DNA of 64,000 nt, from the NCBI GenBank assembly GCA_963721455.1, contig CAVRJG010000038.1, positions 64,001 to 128,000 of the forward strand, read 5' to 3'. Under the pieces are notes generated by a model that did no database searches, was not told the origin of the DNA, and was given only the letters and a program-made list of their open reading frames with translations. Shown here piece by piece: positions 1-64,000 of this stretch. Origin of the DNA: an uncultured Methanosarcinaceae archaeon. GTDB lineage: Archaea > Halobacteriota > Methanosarcinia > Methanosarcinales > Methanosarcinaceae. A program made the translations under genes and the position numbers. The stretch's first letter is position 1; the number at the start of each line of letters is the position of its first letter.

Positions 1-1595
<1,595 letters not shown>

Positions 1596-1674
1596 ATATC
1601 AGGTCCAGGCGAAATTCAATATGCAGCACACCTATACATGACTTCATCATTTTCCCCAATCCCATTTATAGGTA

Positions 1675-1803
1675 GAGTCTGGCGGCCATAGCGGCAGGGC
1701 AACTCCTGTACCCATCCCGAACACAGAAGATAAGCCTGTCCACGTTCCTTACTGTACTGAAGTACGCGAGTCTTCGGGAACTCTGGATCGCTGCCATGCT
1801 CAC
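1675..1803 (+). rRNA. rrf: 5S rRNA
   Basis: tggcggccatagcggc...cccatcccgaacacagaagataagcc...cgctgcca; about 80 bp downstream of 23S and followed by T-rich terminator sequence. Confidence 0.95.
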
Positions 1804-2219
1804 CCTATACTACTTTAAATCTATTCTAACCTTTTCTAAAATAGTTTTTTACTTTTCGTTTTGATATTGTTTTTTCTGATAATGATTTTTCATGTTACTT
1901 TTGTTTTTATTGATCTTTGTGTCTTTTCAGGATCTTTTTGTTTTTTAATTGTAGGTTCAGCCTTTTGAGCTGTGCTTCTCGATAAAATCAGGCCACTTTG
2001 TTTTTAGTTTCTTATTTTTAATGCCGGTTCTTCATTTCTAATCAGAAGGACGCGTACCTTTCAGCATGGAGAAGCGGGCTGGAGTCTTATGACGGAATAG
2101 GTCACTTTGTGCTGAGGACGTGCAAAAAGCAGTTTTAGTTGGTGTTTGGGTCTGGCTTAGAAGGCAATTGAACTGAGGCTATTTTTTGGCTTCTCTCTTA
2201 AGAGATATCTCTTTTAGAT

Positions 2220-2822
2220 TCACTCTCCCCGTAGCTCAAGCCCTGCCCTAACTCCTTTTATAACAGCTTCAGTAATCTTTTTTCCGAACTCCGTACTTGA
2301 GCCTGCGTAGGGGATCTCCTGCTTTCCCTCAGTTTCCGAGTTAATTCCGGAGTCAATTTCATAGGCAACAATCACTGCATCCGTGTTCGTACCCAGGAAG
2401 GTGTAGCCTTTTTCAAGCAGAGCAAGCCCTTTAGCTTCAGTGGCTGTGATGATGGCTCCGAAGAGAGCTGTCTCGGATAGTCTTGTCTTCGAGATTAGAA
2501 TTATATTTATGGTCCCTATTTTTGCCCTGAATTCTGAGCCGTTGCTTACGCCAGCGGTTATAAAGGCTGTGAGGTAGTCGTCTTCGATGACCTGAAGGTA
2601 TTCCATTTTGACAGCCGTAAGGAGGCCAAAATGAGCTGCTTCAAAGCCGAGTTTTATGGCTTCTTTCCTTAAGAATTCCTTCGGTTCAGGGGGGTTGAAG
2701 GTCCTTGGCACCTGTTTGTTGAAAAGGTGTTTTACGTATGACCTTCCGCCGTTTAATCCTGTACTGACAGCCTCAAAATCGCCATCAATTATAAGAGTGC
2801 TGTCCTTCACATAATATTGCAT
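2220..2822 (-). CDS. cbiZ: Adenosylcobinamide amidohydrolase CbiZ family protein
   Basis: Motifs STGLNGG, GLLTAV, ATAGVSN-like ITAGVSN, GTINII, TATEAK, GTNTDA are typical of CbiZ. Confidence 0.8.
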   Translation of the reverse strand: MQYYVKDSTLIIDGDFEAVSTGLNGGRSYVKHLFNKQVPRTFNPPEPKEFLRKEAIKLGFEAAHFGLLTAVKMEYLQVIEDDYLTAFITAGVSNGSEFRAKIGTINIILISKTRLSETALFGAIITATEAKGLALLEKGYTFLGTNTDAVIVAYEIDSGINSETEGKQEIPYAGSSTEFGKKITEAVIKGVRAGLELRGE

Positions 2823-2909
2823 GAAAAGGCTCCGTTTTCATAGAGAATTAAATATTCAATGACGGCTCTAAAAGAAACTCAACGAAAAAAGTCACTTAAA
2901 AAAGTTTGA

Positions 2910-2994
2910 TGCGAGAGGTGCGATTCGAACGCACGAACTCCTACAAGACTGGACTCTGAATCTAGCGCCTTTGACCTGGCTGGGCAACTCTCGC
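2910..2994 (-). tRNA. tRNA-Leu(CAG), with an A-C mismatch in the anticodon stem
   Basis: 85-nt cloverleaf GCGAGAG...CTAGA-TTCAGAG-TCCAG...long variable arm...GTTCGAATC...CTCTCGCA. Confidence 0.9.
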
Positions 2995-3039
2995 ATATTG
3001 ATGTATTACTTTTTAATAAAATATAGTCCTGTATGTAAA

Positions 3040-3082
3040 ACTCTGAATCCAGCGCCTTTGACCTGGCTGGGCAACTCTCGCA
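3040..3082 (-). repeat. Duplicated 5' half of tRNA-Leu(CAG) (43-bp direct repeat of 2953-2995)
   Basis: 42/43 identical; the only difference is at 2963/3050; 44-bp AT-rich spacer between copies. Confidence 0.93.
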
Positions 3083-3290
3083 CGATGTAGCTTATGTTCC
3101 AGCAGCACATAGTAGTGCTCTTTGTTCTTATACTTTTTCCTTGAAAAACCTTTTCGGAGGACGAAATTCGCTCTGGACTTCCGGATAATTCTCTTTTTTC
3201 AGGAAGCCGGGTTTAATGCTGAAAATCCGAGAACAAGCGCCAGAAAATGTATTATTATTTCTAGATAAGTTTGGAAATTGATGAAATTTT

Positions 3291-4199
3291 TCATCTCATC
3301 AATTTCAGGATAAGGGCTTTTTGCGCATGCAGGCGGTTCTCGGCTTCTTCAAAAATTACGGAATTCGGGCCGTCCATAACTTCATCCGTAATCTCGAGGC
3401 CTCGCCGGGCTGGCAGGCAGTGCATGACTATTACATCCGGCTTTGCAAATCCAAGGAGTTTGGTATTGATCTGGAAAGAAGCAAAATCCCTCAGGCGTTT
3501 CTCCTGTTCGGCTTCGTCGCCCATGGAAACCCAGACATCCGTATAGATAATGTCTGCATCCTTCGCGGCAACTTTCGGGTCATCTGTAATGGTGAATTTG
3601 CCTCCCAGGGCTTTTGCCTGTTCAAGGAACTCGGCTTTTGGCTCATATCCCTTCGGGCAGGCAATGGCAAACTCCATTCCCATGATAGCCGAGCCAAGTA
3701 AGGCTGAGTTGCAGACATTGTTTCCGTCTCCTACCCAGGCGAATTTCAAGCCTTCGAACCTGTGCTTGTACTCCATGATTGTCATGAAATCGCCCAGGAT
3801 CTGGCAGGGGTGTTCCCTGTCCGAAAGCGCATTGATTACAGGTATTGTTGAGTATTCGGCTAATTTTTTTACAGTTTCGTGACTCATAACCCTTGCCATG
3901 AGCCCTTGCAGGTAACCTGAAAGGGTTCTGGCGGTATCCTCAATAGTCTCTCCTCTTCCTACCTGAATGTCTTTGGAGTTCAGGTAAAGGGCATGTCCTC
4001 CAAAGTCAGTCATTGCAACCTCAAAGGATACTCTGGTCCTTGTGGAGGATTTCTCGAAAATCATCCCGAGGCTTTTGTTCTTCAGGAACTCTGTGGATTC
4101 TCCTGCCTTGCGCTTTTCTTTCAGGTCCGCAGCAGATTCGAGGAGTTCGTAAATCTCCTCCCTGGACAGGTCAGTTATCGAAAGTACATCCTTCTTCAT
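3291..4199 (-). CDS. argF: Ornithine carbamoyltransferase
   Basis: [20 protein letters not shown] and HCLP motifs. Confidence 0.97.
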
Positions 4200-4295
4200 C
4201 GTTTCAACCCCTACTTCATTCTGGCTGAATTTAAACTTTATATTACTGCATAGTACTTATTTGCACGCCGTACTTTTTCAGAGCTTTTCAGGCAG

Positions 4296-5597
4296 TCAGC
4301 CTCTAAGTTCTTTCATGTGGTCAATTCTCTTCTGGATGAGGGCGGCAGTGCCAATGTCTTTCCGGAAAAAAAGCTTGCCCCGGATATTTTCAAGAGCATT
4401 CTGCGCAATTTTTTCGGCTGCATCTATAGTTTCCGCACAACCTACGACTGCAATGGCACGGGAGCCAGTTGTGTAAACTTTCCCTTCTTTTTCATAAACA
4501 CTGGCGTAATAGATGGAAGCTTTCCCTATATTTTCTACAGTTACCTCGCTGTCTTTCTCAGGATTATCAGGATAGCCGGCAGGAACTGCATATTTACATA
4601 CAGTCGCTTTCTTGCTAAAGTTTACAGGCAGCTTTTCAAGGGTTCCTTTAACCATTGCAGACATAATTTCCACGAAGTCTGTTTCAATAAGGGGAATTAC
4701 GTTCATAGCTTCGGGATCTCCGAATCTGGCATTGAATTCCACTACCTTGGGGCCGCTGGCCGTAAGGATAAACTGCCCGTACAGGATGCCCTGGTATCCT
4801 GTTGCCGTTTCCTCATAAAGTGCCTTTACAGTATCCTGCATAATCCCTTTTGCCTTCTCAAGTTCCTCTGGAAGCATAAAAGGCAAGATCTCTCCGGCGC
4901 CCGTATATGAACCCATTCCGCCTGTATTGGGTCCGAGGTCACCTTCATACGCTCTTTTATGATCCTGCACTGCAGGGAAGAAGACAAGGCTCTTTCCGTC
5001 CACTAAAGCCTGAAGAGTAAACTCTTCTCCAATGAAACGCTCCTCGATGACTACAGGCCCTTTCTCAAGAAGCTCACTTGCATATGCCCTGGCTGCTTCG
5101 AGGTCAGGGAGCTGGTCTCCCATAACTTTTACCCCTTTTCCCCCTGTCAGGCCGGAGGGCTTGACTGCAACATCACCAAGCTTTTCGATGAAAGCGTGTG
5201 CGGGTTCTTTCTCAGTGAAAACCTCATAGGCAGGACAGCCTTCAATTTTATATTTTTTCATGAAATTTCTTGCCCAGGCCTTATCAAATTCGATAATTGC
5301 GCAGGCTTTTTTAGGCCCTACAACCGGGATCCCGGCTTCCCAGAGAGCATCTGCAATTCCTGCTGCAAGCGGAGCTTCAGGGCCCACAAAAACCATTTCA
5401 ACATTCCTGGCTTTTGCATAATCAATGACTTTTTCAATTTCTGTTTCCTTCTCAAGGAGAAAGTCCTCACAGAGGGCGGCAATTCCGGGATTTTTTTTTG
5501 CCATTAACGCATAAAGGGAGGGGTTATGCTTGCTTTTCTTAATTCCTTCAGCGATTGCATGTTCCCTTCCGCCGCCGCCGATAAGCAAAATCTTCAT
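4296..5597 (-). CDS. purD: Phosphoribosylamine--glycine ligase
   Basis: [19 protein letters not shown]...[18 protein letters not shown]. Confidence 0.97.
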
Positions 5598-6121
5598 TTT
5601 TATTCTCCTGGTTTTAAAAAGATTATTTTATTCTATTCAAATTTGGTTTTAATATGTATCAATAAGGAAATGAGATAAGAAAAGGTAGTTGGATTTTCAG
5701 TCCTCAAAACCTCTCAACATTACTTTAAGCAGCATATTTGTTTTTATTGACAATAGTTCTTAATCAGGAATATACTGAAGGACTTCCTAGTTCTCTATTT
5801 CTTCTGATAAATATCTTCTCATTGTCAGACTTAACACCTGGATAAAACCTATACAGTTTAACGTTTTTCCAAAGTTTTACCTTCTATTTTTTCAGTATTT
5901 TACCTTTAAACATTATTTGACAAGAATAGAATGTAGAACAGTTATATTCCAAAGGTTTTCAGTTAAAAGAAGGATAAAAATTAAGCCATAGTCTACTTTT
6001 CCAGTTTCTGACAAACTGTGGGTTCTGTAACTCAATAGGAAAACCCTGTCTGGAATCGAACTGTTAAATATACAGGCTATAATTCCAAATTTTCTAACGC
6101 GGAGAGTATAAGTTAACTCAA

Positions 6122-6679
6122 TTATCTCAATAGGTCGCTTGCACTTACAAGAGGGACAAGCTCCGCACCTGCTTCCTTCAAGTTTTCTTTCGCTCCTTCT
6201 TCTCTGTCCACGACACTGATCACATATTTGACATTCGCCCCTCTTTCCCTGACAACTTCGATTGCATCTCTGACCGAGCCTCCGCTGGTCGTTACGTCTT
6301 CGAGCATTACAAGCCTGTCGTCTGGTTTAATATCTCCCACAAACCTGCTTTTTGTGCCGTAGCCTTTTATAGATTTCCGGACTATAAGCAGAGGGAGTTC
6401 GGTTTCCAGGGAGACTGCGGTTGCCAGAGGGACACCCCCGAGTTCCACTCCTGCAATTGTGTTTACATCCATCTCCCTCACCCTGAGTGCTGCCTGTCTG
6501 GCTATAAGCTTCAGGGTTTTTGGGTCAGTACTGGCTTTTTTGATGTCTATATAATACTTGCTTTTCTTTCCCGAGGCAAGCGTGAATTCTCCGTAGCGGA
6601 CAGCTCCGCAGGCTTTGAGGGCTGCGATCAGTTCCTGTTTTTGTATCTTTAGCTCATTTTTTGTATCCCATTCGCTCAT
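6122..6679 (-). CDS. pyrE: Orotate phosphoribosyltransferase
   Basis: GEFTLASGKKSKYYID, PRPP-binding LEDVTTSGGS. Confidence 0.95.
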   Translation of the reverse strand: MSEWDTKNELKIQKQELIAALKACGAVRYGEFTLASGKKSKYYIDIKKASTDPKTLKLIARQAALRVREMDVNTIAGVELGGVPLATAVSLETELPLLIVRKSIKGYGTKSRFVGDIKPDDRLVMLEDVTTSGGSVRDAIEVVRERGANVKYVISVVDREEGAKENLKEAGAELVPLVSASDLLR

Positions 6680-6837
6680 GATCTCACCGGTTTAGCAGCC
6701 TTATTAGCTATTTGTTTTTCATTAAGTATTCTCAAATCTGATTGTTCCTTGATCTCTACTAATTGCTCTTGATCTTTAGGAATCGTAATCAGCATTTCTC
6801 CGGTTATTTTTTCAGAACCGTGTTAATTTCTAAAAGT

Positions 6838-7365
6838 TTACCACGGTTCTTTCTTTATACCTGCAAAGTATCCTATTATATTTGTTGTAAAATGGAGCAG
6901 AGGCGTCATTATGAGGATTGTTACCATTATCGAGGGGGTAATATTGCTCACAAACCATTCAGGAGATGTAAGATATGTGAAAACCCAGGCTCCCACGACA
7001 AAATCCAGCTGGTCTACAAGCGGAAAGGAAGCGCCCCTTTTCATACCCATCCTGCGCTTGAAAAAGCTCTTGAACATGTCTCCGAAGAGTGAACCGCAGG
7101 CAAGGGCAAGGACAACTTTGAGTGCACTGGGGTAGTCCGGGCCGAAAGCTGGCATCTCAATTCCCAGAATCTCGAATCCCCTTGAATTTAACCAGATCTG
7201 GATGCTGCCTGCAAGAACTCCGAAAAAAATGCCTGAAAAAAGCCCTCTGTAGGTTTTTCCATCTCCTATGATTCTTTTCCCGTCCTTTAAAGTTCTGCCT
7301 CCGTCAATCGGCTTTCCGCCACCGAAAACAGCTGCAAAGGGGTTGGGAAGATATGCCGGAAGCAT
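6838..7365 (-). CDS. carS: CDP-archaeol synthase (start may lie about 40 bp further upstream)
   Basis: PAYLPN, PIDGG, GDGKTYRG, GD..KSFFKRR, DQLD motifs of CarS/DUF46. Confidence 0.9.
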   Translation of the reverse strand: MLPAYLPNPFAAVFGGGKPIDGGRTLKDGKRIIGDGKTYRGLFSGIFFGVLAGSIQIWLNSRGFEILGIEMPAFGPDYPSALKVVLALACGSLFGDMFKSFFKRRMGMKRGASFPLVDQLDFVVGAWVFTYLTSPEWFVSNITPSIMVTILIMTPLLHFTTNIIGYFAGIKKEPW

Positions 7366-8480
7366 CAGCCAGAATGCTTTAATTATCAGCTCGATCGTGG
7401 TATCAACTCTTTATCTCGATTTTATTTTTTTTGGAGGCAGAACTTGACTTCTTTCATATCTCTATATTCTTCATTTTTTATATGGCCTGGCTGCAGAACA
7501 TACCAGTAATGCGTGCTCACTGTTTTCCCCTACTTTTCAATTCGTCAGGTACGTTTAAATAATGGGCTTATGTAACTATTAACCCTATTTAATTGTATTT
7601 ATTTTATTAAGTTTTAATTTCAATCTCTACTTTTCAATGCCTTTTATAAACTCACTCCTCTAAATAATTTTTCCGGCAAACGAAAATGAGAAAAAAGAGT
7701 TGATACGAAAATAGGTGTTCAGGTTTCTCTACTTTTACAAGACCTGCCTTGCTTCTATTTTTTAAGCAACTGGTCTTCATAGAGATATAGCTGGTATTGA
7801 AGGGAGATAAAGCGGTTTAATTTGTCCAGTGTGATCATTGCTTTCTCTTATCTGAATCGGAAATATCTAATTTCTAAATTATTCTCTAATTCATTTTATC
7901 CTGAAACCTTAACCCAAATTAATAGTCAGTTGAATTGTAATATTTTTCCTATGAAGCTTGAAGTTTTTTATCTGGATCCGGGTAGTATAACGTCTTCTAT
8001 ATTTGATTATTTTTCTGTAGTAATATGTGTCAATCGTAATTGAAAGTATTTCAATTCCCTTTTAATATATACAACTTTAAATAGTATGAGTACATTATTA
8101 ATTGTTGGAGATGAATAACCTTCTAATTATATACGTATACAGGTTTAATTGCTAAATCTGTACGGCCCTTCCCATCAATCTCATAAAACGAGGCTCTAGT
8201 AGTCGGTTATAAACATATAATATTTGCTTTTAATAACCGGTTGTTGGACTTAAAACGGAAACAATCCGCTACATTACGTAAAAACGCTTTTTATTCCCTT
8301 TAAAATTTCAAAATGAAATACGTTACCGTATAAATATATCAACTGTGTGTATATTTGGCAGTTGTTGTCAGTTTTAAAAGGTGATTATAAAAGCATTCTT
8401 TGAAGGTCTAAATAATAATTACCCTGATATTTTTTAACTGACAAACTTATCTATTAAATTATAAGTATGAAGGGGTTATC

Positions 8481-8879
8481 ATGAAGGACTACGAAGTAAA
8501 AGTGCTGGACGAAAACGATCATATTTTCATTGAAACGTTAAGGAACCTCGGGATGTCCAGAAATGTCGCTACAACCATGGCATATCTTATGAATGTGGAC
8601 GAAGCATCATCCCGTGAAATCGAAATCAGTACCGGATTAAGACAACCCGAAGTCAGTCTTGCAATGAGGCTGATGCGCAACCAGTCCTGGGTTAGTGTGC
8701 GTTCGGAAAAAAAGCCTGGCAAAGGTCGCCCGATAAAGATTTATGCTCTTGCGGCTCCCGTTGACGAGATCATAAGTTATTACGAAGACAAAATTTACAA
8801 GGAATCTCAGGCAACCATCTCAGCAATTAAGAAGCTGAAGGTCATGAGTAAAAAGGTGCCTCTTACTCCTTCAAAGTGA
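8481..8879 (+). CDS. Winged-HTH transcriptional regulator (COG4738/ArsR-like)
   Basis: SREIEISTGLRQPEVSLAM HTH and GKGRPIKIY wing; SD-like gaagggg before ATG. Confidence 0.8.
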   Translation: MKDYEVKVLDENDHIFIETLRNLGMSRNVATTMAYLMNVDEASSREIEISTGLRQPEVSLAMRLMRNQSWVSVRSEKKPGKGRPIKIYALAAPVDEIISYYEDKIYKESQATISAIKKLKVMSKKVPLTPSK

Positions 8880-9097
8880 AAGCTCTCAAACAAGCTTAGC
8901 TCCATAATGGCTGACAATCCTCCTATGGAATTCGACCATTATGGAAATAAAAACCTTCTCAGGATTTGCGTTCCTTCTCTTTATTCCTCTGGATTTTCTT
9001 CTGCGGAATTCACGCGGTATTCGCGTTGAATATTAAGCTAATTCTGGGTTTTCTGACTTTATACTGTAGCTCTTACTACTTTTTTTCATCGGTTTAA

Positions 9098-9167
9098 TTT
9101 TCATGATTCCCTTTTCATGATTCCCTTTTCATGATTCCCTTTTCATGATTCCCTTTTCATGATTCCC
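9098..9167. repeat. Tandem repeat, 5 x ttttcatgattccc (14 bp)
   Basis: Five perfect units read directly. Confidence 0.95.
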
Positions 9168-9179
9168 TTTTGATTCTAT

Positions 9180-9437
9180 CCTACATTCGGCAGCAGATGA
9201 TCTCAACATACGTAAGTTTTTGATTGCACTTTTTTGGTGAGAAATCTAAAAATCAATGTCATGTGGATTAAGTTTCGAACGGGATTTGTTATTCCCTCAC
9301 TTACAACAAATATAAATTTACGAATTTATTGTCAACATTTGGAAAATGTATATAATGATATAATTTTAGAAGTTTTGAGAAAACCGATATCAGTAAAAAA
9401 ATAAAATGAATTTTTACGTTCACCTGCCGAAAGCAGG
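9180..9437. mobile_element. 258-bp MITE (IS1634-like ends)
   Basis: Imperfect TIRs cctacattcggcag / ctgccgaaagcagg; 6-bp TSD ttctat at 9174-9179 and 9438-9443; no ORF. Confidence 0.8.
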
Positions 9438-9519
9438 TTCTATCTTAGTTTTCTATAATTTCTCTATGCCACGACCATCTGCAGTATAAAGAAATTCAAT
9501 CAATATTCTATATGACAGA

Positions 9520-9655
9520 AACCACGGAAAATACGGAAAAACTGTGATTTCATAAATAAGTCCTTTCAATTAGTCCTCTCGAGCGCAGCGAGAAGGACCC
9601 CGTGCTCCCGAAGCGGAACTCGGGAGGCGCAACTCGGGAGGCGCAACTCGGGCGG
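9520..9655. repeat. Dispersed REP-like hairpin repeat, copy 1 (reverse orientation)
   Basis: Reverse complement of cccgagttccgcttcgggagcacggggtcc...gagaggactaa, plus ttccgt-rich tail. Confidence 0.85.
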
Positions 9656-9750
9656 TAAAAGCATGCTTTAAAGAATAACCTCTATGAATTTCAAAAAAGG
9701 TGGAAAAAAGAAGTTGTAATAAATAAGGGATTCTGCCTTTTACTGGCAGA

Positions 9751-9963
9751 TCAGCCCCCTGTGACAACTCTCAGGATTGTAAGTCTGTCGGAACTTACCA
9801 TCCCGTCAAGGGGAACAGCATTCCCTCCATTTAATACAAGTACCGTTTCCTGATTTATATCCAATGTATCAAGCAGGTCTTCGTAGGTGGCGCTCTCGGC
9901 TATTTCTACGGTCTGCTCGGAAATCTCTCCAGCCTGGATTGTTATGTGTACTTTTTTGCTCAC
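9751..9963 (-). CDS. MoaD/ThiS-family ubiquitin-like sulfur carrier (SAMP)
   Basis: 70 aa beta-grasp-like sequence ending RVVTGG; GTG start. Confidence 0.88.
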   Translation of the reverse strand: MSKKVHITIQAGEISEQTVEIAESATYEDLLDTLDINQETVLVLNGGNAVPLDGMVSSDRLTILRVVTGG

Positions 9964-10088
9964 TCTATAGATCCACCGCCGCTTACCTGAATTTCGCTTA
10001 CGATTTCCTTTATTAACTTCTGCTCCAGTTCATATTCTTTTCTGACGCCTTTCCGTTCTGCACTTCTTTTCTGGAACTTTCCTGTCAT
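9960..10088 (-). CDS. Candidate 42-aa small protein coupled to the MoaD/ThiS gene (below the ORF-track cutoff)
   Basis: SD AAGGAG 8 nt before ATG; MTGKFQKRSAERKGVRKEYELEQKLIKEIVSEIQVSGGGSIE*; its TGA overlaps the downstream GTG (GTGA). Confidence 0.55.
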   Translation of the reverse strand: MTGKFQKRSAERKGVRKEYELEQKLIKEIVSEIQVSGGGSIE

Positions 10089-10553
10089 TTTCAGATCTCC
10101 TTACGATTTTTCAGGTTTGCAACACAGTTGGTATAGATCTCTTCAAGCAGATTCGTTTCTTTGTCTCTTCGAGATGTATATCCAATGATTATAATGATCT
10201 TATGTTTTAATTAATTTTTTGGTTGACAATGAGTTGGTTAACATATTTAATTTTCCGACTCTATAACGGCTATTCACTCTAAATTTTAGTCATAAGTATG
10301 GGTTAACGTTGGGTCTGATATCGTTCGAAAGCTTGACAAATAAGATTGGAAACTGTATCCTAAAACTAAACCTGGATTATATTTATTCAGAAACTATAAT
10401 TCTATGGAAAAATTAGACAATATTATAGATATTTCAAACTCAAAGCAAAAAGTTCTAATATACGATAGGTTCGAGAAAAATGGTCGAAAAAAGAATAAGC
10501 AAAGAGACTAAGCAAACAACTGAAAAAACTTGCCTGATTTGTAACTTTAATTA

Positions 10554-10625
10554 TACATCAGCCGGGATTCGAACCCGGGTTCGAGCGTTGGCAACGCCCG
10601 GTGATGACCGCTACACTACTGATGT
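10554..10625 (-). tRNA. tRNA-Gly(GCC), copy 1
   Basis: ACATCAG...GGGCG-TTGCCAA-CGCTC...GTTCGAATC...CTGATGTA. Confidence 0.93.
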
Positions 10626-10629
10626 GATA

Positions 10630-10704
10630 TGGTGCCCAGACCCGGATTCGAACCGGGGACAACTGCCTCTTCAGGGCAGCGCTCTCCCACTGAGCTACCT
10701 GGGC
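10630..10704 (-). tRNA. tRNA-Phe(GAA), copy 1, CCA encoded
   Basis: GCCCAGG...CTGCC-CTGAAGA-GGCAG...TCTGGGCACCA. Confidence 0.95.
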
Positions 10705-10793
10705 AGGCAGATAAATTTCACTACCTGTAGGCTATTATGTAAAGGTGGTAGTGTCTTTTATCTTTCCGGAAAAATCTCCGGAAAGTTTTTGAG

Positions 10794-10867
10794 TGGGCCC
10801 GCTGAGATTCGAACTCAGGACCTCCGCCATGTCAAGGCGACGTCATAACCGGCTAGACCACGAGCCC
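10794..10867 (-). tRNA. tRNA-Val(GAC), copy 1
   Basis: GGGCTCG...TCGCC-TTGACAT-GGCGG...CGGGCCCA. Confidence 0.95.
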
Positions 10868-10934
10868 ACATTGTTTGTTACTTATTTTTTGCATCAGGAA
10901 AATTGATCCGAAACATTAACTTTTAAAACAGTTA

Positions 10935-11006
10935 TACATCAGCCGGGATTCGAACCCGGGTTCGAGCGTTGGCAACGCCCGGTGATGACCGCTACACTAC
11001 TGATGT
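10935..11006 (-). tRNA. tRNA-Gly(GCC), copy 2
   Basis: Identical to 10554-10625 (offset 381). Confidence 0.93.
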
Positions 11007-11010
11007 GATA

Positions 11011-11085
11011 TGGTGCCCAGACCCGGATTCGAACCGGGGACAACTGCCTCTTCAGGGCAGCGCTCTCCCACTGAGCTACCTGGGC
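11011..11085 (-). tRNA. tRNA-Phe(GAA), copy 2
   Basis: Identical to 10630-10704. Confidence 0.95.
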
Positions 11086-11172
11086 AGGCAGATAAATTTC
11101 ACTACCTGTAGGCTATTATGTAAAGGTGGTAGTGTCTTTTATTTCCGGAAAGATCTCCGGAAAGTTTTTGAG

Positions 11173-11246
11173 TGGGCCCGCTGAGATTCGAACTCAGGAC
11201 CTCCGCCATGTCAAGGCGACGTCATAACCGGCTAGACCACGAGCCC
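11173..11246 (-). tRNA. tRNA-Val(GAC), copy 2
   Basis: Identical to 10794-10867; TATA-like CTTATATAAA on the minus strand near 11306-11315. Confidence 0.95.
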
Positions 11247-11535
11247 ACGTTGTTTATTGTTTCCGTTTTTCGCACCAAAGTGCAACCCCATAGTACACAT
11301 CATCATTTATATAAGTTTTGGGTGGTCTGGATTTTTCCTACTTGAATAAGCTTCGAAAAGACAAAAAATTTTGCGTATTCGGTAATCTTCTCTTCACCGT
11401 GGTCTCAGAATTTGCACTCTAAGTTCAGATTTTTATTTTCGGCGCAATTTTTAAAAGTTCATTCATTCCTTTCTTAACGTTTCACTTTAATGTATCTTCG
11501 AGTCTTATTCTCAGAATCCTCCCATCTAAAATATA

Positions 11536-12906
11536 ATGAACAAGCCTCTAAAATATAATGAACTCAATATTCCGGTTGAGGGTAACATGAACGAAGCATT
11601 CGATAACACAGGGACGTGCCGGACAATCCCGGAAATTCAGGGTAAAATTGATGCTGGAGATGCCGTGGTTCTCACGGCTGCAGAACTTAGCGCGAGAATC
11701 CGTGCCGGAGAGGAGATAAGGCTTGAAGATGTGGATGTCGTAACTACCGCAACCCGCGGCATCATGAGCGGAACATATGCTGTACTTTCGTTCAAAGTCT
11801 CAGAGCCCGACTCGTTTGTTAAAGCTTCTGAAGTCCTGCTGAACGGCGTGCCGGCAGTTGTGGGTCCCTGCCCGAACGAAAGGCTTGGAGTCCTGGACCT
11901 TATCGTGCTCGGGACAGCTCACGGAGAATCAGACCCATGCTACGGAGGTGGACACCTTTTCAGGGAGATGGTGGAAGGAAAAACCATTAAAGTTGATGTA
12001 ACTACCAGTGAAGGAAGTCGCTTTTCAGTGGAGACACAGCTATCTGAAATCCCCTTTGCACGGCTCCACGCAACAAGGCATGCCTTTAAGAATTACAGGG
12101 CATTCGTAAATCCCGGAAAAGAGTCTATTAAAACCATTTTTCATGCCCTGCCATTTGAAGGTGAATTTAAGGAGATGACTTTTTGCGGCTGCGGCGAGTT
12201 GAACCCCATTCAAAACGACCCCAAACTCGAGACTATAGGAGTCGGGACAAGGGTGCTTCTTAACGGAGCAGACGGATTTGTTACGGGTTCAGGCACCCGA
12301 AGCTCACCGGATAATCCTAACCTTACAGGTTTTGCAGACCTGCATGATATGAATCCTGAATATATGGGAGGTTTTGCAACTTCTGCCGGCCCTGAGATTA
12401 TCAATACCTGGGCTGTCCCAATCCCGGTTCTTCACGAGGGGATGCTGGAAAATATCCTGAAGCTGGATAAGGAAATTCCACTTAAGCTTGTAGATCTTGC
12501 AGGTAGAATCCCTCTCTGTGAAATTACATATGGAGATGTATGGGACGGCACAGACCTTACAGTCCGCTATGAGCCGGAAAAGTGCCTGAAATGCAAGACA
12601 TGTCTGGTTGAAGAAGCCTGTCCCATGGGAGCCGTCTCCCGTACTGAGGATAAAATGGCTGTCCATTCCAGCTCTCTTTGCTTTAACTGCGGGCTCTGCC
12701 TCTCAAGGTGCAGGGGGGAGACCTTCAGTGCAAACCTGGGTTCTGTCAGGTGTGCAATTGGAGGCAGCCTGAGGGACATTAAAGTAACCCTGCGCCAATC
12801 AGACCGTGCCAGGGCATTGAAAGCTGCTGAAGAACTAAAAGAAAAGATTCTCACCGGTACATTCAGACTCAAGGAGCCTGTAGAAAAAATAAGCTGGCGA
12901 GAATAA
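11536..12906 (+). CDS. comF: Methanogenesis marker 16 metalloprotein (DUF39-like plus 4Fe-4S), probable coenzyme M synthase ComF; true start perhaps 11587
   Basis: DVDVVTTATRGIMSGT, GPCPNERLG, GCGELNP, C-terminal CxxCxxC..CP and CxxCxxCxxxC; adjacent to comDE and cysteate synthase. Confidence 0.8.
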   Translation: MNKPLKYNELNIPVEGNMNEAFDNTGTCRTIPEIQGKIDAGDAVVLTAAELSARIRAGEEIRLEDVDVVTTATRGIMSGTYAVLSFKVSEPDSFVKASEVLLNGVPAVVGPCPNERLGVLDLIVLGTAHGESDPCYGGGHLFREMVEGKTIKVDVTTSEGSRFSVETQLSEIPFARLHATRHAFKNYRAFVNPGKESIKTIFHALPFEGEFKEMTFCGCGELNPIQNDPKLETIGVGTRVLLNGADGFVTGSGTRSSPDNPNLTGFADLHDMNPEYMGGFATSAGPEIINTWAVPIPVLHEGMLENILKLDKEIPLKLVDLAGRIPLCEITYGDVWDGTDLTVRYEPEKCLKCKTCLVEEACPMGAVSRTEDKMAVHSSSLCFNCGLCLSRCRGETFSANLGSVRCAIGGSLRDIKVTLRQSDRARALKAAEELKEKILTGTFRLKEPVEKISWRE

Positions 12907-12973
12907 TATCGAAAAGGCCGGAGAGACTAATATCGAAAAAGCCGGAGAGACTAATATCGAAAAAGCTGGCGAG
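12904..12973. repeat. Tandem repeat, about 3 x 24 bp (taatatcgaaaa(a/g)gccggagagac), starting at the stop codon
   Basis: Read directly. Confidence 0.8.
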
Positions 12974-13071
12974 AAAATCTAAAAGCTCTAAGCCAATAAG
13001 CTGAAAATGCCTCATGGAAGAGAACGAAGACAATAGAAAGTGATGGTCATTCAGTACATTTTTTCTCGGCA

Positions 13072-13330
13072 GAGTTGCGCGCTCCCGAGTTCCGCTTCGG
13101 GATCACAGGAAATCGGAGATTTTCTGGGAGTTGCGATGGAATCGCAACAGCACGGGGTCCGTTTCGCTTCGCTCAAGCGGACTAACTGAAAGGGCTTATT
13201 TACGAAATGACAGTTCTTCCGTGCTTTCCGTGTTTTCCGTGGTCATAAATTATCGAATGAGTTTTTCCGTGCCCTGCATGTTTATAGAGTCTTGAGTGAG
13301 TTTGTGTAAATATTTACGTCCGGAACTGTA
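13072..13330. repeat. Dispersed REP-like hairpin repeat, copy 2 (with internal extra hairpins and long tail)
   Basis: cccgagttccgcttcggga...gcacggggtccgtttcgcttcgctcaagcggactaa...gtgtaaatatttacgtccggaactgta. Confidence 0.85.
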
Positions 13331-13341
13331 AGTTCCTGTTT

Positions 13342-14499
13342 TCACAGCTTTTCTGTTTTTAAAGCCTCTTTAAACCGTTTTGTAACCTCTTCGGGGCTCA
13401 GGGGGATATTTGGAGCTTTTGTATTTCCCGGTTTCAGGATTACATGGATAAAGGAAAGTTCTTGCATGGCCCGGAATTTTCTGAAAGTTTCTATTAGCCC
13501 TTCTCTGCTGTTCACTTTAGCCGTATTCTGGATTCCGCAGGCATTTGCAAAAATTTCCAGGTCAATGTAGCGGAGGGCACAGGTTTCCTGCGAACCTGTG
13601 GAGCCGTAGGCGCCGTTGTCAAGGCCAATGATTATCAGGTTTTTAGGGGCCTCTTTTGCAACCTCAAGAAGCGCGTTAGGGTTCATCAACAGGCTTCCAT
13701 CCCCGTCAAAGGCCACAACTGTCTTTTCGGATCGAAGGGCAAGGCCAAGGCCTATGGAAGAAACAAGTCCCATTGAACCGAACATATAAAAATTAAGATC
13801 TCTGTCCCTGCAGGCATAAAGTTCCTTACAGGGAACCCCAAGATTTGTTACTGTAATTTCTCCATCAAGCTGAGAGGCGATTGCGCAAATTGCATCGTTC
13901 CTTAGCATTATTGGCTTGAGGCTTTCCTCTTTAAGGTTAAATACGCATGTATGTTCCATAACCTCAGGCTTTTCTGGCAATCCCGCAGCTTCCCAGGAAC
14001 AGCAGGCAGACATTTCCCATACTTTCGGGGAGATAAGGGCTATATGCGGTCTTAAGTTTTCAAAGGCGTCTCTTATTACATTTTCAAGAAGAGGGAGCTT
14101 TTCGGCTTCATCAATTATTGTATATTCCAGCCCTGCCCCTTTCAGGATTGCCGGGAGGCGGACTCCAAGGGGGACCTGCGCTTCAATGCCTTCGCCATAG
14201 ACCCCACGCCAGCTTGTCAGGACAGGTAGGGGAATTTTGCATATCACATTCAGGGATTCCAGAGCGTTTATCATGTTCCCGAGCCCTGTGCTCTGGATCA
14301 GCATCATGGGTTTTCCCCCAGCAAGGTAAGCCCCGGCACAAATACCCACCCCGTTTTCTTCCCTTGTTAACTTGATCTCAGGAAAATTCTCCGAAACCAG
14401 CGGAAGCAGGTTCTTGATCCTGTCACAGGGCAGAGTTGCAGCAAGGTCAATACCTGTTTTTTTCATGATTTTTATAACTTCTTCTTCCGGACTTGCCAT
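13342..14499 (-). CDS. comDE: Sulfopyruvate decarboxylase, fused ComDE
   Basis: N-terminal TREENGVGICAG/QSTGLGN (ComD) and C-terminal ThDP-binding GSMG...DGDGSLLMN...DN (ComE). Confidence 0.92.
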   Translation of the reverse strand: MASPEEEVIKIMKKTGIDLAATLPCDRIKNLLPLVSENFPEIKLTREENGVGICAGAYLAGGKPMMLIQSTGLGNMINALESLNVICKIPLPVLTSWRGVYGEGIEAQVPLGVRLPAILKGAGLEYTIIDEAEKLPLLENVIRDAFENLRPHIALISPKVWEMSACCSWEAAGLPEKPEVMEHTCVFNLKEESLKPIMLRNDAICAIASQLDGEITVTNLGVPCKELYACRDRDLNFYMFGSMGLVSSIGLGLALRSEKTVVAFDGDGSLLMNPNALLEVAKEAPKNLIIIGLDNGAYGSTGSQETCALRYIDLEIFANACGIQNTAKVNSREGLIETFRKFRAMQELSFIHVILKPGNTKAPNIPLSPEEVTKRFKEALKTEKL

Positions 14500-14553
14500 G
14501 GAAATACCTCTTCAGTTTGCTTTCTCTTATTTCGTCTGTAGTTTTTTCCGAAC

Positions 14554-15804
14554 TCAGATATTCAGTTCTTCTAAGGGGATATCAGGGTTTCTGGCAGTAG
14601 CTGCCGGTGGGATCTGGAAAAGTGTGAAATCTTCTTTTAACCGCTTGTATCCTCCGCCTGCAATGTTCAGGAGAATAGTTTCATCCCTTCCAACATTTCC
14701 GGCTTCTACGGCTTTTAAGAGGGATGCCGCTGCTACTGCTGACGGGGGCAGAATATCGATCCCTTCCAGGGATTCGAAAAGGGCTTTAGCCTCAATGGCT
14801 TCTTCTCTGGTAATTGCGTACATTATCCCATCAGTATCGACAAGTGCATCATAGAGTCCGCCTGTAACTCCATATGGGGGAGCACGGTTGGTAAGAACAG
14901 TGGCGTAAGTTTCCTCTACCTGTTTCTTTGCATCCTTCATGTCAAGCTCGGGAATGATTTCTCTTCTTCTTTCCTTCCAGGCGCTGTACATGGGAACAAA
15001 AGGAAGGTTCTGGGCAAGCTGAAGTTTCGGGAGCTTTTGCCCGAACCGCCCGTCGGCCCTCAGGCGCAATGAGGCTTCCCAGGCTGAAATTCCACCAGTG
15101 CCGCTTCCAACTGCCTGGAAATAGTGGTCAGGCATCTGTCCGATGGTCACTGCCGCATCCAGCATAACCGTGCCCATGCCCTCTCTTCTCGCGACATTTC
15201 TTGCTCCGCCTTCGGGAACCATGCCAGGCAGTTTTGCAATCCTTCCTGCAAGATTGATAGCATCAGTGTAGTCGTTTCCGGGGCTCATACCTATCAGGTG
15301 AATGGATTCTGTCGGCTCTTCGGGCAGCCACAGCTTCGAAATTCCGGAATCAGGCACCACTATGTAGACATCAGTTCCTGTCAAAGCCGAAACGTGGGCG
15401 AAAGCCCGGCCTGTATTTCCGGCAGAGGCAAGGACGATGGCTTTTCCCCCGTTTTCTTTAAGGAGCTGCATGGTGGGGTAGGCTTCGAGTTCTTTGAAAC
15501 TGCAGGTCTTGATAAAAGCCCCCCTTTCGGGCCAGTACCCGCTGAACCCTATATAAAGGTTTGAAAGCCCGAGTTCCCTGGCAAGGGCTTCACTTTTGTA
15601 GGTTATGGGCCCGGCATCTGTAGTAAGTTCTTCCTGGATAGGAAGCCAGGAATGGAACCTTCCGATCCCTGGCTGGTTTCTCATCTCCAGCCTTTTTTCG
15701 AAGTAGTCTGCCCTTAAAAGGGAGTCGTCGTTCTCACAGGTGAGCCTATATTGCTGGCCGTATTCTCTTCCGCACTTCAGACATTTCAGTTTGAATCTTC
15801 CCAT
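14554..15804 (-). CDS. Cysteate synthase (threonine synthase-like PLP enzyme)
   Basis: TCSFKELEA PLP lysine, ASAGNT, QAVGSGTG; next to comDE. Confidence 0.92.
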   Translation of the reverse strand: MGRFKLKCLKCGREYGQQYRLTCENDDSLLRADYFEKRLEMRNQPGIGRFHSWLPIQEELTTDAGPITYKSEALARELGLSNLYIGFSGYWPERGAFIKTCSFKELEAYPTMQLLKENGGKAIVLASAGNTGRAFAHVSALTGTDVYIVVPDSGISKLWLPEEPTESIHLIGMSPGNDYTDAINLAGRIAKLPGMVPEGGARNVARREGMGTVMLDAAVTIGQMPDHYFQAVGSGTGGISAWEASLRLRADGRFGQKLPKLQLAQNLPFVPMYSAWKERRREIIPELDMKDAKKQVEETYATVLTNRAPPYGVTGGLYDALVDTDGIMYAITREEAIEAKALFESLEGIDILPPSAVAAASLLKAVEAGNVGRDETILLNIAGGGYKRLKEDFTLFQIPPAATARNPDIPLEELNI

Positions 15805-16059
15805 CGCGATCAGGGAAAATTGGGTCTCTTATTAAATATATATTCCTGAAATGTAAATAAAATACCCATTTTGTGCCACCGATGTTTCATAATGCTCTCA
15901 TCTGGACACTCAGTTCTTCTGAACGGAAAAAAATATTTTCTGAGAAAAATGAACTGGGAAATGTAAAATTGGCAGTAAAGGGGAGTAAAAGAAGAAATGA
16001 AGAGGCAGCTTAAAGCGGAAGCATTAAACCAGGGATCGAAAAAGATTAATTGAAAGTTA

Positions 16060-16125
16060 TACCGGATCTGCCTGATCTGCCTGATCTACCGGATCTGCCT
16101 GATCTACCGGATCTGCCTGATCTTC
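16060..16125. repeat. Tandem repeat, about 7 x 9 bp (cc(g/t)gatct(g/a))
   Basis: Read directly; immediately after the stop codon of 16128-16586. Confidence 0.9.
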
Positions 16126-16127
16126 CC

Positions 16128-16586
16128 TTACACATAAAACGTATTCGGGGTGGATTTTGCATTTTCAATATTTCTCCTGGTGCCCTCAGGGTAAACAAGG
16201 GTAAGGGTATCCGGCTGCATCCCGAATTTCCGGGAATCGTGCAGGTAGTATTCTTCACTTTTCTTGGAAATGTTTTTTACCTGGATTGAAGCACTGGTTC
16301 TTCCGATCTTCTGTATTTCTATTTTATCAAAATCAGAAAAAATCTCCTTTATTTTGGGTTCCAGATTTTTGCTCCCGAAAAGGAAGATATAAGCCTGGGC
16401 AAAGGGACTGAGGTGGTAATCAATACTGACGTCTGCATCGGTTTTATTGAATGCGATTTCCATGCTGTCAAGGTGAATATATTTCCCTTCCCTGAACTGG
16501 TCAGTGTCGATTCCAGGAGACATCTTTCCAGCCATCAGAGCAGCCGAGATTATCAGGGCAATTGTGATTATAGCTTTTATTTTCAT
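16128..16586 (-). CDS. Hypothetical secreted or membrane-anchored protein
   Basis: 152 aa with N-terminal basic plus hydrophobic signal (MKIKAIITIALIISAALMA). Confidence 0.7.
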   Translation of the reverse strand: MKIKAIITIALIISAALMAGKMSPGIDTDQFREGKYIHLDSMEIAFNKTDADVSIDYHLSPFAQAYIFLFGSKNLEPKIKEIFSDFDKIEIQKIGRTSASIQVKNISKKSEEYYLHDSRKFGMQPDTLTLVYPEGTRRNIENAKSTPNTFYV

Positions 16587-16708
16587 AGGTCTTACGCAGT
16601 AATTATCCTTTATTCTAATATCTCTTTCCTCTGTTTTTGCAATAATGTTAAATATTGCCAGAGTGAAGCTACTTCAAACTACCTGAAAAACCATAACGAG
16701 ACTACAAA

Positions 16709-16924
16709 ATGAGCAAAAACATTAACTTTACCTGCCCCAAATGCGGAAACACCTCATTCGAAACCGGCGAGATCCGCACCACAGGCGGCTTTCTCAGCAA
16801 ACTCCTCGATGTCCAGAACAAGAAATTCACCCACGTCACCTGCAAGCGCTGTAAGTACACCGAATTCTACCAGGCTGACAGCAGCATGCTGGGGAACATT
16901 TTCGACCTGTTTACATCAAGATGA
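16709..16924 (+). CDS. Zinc-ribbon protein (COG3478/DUF2082-like)
   Basis: CPKCG...TGGFLSKLLDVQ...CKRCKYTEFY. Confidence 0.85.
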   Translation: MSKNINFTCPKCGNTSFETGEIRTTGGFLSKLLDVQNKKFTHVTCKRCKYTEFYQADSSMLGNIFDLFTSR

Positions 16925-17034
16925 GCCGCCTGAGGGATTTTTCGGAGAAAATTACCTTTTTCTCCCTTTTTTCGTTTTTTTGATTGCTTATTAGCCGGGG
17001 CTGGCGAGTAGCATCTTTAACGGAGCTTTTTCAC

Positions 17035-17090
17035 GCCCGAGTTTCGCTTCGGGAGCACGAGGTCCTTTTCGCTCCGCTCAAGAGGACTGA
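17035..17090. repeat. Dispersed REP-like hairpin repeat, copy 3
   Basis: gcccgagtttcgcttcgggagcacgaggtccttttcgctccgctcaagaggact. Confidence 0.85.
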
Positions 17091-17259
17091 ATTACTTATA
17101 ATCTGACCCATACAACCATATTCGTCACATCAGGCCGTTCTTGTCACGCTCGACGAAGGAGAGCGGCCCGTCCATGCCAAATTCCTGAAAGAGACAGCGA
17201 TTTTAAACGTCTTCCTGTTGTTCCTAACTATTAATTGATTTTTGCCATCTCTACTCGCC

Positions 17260-20200
17260 TTATGATGAAATTGATTTTAATTTTGCTGGGATCAGGATTG
17301 AACAGCACTTTTTCTTCATTTCGTCGAAGGTAAGCTCTTTCAAATCCTGAATATGTTTGTGCATGAGCGGTGAGAATGCTTTATTAAGGATTCGTTTGAC
17401 TTTCCCGTCATTCAGTTTGAGTATTTCTTTTACATTTTCAAGAAGTACAGCTTGTTCCTGCAGTTTTCTACTCGTCTCAAGCAGTTGAATAAATCTTCGT
17501 AAACCTTACATTCTCTGAACCTTTTATCTATGGAATTTCTGAATTTCGTCTCTTCTAATATGTGAATGAGCTTTGTCTGTTATCGGGACTTGTCCCGCAT
17601 GGGTATCTCTTGCAGGATTGAACCCCGTATTTATTGAAGTCAGCAGGACAAACTGTTCCAGGACAAACTGTTCCATTACCTTGTCAACTGGTTTTATAAT
17701 CCCTTCATCCTGCCTTTTATTTAAGTATTTGTCAAGTGTTGAAACAATCCCTGTAGAACCTCCAAGAACTTTTTTGTCTTCTCCGAGAGTAAAGATTCCG
17801 TTTGCCATTATGAATGCTTTGTTGCCGGAGCATGGGTTGTTTATGTCAGCTTTTGCTATTTCATAGAACCTTTCTGGCTTCGGGTTTGTCTGAGGTACAA
17901 GAATTACGTCACAGGCAGGAATCAGGCGATTTCTTAAATCGGCATTCAGGTATTCGTAGCAGATCATTACTCCGAGGCGGAGGTCATCCCGCAGTTTGAA
18001 AATATGATTTACTTTTCCAGCTTTCATTCCTTCATTGAAATAGAGATCACGTTCTTCCCGTGCTCCAAGCAACTTTTCATTGTGCACGATTTTGAAGCAG
18101 GAATTACAACAGGGGAGATATTCTTCCTCAAGTCTTCTTCTTCAAATTCCCGAATGAACAAATTTTCCGTACGCTCCAAGATTCTTTTCTGTGACGTAAT
18201 GACTGCCTGCAACGACAATAATTCCGTTTTCATCAGCAAATTTCTGTATTTCTTCAAGATAATCAAAAGGTATGGAAAATTCGGGGAAAACAACAATATC
18301 TGCTTCTTTTTTCACAGCTCCAAGAATTGCCATGACTTTTCTGTGATAGGCATCGTCAGCTGTGATTTTTACAACTGAATTCTCCCGTAAGCATGATACT
18401 TCAACTGAACAGCGGCAATTTTCAAATCCCGATCAACGCAGACGCTATTTGAGCAGTCACACTGGAAGATTCGGGTTTTATTATCTCTGCTTATGCTTTC
18501 AAAATAATCAATTGACCTTATGAACCGGTTTTTTCTGTCCTGGCGTTGTGAAATTATTTCATCTTCTCCCTGCGGGAAATAGCCTGATCTTGAGGTAATC
18601 AATTTCAAGCAGGTTGTTTTTGATTTCTTCTCGGGTCAGAGTTCTGTTTAGAAGAATTTTATTTCCTGTTTTGATAGTCAGTTTTCCTTTTACTTTAGTT
18701 CAGGGATCGTCAAATATGACTTTCAGTTTCCAGTTTTCATAAATTATGTTTGAGATTGAAAGGTTCTTCAAAATAGTCTTTTATTTTCCTGTGAACATGC
18801 CCGAAGAGATTTTCAAGTGGCCTTGTATTCAATTTCACTGACTTTTCCATCAAGTTCCTTCAGAAGTTCTTTCCGCGTCTCTGTAGTCTTTTTCTTCAAA
18901 TATCTGCGGGATATTCTCAAATGAAACCCTTATGCTGGGGTTAACATCCTCAGGGAGGGTTTTGACAACTTCTCTGAATCAGTTCTTTCAGTTTTGGAAC
19001 ATCTACTTCTTCAAATTTCTCAACTTCTTCCAGGACTATTGAGTAGCCCAATATAGACGCAGTAGCAAACATTTGCCTTTTCATAAGTCTCTGTTGCGTT
19101 CTTGAACTGTTCCACTGCCTGCTTGAGCAGTTCCAGATCAGGTGCTCTTGAAGCAAGTGCTTCGTTTACAAGTTTTCTTCCTGAAAGGTAGCAAGTGGCA
19201 GAAGAATACAGAGTTTTGAAACAGCCTCATCATTCTCGATCTGACCCAGTTTTTCAACTGCCTTGAGAGCTTTTTCATATTCTTCTGCACCTTTTCTCGA
19301 CATCGGTTTCAAACTCTGATATTTTTCATCAGAAAGTCGATATATGCACTCAGACCTGCCCCGTAACCAGTTTTCTCTCGTGCTTCAGCCCATATTTGCT
19401 AAAAAATTCCTGATTTTTTTTGCAGAGTTGATCACATCCTCCAGGCATTAATCTGAGAATTTGTTTGCTTTTTCTGCCTGTTCCGTATTTAACTCAATAA
19501 GCCTGATTATTGAATTTGACTTCCTGCCTATAGTCAGGTACTGCATGGGTTCCGTAAAAATTTCAAGCGCTTTTTCGTACTTTTCTTTCGCCTCTTCGAT
19601 GCGCCCCATATTTCAAAGCAAGTTTCCTAAATTGTTGAGTGTCATTGCTACATCTGATTGGTATGCTACGTTTTCGGGGTCTGTTTATTGAGGAGTTTTT
19701 CATACATTTCGAGGGCTTTTTCGTACTTTTCTTTCGCCTCTTCGATGCGCCCCATATCAGAAAGCAAGTTTCCTAAATTGTTGAGTGTCATTCCTACATC
19801 TGATTGGTATGCTACGTTTTCGGGGTCGTTTTTGAGGAGTTTTTCATACATTTCGAGGGCTTTTTCGTACCTTTGTTTCGCCTCTTCGATGCGCCCCATA
19901 TTTGAAAGCAAGTTTCCTAAATTGTTGAGTGTCGTTCCTACATATGATTGGTATGCTACGTTTTCGGGGTCTGTTTTTGAGGAGTTTTTCCTCATTTCGA
20001 GGGCTTTTTCGTACCTTTGTTTCGCCTCTTCGATGCGCCCCATATCAGAAAGCAAGTCTCCTAAATTGTTGAGTGTCTTCCTACATCTGATTGGTATGCT
20101 ACGTTTTCGGGGTCGTTTTGAGGAGTTTTTGAGAGATTAAGAGATGTAATTCATAGCAATTTTTTGCTTGAAGAAAACGTCCCATTTTATAGAAAAGGTT

Positions 20201-20522
20201 TCCAAGAGTGACGATGCGGTCAAGATTCATCTGAAGACTTGACTGGTAAAGTTTGTTATCAGGGTCTTTTAAGAGGAGTTCTTCAGCAGCTTTTAAGGCA
20301 AAAGACATGGATCTTCAGGGCTTCTTCGTATGCTCCTACTGTCTGCATTAGACGTCCTTTTAAGGTCTGGACGTTGAGTAAAATGTCAATTGCTTTCGCC
20401 CTCTTTGCGGCTTCTTCGGCTTTTCCAAGCTCTTTTAAGGCTTCCTCAGGTTTGCCTTTTTGCATTAAAGATAAGGTCTTTTGAAAATGTCTTTCTGCTG
20501 AATCTCTCAAACGCCCTGACAT
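17260..20522 (-). pseudogene. Multiply frameshifted gene: N-terminal TPR array plus C-terminal carbon-nitrogen hydrolase (nitrilase) domain, about 1090 aa if intact
   Basis: Consecutive minus-strand fragments in changing frames: TPRs (20283-20522, 20099-20308, 19666-20055), then KIAAVQL, VVFPEFS, VVAGSH, HNEK and VMICYEYL nitrilase motifs (17524-18608). Confidence 0.8.
19561..20130. repeat. About 4 near-identical 144-bp (48-aa) TPR-coding tandem repeats
   Basis: cctcttcgatgcgccccata recurs at 19591, 19737, 19881 and 20025 (spacings 146/144/144). Confidence 0.9.
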
Positions 20523-20699
20523 AGTAAAAGAATTAATCTAGGGTGGCTTAAATGTTGTGTTTTTTTACGCTGCAATCGTAGCAAAAAGTGCGAAAATAAG
20601 AACTGATTTGCTTCTTTTTTTGCACACAGGGAAAAGCCGCGCAGACGGCGCGTGGACAAATTCGGGCTTAGACGGCTAGTCCGGTTGAGTGGGTTCAAT

Positions 20700-21464
20700 T
20701 TAGAGAGATTCGAGCTTTTCCCGCGTGAGGCTGAGTTCTTCCTTGAGCTTCTTGTTTTCAGGGTCTTTTTTGCTCAGGGTTTCAAGGATCTCAAATGCTT
20801 TTTTGAAGTTCTCTTTTGCCTCTTCTTTTTGCCCTTTTTCAGAAAACAGGGTTCCGAGATTGTTGAGTATCATTGCTGCGTCTGAGAGATATTCCGTGTT
20901 TTCAGGGTAACTTTTAAGGAGTTTTTCCTGGATTTTGAGGGCTTTTTCGTATTTTTCTTCTGCTTCTTCGGTTTGCCCCATTCCGGCGAGCAGTTCTCCG
21001 AGGTTGTTGAGGGTGTTTCCTGCATACATTAGATAAAATTCGCTTTCCGGCCTGGCGTCAAGCCGTTTCCGGCAGATTTCGAGGCCGATTTCATAGCACT
21101 TTTGCGAGGATTGGAAGTTGCCAGCTCTCTGAAATATATTCCCAAGGTTCCCGATGTTGTTCAGGTTCATGAGGAGGGTATCAAGGTAAAGTTTGTTTTC
21201 CGGGTCTGTTGAGAGGAGTTTTTCGCCGGTTCTTAAGGAAAAGGTGTAGGTCTCCAGGGCTTCTTCAAGCCTGCCCAGGGACTGCATCAGCTGGCCTCTT
21301 ACTTTTAAGGTGTGGAACAGAATGGCTCCATCCTTTGCCTCCTGTGCAATTTTTTCGGCTGTCTGGAGAGATTCAAAGGCTTCTTCGATCCTTCCTTTTT
21401 GCATCAGGTCCAGGGTTTCATTGAAATATTTTACTGCTTCTTCTCTCAACTTCTCAGCGGGCAT
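20700..21464 (-). CDS. TPR protein, paralog of the N-terminus of the TPR-nitrilase gene
   Basis: TLNNLG...GQTEEA..YEKAL repeats; DPENKLY. Confidence 0.88.
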   Translation of the reverse strand: MPAEKLREEAVKYFNETLDLMQKGRIEEAFESLQTAEKIAQEAKDGAILFHTLKVRGQLMQSLGRLEEALETYTFSLRTGEKLLSTDPENKLYLDTLLMNLNNIGNLGNIFQRAGNFQSSQKCYEIGLEICRKRLDARPESEFYLMYAGNTLNNLGELLAGMGQTEEAEEKYEKALKIQEKLLKSYPENTEYLSDAAMILNNLGTLFSEKGQKEEAKENFKKAFEILETLSKKDPENKKLKEELSLTREKLESL

Positions 21465-21701
21465 GATAAAAAGACGGGCTTGTGATGTCTTATAGGTTAT
21501 GTTTTATGCCTTGTTTTTTTCGTTCCTGTTACCATGTTTTTTCTTTCCTGTTATTATCTTTTTCTTCCAACTCCTTTATATATATTAATAACAGCTTAAT
21601 TATAGATGATCGAAGTTTCATATCTTTCTTTAACCCGCGTTTTTTAATATTTTGATGCTTATTGATATCTAAAAAAAGGTATTTAGGGAAAGGGAAATAA
21701 C

Positions 21702-22142
21702 GTGGATATGGAAGCAGAGAAAGAAAAAGATAGAAAGAGTCAGGGGAAGGGTAGAATCGACGTTCCTAAAAATCGCAAGCATGAAAAAACATACCTCATT
21801 CTTGTGAGTATCTTTCTCGCAACTATCCTTTTTTACACCCTTTATATCGGCCAGCTTCTCTGGGGCATAGTTATTGATATCCTTATTTTGAGGCTTTATT
21901 TCCTCATGAGAAGGGAAAGGAGTTACTTCAGGGAATGTGACTGGAATGAAGAAGAAGCCGGAACTCCTCATGACCCCGAAATGAAAAGGAAAATCAGGCT
22001 TGCGAACATTCTTATTACCCTTTTCGTGCTTGGGGTGGTTATTTATTCATACTTTACTTTCCAGTTTATATGGGGAGTCGTTGCGGGTTTGTTGATTTTG
22101 CTTTATGTGCACATGCTGCTGTTTTCAGAAGATAACCTCTAA
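21702..22142 (+). CDS. Small 4-TM membrane protein made of two LonB membrane-anchor-like repeats
   Basis: Two hydrophobic hairpins (..GQLLWGIVIDILIL; NILITLFVLGVVIYSYFTFQFIWGVVAGLLILL) matching the LonB TM segment encoded at ~24058-24156; SD-like agggaaaggg upstream. Confidence 0.8.
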   Translation: MDMEAEKEKDRKSQGKGRIDVPKNRKHEKTYLILVSIFLATILFYTLYIGQLLWGIVIDILILRLYFLMRRERSYFRECDWNEEEAGTPHDPEMKRKIRLANILITLFVLGVVIYSYFTFQFIWGVVAGLLILLYVHMLLFSEDNL

Positions 22143-22237
22143 AGGTGAGAATCTTCAAGCTGCAAGAGATTGCGAGCTTTAAGAGATTGCCTGTGCATCT
22201 GAGATGAAATCCTTATAGATAATTCCATAGTCGATTC

Positions 22238-23011
22238 TTAAAGCCTTTCCAGTTTTTCCAGCCTTTCCCGGGTTAAAGCAATGGCTTCTTTAACATTCTC
22301 ATTTTCAGGCTGCTGGGCGAGAAGGTCTTCCTGCATGACGAGTGCTCTTTCAAGGCTCTGTTTTGCAGCCTCATTATTTTCCGGGCCCTGCCGGATGAGG
22401 CAGTTTCCTAACTGGCTGAGCGCGACTGAAAGTTCGGCCTGATAGCCTGGGTTATCGGGTTTTTCTTCAAAGAGCTTCCCGTAAATCTCAATTGCTTGCC
22501 TGAGGATCTCGCATGCTCCTTCAAAAGAGCCTGTATCCGTAAGCAGGGCGGCGTAGTTGTTCAGGTTTTCGCCGGCATAGGATCGGAAGACTGCATTTTC
22601 AGGATCTTTAGCCAGGAGGTTTACATAGATCTCACGGGCGCGGATATAGTATTCGGCAGCTCTGTGATTTTCTCCTTTCTTTTTAAGAAGGTTTCCAGTA
22701 TTGCTCAGGGTTGTGCCCATGTAGTGCTGATAATCGGTATTTTCAGGGTCGGTTTTGAGAAGTTCGGCACCAGCATCGAGGGCTTTTTCATAGGTTTCGA
22801 GGGCCTCATCGTATTTCGATGCAGAATAAAGGATACCTCCGCGCGTGAAAAGAATGTAATAGAGGGCATCAGTGGACTTTGTTTTATTTGCTGATTTTTC
22901 AGCTTTATCTAGAGTTTCAAGAGCCTTATCCAGTTTGCCTTTCTTGATCTGGGTTACGGCACTGTGGATCTGCTTCAGAAGGAGAAGATTTTTGACCTTG
23001 CTTCTGGACAT
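22238..23011 (-). CDS. TPR protein
   Basis: YEKALD...DPENTDYQ...TLSNTGNLL; same repeat type as the neighbours. Confidence 0.88.
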   Translation of the reverse strand: MSRSKVKNLLLLKQIHSAVTQIKKGKLDKALETLDKAEKSANKTKSTDALYYILFTRGGILYSASKYDEALETYEKALDAGAELLKTDPENTDYQHYMGTTLSNTGNLLKKKGENHRAAEYYIRAREIYVNLLAKDPENAVFRSYAGENLNNYAALLTDTGSFEGACEILRQAIEIYGKLFEEKPDNPGYQAELSVALSQLGNCLIRQGPENNEAAKQSLERALVMQEDLLAQQPENENVKEAIALTRERLEKLERL

Positions 23012-23463
23012 AAGAGGAAAATGCTTCCTGTTTTTTAAATAACTGTCGATGCCGATTTATGATGCCGGGAGAATAATAACTCTGAATTTGCGGACAATGC
23101 TTAATGTATAAATAGAGGAGGTATCATAGGTTAATTGAAACTATCTTAAAGATTGATCTTAAAGATTGATCTGAGCATTGATTTTCGAATCGCTTTTTCG
23201 AGCCAGGTATGCAACTAGCAAATAGTATATAACAAAAGGTTTCTATATACTGTATACACAGTTGTAGGTTAATTTTATATACAGTAAGTTTATATAATTA
23301 GCCGAAGTATGGATGGGGTTACAGTAACCTCCGGAATTTGTTATTGTGACATCCGCTTTTTGCCAATCATTTTATCACTAAGTCTGTTATTTTTTCGAAA
23401 ACGTCAAGTATATATATTGATCAGTAACGTCTATTTAATAACGTTCGAATATGTGAGCTAACC

Positions 23464-25617
23464 ATGGTGTATAATAATAAGAACATAGACGAGTCTTCGG
23501 GGAAGGTGGACGAATCCGCTCCAACATTGGGTGAGTCCGTTCAGGACGTAGACAAGTCTGCGGCCGACCAGAGGAAGGATGAGTCGTCTGCGGCCGGGAA
23601 GGATGAGTCCGGTAGGGGTATAACCGGATCTGAATCCAATCAGGTTACTGAATCCAATCAGATTACTGAATCCAATCAGATTACGGCCGAGTCTCAGTCC
23701 GATCATGATATGGATGAAGATGTTGACATCGGCTTCCTGTTTGAAAACACTTCTAACATAGATGTACCCAAACTTCTTATAGACCAGGTGCTGGGGCAGG
23801 AGCATGCCGTAGAAGTCGTAAAAAAAGCGGCTAGCCAGAGACGGCACATTATGATGATAGGGACCCCGGGGACAGGGAAATCCCTGCTTGCAAAAGCGAT
23901 GGCTGAGCTTCTTCCTAAAGAAGAACTCAAGGATATCCTTGTATATCCTAATATGGAAGACCTCAACAACCCTAAAATCAGGGAGGTCCCTGCCGGAAAG
24001 GGCAGAGAAATCGTCATGGCTCACAAGATGGAAGCCAGGAAGAAAGCCCAGGCCAGGAATATGCTCATGATGCTTTTTGTATTGGGCATTATAATCTATT
24101 CTTATTTTGTTGCCCAATTGCTCTGGGGAATTATTGCAGGCATCATGATCCTCATGTTAACCCGCCAGTTCCTTCCTAAAGAGGAAATGATGATCCCGAA
24201 AATGGCGGTTTCCAATTATGACAAAGAGCACGCACCCTATATCGATGCAACCGGAGCCCATGCAGGAGCCCTGCTTGGTGATGTAAGGCACGACCCGTTC
24301 CAGTCAGGCGGGCTTGAAACCCCTGCTCACGACAGGGTAGAAGCCGGAGATATCCACAAGGCCCATAAAGGTGTGCTCTTTATTGATGAAATCAATACTC
24401 TCAGGCTGGAATCCCAGCAGAGTCTCCTGACTGCGCTCCAGGAAAAGGAATACCCTATTACAGGGCAGTCCGAGAGAAGTTCAGGCGCTCTTGTTAAAAC
24501 CGAGCCTGTACCCTGCGACTTCATTATGGTCTCTGCAGGGAACCTGGATGCAGTGCAGAAGATGCACCCTGCGCTCAGGTCAAGAATAAAAGGTTACGGC
24601 TACGAAGTCTACATGCGGGACTCCATGGAAGACTCTCCTGAAAACCGGAAGAAAATGGTCCGTTTCGTTGCCCAGGAAGTTGTTCGGGACGGGCACATAC
24701 CTCACTTTGACGAAGGCGCAGTAGAAGAAGTAATCCGGGAAGCCAGAAGGCGGGCAGGCAGGAAAGGTCATCTTACTCTAAAGCTCCGTGACCTTGGCGG
24801 GCTTGTCCGTGTGGCAGGAGACATTGCCCATTCCGAAGGCGCTCCAATTACAACTGCAGAACACGTGCTTGCGGCAAAGATGATTGCAAGGTCTATCGAA
24901 CAGCAGCTTGCAGACAGTTACCTGGATCAGCGTAAGGAATATGAATCCTTTATGAAAAGTGGTTCCGCTGTGGGCAGGGTTAACGGGCTTGCAGTCATGG
25001 GTGGAGATTCCGGAATTGTACTACCCATAGTGTCCGAAGTCACCCCTGCACTTTCCGGGACCGAAGGGCGCATTATCGCAACAGGTAAGCTTAAGACGAT
25101 TGCAAAGGAAGCAGTTCTAAACGTCTCTGCCGTGATTAAGAACATGACCGGTACGGACATATCCAGACATGACGTCCACATCCAGTTTGTAGGGACCTAC
25201 GAAGGTGTCGAAGGAGACAGTGCATCAGTTTCCATTGCAACTGCCGTCATATCTGCCATTGAGAGGATTCCTGTGGATCAGACCGTGGCAATGACAGGTT
25301 CCCTCTCTGTCAGGGGAGATGTCTTGCCTGTAGGTGGAGTAACCTACAAGATCGAGGCTGCAGCCAGGGCAGGTATAAGGAAAGTTATCATCCCGAAAGC
25401 AAACGAGGCAGATGTTCTTATTGAAAAGGCGTACCGGGATAAGATTCAGATTGTTCCGGTTTCTACGATTGCGGAAGTGCTGGAGCATAGTCTTGTGGGG
25501 CCCAGAAAGAACAATATTATCGAAAAACTGAAGAACATTACAAAAATCAGTTTCGATATTCCTGAAGTCTCACCCGCTTCCGTACAGGCTAAAAATCTTT
25601 TTGGGTGCAGGAACTGA
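23464..25617 (+). CDS. lonB: Membrane-anchored ATP-dependent protease LonB
   Basis: Walker A GTPGTGKS, TM insertion, GDVRHDP, Walker B LFIDEI, catalytic EGDSAS and ..VTYKIEA. Confidence 0.96.
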   Translation: MVYNNKNIDESSGKVDESAPTLGESVQDVDKSAADQRKDESSAAGKDESGRGITGSESNQVTESNQITESNQITAESQSDHDMDEDVDIGFLFENTSNIDVPKLLIDQVLGQEHAVEVVKKAASQRRHIMMIGTPGTGKSLLAKAMAELLPKEELKDILVYPNMEDLNNPKIREVPAGKGREIVMAHKMEARKKAQARNMLMMLFVLGIIIYSYFVAQLLWGIIAGIMILMLTRQFLPKEEMMIPKMAVSNYDKEHAPYIDATGAHAGALLGDVRHDPFQSGGLETPAHDRVEAGDIHKAHKGVLFIDEINTLRLESQQSLLTALQEKEYPITGQSERSSGALVKTEPVPCDFIMVSAGNLDAVQKMHPALRSRIKGYGYEVYMRDSMEDSPENRKKMVRFVAQEVVRDGHIPHFDEGAVEEVIREARRRAGRKGHLTLKLRDLGGLVRVAGDIAHSEGAPITTAEHVLAAKMIARSIEQQLADSYLDQRKEYESFMKSGSAVGRVNGLAVMGGDSGIVLPIVSEVTPALSGTEGRIIATGKLKTIAKEAVLNVSAVIKNMTGTDISRHDVHIQFVGTYEGVEGDSASVSIATAVISAIERIPVDQTVAMTGSLSVRGDVLPVGGVTYKIEAAARAGIRKVIIPKANEADVLIEKAYRDKIQIVPVSTIAEVLEHSLVGPRKNNIIEKLKNITKISFDIPEVSPASVQAKNLFGCRN

Positions 25618-25619
25618 TT

Positions 25620-26960
25620 ATGACAGGCATTATGCAGCACATTAAATTTTATGACTGCAGGGTGATAGAGGGCAGTTCCACCTCTATTATCCTGGATAAC
25701 GGAAAGATTGAAGAAATTTCCAGAAACTTCACGCGGGGGGCCGGCGTAAGGGCTCTCTGTGGGGGTTCCTGGGGCTATACGGCTGTAGAAGGAGATATCA
25801 ACCTTAAAAAGGGAGTCGAAGCTGCCTCAAAGCTTGCTTTTTCTATGAACGCTAACACCCCCAAAGAAGCCGTAGAGCTTGCAGCCGTGAATTCTCCGGA
25901 GATAACGAATCTCCCTGAAATCAGGATCGATCCAAGGGATATTGCTATCGAGGAAAAGGTTGACCTTTTGAAGAGCATAGAAACAAATGCAAAGGTAAAA
26001 GGAGTCAACAGCACCAAAGTAATATATATGGAATCCGAGTTCAAAATCGAATACAGGAGTTCCGATGGCCTGGAATGTGCTTATGAGCTTCTGAACGTCG
26101 GTTTTGCCGTTTCTGCAGTTGCTTCGGAGAACGGTGTATACCAGGCAGGCAGGGAAAGCCGCTTTGGGTATGGGTATGAACTTTTTGAGAAAGAAAATGC
26201 TCTGGAACTTGCAGCCAGGGCAGGAAACACTGCAGTCGAACTTCTTAAAGCGAAAACCCCTAAAGGCGGGGAAATGCCTGTGATTCTTGACCAGGAACTG
26301 GCTGGCGTTTTTGCCCACGAAGCTGTTGGGCACGCATCGGAAGCCGATCTTGTCCTTGAAGGGGACTCCATCCTTGAAAACAGGATAGGAGAACAGATCG
26401 CATCTCCCCTTATTACGATCATCGACGACCCTACCCTTCACGAGTTCGGGTACTATCCTTTTGATGCGGAAGGGGCACAATCAAGAAGGACCGAGATTAT
26501 AAGCGACGGAGTCTTTAATTCCTATCTCCATTCCCGGGAAACTGCAGCCAAACTCGGGGGAACCCCTGGGAACTGCAGGGCTCAGGGCTATTCCATGCCG
26601 GTTGTCAGGATGAGCAATACCTTCATAGACAACGGGGATGCCAGGTTTGAAGAAATGCTTGAGGAGGTCCGGGATGGAATGTATCTCACCGGGTCCAGAG
26701 GCGGACAGGTGAATACCGGGGAAGGGATTTTCCAGTTCAATGCCGAAAAAGGGTACCTGATAAGAAATGGGGAACTCACCGAACTTATAAGGGACGTTTC
26801 TCTCTCTGGAAAAACCCTTGAGATTCTCAACCAGGTAGCTCTGGTGGGCAATGACCTGAAAATGACTGCAGGCAGATGTGGAAAATCCGGGCAGCTTGTG
26901 CCCGTATCAGACGGTTCTCCTCATCTTGCCATCTCAAAAGCCCTTGTGGGAGGTGCCTGA
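25620..26960 (+). CDS. tldD: TldD family metalloprotease
   Basis: FAHEAVGHASEAD zinc motif, VVRMSNT, C-terminal CGK.GQ. Confidence 0.92.
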   Translation: MTGIMQHIKFYDCRVIEGSSTSIILDNGKIEEISRNFTRGAGVRALCGGSWGYTAVEGDINLKKGVEAASKLAFSMNANTPKEAVELAAVNSPEITNLPEIRIDPRDIAIEEKVDLLKSIETNAKVKGVNSTKVIYMESEFKIEYRSSDGLECAYELLNVGFAVSAVASENGVYQAGRESRFGYGYELFEKENALELAARAGNTAVELLKAKTPKGGEMPVILDQELAGVFAHEAVGHASEADLVLEGDSILENRIGEQIASPLITIIDDPTLHEFGYYPFDAEGAQSRRTEIISDGVFNSYLHSRETAAKLGGTPGNCRAQGYSMPVVRMSNTFIDNGDARFEEMLEEVRDGMYLTGSRGGQVNTGEGIFQFNAEKGYLIRNGELTELIRDVSLSGKTLEILNQVALVGNDLKMTAGRCGKSGQLVPVSDGSPHLAISKALVGGA

Positions 26961-26962
26961 AG

Positions 26963-28273
26963 ATGTACGATCTTGCAAGAAAAGCTCTCAAGCTGGCAGA
27001 AAAAGCAGGGGCTGAAGAGGCTGAAATTTATTATGCTGCAAATCACTCAACAGGTGTGAATTTTAAAAAGGATGCCCTTGAGAACGCTAAAGATCGCTTC
27101 TCGGAAGGCATAGGAATCCGGGCCATAGTAAATGGAGCAGTTGGTTTTGCCAGTACAAATTCCGCAGCAGAACTTGAAAATGCTGTTGAAGTTGCAGTTG
27201 CCGAAGCGAGGGTCCGGGAAAACGACCCTGACTGGGTGAGTCTACCTTCTAATGGGAAATACCCCAGGGTCTCGGGAATCTTTGATAAAAAAGTAGAAGC
27301 TATGGAACTCGAAGAGTGTATCGAGTATGCCCTGGCGCTCGTTGAAGGCACAAAAGAGTTTCCAGGCACGCTTCCGACCTCAGGAGGCTTTACCCGGGCA
27401 AAAAGCAGGCAGCTTATCCTGAATACAAACGGGATAGAAATAGAAGAAGAATCCACAGCTGTTTCGGGTTTTGTGGATGTTATTACGGTAAACGGGCATA
27501 CTTCAACAGCGTATGATTTTGCTGTTTCCCGTTCTCTTGATATTGACTTCTTTGCTCTGGGCAAAAACGCATCCGATCTTGCCCTGAAGTCCAATGGCGG
27601 AATAAAGATCGAACCGCAGAAAACTGATGTAATTTTCCATCCTTTTGCTTTTTCGGATATTATTGAAGAAGCCCTTGCCCCTTCCATTGACGCGGACAAT
27701 GTCCAGAAGGGAAGGTCAGGCCTGATTGAAAAGCTCGGGGAAGAACTGGCAGTTCCGGAACTGAGCATCTACGATGACGGGCTGATTGAGGCAGGAATCG
27801 AGACTTCAGTGTCTGACGACGAAGGTGTCCCTTCGCAGCGCACCACTGTGATCGAGAAAGGTTTGCTTAAGACTTACCTGTATGACAGCTATACCGCAGG
27901 AAAAGCAGGCGTAAAGAGCACAGGTAATGGCTCAAGGTCTTCTTATACCAGCCCTCCTTCGGTAGGGCTCAGGAACTTTATTATTGATTATCCGAAGACG
28001 GATGTTATTGCTGACACGCGGTCCGGAGTTTTCGTAAATACGATTATCGGTGCCCACACAGCAAACTCAATTTCAGGAGATTTTTCCGTAGAAGCCAGAA
28101 ATGCTTTCACAATCAAAGACGGAGCTCTTGATAAGCCTGTAAAGTCTCTTATGATTTCGGGCAACGCCTTCGAACTCTTAAAACAAATCACAGGTGCAGG
28201 CTTTGATGTCAGGAAAGTCGGAGGTATAATTACACCTTCGATCCGGGTTTCGGATATGAGCGTAATAGGTTAA
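26963..28273 (+). CDS. pmbA: PmbA/TldE family protein (start at ATG 26963, not 26876)
   Basis: AEEAEIY, GIGIRAI, DDEGVP, STGNG, SGDFS; lacks HExxxH; follows tldD with SD ggaggtg. Confidence 0.9.
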   Translation: MYDLARKALKLAEKAGAEEAEIYYAANHSTGVNFKKDALENAKDRFSEGIGIRAIVNGAVGFASTNSAAELENAVEVAVAEARVRENDPDWVSLPSNGKYPRVSGIFDKKVEAMELEECIEYALALVEGTKEFPGTLPTSGGFTRAKSRQLILNTNGIEIEEESTAVSGFVDVITVNGHTSTAYDFAVSRSLDIDFFALGKNASDLALKSNGGIKIEPQKTDVIFHPFAFSDIIEEALAPSIDADNVQKGRSGLIEKLGEELAVPELSIYDDGLIEAGIETSVSDDEGVPSQRTTVIEKGLLKTYLYDSYTAGKAGVKSTGNGSRSSYTSPPSVGLRNFIIDYPKTDVIADTRSGVFVNTIIGAHTANSISGDFSVEARNAFTIKDGALDKPVKSLMISGNAFELLKQITGAGFDVRKVGGIITPSIRVSDMSVIG

Positions 28274-28369
28274 GGCTCTTAAAGAGCCTCTTCTTTTTTC
28301 AATAATGATACCGCGTTTTAACAAGAATACTGCGTTTTAACATAATTCAGTTTGCAGAAGAATTTTCAC

Positions 28370-28819
28370 TTATTTCTCGGTTTCGCCTTTTACGACCAGC
28401 ACCGGTATTTTCGAATGCCTTACTACATTTTCAGCTACGCTCCCCAATAGGAACCTTTCAAGCCCTGTTTTTCCAAGTGTACCCATGACGATAAGGTCTA
28501 TACCTTCCTGTTCTGAAAACTCCAGAATTTTGTCTGCAGGATGCCCTTCAAGAGTTACAGGTTCTACCTTAACGCCGGCAGTTTTCCCGGCATCTTCAAC
28601 AAAAGCAATGGCTTTATCCCCTTCAGCCTGTAGAAATTCTCTCAATGATTTCTCCCACCCAAAGTCTCTGGGAGAATAGCCTGCCGGGACAATTACGTAC
28701 ACAGCATAGAGTTTTGCTCCACTAAGCTTCGCAAGCTCAATTCCTGTTTCAATTGCTTTTCTGACGGCTTTCGAACCGTCGGTTGAAACCATTATCTTTT
28801 CGTATTTTTTGCCTTCCAC
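28370..28819 (-). CDS. Universal stress protein (UspA family)
   Basis: KIMVSTDGS...DLIVMGTLGKTG...GSVAENVVRHS. Confidence 0.93.
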   Translation of the reverse strand: MEGKKYEKIMVSTDGSKAVRKAIETGIELAKLSGAKLYAVYVIVPAGYSPRDFGWEKSLREFLQAEGDKAIAFVEDAGKTAGVKVEPVTLEGHPADKILEFSEQEGIDLIVMGTLGKTGLERFLLGSVAENVVRHSKIPVLVVKGETEK

Positions 28820-29417
28820 ACTAAAATCCCCAATTTTTTATATTATACCCTTTACAATTCCAAACCTCTGGAAACTTTCTGTTGTGCAGGCATCTTCTTT
28901 ATTTGTCCACACTTGCCGGAAAATGCATTCCATCCCCACGTTAGTATATATAATTATTATATAAATTACTTTTTAGTTAAGTTTTAATTTATTTACTGAT
29001 TGAAATCCTTTCAATTTTTACGTATGGAATAGTACCTTGTTTACTATAGTTACATACGGATAAAAAGCTCTTAAAACTCATGTATTTCGGATAATTTTGG
29101 CACAAAAAGGAATTCGCTTTTTTACTCACCAAAATACTTATATACAGTTTAATCGTCAGAAGGGATTGGTGAACGGATAACGCTCAAAATCAAGTTTTAT
29201 TGACAATAATTATATCCAACATATTTTAACCTCCTCCAAAACCCCCGTTCACTGCTATATTTTTTATATCTTTTTTAAGTTTATACAAGTAATCTTTAGT
29301 TATTTTATCTCTACGTTTCTTTCCTTTCAAATCCTCTTATCTTAAATTTTCAAAGTGTCTTAAATTTTCAGGGACGTCCTTCTTTCAAGAAAACTTTTCC
29401 GGAAGATTCTCTTGATC

Positions 29418-30362
29418 TTATGAAGCGATGCGTAGCAGTACTAACAAGATTGAGAACCTTACAAAAACGCTTATAGCGGTTGAGTACACGACAATCTGAA
29501 GGCCCAGGTGCGTCCCGAAAATAGCTACTTTTCCTGGAAGCTGGCTGCGAAGTGCAAAAATGGGGAGCATGAACATGCTGCCAAGCATGAGCACGATCAT
29601 TGCCTGTACGTTTGTGATCTCCCCTGAATGAATCATTGGACCCAGAAGAGAAATTCCCAGGATAGGGCTTGCTACATAGCTTGTCAGCGGGATAATTGAC
29701 CCGGGAGGTATTTTAAAAAGTTCAGCAAGAGGAAGTACACTGAAAATCTCGAAAGCTCCCTTATCCTGAAGAACAAAAATAATGGCGGTTGCAATAAGGT
29801 AAACCGCTGCAATCTTTAAAAAAGCCCTGAATTCTTTCCTGAAAGCCCTGATAAATGCATTTTTCAGGGATACTTTCTCCATACTTTGAGTTTCAGGAGC
29901 CCTGCAGGAGTTGCCTTTAAGGAACAATTTGCTTGCAACTGCAATTACCAGGATTTTGAACACTGCAGTGGCTACGAATACGAGGGAATAAAAACCCCCT
30001 ACAACAAGGCCAAGTGCAGGCAGGACGATCGGGATCTGGTAGGTAAAAAGTTCCCGGAAATAAGCAGGAGTAGCGTTCATCATTGCACAGAGTAAAACCT
30101 CCTTATCTTCAAGACAATTCTCTTTTTTTGCCTGGAAAAGCATGCTGTTTGCAGCTACAGTAGACCCTATTGACACTATAAAAGCTGAAGCGCATGTATC
30201 GGGCAGGTTAGTATAGGCAAAAATGGGGCTTACGAGCCTGGAAAATTTCTGCATCAGGCCAAGCTCTACAAGCACACTGGTGCCTACAAGCCCCACGAAA
30301 ATCGTTATGAGCACAGGAAGCGCAAAATCAAGCGCTCTGATAAAGAGGTTTATCATTGGCAA
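29418..30362 (-). CDS. Nucleoside recognition (Gate) domain membrane protein
   Basis: Polytopic; GLMQKFSRLVSPIFAYTNLP and PLAELFKIPP Gate-like repeats. Confidence 0.7.
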   Translation of the reverse strand: MPMINLFIRALDFALPVLITIFVGLVGTSVLVELGLMQKFSRLVSPIFAYTNLPDTCASAFIVSIGSTVAANSMLFQAKKENCLEDKEVLLCAMMNATPAYFRELFTYQIPIVLPALGLVVGGFYSLVFVATAVFKILVIAVASKLFLKGNSCRAPETQSMEKVSLKNAFIRAFRKEFRAFLKIAAVYLIATAIIFVLQDKGAFEIFSVLPLAELFKIPPGSIIPLTSYVASPILGISLLGPMIHSGEITNVQAMIVLMLGSMFMLPIFALRSQLPGKVAIFGTHLGLQIVVYSTAISVFVRFSILLVLLRIAS

Positions 30363-30433
30363 TTATTTGTATGGAGAGGTAAATCAATATATCCTGAAAA
30401 AGTCCGTGATTTCTGCCCTGAAAAATTTAATAT

Positions 30434-30901
30434 TCACATCCCTTCTTCGACAGTTTCTCCCCTTACAACAAGCACTGATTTTTTAGAGTGCCTGACCACA
30501 TTTTCGGCCACGCTTCCGAGCAGGAATCTATCAATTCCGGTTCTTCCGAGTGTACCCATTACGATGAGGTCAATGCCGTTCTTTTCTGCAAAATCGACAA
30601 TCTCACTTGCAGGGCTTCCTTCAAGGAGAACGGATTCTACCTCAACGTTTGCAGCTTTTCCGGCGTTTTCGACATAAGCTGTTGCCTCCTCACCTTCACT
30701 CCTGAAATATTCGAAAGTGGCCTTTTCCCATCCCACATCTTTAGGATAACCTATCGAAAGCCCTCCAGATGCGATCACATAGACGGCATACAGTTTTGCG
30801 TCGCTCATTTTTGCAACTTCAATTGCCGTATCAACTGCTTTTTTGACGAGTTCGGAACCGTCGGTTGCAACCATTATCTTCCTAAAACTACTGCTATTCA
30901 T
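30434..30901 (-). CDS. Universal stress protein (UspA family)
   Basis: KIMVATDGS...DLIVMGTLGRTG...GSVAENVVRHS; paralog of 28370-28819. Confidence 0.93.
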   Translation of the reverse strand: MNSSSFRKIMVATDGSELVKKAVDTAIEVAKMSDAKLYAVYVIASGGLSIGYPKDVGWEKATFEYFRSEGEEATAYVENAGKAANVEVESVLLEGSPASEIVDFAEKNGIDLIVMGTLGRTGIDRFLLGSVAENVVRHSKKSVLVVRGETVEEGM

Positions 30902-31006
30902 ATCTGACTCCCCTTTTATGTTCTCTATGTTAATAGGACAACGATCCTTTATATAATCTCATCCAGGAAAATAAAAAACTGACGACGGTCAGGCCTTTTT
31001 CCTGGT

Positions 31007-31173
31007 TTCGCTTCCCGAGTTTCGCCTCCCGAGTTCCGCTTCGGGAGCACGGGGTCCTTCTCGCACGCTCGAGAGGACTAATTTATAAAGTTCCGTTTTT
31101 CAGTGTTTTCCGTACTTTCGTGGTTATAGAGTATTGAGTGAATTAGTGTAAATATTCAAGCTCGAAACTATAG
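31007..31173. repeat. Dispersed REP-like hairpin repeat, copy 4 with tail
   Basis: cccgagttccgcttcgggagcacggggtccttctcgcacgctcgagaggactaa...gtgtaaatattcaagctcgaaactatag. Confidence 0.85.
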
Positions 31174-31200
31174 TATCAGGGCAGCTTCTGTGGATTTTGT

Positions 31201-31713
31201 TCATGAAAACTCTTTAACCTCGGTAAAAATAAGGGCATGCGTTGGGCAGGCCTCGACGCAGGCAGGCAACTCCCTGCCCTGGCAAAGATCGCATTTTATT
31301 CCGGCTTCGGTTTGCCTGCTAATAACCCCACGATTGCAGGCCATAGAAGAGGTCCAGCAGCCTATAACCAGAATTAACTGATATAGAGAAGCAAAACGAG
31401 AGCAGACCATGGAACAGGTCCAGCAGTCTACGCAGCGTTCCGGGTTATGGGTTACAATGCTGGTAATTGAGTCCTGAGAAAGAGCCTTTGTGGGGCAAAC
31501 CGAAACACAGGGCGCATTTTCACAGTGGTGGCAGGTGATCGGAATTGAGAATTCAGTGCCGGGAATGTACTCCACAGAGATGCGTCTTTTTGGAGCCGGA
31601 TTTTCTCCTAAGGCCGAAAAGAGGTTCTTGCTCTTTGAATGTGCAACTGCACAGGCAATCTCACAGGATCGACAGCCCAGGCAGCGCTCGGGCCGGATCA
31701 TCACGTCTTTCAT
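31201..31713 (-). CDS. cooF: CooF-type 4Fe-4S electron transfer protein
   Basis: CLGCRSCEIAC, CHHCENAPCVSVCP, KCDLC...PACVEACP; directly downstream of cooS. Confidence 0.88.
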   Translation of the reverse strand: MKDVMIRPERCLGCRSCEIACAVAHSKSKNLFSALGENPAPKRRISVEYIPGTEFSIPITCHHCENAPCVSVCPTKALSQDSITSIVTHNPERCVDCWTCSMVCSRFASLYQLILVIGCWTSSMACNRGVISRQTEAGIKCDLCQGRELPACVEACPTHALIFTEVKEFS

Positions 31714-31719
31714 TGTAAA

Positions 31720-33603
31720 TCATCTCCCTGATTCCAGGCCCAGTGCCTTTCTTTTCCCGTCAATATGCTCAAGCATAAGATCTGCAGCTTTGAAGGGATC
31801 AGGCTCAACCGCAAAGCTTGCTCCGACTACGCTGTTTAAGTCTTTTGTCAGAAGGGCCGTAACTGCCCGGCTTCCCAGGACAGGCGGAACAGTTCCGAGC
31901 ACTGTAAACACGCCTGAGGAAACCACATAAGCCCCGATACTGACTGCTTTTTCACTCATCCATTCCGGAGCGGCTCCTGCTGCCGGGAGGTCGCTTATGT
32001 CCACACCCAGGCGGTTTGCAAGCGCTGACGAAAGCAGAAGGATGCGGCTGATATCTACGCAGGAACCCATGTGCAGGACCGGGGGTATGCCTAGAGCTTT
32101 ACAGACTGTTTTTAGCCCGTCGCCCGCAAGTTCGGAAGCTTCCGGCAAAAGCAGCCCTGCTTCGGCACAGGCAATCGCATTGCAGCCGGTTGTGACCACA
32201 AGCACATTGTTTTTGATCAGTTCTTTAACAAGGTTGACATGCCCGTAGTTATGCGTTACTTTTATGTTATTGCAGCCGACAACGGCACCTATTCCCCGAA
32301 CTGCCCCGCTTTTTATCGCCTCAATGAGAGGGTCAGGGCTTCCGCCAAGTGCACTGAGGATAGCTTCGACACTGAAACCGACCATGCACTCCTGCTTTTC
32401 TTCCGGGATATTTACTTTCTCCGGAATCCTGTTAGGAAAGTTTTCGACGGCTGCCCTAACAATTTCTTTTGCGGTTTCATAAGCCCTATCTTCATGGAAT
32501 TCCATTCTCACAGTATTGGGAAAATCGGCTTTTGGGGATGTGGATATAAACTTTGTGTGATAGCAACCGGTAAGTTCTCCAAGAGACGGCATGACGCACT
32601 GGACATCCACAACCATAGCTTCCACAGCTCCTGTAATTACTGCCAGTTCCTGCTGGAGGAAGTTTCCTGCTATGGGGGTCCCGTGCCGCATCAGGGTCTC
32701 GTTGCCAGTACAGCAGATCCCGGCAATATTTATTCCGATTGCACCCTTTTCCTGTGCAAGTTTAAGAAGCTCGGGATCTTCTGCAGCTTCCACGATCATT
32801 TCTGAGAGAATAGGTTCATGCCCGTGGACGATTACGTTTACCTTCTCCCTGGAAAGTACCCCCAGATTAACAGTGCTTCTTCTCGGCTGTGGGGTTCCGA
32901 AGAGTATGTCCTGGACATCTGTGGCAATCATCGAGCCTCCCCAGCCGTCCGAAAGCCCTGTGCGCAGTCCCTGCAGCAGGATATGGGTCGCATTGTTGTC
33001 CACACCCATATGGGTCCTGTGCATGCATTCTACGATTTCCCGGTCAATTCCCCTGGGCTCTATTCCAAGCTCGGTCCAGAGTTTGAGCCTTGGTCCGGGA
33101 GCCCGCCTGGTGCACAGGAGATGTCCTTCCTGTTTTCCAAATTCAAGAAGCAGTGCATCGGCTAGTTCGGCTGCCACTTCCTGGTGACTTTTTCCTTCTG
33201 CGGGAATCCCGTATTCCGATGCAAGGGATAACAGTTTCGTTTCGTCTCTTATCCTGTAACTCCCAGCTTCCCCTTCACTCATTTTCTTGAAGGTCAGCAC
33301 TGCATCTCTTGCATGATCGGAGTGAGCTGCTGCACCTGCGGCAATCGTCCTCAGGAGATTTCTTGCAACTATAATGTCTGCAGTAGCGCCACATATCCCC
33401 CTGTCAGCCCCTTCTCCGAAGGGATCTATCCTGCAGGGACCCATATTGCAATTCCGGCAGCAAACTCCTAGCTGCCCGAAACTGCATTGAGGCAGTTGTT
33501 TCTCATACCTGTCCCAGACGGTTTCAATGCCTTCTTCTTCGGCCTTCTGGAGCATTTTCTGGCTTGCAAGGTCAATGCTTTTCTCATATATTTCCGGTTT
33601 CAT
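31720..33603 (-). CDS. cooS: Monofunctional Ni-CO dehydrogenase CooS
   Basis: PQCSFG, CCRNCNMGPC, AAHSDH, HGHEP, GICCT, VDVQC, GCN, GSCVD, SEKA. Confidence 0.95.
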   Translation of the reverse strand: MKPEIYEKSIDLASQKMLQKAEEEGIETVWDRYEKQLPQCSFGQLGVCCRNCNMGPCRIDPFGEGADRGICGATADIIVARNLLRTIAAGAAAHSDHARDAVLTFKKMSEGEAGSYRIRDETKLLSLASEYGIPAEGKSHQEVAAELADALLLEFGKQEGHLLCTRRAPGPRLKLWTELGIEPRGIDREIVECMHRTHMGVDNNATHILLQGLRTGLSDGWGGSMIATDVQDILFGTPQPRRSTVNLGVLSREKVNVIVHGHEPILSEMIVEAAEDPELLKLAQEKGAIGINIAGICCTGNETLMRHGTPIAGNFLQQELAVITGAVEAMVVDVQCVMPSLGELTGCYHTKFISTSPKADFPNTVRMEFHEDRAYETAKEIVRAAVENFPNRIPEKVNIPEEKQECMVGFSVEAILSALGGSPDPLIEAIKSGAVRGIGAVVGCNNIKVTHNYGHVNLVKELIKNNVLVVTTGCNAIACAEAGLLLPEASELAGDGLKTVCKALGIPPVLHMGSCVDISRILLLSSALANRLGVDISDLPAAGAAPEWMSEKAVSIGAYVVSSGVFTVLGTVPPVLGSRAVTALLTKDLNSVVGASFAVEPDPFKAADLMLEHIDGKRKALGLESGR

Positions 33604-33968
33604 CTCATATCCCTCAATTTTTTTCTATTCCTTCTGGAACCATCTGAAATTTCGGTTCAAGCTCCCTGATTTGAAGAATGAATCCTGAAACCCGTGATCC
33701 TGAAGTAATTTTACCTGGCTGATTTTTAGTTCTTGATTTCCAGCCCTTCTAATCTTAAAATTGGCGAATCTCGAAAAAATCTTCAGAATTATCAGATTTT
33801 ATTATTTTATAAACTTTTTTAAAAAAGCTCCGGTTAAATTCAGAGCTTATTAAGTGATCAATAACTAAACTTTCTTGACACTAGTTCACTCTTTCTGTGT
33901 TTATTCCTCTCCCATTTTTTCTAAACTCGATGTAATCTCTCTCGACTTCATCGAGTTAGTATTCCATT

Positions 33969-34331
33969 TTATACCTCATTTTGTGGTTTCGTTATTTTCA
34001 AGTTGTGTTCTATTAAGTTGTGTTTCTTCGCTTCAATAAGTCTGACCGTAGCTCTTACCTTTCTTTCGATATCTTTTCTTTCGGCTGCCATTTTACTCTC
34101 CCCTTTTTCCAGAGTAAGGGGGTCTGGCGCAGGTTTCAGGACAACAGGTACTGATGTCGCACTTTCTTCTTCAGCCTGCACGGTCCCGGCCACTCCGCTG
34201 ACATCTGAGCTTACGGTTTCGCTTTCAAGCTCTGCTGAGATTGCTGGTGTTTCATCACGGATTCCACTGGTAAGGATTCCCAGAAAGAACGCAACTGCAA
34301 GTATAATACAGGCAATTTTTATTAAATCCAT
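33969..34331 (-). CDS. Hypothetical protein with N-terminal TM/signal segment
   Basis: Hydrophobic N-terminus, plausible SD agggaa. Confidence 0.55.
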   Translation of the reverse strand: MDLIKIACIILAVAFFLGILTSGIRDETPAISAELESETVSSDVSGVAGTVQAEEESATSVPVVLKPAPDPLTLEKGESKMAAERKDIERKVRATVRLIEAKKHNLIEHNLKITKPQNEV

Positions 34332-34952
34332 AAATTTCCCTGCTGTTCTGGCTTAAAGTTTCCATGTTTTTAAAGGACACTAACATATATTCTTAAATAA
34401 TTTCTCTGAATAATTATCTGAAGTATGATTTGATTTTTTCATTTTGATTACGTGTGAACTACTTAAGGAGTAGTTCACTTACTAAATAAGAAGCATTTAT
34501 TTACTAAAACTTTGAATTATTTTCAGTTCAATTTTCAGTTCAATTTTCAGTTCAATTTCTTGCTGCTCCGGGCCTTCCTGATAACGTGAGATTCTTAAAA
34601 ATTGCTAGGGATAGAATGATGTCTGACCACTATAACCTTGTCTCCTGGAATGTAAACGGCCTTCGGGCAGTCGTAAAAAAAGGCTTTCTTGATCTCTTAC
34701 TTGAACTATAAGTTTGATGTTATCTGCATCCAGGAAACTAAAGCATCCAGTGACAAACTTCCGAGAGAGGTCAAAAATATTCCTGGTTATTATACTTATT
34801 TTGTGTCAGCAGAGCAGAATGGTTACAGTGGAGTGGGAGTTTTTTCAAAGAAAAAACCGTTGAATGTTGAAACAGGCATGGGAATAGAGAAATTTGACAG
34901 AGAAGGACGCTTCCTCAGAGTCGATTACGATGATTTTATTCTAATGAATATT

Positions 34953-36397
34953 CATGCGTCATCGGTTAAGCGTTAGGCAATCACTTCTGTATGCGTTTTT
35001 ATAATAATAATCTGAATATTAATGCATATATGTCTCCTCCTCCCCCACCGACTCTTGAAGACTCTCTTCGGGAAATGTTTCCCGAAGAGTGGTTAAGACA
35101 AACTGCTAAAGAAACTGGTCTTATAGTACGTGAACGTAAAATTGACCCTGTCATCATCTTTTGGGTTTTAACTCTCAGTTTTGGTGTACGTTTGCAGCGT
35201 ACACTTGCCAGTTTGAAAAGAGAATATGAAAAAGAAGCAAATCACACCCTAAGCGACAGCAGCTGGTACTATAGATTCACTCCAGAACTTGTGGAGTTTC
35301 TTCATCAGTGTGTTATTCATGGCATAGAAGAACTTGCAAAAGAACCTGGTAGAAAACTTAGTAAAAAACTCGAAAATTTCCAGGATGTTCTAATTCAGGA
35401 CAGCACAATCGTTCGTCTTCACTCCTCTTTAGCAGACAAGTTTCCGGCAGCAAGAGCAAGAAATGTAGCTGCTGGAATAAAAGTGGGAGTTATGGTAAGT
35501 GCAGTTGCTAATGGACCTAAAACCGTTGCTTTGTACTCTGAAAAAACAGCTGAGATAAAAACATTGAAAATAGGTCCCTGGATCAAGGACCGTATTCTTC
35601 TTGTTGATCTTGGTTTTTACAAAAATCAAATGTTTTCAAGAGTTGGGGAATACGGGGGATATTTTGTCTCAAGGATTAAGAAGAATATGGATCCTATTCT
35701 TGTTTCTGTTGAAGAGGGACTTTCTAAGACAAAAAGCAAAGAGTTCGCCGGAAAACCTGTTAGTGAGTGTATTAAACAACTTTCCGGAAAAGATCTTGAT
35801 GCTGTTGTGAAGATAAAGTTTAAAAGAAGAGTATATAATGGCAAGCAAAAACAGGATGAGATGAAAGTACGTCTTGTTGCGGTATACAATGATGATGACG
35901 AAAAGCACCACATATATATCACAAATATTCCGAAAGATGTTTTGAATGCAAAAGACATTGCAAAATTATATGGGGCAAGATGGGATATAGAGCTACTTTT
36001 CAAGGAATTAAAAAGCAAATACGCGCTTGACGTTCTGGATACAAAGAATGAACAGGTAATTGAAGCTCTAATCTGGACAGCAATGTTGACATTAATCATT
36101 AGCAGAAGAATTTATTCTCTTGTAAAGAGCAATACTGCTCATCCTGAGAAAATGGTTCGATATACTCAAGAGAGATGGAGCATAATATTTGCTGAAAACG
36201 CATCAAATTTATTGACAGTGATTCTACATAGATGTGGAATTGAAAGAACTTTTGAAACGATAATGAGTGTATACGAAAGTCAAGCATTGGATCCACATGT
36301 AAACAGAGAAAGGTTCAGAGAAGAATGGTTTGAATGAAACGGTGAAATGAAAAACACTATTGAAAGAAGGAAGTAAGTTCTTAACCGATGACCAATG
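34953..36397 (+). mobile_element. 1445-bp IS4-family (ISH8-group) insertion sequence
   Basis: TIRs catgcgtcatcggttaag / cttaaccgatgaccaatg (16/18 match); 10-bp TSD aatgaatatt at 34943-34952 and 36398-36407. Confidence 0.93.
34991..36337 (+). CDS. IS4-family DDE transposase, intact (start perhaps 35030)
   Basis: IQDST, VDLGF, Y-G-A-R-W-D-I-E-L-L-F-K (YREK signature). Confidence 0.93.
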   Translation: MRFYNNNLNINAYMSPPPPPTLEDSLREMFPEEWLRQTAKETGLIVRERKIDPVIIFWVLTLSFGVRLQRTLASLKREYEKEANHTLSDSSWYYRFTPELVEFLHQCVIHGIEELAKEPGRKLSKKLENFQDVLIQDSTIVRLHSSLADKFPAARARNVAAGIKVGVMVSAVANGPKTVALYSEKTAEIKTLKIGPWIKDRILLVDLGFYKNQMFSRVGEYGGYFVSRIKKNMDPILVSVEEGLSKTKSKEFAGKPVSECIKQLSGKDLDAVVKIKFKRRVYNGKQKQDEMKVRLVAVYNDDDEKHHIYITNIPKDVLNAKDIAKLYGARWDIELLFKELKSKYALDVLDTKNEQVIEALIWTAMLTLIISRRIYSLVKSNTAHPEKMVRYTQERWSIIFAENASNLLTVILHRCGIERTFETIMSVYESQALDPHVNRERFREEWFE

Positions 36398-36895
36398 AAT
36401 GAATATTTACTTCCCTAACGGCAAAGCCTCTCAGGAGCGCCTGGGATATAAAATGGACTTTTACGACGCCTTTTTCGACTACGCAAACGCCCTCCGAGCC
36501 GAAGGAAAAAAGCTTGTCATCTGCGGGGACGTGAACACTGCCCATAAGGAAATCGACCTCGCCCGCCCCAGAGAAAATGAGACTATCTCAGGTTATCTCC
36601 CGGAAGAAAGAGCCTGGATGGACAGGTTCCTTGCTGCCGGATATATTGACACTTTCCGTATGTTCAACAGTGAAGCCGGCAACTATTCCTGGTGGTCAAT
36701 GAGGACCCGGGCTCGCGAAAGAAACGTTGGCTGGCGGCTGGATTACTTCTTCGTCAGTGAAAACCTTCGAGATAACGTGAAATCTGCCCCGATTTACCCC
36801 GAAATTACAGGCTCTGATCACTGCCCTGTAGGGCTTGAACTTGAATTTTAGGTCTGACGGTTACTTAAAGGCGTTATTCTTTTTGAAAAATCGAT

Positions 36896-36955
36896 AAGTC
36901 CGCTTGAGCGAGCGAAGTGAGTGAAACGGACAGCGTACTGCAGAGTCGCAACTCT
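36896..36955. repeat. Dispersed REP-like hairpin repeat, copy 5 (partial, reverse orientation)
   Basis: agtccgcttgagcgagcgaagtgagtgaaacggac, then cagagtcgcaactctg. Confidence 0.75.
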
Positions 36956-37080
36956 GCTGTGAATGAAGAGTTTTAAGCCTTGCAGTCTCAATTAAATCCT
37001 GAAAATCTTTTCTTTTATGCAACCATTTCTTCTGTAAAGGCTTTCTGCATAAGGGCGTCGAAACGATAGCAGGAAAAATG

Positions 37081-37673
37081 TTATTTTCTTGAAGACATCT
37101 GCGGAAGGTCGGGTATTAAGGCGGCTATGCGGCCTTTATTCCAATAATCGTGCCAGTAGTATCCTGTTTTCTTAGTCACTCCAACTTTAATAGCAGCTTC
37201 TTCGACAGAGTCTCCCAAATATCTAAATTTAACAAAATAGAGCCTACTTTCGGCAGGTCGACATTAAAAATTAGAATATTTTTCTTGATGCCGTTTTTGA
37301 ACATTCACTAACTATAGATTAGGTTTAAAGCTGGTTAACAGGTGGCTCAACTCCCACAGCATATATAAATACTAAATCATTTTTTCATTAAAGTTTAGTA
37401 TGAGAAATTAATAATTGGTCATATGTAAACCTATCAATTACACACAAGTAAGGAGCATTATTTCAAAATCGCCATCAGTAAAATTATCAAAAATTAAACG
37501 TCGACCTGCCGAAAGTAGGATAGAGCCTTTTCAGTACTCTTGAATTGTTTTCGTGTTTGATTAAAACGTTGATCTCAGCGAGAGTTACATTTCGATCAAT
37601 AGGAATTTGTTCCTTCCCCACCATAAAAGAATATAAGCGTTAATACGTGTAATAAGTTGCGTTGGGAACTATA
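37081..37673 (-). mobile_element. Truncated IS630-like element (end plus N-terminal HTH ORF) interrupted by a MITE
   Basis: Removing 37243-37525 restores MVGKEQIPIDRNVTLAEINVLIKHENNSRVLKRLYFVKFRYLGDSVEEAAIKVGVTKKTGYYW (ATG at 37624); end sequence tatagttcccaacgcaactta. Confidence 0.7.
37243..37519. mobile_element. 277-bp MITE (IS1634-like ends)
   Basis: Perfect 20-bp TIR cctactttcggcaggtcgac; 6-bp TSD atagag at 37237-37242 and 37520-37525. Confidence 0.92.
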
Positions 37674-38017
37674 GTTACAGGTTAAAAGATTTAATAAAAT
37701 CAGTTAAAGGATTAAGAATATTCAACTTTGATTAATTATATGATTCACCTGGATTCATAAAAAAATAAGTGTAGTTGCTAACTCGCAAGGAAATAAAATC
37801 ACATAGACATCTTTTCAAGAAAAAAGGACTTCCCCAAATTTGTCCTTAATGTCTGAAAAGATGGCTATAAACATTATTTTTGTTGCTTTCATACCGAATT
37901 ATTAAATTTATATTATTTTTTCCAAAAACCTCAGAGCTTGGTTCACTCTACAGATGCATATTTGGGGATTTTTTGTTTTTCTGCAATCCAATCATCCTGA
38001 AGAAGAGTCTCTCGCCT

Positions 38018-38668
38018 TCAAATCCCTAACATTTCGATTAATTCTTTCGCCCACTTCAGCTTCTTTTTCTTAACTAGGTTCACTCTCGAATCATCACAAT
38101 CAAATCCAGCAAGTCTGACGCTCTTAGCCCGGAACTCCTTTGCAACAAAAACGCATCGGTCTCCGTCACTAAATCCTCCAAAATTGTAGACCTTATCAAA
38201 GGGCTTTGCCTGGGTAGTTGCAATAAAACTTTTGAAACGCGGCACGTATTTTTCTAGCTTATCAATGTTGTCCCCGTGAGCGTGAATCAGGACTATTGAG
38301 CCCTGTTCGCAGGCAAGGATCTCTTTTTCAATGTCAGCGTCGGAATTGCCGTCGAGGTCGGTACAGATGACTTCAGGCACTATGCCCATATCCATGAGGA
38401 CCGCGGCTGCTCCGTCGGCTGCAATTACCGTAAAGGCAGAAAAATCGATTTCCGAAAGGTCGTTCCTGAGTTTTGGAGCATTTCCGCATACCAGGACACA
38501 CTTTCCGGAAATTACGGTTTTAAGTTCGGACAGGCTGATAGTGTTTTTCTCTGTCAGCATATGGGAAAGGAACAAAGCTGCCTCTTCATCACCTGCGCGG
38601 TCGAATCCGAAATCTTCAAGGATTCGTTCGTAAATCGGCTCCCATGCAGCAAAATCCATATGAATCAC
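38018..38668 (-). CDS. mptE: 6-hydroxymethyl-7,8-dihydropterin pyrophosphokinase MptE (DUF115)
   Basis: WEPIYERI, AADGA, TDLDG, HAHGDN, NFGGFSDGDR, KKKKLKWA. Confidence 0.9.
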   Translation of the reverse strand: MIHMDFAAWEPIYERILEDFGFDRAGDEEAALFLSHMLTEKNTISLSELKTVISGKCVLVCGNAPKLRNDLSEIDFSAFTVIAADGAAAVLMDMGIVPEVICTDLDGNSDADIEKEILACEQGSIVLIHAHGDNIDKLEKYVPRFKSFIATTQAKPFDKVYNFGGFSDGDRCVFVAKEFRAKSVRLAGFDCDDSRVNLVKKKKLKWAKELIEMLGI

Positions 38669-38744
38669 TTCCTTTCCTATTTTTCAATTTTAAGCTTCTA
38701 TTTTCTTATTAAGTTACTTTTTAGAGCTTATTTCTCATTGGAGT

Positions 38745-41700
38745 TTATTTCTTTGCGATGCCAATCTTCATGGCAATGCCTTCAACATCCCAGTCCTTTA
38801 CAAGGGCTCCGGAAACATCGATATCACTGCCGAGGTCAAAGGTACCGGCTCTTACCTCTTCTGCGATAAGGTCCTTCAGGGTTTCAACGAGCTTCAAGAC
38901 CCTTTCGTCTTCGATCCGGACAGAAGCGCGGATATTTTCGTCCACCACAAGGTCAAGTTCCTTTCGCATGTCCTGAAGCCTGCGAATTACTTCCCTTGAA
39001 TACCCTTCGGCTTCCAGTTCAGGAGTCAGGTTTGCATCCACATAGACAAGGCCTGCGTCGGATTCTGCGCTTGCCGTACCTTCCGGCAGGGTTTCTTTGA
39101 AATTTGCCATGCCTGGAGTTACTGTAACAGTTGTCCCGTCTGCAAGGGAGAGTACAAACTCGCTGGAGTCTGCAAAGGCCTTTTTCAGGGCAATGCCGTC
39201 AACTTTCTTCAGGGCAGGGATAACGTTTCCTGCTTCCTTCTTGAAGACAGGGCCTATTTTTCCCGCGTCAGGGATTACTTCAAGCCCGAGTTCGTCCCAG
39301 CTCTTACCTGCGCCTGTCAGGACAATCGCCTTTGAATTGGTCTGGTCCATAAGGACTGAGCGTAGCCTCTCGACAGCCTTCGCCACATCCTCATTTTCAG
39401 GAGTGACAATTATTCTGGATATGGGCCATCTGAGCTTTCTTCCTGCTTTCTGACGGGCGTTTGAGGCGGCTTCCACGATGGAGCGGACAGTATCCATGGC
39501 TGCTTCAAGCTCAGGGTCTAGGTAAGCATTATTGACCCTGGGCCAGTCGCACATATGGACCGAATCAGCCGCATTCGGGTCTACGTTTCGGATCAGGTTC
39601 TGGTACATCTCTTCAGCCAGGTAGGGCATGAAAGGAGAGATCAGTTTTGTGAGGGTCACGTAGACCTCGTAAAGCACGCAATAAGCTGCAAGCTTGTCAG
39701 GGTCGTCAGCTTCGGTCCAGGTTCTCGGGCGGATAAGCTGGATATACCAGCGGGAGAGGTCTTCAAGCGTAAACTCCAGGATCTCGCGGACTGCTTTATG
39801 CAGCAGGTACCCGCTCATTGCTTCGTCTACGGCTTTGACAACGGATTGGGCTCTTGAGAGAATCCACCTGTCTTCCTCACGGAGGGCGTCTTTTACCGAA
39901 TCCAGGCTAACCTTCATCGGGTCAAAATTGTCGAGCGCCATATAGGGCAGCGGGAACCTGAAGACGTTCCAGAGGATATTGATTGAGCGGTGGACGGTTT
40001 CAACTTCTTCCAGGTTGAATTTCAGGTCTTCCCAGGGCGCGCTTGAGGAAAGCACATAGGCACGCAGGGTATCGGCCCCGAACCTGTCTATAATATCAAG
40101 AGGGGAAACCACGTTTCCAAGGCTCTTGGACATCTTCTTTCCACCTGCGTCAAGAGTAAAGCCGTGCATGAGCACACTCTTATAAGGAGCCCGGCCGAAG
40201 CCGACCATGCTTGCCCCGAGCTGCGAATAGAACCAGCCGCGAGTCTGATCGTGCCCCTCGGTAATGAAATCAGCTGGCCACCATTCATCGAACTGTTCCC
40301 TGGTCTGCGGGAATTTCAGGGTTGCCCAGGAAGCGACAGCCGAATCAAACCAGACATCAAAAACGTCTTCAACACGCTTTTTCTCTCCGCCGCACTCGCA
40401 TGGGATCATGACTTTGTCTACATAGGGACGGTGAAGTTCGATATCGCTGCTTGCTCCGGATTTTTCCAGCATTTCGGCTTTTGTCCCTATTACCTCAAGC
40501 TTTCCGCACTTCTTGCACTTCCAGACCGGAATCGGGATCCCCCAGTAGCGCTGCCTGGAAATGCACCAGTCCCGAGCGCCTTCGACCCAGGTTCTGAATC
40601 TGGCTGAACCTGCCCACTCAGGGTACCAGTCCACGGCATCGATTTCCTCAAGCATTTTAGCCTTTATCTCGGTAATTTTAAGGAACCACTGTTCGGTTGC
40701 AAGGTAGATGATAGGAGTTTTGCAGCGCCAGCAGTGCCCGTACCTGTGCGTGACAGTCCCTTCTGCAAGAAGCCTGTTGCGTTCCCTGAGGTCTTCAATG
40801 ACAATAGGGTTTGCTTCCCTGACGTTCTTGCCCTCGTATTCCCCGGCTTCGTCAGTATAGGAACCGTTCGGGCCCACAGGGCAAAGAATCGGAAGTTTAT
40901 ACTTCACACCAAGGTTAAAGTCGTCCGTACCGTGCCCTGGTGCGATGTGTACACAGCCCGTATTTTCTACGGTTACGAAATCTGCAAGGTAAACGCCGTG
41001 CTTTATACTGTTCTGCACAGGCACTAAATCCCCTACAGGGCTTTCATACTCAAGCTTTGTAAGGTCTTCCCCGAGCATTGTCTCAAGCACTTCATGGTCA
41101 ACATACCTGCCCTGTTTGAGGACATTTTTGATCAGGTCTGTGGCTGCAATGAGGATTTCTTCCGAGCCATCCTGCCTGATTGCCCTGAATTTCGAGTATT
41201 CGAAACCCGGATGTACAGCTACAGCCACGTTTGCAGGAATTGTCCAGGGGGTTGTTGTCCAGATCACGATGAAGGTATTTTCTTCACCTTTGACCTTAAA
41301 CTTTACATAGATCGAAGGATCAATCCGCTCGGCATATTCAACTTCGGAATCTGCAATTGCAGTCTCACAGCGCGGGCACCAGTTAACTGAACGCTTGCCC
41401 ACATCCAGGAGGTTTTTCTCTTGAGCTTGCTTGAGGGTCCACCAGGCAGCTTCGATATAGTCGTCTTTTAAGGTCATGTAGGGGTCTGACCACTGCAGCC
41501 AGACTCCAAGCCTCTGAAACTGCTCGGTCATTGCCTGTTTCTGGGTGATGGCAAATTCCTTACACTTTTCAATAAAGTTCTCTACCCCAAAGCTCTCAAT
41601 ATCCTTCTTGGACTTGAAGCCGAGCAAACCTTCGACCTTGACCTCGATCGGCAGTCCGTGCATATCCCAGCCCGGGCGTTCGAGGATGTTGCGGTTATTC

Positions 41701-41921
41701 ATGGAGTAATAGCGGAGAATGGAATCTTTGATGATCTTGTTCCAGGCAGTTCCCAGATGGATGTGTCCGGTCGTATACGGGGGTCCGTCAACAAAAAAAA
41801 GCCTTTTTCCGGTCTTGCGGTGCTCCCGAGTTTTTCGATAAGCATCGCTGTCTTCCCAGAACTGCGTTACTTTTTTCTCAATTTGTTCTGCATCGTACTT
41901 GGCAGTGATTTCTTTTATCAT
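38745..41921 (-). CDS. ileS: Isoleucine--tRNA ligase
   Basis: [41 protein letters not shown]. Confidence 0.97.
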
Positions 41922-42370
41922 ATGGGGCTCTCCCTGATGAAGGATTAGCTAAAGTGAAAATACAGCCAGTGCAGGTTCTATCCTGCATCTGCCCGGTAAT
42001 TACTGATAATAAACTGCTAACCAGTAAATAATTGACAAAATCTACTACCTTGACAAAATTTACTACCGGCCGCTTATATATATGAAATTTCAAACAAGTA
42101 TCTGACGAACACAATACCCGTATCATGGAAGGCAAGCCTTTACCTGTCCGAAAGAGAAACGGATCTTCCGCACGCCAATCAATTTATCCAGTAATTACTG
42201 TACTTAATTTAAGCTTTGTTATAACGAAGACAGAAAAACCATGCTTTTGTTTTTTTTCAGGTACCTTTTAACGTTGTTTCAAGGACTTATCAGAAATTCA
42301 AGATAGCAAATCCTGTGAGGAAAACAAGAAAAATAAAAAATAGTCAATTCGATAAATTCTTTAACCACCC

Positions 42371-42574
42371 GAATTGCGCCTCGCCCGAGTTTCGCTTCGG
42401 GAGCACGAGGTCCGTTTCACTCGCTCTGCTCGCTCAAGCGGACTAATTTACAAAATTACAGTTTTTCAGTTTTTTCCGTGGTTTTATATTATCGAGTAAG
42501 TTTTTCGTACTGTCGGTATTTTCTATGGTTAGAAAATCTGGGTTTAGTTGAGTACATATATTTACGTTAGAAAC
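42371..42574. repeat. Dispersed REP-like hairpin repeat, copy 6 with tail
   Basis: gcccgagtttcgcttcgggagcacgaggtccgtttc...cgctcaagcggactaa...tatatttacgttagaaac. Confidence 0.85.
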
Positions 42575-42779
42575 ACGGTTTAAAGCCTTAAAGCCCAGGT
42601 GGATAATTGCAGTTTCGCAGCAGAAAAGATTCAAAGAACTAAAAAGGACCGGTTACTGCGGGAAAAAAGAGGAGAAGATTATCCCCTCGTTTGAAAGCTT
42701 AACTGTAGAAACAATAGGTACAGAAGGGATTCGCGTCTTCAGCTTTCAGTTGGAGTAAATTTTTCGTTTTGTTTTGCTT

Positions 42780-42983
42780 TTACTTCAGGGTTCTCCAAAT
42801 TGCAGCGATTTTCTCTATCTCTATATGGGTATAACCTTCTTCTTTTATGGTCCATTTAAGGCTGAGTACTCCATCATTGCACTCGGCGGCAACCCCTCTG
42901 TATGTGGTATTTCCTCCAATATCTATTTCGACTTCTTTACCCAGATAATACTTTTCAATGAACTCCTGCTTCATAATTTTCAA
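42780..42983 (-). CDS. Small conserved protein, Sm/LSm-like beta-barrel pattern (start perhaps 42974)
   Basis: LGKEVEIDIG...YRG...DGVLSL...THIEIEKIAAIW; SD ggagttga. Confidence 0.6.
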   Translation of the reverse strand: MKIMKQEFIEKYYLGKEVEIDIGGNTTYRGVAAECNDGVLSLKWTIKEEGYTHIEIEKIAAIWRTLK

Positions 42984-43301
42984 CTCCCAATCTTTACTTT
43001 TCCGGATAAAATCCGTATAGGCAATTAACAGAATATAGTTAGTTTCAGGAACTATATTATATTTAAAAAAACAAGGCTTCTGAACACAGTTTCTTTATCC
43101 GGGATTTAAAGGATGCCAGCTGTTAAAGTTTACTTTAAAGCTGGCTCGAATATTCAGAAAATCGGCTCGAACAAAGGTTCATAACCCTGAATCTCCCCCT
43201 TTTATCTTCCCCTTTTTAGCTCAGAAATTTGGCTCACAGCCCTTAATCCTCCCTTTTTAGCTCAGAAATTTGATTCAAAGCCCTTATCTTCTCTTTTTAT
43301 C

Positions 43302-44390
43302 TCAAAAACCTGGTTCAGGTTCATTAAACCCGGTTTCAGGCTCCTGGATAGGAGTATCAAAAAAGGGAATATCTGAATCTGCAAACCAGGCCTCAAGGAA
43401 ACTCAACAGGTGGTACCTCAGGAAAACGGCAAGGGGCACATTCAGGAAGAACAGGGTTCCTAGAATCAAAGCCAGCTCTATAAGGACAAAGGGGATCAGG
43501 AGTATCCAGCTAAGGGGGTCCGACAGCAGGAAAGAAAAGAGGAGGTACAGAACCCCGTCAACAACAAGGAAAGCAAGCCCTAAAACCAGCACAATTATCC
43601 CTAAAAGAAAAACCGCAAGGATAGCTATTCCTATCCCGAGCACTAACCTGGTAAACCAGTAGACCACAACTTCCTGCCAGCTTTTTCTAAAATTCTCAAA
43701 AACAAGCCCGAAAGCCGAAAGAATCCCGGTTTTCCGGTAAATGGATAGAGGGATTGCAAGACTTAAAAGGGAATTTATTGCAGCTCCGAGCAGGACCAGC
43801 ACAATGATTACACCAGCAATCCAGAAAAGCCCTCCAACCATAGCAGGCCAGGCAAAATCCGAGGGCCTTTCGAGGATTCCCGGGACAAGAGGCAGTGCAG
43901 CTATTCCGAAGAGAGCGAGAAATACCAGCCCCAGGGCTAAACGCACCAGCAGCAGGTAAAATCCCTTTTCCAGGAACCTTTGTGAATAATTCCAGAATTT
44001 TACTTCGTTCCTTACCAGAGATTCCACAAAAACAAATTCCATAACACTGGAAATATATGAAAAAATCAAAGCTAAGAGAAGAATGAGAACTATTACTGCG
44101 ATTATAATTACCGTGGATGATTCAGACTGAATATAACTGAGGCCAGTCTCATCCGTGCCAAAGGGAAATACAGGCATCCTGCCAGGTTCGATATTCGGAA
44201 AATTGTTTCCTAAATCTTCGGAGCCCGTCCGATAGTTGGTACCCGAACCTCCGTAACTCGAGCCAATGCCGCCTAAGAGTAAAATAATAATTGCGAGTTT
44301 TGCCCATTTCCAGAAATCAAAAGGCTCAAAAAGGGCTTTTCTTGTCCTTGAAAATGCTCTGTCTACCGCATCTATCCCATACCAGCTCAT
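43302..44390 (-). CDS. Conserved archaeal polytopic membrane protein
   Basis: MSWYGIDAVDRAFSRT..WAKLA..; multiple TM segments. Confidence 0.8.
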   Translation of the reverse strand: MSWYGIDAVDRAFSRTRKALFEPFDFWKWAKLAIIILLLGGIGSSYGGSGTNYRTGSEDLGNNFPNIEPGRMPVFPFGTDETGLSYIQSESSTVIIIAVIVLILLLALIFSYISSVMEFVFVESLVRNEVKFWNYSQRFLEKGFYLLLVRLALGLVFLALFGIAALPLVPGILERPSDFAWPAMVGGLFWIAGVIIVLVLLGAAINSLLSLAIPLSIYRKTGILSAFGLVFENFRKSWQEVVVYWFTRLVLGIGIAILAVFLLGIIVLVLGLAFLVVDGVLYLLFSFLLSDPLSWILLIPFVLIELALILGTLFFLNVPLAVFLRYHLLSFLEAWFADSDIPFFDTPIQEPETGFNEPEPGF

Positions 44391-44583
44391 AACATAGAAT
44401 TTTACTCAGATGATAAATAATTATCTTGAGAGTTAGATTTGAGATTTCTCAAATAGTTTCTCAGACAAGCTTTGAGCTGCCCGAACATAAGAACTATAGA
44501 GATTATCGCATTACCGTAGTCTCCCCTGTTACCTTTCCGCTTGCAACGACTGCCAGGAGCCAGTCTTAAGCCGTCATATTACC

Positions 44584-45483
44584 TTAACCGCGGCTGCGAG
44601 GCTGGGACAGCGCTTCAAAGCCTGCGACTACTTCAAACAGTTCCTCGTCGATGCCGCTCTGGCGCAAACGGTAAAATGATCCTCTGAGATCTTCCAGCAA
44701 TTCATCGATGTTTTTGTCGGCTCGTTGCATCGCTGCCAGCCGACTCGCATTTTCACTCGCAAGGGATTCGGCGCACGCCCGAAAGAGCGAGACAAAAAGG
44801 TATTCGCTGATTAGCGCCCGCAGGGTCTCGGCGCTGTCGCCTATTACCTCGGAAAAGTTCCCGTTCGGCCAGGGAAGTTCAGCCAGTCCCTGTCGCCAGA
44901 TTTCGTCCAGTGGCAGTAGCCGCTGACTGACTGGCTCATACATAGCCCCGTGTTTGGGGCGATTGTAGAAGAGATAGAGTTCGGCAGCTTCCTCCTGGCT
45001 GTTGAGCTTTTCGCTCTCCACGAGAATCTGCCCTATGAGCGGGGTGATGGCCTTGACCGAATTCGGCACATTAAAGAGCCCTACCACTGGCAGGTCCGCG
45101 TCCACCAGGCGAGCATGAACGCGCTCACCGACTGCCCGGACCTGAGTTTTTCCCGGCAGAGCCGCCAGCGCCCTGACCGCATAATCGGCTACAATCTCAT
45201 TAAACTGGCCCACCAGTCCCTGGTCTGAACCGAATACGACCGCACTAATGACACCGGAGTCCGTTCGCCCTTTCCGTTCTGCAGGAACGGCTACCGGCTC
45301 GCTTTCCCGAAAACAGACACCAAGCCCCAGTTCCACGGTGCGATAGTAGTCAGCCAGCGCACTCACCGATTTCTCGTATTGCACGATACTGGAGGCTGCA
45401 AGCGCTTTCATCGTGCGGACGACGGCTTGGAGCTCTCCTGCTCTGCTGATCTTCCTGCGCAGACTCTCTGTCGTGTCACTCAT
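44584..45483 (-). CDS. atpG: N-type F1Fo ATPase gamma subunit
   Basis: [44 protein letters not shown]. Confidence 0.95.
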
Positions 45484-47081
45484 GATTTTCCCTTGAGTTC
45501 CGACTCTGGTTTTACCTCATTTTTGGCTTCCTGCTCAGACTCAGGTTCAGGCCTGGACTGGAAGCGTGCGAGCGCTTTGAGGGCGATCTGGAGAATAGTT
45601 TCGCGATCCTTGTCGCTCAATTCTGCATCCGTATCGAACCGTTCTCGCACCTCCGCAGGGATGTCCTCTGCAGCCTCGCGCAGGGAATGTTCAGCATCCG
45701 TCATCCGTTCAAGCGGCACGCGGTCGAAGAGTTTTGCTGTCAATGCAAGCAGGATGATGATTTGTTCGGGCACGGACACCGGAGCAGATTCCGGTTGCTT
45801 GAGGAGGGCGCGGATTCGCCGCCCATGCTCGATAATCTTCTGGGTATTTTCGTCCAGCCTGGCACCGAAACGGGTAAAGGTTTCCAGTTCCTCGAACTGT
45901 GAGTAGGCGAGCTTGAGATCGCCCGCCACATTGCGGTAGACCTCACGCTGCGCTTTGCCGCCTACGCGTGAAACGGATTTGCCGACATCGACCGCAGGCA
46001 GCACACCCAGTTCGAACAGCGATGGCGAGAGGTAGATCTGCCCGTCCGTGATGGAAATGAGATTGGTCGGAATATAGGCAGAAATGTTCTGCGCTTCGGT
46101 TTCGACGATAGGTAGGGCTGTAAGAGAACCGCCTCCAAGTTCTTTGCGCAGGTGCGTAGCACGTTCCAGCAGCCGCGAGTGGATATAAAAAATATCGCCG
46201 GGATAGGCTTCACGACCTGGAGGACGGCGCAGCAAGAGAGAGAGTTCACGGTAGGCGCGAGCATGCTGGATGAGGTCGTCGTAAACGATCAGCACATCAC
46301 GGCCCTCTTCCATGAAATACTCCGCAATGCTGGTCGCGGCGTACGGAGCTACATAGGCGAGGCCGGATGGATCGTTGCCCTCGGTCACGACGACGACAGT
46401 GTAATCCATCGCACCCTTTTCACGCAGAGTTGCCACGACCCTGGCAACGGCTGAAGCGCGCTGGCCTATGGCACAATAAACGCACAGCACATTATAGTCG
46501 CGCTGGTTGAGGATGGTGTCGATCGCAATGGTGGTCTTGCCAGTCTGACGGTCACCCAGAATCAATTCGCGCTGGCCGCGACCGATAGGAATGAGCGTAT
46601 CGATGACTTTAAGGCCGGTCTGGAGAGGCACAGTGACTGGAGAGCGGTCCATAATGGGCGGGCTGGGGCGTTCAATGGGCAAGCGCTTGCTGGAGATTAC
46701 CGGTCCTTTACCATCCAGAGGCCGGCCGAGAGGGTCGATGACGCGCCCAAGCAATCGATCGCCTACGGCAACATCCATAACTCGGCCAGTGCGCTCGACT
46801 TCATCGCCCGCGTGCAGATGCCAGTATTCGCCGAGCAGAACGACGCCGATTTCGTTCTCGTCTACATTGAACGCAATTCCGAAAACCTCTCCCGGAAACT
46901 TTACCAGCTCCTCGAAGCCTACACCAGGAAGGCCTGAGACATTGGCGATACCTGTGGACACTGCCTTGATTGCGCCCACCTCCCGCGGACTAAGCTGAGG
47001 CGTGAAAGTTTCCCGCACCTTACTTATTCCGGCGAACGTGCTGTCGAAGACCCTCTGCAGACTTTCAGGTTCCATGTTCAC
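45480..47081 (-). CDS. atpA: N-type F1Fo ATPase alpha subunit
   Basis: [27 protein letters not shown]; ATGA overlap with atpG. Confidence 0.97.
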
Positions 47082-47952
47082 TGGCTCTTTGTTGGGGCTT
47101 AGACCCTGGTTTCATCTCTTTCTCAGACTCTGGCTCAGGTTTTGACCCTGGCTCATCGGGTCCGGGCTCAGGCCTGGTCCTGGTTTCAGGCTTGGACTGT
47201 TCTTTTAGAAGCTCGTCTACACCCTTTTCCAGCGATTCGAGGTAATCTTCAATGCTCCATGCCACTTTTTGTCCATTCACAGTGAGTTCGATACCGCTAA
47301 TAAGATCTGGAGCTGTCTCAAACCTGATTTGAGCCTCCGTGCCAAGGGTTTCCTTGACTGCCCCTTCAATTGAGTCACGCTGTGCGGGTGGAAGATCAAA
47401 AGTAGTGCGAACAAGAATCTGGCCGGGAAACGAATTAAATTCCGAGACCAACTGCCCTTTTTCCGTATCGTTTAGCTCGCGCAGTCTCCGAACAAACACA
47501 TCAACCATACGCTCTTCAAGACTCGCTCCAGCTAGATCTGCCAGCGCCTTTCGTGCAATGGCGAAAACTTCCTGCCGGGCCCGGCGGCTGATTTCCTGAT
47601 TTAAGTTACGTTTGTCATTTCTCAACGTTTCCTGAAGCTTTGAATTCAAGTCGGCTGCGGCCTTCCTTACTTCATCCATAAGCCGCTGACGTTCGGCTTT
47701 CGCTTCATCCCTTGCCTTGCTCAGGAGCGCAGAACGTTGCTTGTCGAATTCCTCATTCTTACGCTTGAATTCATCTTGCTCTTTTTGGGCATCTGCCTTT
47801 TTCGCGTCTGCGTTCGCGAGTTCATCTGCGATCCGCTTCTCCCGCGCGTCGATGGCGTTGAGGATGGGCTTGTAAAGAAAGTGCTGCAGCAACCACACCA
47901 GGATTAGGAAATTAAGCACCTGTGCAATGACGGTGAACCAATCGATCAGCAT
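47065..47952 (-). CDS. atpF: N-type ATPase b subunit (extended, delta-like C-terminus)
   Basis: [33 protein letters not shown]; coiled coil; DLISGIEL. Confidence 0.92.
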
Positions 47953-47970
47953 AGGCTTACTTTCCTGCGG

Positions 47971-48240
47971 TTAGGCAATTGCGTGGTTCCAGAACGGGTT
48001 GGCGAAGATCAGGATCATCGAGACCACGAAACAATAGATTGCCAGGGACTCGATCATCGCCAGTCCCACGAACAGAGTCCGGGTAATCGTGGCAGAAGCG
48101 TCAGGTTGCTGTGCCAGTGAACTCAGTGCAATCGCTACCGACCGCCCTTCGCTCAGGGCTGGTCCGATGACCCCGATGCTAATTGTGATGCCGGAGGTGA
48201 CAATCGATGCCACCGCGATGGTAGTCGTATAAGTATCCAT
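47971..48240 (-). CDS. atpE: N-type ATPase c subunit (start at ATG 48240)
   Basis: SD AAGGAG; GPALSEGR, AQQPD loop, MIESLAIY. Confidence 0.95.
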   Translation of the reverse strand: MDTYTTTIAVASIVTSGITISIGVIGPALSEGRSVAIALSSLAQQPDASATITRTLFVGLAMIESLAIYCFVVSMILIFANPFWNHAIA

Positions 48241-48271
48241 AGCGTCTCCTTTTGTTGTTAGCGTTATTGTT

Positions 48272-48967
48272 TCAATCCTTATGCTCCGGTTCAGGTCTGG
48301 ACCTGTGGGTGCGTGTGGCGGCAGCAATGTAAACTGTGGCCAGGATGCTGAAGATGTATGCCTGCACCATGCCAGTGAGCAGACCGAGAGCGGTCATAAT
48401 AATCGGGAAAATTAGTGGTGTGATAGTCAGCAGAATGGCGATAATCATAGCCTCGCTCATCATGTTACCGAACAGGCGAATCGCCAGAGCAAGCGTGCGG
48501 GAGATTTCGCTGATGATATTAAACGGCAGCATTATCAATGTCGGCTCCGTGTATGATTTGAGGTAGTCGCCTAAGCCTTGCTTCTCTACGCCGAATATGG
48601 GCACTGCGACAAATACACATAACGCGAGCGCTGCAGTTGTTGAGAGCGATCCGGTCGGCGGTTCATAACCTGGAATGATGGTAAAGAGAGTTGCCGTGGC
48701 AATAAAAAGAAAGAGTGTGCCCAGAAAACCGATATACTTCCGCGGTTCACTCAGGCCCACCTCTTCAATCTGATACAGAATGCCCGTGACGATAATTTCC
48801 AGAAGGTTCTGCCAGCGTGAACGTTCAAGACCTGTGGAAAGTTTGCGCGTAACAATTTTTGAGCTGACTGAAAGCACGAGCATCAGTGCCCAGGTAAACA
48901 CAATAGTGGCGTTGAGCTTGATCAAACCGTACTGCCAAAAAACCAGCTCGTCAGGACTAAGTCGCAT
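48272..48967 (-). CDS. atpB: N-type ATPase a subunit
   Basis: PPTGSLST, SRTLALAIRLFGNM, QAYIF. Confidence 0.95.
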   Translation of the reverse strand: MRLSPDELVFWQYGLIKLNATIVFTWALMLVLSVSSKIVTRKLSTGLERSRWQNLLEIIVTGILYQIEEVGLSEPRKYIGFLGTLFLFIATATLFTIIPGYEPPTGSLSTTAALALCVFVAVPIFGVEKQGLGDYLKSYTEPTLIMLPFNIISEISRTLALAIRLFGNMMSEAMIIAILLTITPLIFPIIMTALGLLTGMVQAYIFSILATVYIAAATRTHRSRPEPEHKD

Positions 48968-49271
48968 GATTTGCCTCCTTTGTCATTTGATTCGGTTCTT
49001 CCTCAGGCTGTCGGGTGAGCCGCGTCACAATACGGCGTGCAACGATAAATCCAAGAAGACATATGAGCAGCCTCTCCCAATGGTTGCCCGAGGCAAAATA
49101 AAATCCGACCATGACGGTGCTTGTCCTCAATAGCAGGCTGCCGAGGAACCAGAGTGCAGGTTGTCTGGATGAAAGCCCCTTCTGAATCGTCCACCAAAGG
49201 CCGCCGAAGAAAATCACTCCAAGCAAAAAGCCTCCTGCCAGAGCCGGGATGAGACTCAAAGTTTCATTCAT
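48957..49271 (-). CDS. atpR: N-ATPase AtpR subunit
   Basis: FFGGLWWT, SLLLR, GFIVARR; position in the atpDCQRBEFAG order. Confidence 0.85.
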   Translation of the reverse strand: MNETLSLIPALAGGFLLGVIFFGGLWWTIQKGLSSRQPALWFLGSLLLRTSTVMVGFYFASGNHWERLLICLLGFIVARRIVTRLTRQPEEEPNQMTKEANHAT

Positions 49272-49594
49272 CGTTATCCTCCTGTTCCTCTTTTATCTCC
49301 TGGTGTTCTTTGGCCACCCAATGCCACGCAGTCAAACAGCCGATGAACAGACCGATTATCAGCATCATGAGCGTCCAGGAATATCTTCCGGGATAGTGCT
49401 CGTCCAGCCAGAGGCCAAGTACCGCGCCTAGAAGCGTTGGAATCACCACCGACCAGCCAATAATCCCCATCATGCCTAAGCCAAACCAGACGCTCCGCTT
49501 GACATTACGTTGTGCTTTGAGTTTACGAGCTGCCTTGGCACCAACCTGGCCGGCCAGGGCCGGCTCGTTCCTCTGGATATTCTCTTTCTGCTCG

Positions 49595-49602
<8 letters not shown>
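49264..49602 (-). CDS. atpQ: N-ATPase AtpQ (AtpZ/AtpI-like) subunit
   Basis: GLGMMGIIGWSVVIPTLLG..LGLWLD..SWTL. Confidence 0.85.
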
Positions 49603-51413
<1,811 letters not shown>

Positions 51414-51890
51414 TCATTAACAGCTCCAGTCATGTTTCATCGTACCCTTTCGCTTTTGAAGTACCCTTTCCTGTGGGGCATAACTCGTAAGAATTGAAGG
51501 GTATAATGAGAATTAACATTCAATTTAGTGCCACAAAAATCACAGTGGACAGGAAATGCTAAAGAGAACATAGAATGGTATCGGTTTTCAGGCAATACCT
51601 TCGGCAAGGTATTATATCGCCTTATAAGCCCTGGTTTTACCAGTGAATGTTTTTACCAGTGAGTTATTTATTGGTTTGTTCCCCTTTCCCATAAAGAGAT
51701 ATATCATTTCAATATATTAATTTGACTTGATATATTTCCTTTTCACGTCTACCGCAAATAGAATTTTAGAATTAAATATAATTCTAAAATTCTAAGACTA
51801 GAATAATAAGATCGGAAAGATTTGTAATACTGAAAACGATATAAGCAATGATTAAAATGAAAAAGCATAAATTGCAAGGTAAAAATTTTC

Positions 51891-52023
51891 CATTTGTATT
51901 CGGTTAAGATACGAAATGCCTAAAATGTGTTATTTCTTACGCGAATATCTATGAATTATGTTGGGAAATCACTATACGTGGTATTCGAAGTTGTGCATAA
52001 AATTCGTTAACCGATGACAAATG
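51891..52023. mobile_element. 133-bp MITE with ISH8-type ends
   Basis: TIRs catttgtattcggttaag / gttaaccgatgacaaatg; perfect 10-bp TSD aaaaattttc at 51881-51890 and 52024-52033. Confidence 0.9.
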
Positions 52024-52410
52024 AAAAATTTTCAAAATAGCATAAATTTGAGTGGAAATGGCTGCGATCCTGCAAAAATAAGTTAATCTGGCATTTCAAA
52101 TTAAGTTTATTCCGTCAATCTCATCTTCTTCAGGTATTCTTTCTCTTTCATAAATACTTCCCTGTGGGCATTGTAAGTATCCGTTAAGTTTTCTCTGTCT
52201 TTTGCATCGATTCATAAATCTTGAGAAATCAAAAACATCTTCAAAACCAGAGCCCCGGTTCCATATATGTTCTTTAATTGGCAAGGTTTAGGTTATTCCG
52301 GATTAAAACATGTGTTATGACGTGACAGATGACCTAAAAGAGGTGGGCTAAAAAAGAACATATTATTGAAGGTTTCACAGGATTAAGGGAACCACATCAA
52401 AAGAAATTAG

Positions 52411-52504
52411 CGGGCCCGCCGCGATTCGAACGCGAGTCAATGGGTATCTTCGTAATAATCTTACTTCGAAGCCCATTAGGATATCCTGGCTACCCTACGA
52501 GCCC
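52411..52504 (-). tRNA. tRNA-Arg(TCG) with 20-nt intron at 37/38 (52446-52465)
   Basis: ATGGG-CTTCGA|AGTAAGATTATTACGAAGAT|A-CCCAT; the CTTC/GAAG central helix gives a bulge-helix-bulge. Confidence 0.93.
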
Positions 52505-53169
52505 GTGGTGCAGCATTAGTGATAGGAGCTATCCATATTAAAGGTTTCTCTCAAAATTAAGGTAGCAGGAAATAGAAGCATGGAGAGAACAGGACAGGAA
52601 AAGGACAGTGATAAAGAAAGAGAACATCGGAGGCAGAAGAGATTAAAAGGGGCAGAAAAGAACAGAAGGGGACGAAAAAGGTAGATCAGGGTAAAAAAGG
52701 AGAGAAAAGAAAATATTTGAGGTTAAAAATCCGGATTGAGAAGCGATTTTCCTGAAAATTTCAGTACAAAAATTTCAGGTTAGGTTAGGATAGCAGAGCA
52801 GTAAATAAAAAAATATATTAAGTTGAACAGAGTAATAAATACCCACGATTGTAAAAAAAGTGAAACAGAGATTCCTTCATGAAACAGATGATCCTTCATA
52901 AAAGAGAAATGGATTGATTAAAGAATATGCAATGAATAAAGATTTCGCGATATCAGGGATTAATATTGAAATATTAAAGTTAATAGAGTTATACACATAC
53001 AAGCAAAATTACATAGGAAAAAATAGTTCTATTTTATTTTGTAAACTGCGTCTAAATATAAAAGTCAGCTGGAAAATGTCCTAACAATGCCAAGCTAATG
53101 ATTCTATATAACTTCATAGTGCGGGGAGCTATAAAGGTAAAATATAAAAATGAGTGAGGGTCTTTAAAA

Positions 53170-53892
53170 ATGAAAAGGGTTTCAACAGGCATAGAGGAGC
53201 TGGACAGGAAGCTGAGTGGGGGTTATCCTGCAAATAAAGTAACCCTTATAACAGGCGTAGCAGGGAGCGGAAAAACAATCTTCGGAATCCATTTCACTCA
53301 CAAAAACTGTCTTGAAGGCAGGAAATGCTTGATAATGGCAACTGAAGAAACCCCTGAAGATATCCTCTACCAGGCAAGCCTGCTAGGGCACGACCTTACA
53401 CCGTACTATGAGAGCGGACAGCTTATTATAGAAAATATATTTGAGAACCGCTCAGAAATAATAGGGAAGACCAGATACGGATTTAAGCCTGAAAGTTTGG
53501 ATATTGAAATCCCCAATCTTGTCGAATTAATACGTGAAGGGACTGAATGCCTTGTCATAGACAATATAGGCACTTTCGCTCTCAGAGTCTCTCTAAAAAG
53601 GCTGAGAGACCAGTTTGACGGGCTGAACTACCTGGTGAGGAAAAAGGGCTGTACTACTCTTTTAATTATGGACGATTCCGCATACAACATGACCCACCAG
53701 CTTGCTGAATATTCAGTCTATGGGTCTATCCGCCTGCTGGTAAAAGAAAATTCTTATCTTGGAAAAATGGAGCGTTACCTGAGCATACCCAAGATGCGCA
53801 GTACTCCTATTTCTCCTGAAATGTCTGTCTTTGAAATCACATCAAACGGGATCAAAATTCATGAGTCGGGAGGAGGAAGTCTTGGGGAGTGA
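53170..53892 (+). CDS. Single-domain KaiC/RAD55-like RecA-superfamily ATPase
   Basis: STGIEELD, GVAGSGKT, TEE, VIDN, IPKMRST, FEITSNGI. Confidence 0.9.
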   Translation: MKRVSTGIEELDRKLSGGYPANKVTLITGVAGSGKTIFGIHFTHKNCLEGRKCLIMATEETPEDILYQASLLGHDLTPYYESGQLIIENIFENRSEIIGKTRYGFKPESLDIEIPNLVELIREGTECLVIDNIGTFALRVSLKRLRDQFDGLNYLVRKKGCTTLLIMDDSAYNMTHQLAEYSVYGSIRLLVKENSYLGKMERYLSIPKMRSTPISPEMSVFEITSNGIKIHESGGGSLGE

Positions 53893-54733
53893 AACCAGAC
53901 CAAAAATCCTCATTGTCGACGACATGCCTGAGAACGTAGAGCTTATAGAAGCATATCTTTCGGTGGAGCCTTATGATACTATTACTGCATATAGCGGAAG
54001 AGAAGCTATCCTGAAATTAAAGGAAGAAAAACTCGACATGATCCTTCTGGACGTCATGATGCCTGAGGTCAGCGGCTATGAGGTCTGCAGAATTGTCAAG
54101 AATGATCCCGAAACCCAGTTCATTCCGGTTTTGATGCTTACTGCTCTTTCCGAAATTGAAGACCGGATAAAGGGAATCGAAGCCGGAGCTGATGACTTCC
54201 TTACAAAACCCATAAACAAGTTGGAGCTCAAGACCAGAGTAAAATCCCTGCTCAGGGTAAAGTGCATGCATGATCGGCTGGTGGCTGACCGCAACAGCCT
54301 TGAGATAAAAAACCGGGTACAGAATATCCTTACCGCAATCATTCCGACTCTGCTCCAGGTTATTTCCGATGAGGAAAAGAAGGTCATAATTAACCAGATG
54401 ACAGGCATGGTCGAAAAAACGCTTCTTGATAGTTACCATCTTGAGAACAGGGAAATGGACTTCGCTTACGCAGGGAATGTCTGTGCCGAAATAATGAACC
54501 AGTTAGGCGGAAGCTTCTCCTCTGCAATGGGTGAAAAAGAAAAATCCTGGATAATAAGGGGAACAAGGTGCCCCTGGAAAGGAGAAGAAGCCCGGAAAAA
54601 CCCTATTTTGTGTACTTTGACCAGGAAAATCTTCTCAAACATAACCTTGAAAGTGGACTCTGGCTTCAGCCTTGAGGCGCTGAAAACCATAGGGAACAGG
54701 AATGATTGCTGTGAATTCCTGATAAAAGCATAA
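53861..54733 (+). CDS. Response regulator: REC domain plus C-terminal V4R/MetOD1-like output domain (start 53861 or TTG 53882)
   Basis: ILIVDD, ILLDVMMP, MLTA, FLTKP; output domain CPW...ILC...TIG...CCEF. Confidence 0.85.
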   Translation: MSREEEVLGSETRPKILIVDDMPENVELIEAYLSVEPYDTITAYSGREAILKLKEEKLDMILLDVMMPEVSGYEVCRIVKNDPETQFIPVLMLTALSEIEDRIKGIEAGADDFLTKPINKLELKTRVKSLLRVKCMHDRLVADRNSLEIKNRVQNILTAIIPTLLQVISDEEKKVIINQMTGMVEKTLLDSYHLENREMDFAYAGNVCAEIMNQLGGSFSSAMGEKEKSWIIRGTRCPWKGEEARKNPILCTLTRKIFSNITLKVDSGFSLEALKTIGNRNDCCEFLIKA

Positions 54734-54820
54734 TGATATTTCGTCTTCACTTACATTCCAGAATTTGCCTTTTTTCATAAAGTATTCGGTTAAAGGTAAT
54801 GGCTAAAAACCCGAGGTTGG

Positions 54821-55531
54821 TCACTTCATGCCTGTAATTATTCTCACTCCTTCAGAGGTAATATCAAATATGGAATACCTGACCGGAACAGCCTTATCTC
54901 TCATTTTTTCAATGTAAAGATATTTTTTAGTCGTTCCAGAACTAAAATTTTCCTGTGACGTGAGCCGGATCAGCCCGAAAACCATATATCCGGTAAGCCT
55001 GTTGGTCAGGTCGTAAGAATCCTCATCCATGATGAAGAGGCTTGTGCATCCGTTTTTTAGAAGAATAATACTTATCGAACTGAATTCATCGGCAAACTCT
55101 TTTATGTCGTGGCTTATAGCCATTACTCCTATATTGTCGATGACCACTGCATCAACTTCAGAAGATATTGAGCTAAGATATTCGATTATATCCGTATCCA
55201 CAGCACAGAGCCCTTTTCCGAATTTCGAAGCACTTTTGATTTTGTTCATCTTGTCTTCGAAGATATTCTTGATACTGAGCTGTCCGCTTTTCAGAAAGGG
55301 ATCAAGATTAATCTTGAGACTTCTGGACTGGCTGAGAATATCTTCCGTTAGTTCTCTCGTAAGAATCAGTATGCATTTCCTGCCTTCCTGACAACTCCTG
55401 TGCAGGAAATGAAGCCCCATAATTGTTTTCCCTGCACCCGGAGGACCTGTAACCAGAATGCTCTTTCCTTTAGGGTACCCTCCGTCTGTCAGCACATCCA
55501 ACCCTTCGATCCCTGTAGACAAGCTTTCCAT
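54821..55531 (-). CDS. Second single-domain KaiC/RAD55-like ATPase
   Basis: STGIEGLD..GGYPKG, GPPGAGKT, VIDN, IEKMRD, FDITSEGV. Confidence 0.88.
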   Translation of the reverse strand: MESLSTGIEGLDVLTDGGYPKGKSILVTGPPGAGKTIMGLHFLHRSCQEGRKCILILTRELTEDILSQSRSLKINLDPFLKSGQLSIKNIFEDKMNKIKSASKFGKGLCAVDTDIIEYLSSISSEVDAVVIDNIGVMAISHDIKEFADEFSSISIILLKNGCTSLFIMDEDSYDLTNRLTGYMVFGLIRLTSQENFSSGTTKKYLYIEKMRDKAVPVRYSIFDITSEGVRIITGMK

Positions 55532-55634
55532 ATTATCACATCTTAAACGCAAGTAAGTTCCTTATTTATTATAATGTGTCTTAAGTGATATATTCTTCTC
55601 AAAAGAGTTAAATAAGTTTTAAAAATACAGCCTT

Positions 55635-56312
55635 TTAATCAAGATACCTTTCCTTAAACTCAGAAATCTGCTTACTGCTCCCCACAACTGCGATCGTGTC
55701 TCCTGCCCTTATTGTTGTCTGCCTTTTAATAGCATTTATGATGAGTTTTCCGCGTTCGATGCCTATTATCGTACAGCCGATCTGCTTTTCGAGATCAAGG
55801 TCTTGTATTGACTTATGGTCAAGGAAAGAATCCTTTTCAACGCGGTGTTTTTCAATTTCGATACCCTCGTAAAGCATTATGTCCTCATCGAGTCTACAGC
55901 TTTTCCCCATGCAATTTGCAGTCATTTTGGCAAGCATCTGGCCAGCTACTATGGAAAGGGAACCAACGTAGTCTGCTCCTGCCTTGTATATCTTGTCTAT
56001 GGATTTTACGGAGTTTGCCCTTGCAACAATGGTAATTTCAGGGTTCAGGCTCCTCGAAATAAGAGTTGCGAAAATAACATTGGTATCATCGTTAAGAGCC
56101 ACAAATTCAAAAGAAGCTGTTTTTACTCCAGCTGCGGTCAGTACTTCTTCGTCCGCCCCGTTACCAACTAAATGCTCAAAGTCAACATTATCAAAAACTT
56201 TTTCATTAGAGTCCACAACTATAAAGCGAAATGGTCCTCCAGAGAGTATGTTTACGATGCTTTTTCCGACATCTCCATATCCCAGTACGACCAGATGTCC
56301 TTTTGATTCCAT
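55635..56312 (-). CDS. TrkA-family (RCK_N + RCK_C) potassium transport regulator
   Basis: VLGYGDVG, AGADYV, IIGIERG, GDTIAVVG. Confidence 0.88.
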   Translation of the reverse strand: MESKGHLVVLGYGDVGKSIVNILSGGPFRFIVVDSNEKVFDNVDFEHLVGNGADEEVLTAAGVKTASFEFVALNDDTNVIFATLISRSLNPEITIVARANSVKSIDKIYKAGADYVGSLSIVAGQMLAKMTANCMGKSCRLDEDIMLYEGIEIEKHRVEKDSFLDHKSIQDLDLEKQIGCTIIGIERGKLIINAIKRQTTIRAGDTIAVVGSSKQISEFKERYLD

Positions 56313-56434
56313 TTTGACCCCAAAATTCTATAAACCGCACTCGTGAAACTTAGTTTGAATTTTTATTCTTAAATTTCGTCCTTTTTCTACCCGTTCATAT
56401 AGATAAAATTTATGATGTATATCAAACTATCGGA

Positions 56435-57478
56435 TCAATGCGTCAATTTTTTCAATTTTGAAAGCTCCTCTCGGGTTCCTACCGCCAGCAAAACGGAATT
56501 TTCCCGGACAACATCTTCTTCCTTAGGATCAAAGGACAGGGTTCCGCTTTTCCAGGTCCCTACAATTTTTGCACCCGTCAGGTGCTGGGTGGAAATTTCC
56601 TTAAGTGTCTTGCCTATAAGAGGGCTTTTCAGGTAGACAGGAAACTCAATGATATGGACTCCTTCAAAAATCTCAGTTGCTCCCGTAACCCGGCTTACAA
56701 GCCTGTCCATTGCCTTTTTCCCGATAAACTGCCCGAACATTGATTTGGGGGAGACAACCGTATCAGCCCCTGCATATTTAAGGTATTTTGAGTTAGACCT
56801 GTCCTCAACAATGGCAATGATGTTGATATGCTGAAACTCCCTGGCTGTCAAAACGATATTCGCATTTCTTTCATCAGATTTATTTGCAATAAGGAGTTTA
56901 GCCTTTTCTATTCCAGCATTCGTCAGTGTCTGCTTATCACTCGGAGCCCCAAAAATGCAGGGAATGTTTTTATAAACAAGTTCCCTGATCAACTCTTCTT
57001 CGTCTTCTATTATTACGAACAGCATGTCCTGCTCGGCCAATTCGTCTATCAGGGTTTCAACCAGTTGATTATATCCGCAGATAATTATGTGATCTTTCAT
57101 ACCGGAAGAGACCTTTCTTGGCAGCCTGAACTTGATAACTCTGTCCATCCAGGGAGTGACAACATAAGTCACAAGAAAACCCGAAATCAGAATTATACCT
57201 AAAACCTGTATAATTATAGTAAAAATTCTTCCTGCAAGGGAAGTAAAGACCACATCTCCATAGCCCACTGTTGCAATGGTAGTTGTGGCCCAGTAGATAG
57301 CGGTGACAAGGTTTGCATTTTCGGGCTGGTTCTCAAGCACCATGAGATACTCGAAAGTCAGGATGTATATGACAAGCAGGAACACAGCAGCTATTTTATA
57401 TATAATATGGGGATTCCTGTGAACTGCCTTCCGAAACCTTGCTTTGATACTTATTTTCTTTCGCCCTGAAGTAAACAT
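56435..57478 (-). CDS. 2-TM potassium channel with RCK domains
   Basis: Selectivity filter TVGYGD; HIIICGY; AGADTVVSP. Confidence 0.93.
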   Translation of the reverse strand: MFTSGRKKISIKARFRKAVHRNPHIIYKIAAVFLLVIYILTFEYLMVLENQPENANLVTAIYWATTTIATVGYGDVVFTSLAGRIFTIIIQVLGIILISGFLVTYVVTPWMDRVIKFRLPRKVSSGMKDHIIICGYNQLVETLIDELAEQDMLFVIIEDEEELIRELVYKNIPCIFGAPSDKQTLTNAGIEKAKLLIANKSDERNANIVLTAREFQHINIIAIVEDRSNSKYLKYAGADTVVSPKSMFGQFIGKKAMDRLVSRVTGATEIFEGVHIIEFPVYLKSPLIGKTLKEISTQHLTGAKIVGTWKSGTLSFDPKEEDVVRENSVLLAVGTREELSKLKKLTH

Positions 57479-57763
57479 CTTTAAAGTCCTGCCTGAACTT
57501 TCCTGATACAGATTAAGCTGAAATATCTTATAGCTGTTACTGATAGATCTATATATTCGTAGTTTAACAGAATAATTTTATGCAGAACAATTTTCTACAG
57601 AATAATTTTTTCATGGTTAATATACGGAGAAATAAGATCTTAAAAACAAAAAGGGAAGGAAAATAGAAAGAACTGGCTGGAATGGAAAGAAGGAAAAGAA
57701 GATAAGCCCGAAGCCTTATGGCTTTCGCGAAGGTCCGGGTTAATGAGATCATCTCAATATCGA

Positions 57764-59560
57764 TCAAAGCCATTGTCCTATGAAAGGCCCGAATATCATA
57801 AACATAAACGAGAACAGGATCAACATCGAAAAGCTCGCTGTTATGGAGTTTGAGATTTTTTCCGACATCAAGTCATTCCTTGTAAGGCGGTACACAAAGG
57901 AATATGTATAGTCCTTAAATACATGTCCTCCGTCCAGGGGTACTGCTGGCAAACAGTTAAACAGTCCAACATAGAAGTTCAGCCAGCCAACCCAGAGCAA
58001 GGTATTTGCAATCCAGAAAATCCCGATCCCCAGAGGTTCTGCCCAGCCAACAGGATGATAAAACTGCATAATCGTGCCTGAAAAGCCTCGGAATCCCTCA
58101 CCTGCAAATCCATAGATAGGAAGTCCGAAAAGAATAATCCAGCCTGCAGGCACTGTAAGCAAGGACGGAATCTGCTTGAGGGCTTCAAGATATACCTTTG
58201 CCTGCGGCATCCATATAGAGATTCCAAGCATATGCGACTCTGCGATTCCGTTATTCCCGTAGATGACTCCAAGGAAACCATGTTCATTCTCCGGGGGATT
58301 GGAAGAAAGTTGCACATTAAAAACGACAGTACCTTTTTCAGTAAGGTTGCCTGTGTAGTTTTCAGGAGACAGCAGCTCTACTTGTATGGTCTGGTTTGCC
58401 TGAGTCGCTTCCATAAAGTTTACGAAACTTGCAACACTTTGCATTTTCGTATTGTTGATCCGGATCATTGTCATCCCGGTTTCAATTCCTGCAGTTTCTG
58501 CCGGACTTCCCGGAACAATCCCTCCCACGAGCACTCCGCCAACATAATCTTCAGGGACTGAAGTGGCCTTTAAATCATGCACAGAGGCAATACCGTCTTT
58601 TACGGCATGGATGCGAACAGTATCTCCAGGTTCGGTTGTTTCAAGATATGTTAGCAGATCCACGGCTGTGGTGACATTCGTATCGTTAACCTGCGTAATA
58701 ACCATATCTTTCTGGAGTCCTGCCAGGTCAGCCGGGGAACTTTCATTCACGCTTAAGACCATGGCATCACTCAAAGGAGCGATTGCCCCGAGTACAGGCC
58801 CGAAGAAGAGCAGGAAAGCAATAAAAGCCACGCTGAAGTTAGCCATAACGCCTGCTGCAAGGATCCGGGATCTCTGAGTCCTTGTGGCAGTTACTGCAGG
58901 CCCGGATTCCGGCTTCTCAGGTTTGGATACCTCAACTTCTCTCTTTATTTTATTTCCCTCTTCCCATTCTTCGATTTCCTCGATAGTGGCTGTCAGAGGA
59001 AGTTCTCTTTTCGTCTCTTCCTTCTTTCCGAAAAGCTGTTCATCATCAGGCTCTGCAAAACCTCCTACCGGAACCAGAGCAAGCAGGATACCCATTGATT
59101 TGACCTTGATGCCTTCAACCCTGCAGAGAATCGCATGTGAGAACTCGTGCACAACAAGAGTGACTACGAGGGCAATAACTCCCCAGGTAAAGGGAATGAA
59201 TTCGTTTACTCCAGGAATAAGCAGGATATTTCTTGGAGCATTATATTTTCCAGGTTCTGGTACGTTTCCATTAAGGAAAGAAGTATACAGCGCAAGGTCC
59301 GAGAGGGCAATGACCAGGAACATCGCAATCATGCCTGCAAACATCATTAAGATTCCAAGGTTTGCAAAGCTCCTCCAGTAACTTTTCGGGCGGGCCAGAA
59401 CATCCAGTAGTTTAAGGCCCCTGGTTGTCCTGATCATAAGGATGGGAAGCGGCCCGAAGGTGCTTATGTTATACTTCTCCAGAATGCCTCTTCTGTTAAG
59501 AACGGAGACAAGGAACCAGTACAGTAAAAAAATACCTATTGCAATGCTTGTGCCACTCAA
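57764..59560 (-). CDS. Site-2 protease (M50) with two PDZ domains
   Basis: HEFSH, AGVMAN, SPADLAGL and SPAETAGI PDZ motifs, NCLPAVPLDGG. Confidence 0.93.
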   Translation of the reverse strand: MSGTSIAIGIFLLYWFLVSVLNRRGILEKYNISTFGPLPILMIRTTRGLKLLDVLARPKSYWRSFANLGILMMFAGMIAMFLVIALSDLALYTSFLNGNVPEPGKYNAPRNILLIPGVNEFIPFTWGVIALVVTLVVHEFSHAILCRVEGIKVKSMGILLALVPVGGFAEPDDEQLFGKKEETKRELPLTATIEEIEEWEEGNKIKREVEVSKPEKPESGPAVTATRTQRSRILAAGVMANFSVAFIAFLLFFGPVLGAIAPLSDAMVLSVNESSPADLAGLQKDMVITQVNDTNVTTAVDLLTYLETTEPGDTVRIHAVKDGIASVHDLKATSVPEDYVGGVLVGGIVPGSPAETAGIETGMTMIRINNTKMQSVASFVNFMEATQANQTIQVELLSPENYTGNLTEKGTVVFNVQLSSNPPENEHGFLGVIYGNNGIAESHMLGISIWMPQAKVYLEALKQIPSLLTVPAGWIILFGLPIYGFAGEGFRGFSGTIMQFYHPVGWAEPLGIGIFWIANTLLWVGWLNFYVGLFNCLPAVPLDGGHVFKDYTYSFVYRLTRNDLMSEKISNSITASFSMLILFSFMFMIFGPFIGQWL

Positions 59561-60470
59561 GGAAATTCTCCGGAATTATTAACCTGAACCAATTTATTAA
59601 CCTGAACCAATTATAAACTTTGAATTATGACTGCTGATCTACTTTAATTGTTGAGCTATGTTAAATATTAATATATTTTATCTGTATAATAAAACGTCGC
59701 CTGAATAAGGAAATTAGCACTATAATGCTTTTGATTCAATAACCTGTGATTTGTGACCATAGTCATACAGACCTTAAATAGCCATTGTTAAGTTATTGAG
59801 GTCAAATATCATTCTGTATCTGGCATTCTGCGCCAATTAACTCATTCTATTGAGCTTCAGTACTTCAATGATATAAAAATGTTATAGCGAGCTTATTACT
59901 GCTTCAAGTTCGATATATTTTAACATTCCTTTTTCAAAATATTCATGTTTCGAAAAAGGCACATATTAATACATCATAATTATATAAAAACGTATATGGA
60001 AATTATAAATTGCCTCCATAAAGATTAATCCTGTGGTCAAAGGCGATAGATACCAGTCACATAGAAAGTAATGTCCTTTACATTAAATATTGTTCTCTAT
60101 GAGCGTATCTTAAAACCCATTTTCTTAATCATCAGGATTTTTCAAGATTGCTCTCAAGACTGAAACTCGATTGGTCACTCAAAAAGCGAGCTTTAAAGAA
60201 GCAAATTTTTAGTTTTGGGATCGGCTCAATGACATATTGGGATGGCAATGGACGGAATTATGAAAATGCAAAAGTATACCGTTAATCAACACTTAATAGA
60301 AACCATTATAAATAGCTTTCATATACACGTAATATTTCTATTATTCTGAGGAAGTGTTCCAGGCTGGTTGTCTTTTTCTGAAACTCTATAAAAATTTTAG
60401 TGAAAATAAAAGAAGTATTTTAAGGATAGAGGAATCTATCTTTAAAATCAATAATCGCGCAATTGATCTG

Positions 60471-60677
60471 TCACCATGCTACCCTATATCCGAAAACCGT
60501 GTCCTGACATCCTTGACACAGCCCAGAACTCTCGAATTCCCTCATAAACACTTCGTTTCTGAATTCGTCTTCTTCTACTCTCTCCGCACATAACGGACAT
60601 CTACATTCTTCAACTATCGAAACTTCTCGCCCAAATCCTAATGACCTTAGAAAGCTCTTTTTTTCTATGTTCATGTC
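60471..60677 (-). CDS. Small Zn-finger-like protein (CPLC...CQGC)
   Basis: SD gaggtg before MDMNIEKK; REFESSGLCQGCQD motif. Confidence 0.65.
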   Translation of the reverse strand, partial: DMNIEKKSFLRSLGFGREVSIVEECRCPLCAERVEEDEFRNEVFMREFESSGLCQGCQDTVFGYRVAW

Positions 60678-60986
60678 CATCACCTCTACAATTCCATGAT
60701 ACAATATGCCGCTTCCATACAACCACCCAAAAAATCAGAAGTAAAAACACAGGTGGCTCTATTCTCTCAGCTCAAATACTGAATGCTCTGTGGCATCCGT
60801 ATCGACAAACAATTATGGCTGCAATGCTTGCAGTAATGTTTCAATTCTTGTTTTGGGGGTCTTGCTCGCGAATTTTTATAATACAAAAGTAGTGGATCCT
60901 TCTTCTAATGTTTCAACACTTGTTTTAATTGATCTTATTCGCGTATATAACTCTACAGAAACCAATATAAATTTATCGATTTTTTA

Positions 60987-61136
60987 GGTTCTGGTGCAAA
61001 AATAATATTTCCACAATTTGATACTATAATTTTTACCTTTGTGTATCATTTTTCCCTTGATACTATTGATTAATTTTCCTAATTGTGAAGTTTTTCACTG
61101 ATTTTTCAACAAAGCCAGATTTTTTGCACCAGAACC
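60987..61136. mobile_element. 150-bp MITE-like element with IS6-like ends, no TSD
   Basis: Perfect 16-bp TIR ggttctggtgcaaaaa / tttttgcaccagaacc; a third end-like copy ggttccgttgcaaaaa at 61175-61190. Confidence 0.75.
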
Positions 61137-61529
61137 GCAAAGTACAATGCAGCTTCAAAGGATGTAACAATTAAGGTTCCGTTGCAAAAAATCTTTTCTA
61201 ATGATATAGGACTTACGCACTTGAAATACAAAATCAAGCACTTTCGGCGTTGTGACTGGTTTATTGTTTTATACAGTTGAAGGTTTAATGCAAGAGGTAA
61301 AATTGCTTTTACTAAGTGTATGGCTGAATAGTTACCGGAATATTAGCATATCCCGACGTCCCAGATCCGGAACTTCGATAATTCTCCGGCTAGAGGATAT
61401 TTGGAAGGCCGACATAAAATTATTCCAAGCATATCCTCAAAACCCGTTACAGTGGCTCTACGTAACGTACAGTAGGGTTTAATCGAGCCTTCCCGATAGT
61501 CGACAGTCCAGCCTACCCGATGTGCCGAA

Positions 61530-61780
61530 AAAGCACAGGCTTACCTGATGTATGGACCTGGGACTTTGGAGATGGAGCCAATTCAACCGAGCAGAATCCA
61601 ATGCATATATATTCTGTAGCAGGGAATTATACGGTAATGCTTACAGCAAGCAATGTAAATGAAACGGATACGAAGACAAGAGAGATAAACGTACAAAGTA
61701 ATTCCCACCCAAGCCCTGCTGGATTCAATTCTTTGCTTTTTGTAATGATTGTATTGTATCTCTTTAAAAAGTCAACCTGA
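61530..61780 (+). pseudogene. 3' remnant of a PKD-domain cell-surface protein with PGF-CTERM-like tail
   Basis: [27 protein letters not shown]; ends SPAGF + hydrophobic stretch + KK; lacks the N-terminal part. Confidence 0.75.
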
Positions 61781-62004
61781 ATCCAGTGCCAGAACTGATA
61801 GACTCGAGGTATAAGCCGTAGAAGCTCCGGGAATGCTGAGAGACAAAAGCAGGCAGTTAATCATTTTTACCTATTAAACCGTGTATCGAAGAAGAAGCGG
61901 AAGAATTGAGAAGGGATTTTACTGAAATAATTAATATAATTCGAGGACGCAAATGAATTATGAACGATTCATTTGAATAATGATTGGCGAGTGGAAATAA
62001 ACTA

Positions 62005-62100
62005 AAAGCCTGTCTTAAAATTCAAACCATTTCTGCAATTGGATAATGGGCAATATTAATTTTAAATTTATATCGCAAATTTTTCCGAAAGACAGGCTCT
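62005..62100. mobile_element. About 95-bp possible MITE remnant (IS5-like ends)
   Basis: agcctgtctt / aagacaggct inverted repeat flanked by ta on both sides. Confidence 0.45.
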
Positions 62101-62161
62101 TAAAGAATGAGCTAATTAACATGGAAATAGATATTATAAGAAAGAAAAGGAGGCGCAGAAA

Positions 62162-62416
62162 ATGGGCATATTGAAAAAGATTTTAGGCAAAGAAGAAACT
62201 GAAACCAAAAAGGAGTCTAAAAAGGCTAACGATGATGCAAATAGAGAGAAAATGAGAACACCTTCGCCGGTAAAAACATCAATCTTTGATAAAGTTAGAT
62301 CACAAAAAGAACAGAGTGCGAAGAAGGCACCAAAAGTTAAAGCTGAACGTGTAGCACAAAAAGCCGCTCAAAAATCAGCACAAAAATCAGCACAGAAAAC
62401 AGTAAAGCGCAGATAA
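62162..62416 (+). CDS. Small Lys-rich hypothetical protein
   Basis: SD aggagg; MGILKKILGK..; AQKS repeats; T-rich terminator follows. Confidence 0.7.
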   Translation: MGILKKILGKEETETKKESKKANDDANREKMRTPSPVKTSIFDKVRSQKEQSAKKAPKVKAERVAQKAAQKSAQKSAQKTVKRR

Positions 62417-63178
62417 TTTGTTCCTTTTCTTTTTTCTCTTCAATCTCTCTCCGGAAATAGCTTAATGTTTAACCTGCTATTCTCCTGTATCAACGTTTGA
62501 ATATGGATCGTCTGCTTACGAATATTTTTTCGTTTAGCTTTCGATTTCTTTAAGAACGAACCTGGTTTTACAAATGAAGCTAAAATTATAATGAAAATAC
62601 TGTAGAATTGGAAAAAACTAATTGAATAAATTGGCAATACCAGACGCCATGAACAATAAACTGAGCTTACAAACAAAAACACTATTAAATAAATACAACT
62701 GAACAAATTAAAGAAATTTTTATCCGGAAAATTTTGCAAAGACCAGACAAATATAAGAAGTATTACCAGGACTGCGAGTAATACAAATTGACTTGCTGGA
62801 TCAACTGGGAAAAAAGGTAATAACTCAAATGAGTCTGAGATTTTAGCATCTCCTTAATTTTTGTTAATACTTTATCCCCCAAATAATGCAAATACTTCTC
62901 TATTTTTGTTGGAATATTGGTAAGTTAGGATCAGGTGATTTTTCAGGTAATATATTCTTTCTTAGAAGAAAGGCCGCCAGCCCAGTCGTGGTGCCGAATC
63001 CAGCACCACGATAACCGACGGTGTTTCGGGATATAAATGCTGAGGCGCTTCTAGAATATCTCCGAAGTCCACCTGCCAATAATACATGATCCAGAGCAAA
63101 CTGAATTCAGAAAACATAGGCAGACTAGAAGAAAAATAAATCAAAAATGAGAATAGTAAAGGAAAAATTTACTGAAAT

Positions 63179-63727
63179 TTACATAAACCGTTCAAATCTT
63201 TCCTTTTTCGCTTTACAGATAGGACAGACACCTGGCGGTTCGTCCATGGCACAGAGATATCCGCAAACTTTACATCTCCACACCGGCTTTGAAAGTTTCC
63301 CTGAAAATTCCATAGTTTCCATCATCTCGGCTCTTTTCTTTTCTTCGGCTCTTTCGGCGTCTCTCTGTTCTTGAGGGGGACGCCTTTCAGGAATCGATTC
63401 CACTCCTTTTTCTCCCCGGATAACGTCGTCCGAAACATAGAGTGCACAGTAACAGGCTCCGTAATCGTTCAGGTCGGGATCTCTGTAGTAGCAGGGACAG
63501 ACAATGTCCAGGTCTTCTTCCAGATTATTAGCAGAAAGCCTGCAAGGGCAGGACCAGTAGCCGTACCGCTGCTCATTGGCGAGCAGCCCCCGCACAAGGT
63601 CCTTTGTGAACTCAACGTCAGGGTTGAGGTGATAGCCCGACTTTTCGACCTGGTCATTCAAACGCCTGTAAACTTTGTCCACTTCTTCTTCTGTTATGTC
63701 TTCTTCGGCAACTTCCCCTTCTTTCAA
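63179..63727 (-). CDS. Ferredoxin:disulfide reductase (FTR catalytic domain plus C-terminal rubredoxin-like domain)
   Basis: CPCR, CPC, CYC FTR motifs; WRCKVCGY...CPIC. Confidence 0.92.
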
Positions 63728-63811
63728 CCCAACTCCTCCTTAAAAGCAAAAACTTTTTCTGAAAAAGTTTTATCAAAAACCAAAAACCTTTTCTTTCAGC
63801 CCAACTCCCTC

Positions 63812-64000
63812 TTAAAAACCTAGGGCTTCACGGATTTCTTTTTCTTTAAAACCCACAATTGCTTTCTCGCCATTTATAATAGTTGTCGGGAAAGAAGCTG
63901 AAGTATTAAAACGCCTTAACTCCTCAACAGCCTGGTCTTCTTCTTCTCCTTCAAGCTTATCCACATATATAAAGTCAAAATCCACACCAAGGTCGGTAAG
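63812..64000 (-). CDS. Glutaredoxin-like methanoredoxin, 3' part (continues beyond window)
   Basis: Own translation: LTDLGVDFDFIYVDKLEGEEEDQAVEELRRFNTSASFPTTIINGEKAIVGFKEKEIREALGF*; cis-Pro SFPT; upstream of FDR. Confidence 0.85.
   Translation of the reverse strand, partial: LTDLGVDFDFIYVDKLEGEEEDQAVEELRRFNTSASFPTTIINGEKAIVGFKEKEIREALGF

What the first reader, a model, noticed from the sequence alone, without database searches (positions are those of the whole stretch)
21702..22142. Stand-alone duplicate of the LonB membrane anchor encoded just upstream of lonB: candidate Lon decoy or adaptor
Seen: the 146-aa protein is two hydrophobic hairpins joined by a charged linker. Repeat 2 (NILITLFVLGVVIYSYFTFQFIWGVVAGLLILL) aligns without gaps to the LonB TM insertion 1.9 kb away (NMLMMLFVLGIIIYSYFVAQLLWGIIAGIMILM) with 19/33 identities, including the non-aliphatic IYSYF, Q, WG and AG. 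The preceding basic stretch also resembles LonB (HDPEMKRKIRLAN vs HKMEARKKAQARN). Repeat 1 carries QLLWGI, identical to LonB. There is no ATPase or protease domain. Established: archaeal LonB is a hexameric AAA+ protease anchored by this TM insertion and fills the FtsH role. Inference: an anchor-only paralog could co-assemble with LonB in the membrane as a dominant-negative subunit, substrate adaptor or decoy. I know of no described system like this.
Basis: partly seen in the sequence, partly recalled or inferred. Interest (0 to 1): 0.8.

Follow-up and report, generated by a model that had tools for sequence, protein, structure and literature searches.

The report
Anchor-only LonB paralogue in Methanosarcina
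A small, well-conserved Methanosarcina membrane protein is built from two diverged copies of the membrane-anchoring hairpin of the neighbouring LonB protease, which makes it a testable candidate partner of that protease, although nothing yet shows that the two proteins touch.

Summary
The ORF at window 21702-22142 (+) is two hydrophobic hairpins joined by a charged linker. Both hairpins match the transmembrane (TM) insertion of LonB (window 23464-25617): BLASTP E 7e-16 and 1e-8, hhalign probability 97.8%, 0 of 2000 shuffles reach the score. In the whole genome only LonB resembles it.

It is a real gene. Pairwise dN/dS is about 0.13. Orthologues occur in 47 of 59 genomes of the genus and in two sister genera, always in the order TPR(-) | ORF(+) | TPR(-) | lonB(+) | tldD/pmbA(+). 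None was found in 81 genomes of 13 other Methanosarcinaceae genera.

It most likely arose from a partial lonB duplication followed by an internal duplication, before the Methanosarcina radiation. It is not a DUF1673 member. Every database record calls it "hypothetical protein", and no paper held its accessions.

LonB-like hairpins also occur elsewhere in the family: an independent tandem pair (P0128), a fusion protein, and PLDc_N-linked forms.

Function is untested. My best guess (0.4) is a membrane partner or modulator of LonB. A LonB-independent role is nearly as likely (0.36). At least four good genomes lack the gene, it is not in the lonB operon, and the one complex prediction gave no answer.

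The parts
21702..22142 (+). The small gene: 146 codons from GTG 21702 (ATG at 21708; a possible internal start at GTG 21804). Predicted four TM helices arranged as two hairpins.
   Evidence: Purifying selection: dN/dS about 0.136. Orthologues.
21702..21791 (+). Variable N-terminal tail (residues 1-30) that turns basic next to the membrane (GKGR..PKNRKHEK). GKGR matches LonB GKGR (residues 178-181). The tail is probably dispensable.
   Evidence: dN/dS 0.49 in the 15 columns before TM1. In 3 of 18 loci the frame has no ATG/GTG/TTG upstream of TM1 and stop codons sit at the homologous upstream start. Databases hold 112-aa forms that start at the internal GTG.
21792..21908 (+). Hairpin 1 (residues 31-69): YLILVSIFLATILFYTLY-IGQ-LLWGIVIDILILRLYFLM. 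It carries the LonB QLLWGI turn, plus a nearly invariant Asp59 and an invariant Arg64 in the second helix.
   Evidence: E 1e-8 vs LonB 178-241; invariant columns; dN/dS 0.13.
21909..22004 (+). Charged linker (residues 70-101), inferred to be cytoplasmic: RRERSYFRE...EEEAGTPHDP...KRKIRLA. The HDP..KRK.RLAN stretch corresponds to the LonB juxtamembrane stretch AHKMEARKKAQARN.
   Evidence: dN/dS 0.19. Topology is inferred from basic residues on both flanks of each hairpin.
22005..22124 (+). Hairpin 2 (residues 102-141): NILITLFVLGVVIYSYF-TFQ-FIWGVVAGLLILLYVHMLLF. This is the closer copy of the LonB hairpin and keeps G111, YSYF, Q, WG and the GxxxG (G125..G129). It also has a family-specific, conserved LLYxHMLLFS tail.
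   Evidence: E 7e-16; 13 of 19 LonB-identical positions are at least 90% conserved in the family, against 3 of 14 of the other positions; dN/dS 0.12.
21629..21678 (+). Conserved AT-rich upstream block (TTTAACC.GCGTTTTTTAATATTTTGA...TTATTGATATCTAAA), 25-75 nt before the start. Candidate archaeal TATA box and start of transcription (inferred only).
   Evidence: Alignment of 18 upstream regions. No transcript data.
22238..23011 (-). TPR-repeat gene between the small gene and lonB, convergent with the small gene. Its position is conserved.
   Evidence: Pfam TPR families. Orthologue at this position in every locus printed (the middle of that output was cut) and in L049 and L142. It was missing in L140 and L141.
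20700..21464 (-). TPR-repeat gene divergent from the small gene, a paralogue of the one at 22238-23011.
23464..25617 (+). lonB: archaeal membrane-bound ATP-dependent protease, 717 aa.
   Evidence: TIGR00764 at 947 bits (cut-off 516.6). Lon_C and LonB_AAA-LID.
24022..24186 (+). LonB TM insertion with its juxtamembrane stretch (residues 187-241), the parent of both hairpins. It is almost invariant across Methanosarcinaceae.
   Evidence: (Q-L-L-W-G-I-I-A invariant in 25 sequences).

Best explanation
What it is (well supported): a real, lineage-specific gene for a small integral membrane protein. The protein is two tandem, diverged copies of the LonB segment 'juxtamembrane basic stretch + TM hairpin', joined by a conserved charged linker.

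Origin (inferred from the similarity, the shared characters and the tree): a partial duplication of lonB next to lonB, followed by an internal duplication, in the ancestor of Methanosarcina and two sister genera. Both copies then diverged fast and have since been held under strong purifying selection.

Predicted topology (inferred): N-in, C-in, four TM helices, with all charged parts in the cytoplasm, as for the LonB insertion.

How it most likely works (inferred, not shown): it sits in the membrane beside the LonB hexamer and packs against LonB's TM hairpins. The contact would use the helix face that hairpin 2 has kept (G111, the YSYF aromatic belt, Q, and WG..AG..IL with the GxxxG motif). 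It would act as an accessory subunit or modulator, tuning LonB's membrane organisation or the access of membrane substrates. The new conserved features would supply the added function: Asp59 and Arg64 in helix 2, the acidic EEEAGTPHDP linker, and the LLYxHMLLFS tail. In concept it is a microProtein-like, anchor-only paralogue of an AAA+ protease.

Confidence in identity and origin is about 0.9. Confidence in the LonB-linked function is about 0.4, which is the figure given.
For: Homology to the LonB TM insertion:
- E 7e-16 and 1e-8.
- 0 of 2000 and 0 of 5000 shuffles reach the observed score.
- probability 97.8%.
- LonB is the only other match in the genome.

Coding and selected:
- Median pairwise Nei-Gojobori dN/dS is 0.136 for the core, 0.13 and 0.12 for the hairpins and 0.19 for the linker.
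- There are no stops in the 18 frames.

Distribution:
- 18 of 101 family genomes, in three genera only.
- 47 of 59 genomes of the genus, 35 of 39 high-quality ones.
- 34 named Methanosarcina-type records.
- The gene order around lonB was kept wherever it was printed (output partly cut).

Derivation inside this lineage:
- Hairpin 2 shares YSYF and AG with Methanosarcina LonB, where other genera have YSFY/YSFF and AA/AV.
- The solved LonB chain 4zpx_A, from a distant archaeon, lacks the YSYF/QLLWG signature.

Conserved LonB-like face:
- 13 of 19 LonB-identical positions of the hairpin 2 core are at least 90% conserved, against 3 of 14 other positions (Fisher p 0.013).
- The identities in helix 2 fall at i, i+1, i+4, i+5, i+8 and i+9 (read from the alignment).
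- The LonB hairpin itself is nearly invariant over 25 sequences drawn from the family's genera. That argues it does more than anchor.

The module recurs:
- An independent tandem pair, P0128.
- A 261-aa fusion with E 1e-20 to the LonB TM region.
- Hairpin + PLDc_N proteins.

Concept precedents: microProteins (abstracts of PMC9638782 and PMC4807768); small membrane proteins that tune FtsH-dependent degradation (passage in PMC12648545).
Against: - No result shows binding to LonB.
- The gene is not in the lonB operon. A TPR gene on the other strand separates them, and adjacency may simply be left over from a local duplication.
- It was not found in 12 of 59 genomes of the genus. Four of these are at least 90% complete (G037, G145, G116, G132). 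In G037 and G145 the flanking TPR gene is present and the slot is empty.
- No full-length orthologue was found in 81 genomes of 13 other genera whose LonB hairpin is almost the same. LonB therefore does not need it.
- Both hairpins sit on long stems (1.17 and 1.08 changes per column). Each is closer to LonB than to the other (scores 143 and 92 vs 74). Hairpin 1 has replaced the second G of GxxxG by Asp. Divergence away from the parent would look like this too.
- The conserved residues may serve only the fold of a tight hairpin.
- The LonB TM is too invariant to test covariation. LonB hairpin identity of 93% or lower occurs in 3 of 11 genomes without the gene and 3 of 47 with it, which is weak and confounded by kinship.
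- No transcript or peptide evidence was obtained.
- The AF2 monomer model is poor (pLDDT 66, pTM 0.37).
Confidence: 0.4

Rival explanations
1. Neofunctionalised small membrane protein that no longer has anything to do with LonB. The duplicated hairpin was reused only as a stable membrane-embedded scaffold. The protein works alone or as a homo-oligomer (a 4-TM bundle with an intramembrane Asp/Arg pair and a conserved cytoplasmic linker), or with some other partner. Adjacency to lonB is a neutral remnant of how it arose.
For: - Long stems for both hairpins followed by strong conservation.
- New, family-specific invariant features absent from LonB: D59, R64, E72, E78, G87, HDP, and L134-Y135-x-H137-M138.
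- No operon link.
- Lost in several lineages and never acquired by 13 other genera with nearly the same LonB hairpin.
- LonB-like hairpins are attached to quite different domains elsewhere, such as PLDc_N and an unnamed soluble domain, which fits a generic membrane module.
Against: - Hairpin 2 has kept the whole small-residue and aromatic face of the LonB hairpin over a divergence at which synonymous sites are saturated.
- A generic anchor would not need YSYF, Q, WG and GxxxG, though a tight hairpin fold might.
- Gene order next to lonB is kept in three genera.
Confidence: 0.36
2. It is a LonB substrate or competitive decoy rather than a subunit. The LonB-like juxtamembrane stretch and hairpin would present it to LonB's membrane-proximal entry, so that it is degraded or occupies the protease and titrates its activity.
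For: - Both repeats keep the basic juxtamembrane stretch that precedes the hairpin in LonB (HDP..KRK.RLAN and GKGR..RKHEK).
Small proteins that steer FtsH-dependent degradation are a precedent (passage in PMC12648545).
Against: - No data on stability.
- A mere decoy would not be expected to keep a conserved linker and tail under dN/dS 0.12-0.19.
- This rival overlaps with the best explanation.
Confidence: 0.1
3. The resemblance is not common descent. The ORF would be a divergent member of the Methanosarcina membrane-protein expansion DUF1673 (arCOG06827), and the likeness to LonB would be convergence of hydrophobic hairpins.
For: - Sub-threshold Pfam hit to PF07895 (22.3 bits, cut-off 30.4).
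- A few orthologues carry a precomputed PF07895 label. P0087 scores 28.1 bits.
Against: - Below the curated cut-off.
- No MGWCP motif (a motif named in PMC4158269).
- The 23 canonical DUF1673 frames taken from three Methanosarcina genomes give no significant match to the LonB TM region or to P0128 (best E 0.002 in a tiny database). The ORF's own best match to them is also weak, E 0.002.
- The PF07895 search of those genomes does not return the orthologue.
- The LonB match includes polar and aromatic residues and the flanking soluble stretch, and it survives composition-corrected statistics and shuffles.
Confidence: 0.04
4. Non-functional relic of a partial duplication, or an ORF that is not translated.
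For: - No expression evidence was obtained.
- The start codon is ambiguous and the N-terminal tail has decayed in some species.
- The gene was lost in some lineages.
Against: - dN/dS is about 0.13 at saturated dS, over 113 pairs.
- The frame is open in all 18 loci. In the genus search, stops occur in only 3 of 47 matches: in two (G131, G119) the open frame is shorter than the match, which fits stops in the N-terminal tail, and the third (G114) was not examined.
- 27 columns are invariant across 13 sequences down to 56% identity.
Confidence: 0.03

Closest known systems
TM insertion of archaeal LonB (TIGR00764; the membrane anchor inserted in the AAA+ module)
   Same: Each half of the small protein is homologous to the LonB juxtamembrane stretch plus TM hairpin. 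The inferred orientation is the same, with both ends cytoplasmic. Hairpin 2 keeps G, YSYF, Q, WG and GxxxG.
   Different: No AAA+ module and no S16 protease domain. There are two hairpins in tandem, not one. It adds conserved features of its own (Asp59/Arg64, acidic linker, LLYxHMLLFS tail). It is a separate gene, 1.3 kb upstream of lonB.
microProteins (small single-domain proteins related to a larger multidomain protein that modulate it by binding; plants and animals)
   Same: It is small, consists only of a domain copied from a larger multidomain protein, and is encoded as a separate gene (abstracts of PMC9638782 and PMC4807768).
   Different: Known microProteins mostly target soluble transcription factors or photoreceptors through known dimerisation domains. 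Here the copied part is a membrane hairpin of a protease in an archaeon, and binding is unproven.
Small bacterial membrane proteins that tune FtsH-dependent degradation (MgtS, MgtR)
   Same: Small membrane proteins that modulate what a membrane AAA+ protease degrades (passage read in PMC12648545).
   Different: MgtS and MgtR act by binding the substrate transporters and are not derived from the protease. They are single-helix peptides of about 30 aa and are bacterial.
[quoted passage not shown]
   Same: Lineage-restricted, uncharacterised, multi-TM small proteins of the same organisms. There is a weak sub-threshold profile hit. Proteins of one other genus (g10; a weak match lies in a record named Methanococcoides) combine MGWCP, a LonB-like hairpin and PLDc_N, and one of them passes the DUF1673 cut-off.
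   Different: The ORF is below the cut-off, has no MGWCP motif and does not lie in the tandem arrays. Canonical members have no LonB-like hairpin.
P0128, an unnamed 163-aa metagenomic protein
   Same: Also a stand-alone protein made of two tandem copies of the LonB 'AH.K...QARN + hairpin' segment.
   Different: Its two repeats are each other's closest relatives and nest with LonB (100/99 support), so its origin is independent. It has no conserved acidic linker. It is a single-member cluster seen on 2 contigs. It was not found in the 101 family genomes or in genome contigs, so its context is unknown.

Membership tests
LonB protease (TIGR00764 / MEROPS S16, archaeal type) | AAA+ ATPase module with Walker motifs | tested here: not met
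   No AAA family hit for P0001 in Pfam or NCBIfam. The neighbouring LonB hits them all.
LonB protease (TIGR00764 / MEROPS S16, archaeal type) | C-terminal Lon (S16) proteolytic domain | tested here: not met
   No Lon_C hit. The protein ends 5 residues after helix 4.
LonB protease (TIGR00764 / MEROPS S16, archaeal type) | TM hairpin inserted in the AAA+ module | tested here: met
   Both halves are homologous to it. Here they stand alone rather than being inserted.
DUF1673 (PF07895) | Score at or above Pfam's gathering threshold (30.4 bits) | tested here: not met
   22.3 bits for the protein and 21.3 bits in the genome search. The orthologue P0087 reaches 28.1 bits.
DUF1673 (PF07895) | N-terminal MGWCP motif (named in PMC4158269) | tested here: not met
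   The motif is absent from P0001 and from all rows of the 13-sequence alignment. It is present in the canonical members.
DUF7103 (PF23396) | Score at or above the gathering threshold (27 bits) | tested here: not met
   19.3 bits.
microProtein (functional class) | Small protein consisting only of a domain that is sequence-related to a larger multidomain protein | tested here: met
microProtein (functional class) | The shared domain mediates protein-protein contact, and the small protein binds and modulates the parent | not testable with these tools
   There are no binding data. It is not known whether LonB TM hairpins contact one another in the hexamer. The solved chain 3k1j_A lacks the TM stretch, and 4zpx_A carries it in its sequence only.

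The most novel reading that the evidence does not exclude
The LonB TM hairpin is a portable LonB-docking module that Methanosarcinaceae have copied repeatedly. It appears as tandem stand-alone proteins (this family, and independently P0128), as single-hairpin mini-proteins, and fused to other domains (PLDc_N-like, an unnamed soluble domain, a 261-aa fusion). The Methanosarcina protein would intercalate into or cap the ring of LonB hairpins and so regulate an essential membrane AAA+ protease. Three copies would supply six hairpins, the number in a LonB hexamer. This would be the first microProtein-type regulator of a protease and the first known LonB partner in archaea.
Probability: 0.2. Interest if true: 0.8.

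Novelty: new variant of a known kind. Interest (0 to 1): 0.55.

Why it matters
Archaeal LonB is the membrane AAA+ protease that stands in for FtsH. According to the review PMC9263693 it is essential in Haloferax (passages read), and no term search of that review turned up a membrane partner or adaptor.

This protein is a conserved, anchor-only paralogue encoded beside lonB in Methanosarcina. Genetic tools exist for that genus (recalled, not from a call). That gives a concrete, cheap hypothesis to test by pull-down, deletion and overexpression.

Two outcomes are both useful:
- If the two proteins bind, the microProtein principle extends to membrane helices, to proteases and to archaea. The near-invariance of the LonB hairpin would then mark it as an interaction surface rather than a passive anchor.
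- If they do not bind, it is still a clean, datable example of a new membrane protein family born from a 55-residue fragment of an essential gene.

Tried and rejected
- **Complex prediction** of the LonB TM segment (alignment A2, residues 20-105) with the small protein (A1): 'no answer', score 0.00, controls not run. This is no evidence either way.
- **AF2 monomer** from 13 sequences: pLDDT 66, pTM 0.37, two long helices by DSSP. Too weak to search folds with, so no fold search was run.
- **RNA evidence:** only two metatranscriptome runs held small shares of the stretch. Their contigs cover parts of the TPR gene (22675-22984) and the lonB 5' end (23318-23480), but not the ORF. Uninformative.
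- **ESM Atlas:** best hit 0.87, to a 112-aa archaeal hypothetical cluster that is probably its own. No lead.
- **Fused forms:** the 'longer' search (257-2000 aa) gave 340 candidates, none at E <= 0.001. This is weak evidence that no fused form exists. LonB itself falls below that database-wide threshold.
- **Profile search of 1.84 billion representatives:** only 12 hits at E <= 0.001. They are orthologues, fragments of them, LonB fragments, P0128 and P0132.
- **P0128 context:** not found in genome contigs or in the 101 family genomes.
- **Literature:** LonB+transmembrane+archaea, LonB cryo-EM, DUF1673, six accessions and locus tags (0 papers), and Lon + membrane anchor + paralog + small membrane protein. 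None describes this protein. Supplementary tables of Methanosarcina transcriptome and proteome papers were closed and may hold expression data.
- **Covariation between LonB hairpin changes and loss of the small gene:** 3 of 11 vs 3 of 47 genomes at <= 93% identity. Too weak and not independent.
- **DUF1673 membership:** rejected.
Full report
**1.

The window has an open frame at 21702-22142 (+) of 146 codons from a GTG. It reads as a variable, partly basic N-terminal tail, a 39-residue hydrophobic stretch with IGQ in the middle, a 32-residue charged linker, a second hydrophobic stretch with TFQ in the middle, and a short tail.

LonB lies at 23464-25617 (+): TIGR00764 at 947 bits, plus Lon_C and LonB_AAA-LID.

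- BLASTP with composition-based statistics aligns residues 90-144 to LonB 187-241 without gaps (24/55 identical, E 7e-16). It aligns residues 15-72 to LonB 178-241 (24/64, E 1e-8). Both halves therefore match the same LonB piece.
- Shuffling does not approach the scores. Repeat 2 scores 143 against 25.0 +/- 4.8 (0 of 2000). With only the hydrophobic core shuffled it scores 124 against 31.6 +/- 5.7 (0 of 5000). Repeat 1 scores 92.
- A profile of 13 orthologues against a profile of 25 LonB segments gives probability 97.8%, E 8.4e-13.
- A six-frame search of the 3.94-Mb genome returns only the ORF and LonB.

**2. It is a gene under selection**

Full-length counterparts with open frames were found in 18 of 101 Methanosarcinaceae genomes, identity 91% down to 57%.

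Pairwise Nei-Gojobori dN/dS over the core has a median of 0.136 (113 pairs; maximum 0.30). By segment:
- hairpin 1: 0.13
- linker: 0.19
- hairpin 2 plus tail: 0.12
- the 15 columns just before helix 1: 0.49

Twenty-seven columns are invariant in a 13-sequence alignment reaching 56% identity.

A word-indexed search of 5.8 billion proteins gave 190 hits at E <= 0.001. The 120 listed are 65-96% identical, and every organism named is Methanosarcina. Most records that carry a name say 'hypothetical protein', and a few carry scattered automatic labels. A profile search of 1.84 billion representatives found only 12 hits, so the family is narrow.

**3. Distribution, gene order and losses**

- Orthologues occur in three genera of the sample: 10 of 11 other genomes of the window's genus, 6 of 6 of g13 and 1 of 2 of g2. 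In the second g2 genome the contig ends before the expected place.
- In the 81 genomes of the other 13 genera only LonB, or weak partial matches, were found.
- Across the whole genus 47 of 59 genomes have it, and 35 of 39 with at least 90% completeness.
- Named public records carrying it are all Methanosarcina or unclassified Methanosarcinaceae/Methanosarcinales (34 loci).
- Identical proteins are on record as hypothetical proteins of M. acetivorans and M. mazei. Fellow cluster members, over 90% identical to the M. acetivorans form, are on record from M. siciliae. M. lacustris has one too.
- The order TPR(-) | small gene(+) | TPR(-) | lonB(+) | tldD/pmbA(+) was the same in every orthologue locus whose rows were printed (the middle of that output was cut). 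The downstream genes are PmbA/TldD family.
- The gene was not found in four good genomes. In G037 the TPR gene is followed by about 400 nt without the ORF, then the contig ends. In G145 the TPR gene is there but the ORF is not. In G132 and G116 the TPR gene is missing too.
- The gene is therefore dispensable in some lineages.

**4. Origin**

- The LonB hairpin is almost invariant in the family. QLLWGIIA is invariant in 25 sequences.
- Hairpin 2 shares YSYF and AG with Methanosarcina LonB. Other genera have YSFY/YSFF and AA/AV.
- The only solved LonB chain whose sequence carries the TM stretch (4zpx_A; recalled as Thermococcus) has no such signature.
- Repeat 1 also keeps GKGR, which in LonB lies before the hairpin in the AAA+ module.
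- A tree of 60 hairpin units gives three clean groups: repeat 1 (100/97), repeat 2 (98/93) and LonB. The stems are 1.17 and 1.08 changes per column and the branches inside each group are short. The tree cannot say whether the two repeats are sisters (few columns, rough bootstrap).
- Each repeat is more like LonB than like the other (143 and 92 vs 74). This fits a slowly evolving parent and two fast-diverging copies.
- I infer a partial duplication of lonB beside lonB and an internal duplication, both before the Methanosarcina radiation, followed by fixation of a new function.

**5. Anatomy**

- Basic residues flank both hairpins on the N- and C-sides (PKNRKHEK, RRER, KRKIR). The turns (IGQ, TFQ) are uncharged. 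I therefore infer N-in, C-in with four helices, the orientation that the LonB insertion must have.
- In the hairpin 2 core, 13 of 19 LonB-identical positions are at least 90% conserved in the family, against 3 of 14 of the rest (p 0.013).
- In its second helix the identities are W G.. A G.. I L, which is one helix face with a GxxxG motif (read).
- Hairpin 1 keeps QLLWG but has Asp59 where LonB has the second Gly, and an invariant Arg64 five residues on.
- Family-specific conserved parts are E72, E78, EEEAGTPHDP and LLYxHMLLFS.

The start is uncertain. In 3 of 18 loci no ATG/GTG/TTG lies upstream of helix 1, and the homologous upstream start runs into stops. Ten of the 47 genus matches share that 140-codon open frame. 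One of these (G104) was read, and its longest canonical ORF is 112 aa from the internal GTG. The codon at window 21804 is GTG in 12 and TTG in 3 of 18 loci. The core protein is thus the two hairpins with the linker.

An AT-rich block 25-75 nt upstream is conserved and may be the promoter. This is inference only.

**6. Relation to DUF1673 and other carriers of the hairpin**

- The Pfam hit to DUF1673 is below threshold (22.3 vs 30.4 bits).
- DUF1673 is described as a Methanosarcina membrane-protein expansion with an MGWCP motif (passages in PMC4158269 and PMC4390880).
- Canonical members sit in tandem arrays (13, 6 and 15 matches in three genomes). The 23 frames I extracted show no significant likeness to the LonB hairpin or to P0128, and only a weak best match to the ORF itself (E 0.002).
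- The ORF is not a member.

LonB-like hairpins do occur in other proteins of the family:
- P0128, with two tandem LonB-like units whose repeats are sisters (100/99) and nest with LonB. This is an independent event.
- A 261-aa protein in one g4 genome whose C-terminus copies LonB from KIREVPAG through the hairpin (E 1e-20).
- Single-hairpin proteins of 51-88 aa in g3.
- g10 proteins with a hairpin followed by PLDc_N. One of these also has MGWCP and passes the DUF1673 cut-off.
- Proteins of g13, g4 and g10 with an N-terminal hairpin and an unnamed soluble domain.

None of those checked lies beside lonB. The weaker of these matches (E 1e-4 to 1e-7 per genome) are leads, not proofs.

**7. Function**

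Nothing here measures function. I commit to a LonB-linked role (0.4): the protein packs against LonB hairpins through the retained face and modulates the protease at the membrane.

For:
- Descent from the LonB hairpin.
- Retention of that face at saturated dS.
- Near-invariance of the LonB hairpin itself.
- Recurrence of copies.
- Persistent neighbourhood with lonB.

Against:
- No operon.
- Losses within the genus.
- Absence from all other genera.
- Strong divergence of both copies from the parent.
- The conserved residues may only hold a tight hairpin together.

A LonB-independent membrane role is almost as likely (0.36). Decoy or substrate (0.1), convergence or DUF1673 membership (0.04) and a dead relic (0.03) follow.

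**8. Comparison and novelty**

It works, if at all, like a microProtein: a small protein made only of a domain of a larger one (abstracts). It could also resemble the small membrane proteins that steer FtsH-dependent degradation (passage). But the copied part is a membrane hairpin of a protease, in an archaeon.

A review of archaeal membrane proteases gave no LonB membrane partner in term searches. My searches found no paper on this protein. Supplements were closed.

I rate it a new variant of a known kind. It is a solid evolutionary finding with an open, easily tested functional hypothesis.

Noticed in passing
P0128 (163 aa, metagenomic): A second stand-alone protein made of two tandem copies of the LonB 'AH.K...QARN + TM hairpin' segment. 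Its repeats are sisters and nest with LonB in the tree, so it arose independently of the Methanosarcina family. It is a single-member cluster seen on 2 contigs. Its organism and genomic context were not found.
   Followed up: partly
L070:1305-2087 (-), genome G062 (genus g4): A 261-aa ORF whose C-terminal 77 residues copy LonB from 'KIREVPAG' through the TM hairpin (49% identity, E 1e-20), fused to an unrelated N-terminal membrane part. It lies far from that genome's lonB and was seen in only one of 11 genomes of its genus.
   Followed up: partly
L071, L073, L074, L076, L077, L080, L081 (genus g10 and one g3 genome): Proteins of about 100-145 aa with a LonB-like hairpin (..FY/FH-IGQLLWGII..) followed by a PLDc_N motif (PF13396). 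Two of these frames (L073, L074) start with the MGWCP motif, and the L073 one passes the DUF1673 cut-off (34.3 bits). They often occur as adjacent paralogues.
   Followed up: partly
L082:1037-1630 (-) (G028, g13); also L079 and L083: Proteins of about 165-215 aa with an N-terminal LonB-like hairpin (E 3.7e-10 to the LonB TM region within the locus) and a conserved C-terminal soluble domain (..RYES.F....G....V.Y.G.C..). The L082 protein gave no Pfam match; the other two were not scanned.
   Followed up: partly
L142 (G145) and L049/L020 (G037): LonB TM region: Two of the genomes without the small gene carry rare changes in the otherwise invariant LonB hairpin: 'VYELIWG' for 'VAQLLWG' in G145, and 'AGLLILML' for 'AGIMILML' in G037. 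Both changes go toward states seen in hairpin 2 of the small protein. This could be chance, relaxed constraint or gene conversion. Over the genus the link is weak (3 of 11 vs 3 of 47 genomes).
   Followed up: partly
window 23630-23684: An 18-nt unit repeated 3.1 times (97% matches) inside the 5' part of lonB encodes the low-complexity stretch SNQVTESNQITESNQIT. The LonB open frame varies from 684 to 799 aa among relatives, so the N-terminal extension is variable.
   Followed up: no
window 19560-20130 and 19448-23011: A 144-nt unit repeated 4.0 times (94% matches) makes up a TPR-repeat gene on the minus strand. Together with the TPR genes at 20700-21464 and 22238-23011, it forms a cluster of paralogous TPR genes around the small gene.
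   Followed up: partly
window 25605-26960 and 26876-28273: Two PmbA/TldD-family metallopeptidase genes follow lonB on the same strand. The first frame overlaps the end of lonB by 13 nt, so the three genes may form a protease operon. The order is conserved in relatives.
   Followed up: partly
L124-L135 (G101, G104, G107): Canonical DUF1673 genes (MGWCP motif, about 205 aa) form head-to-tail arrays: 13, 15 and 6 matches per genome, most of them at one locus. The window's own genome has none over the cut-off.
   Followed up: partly
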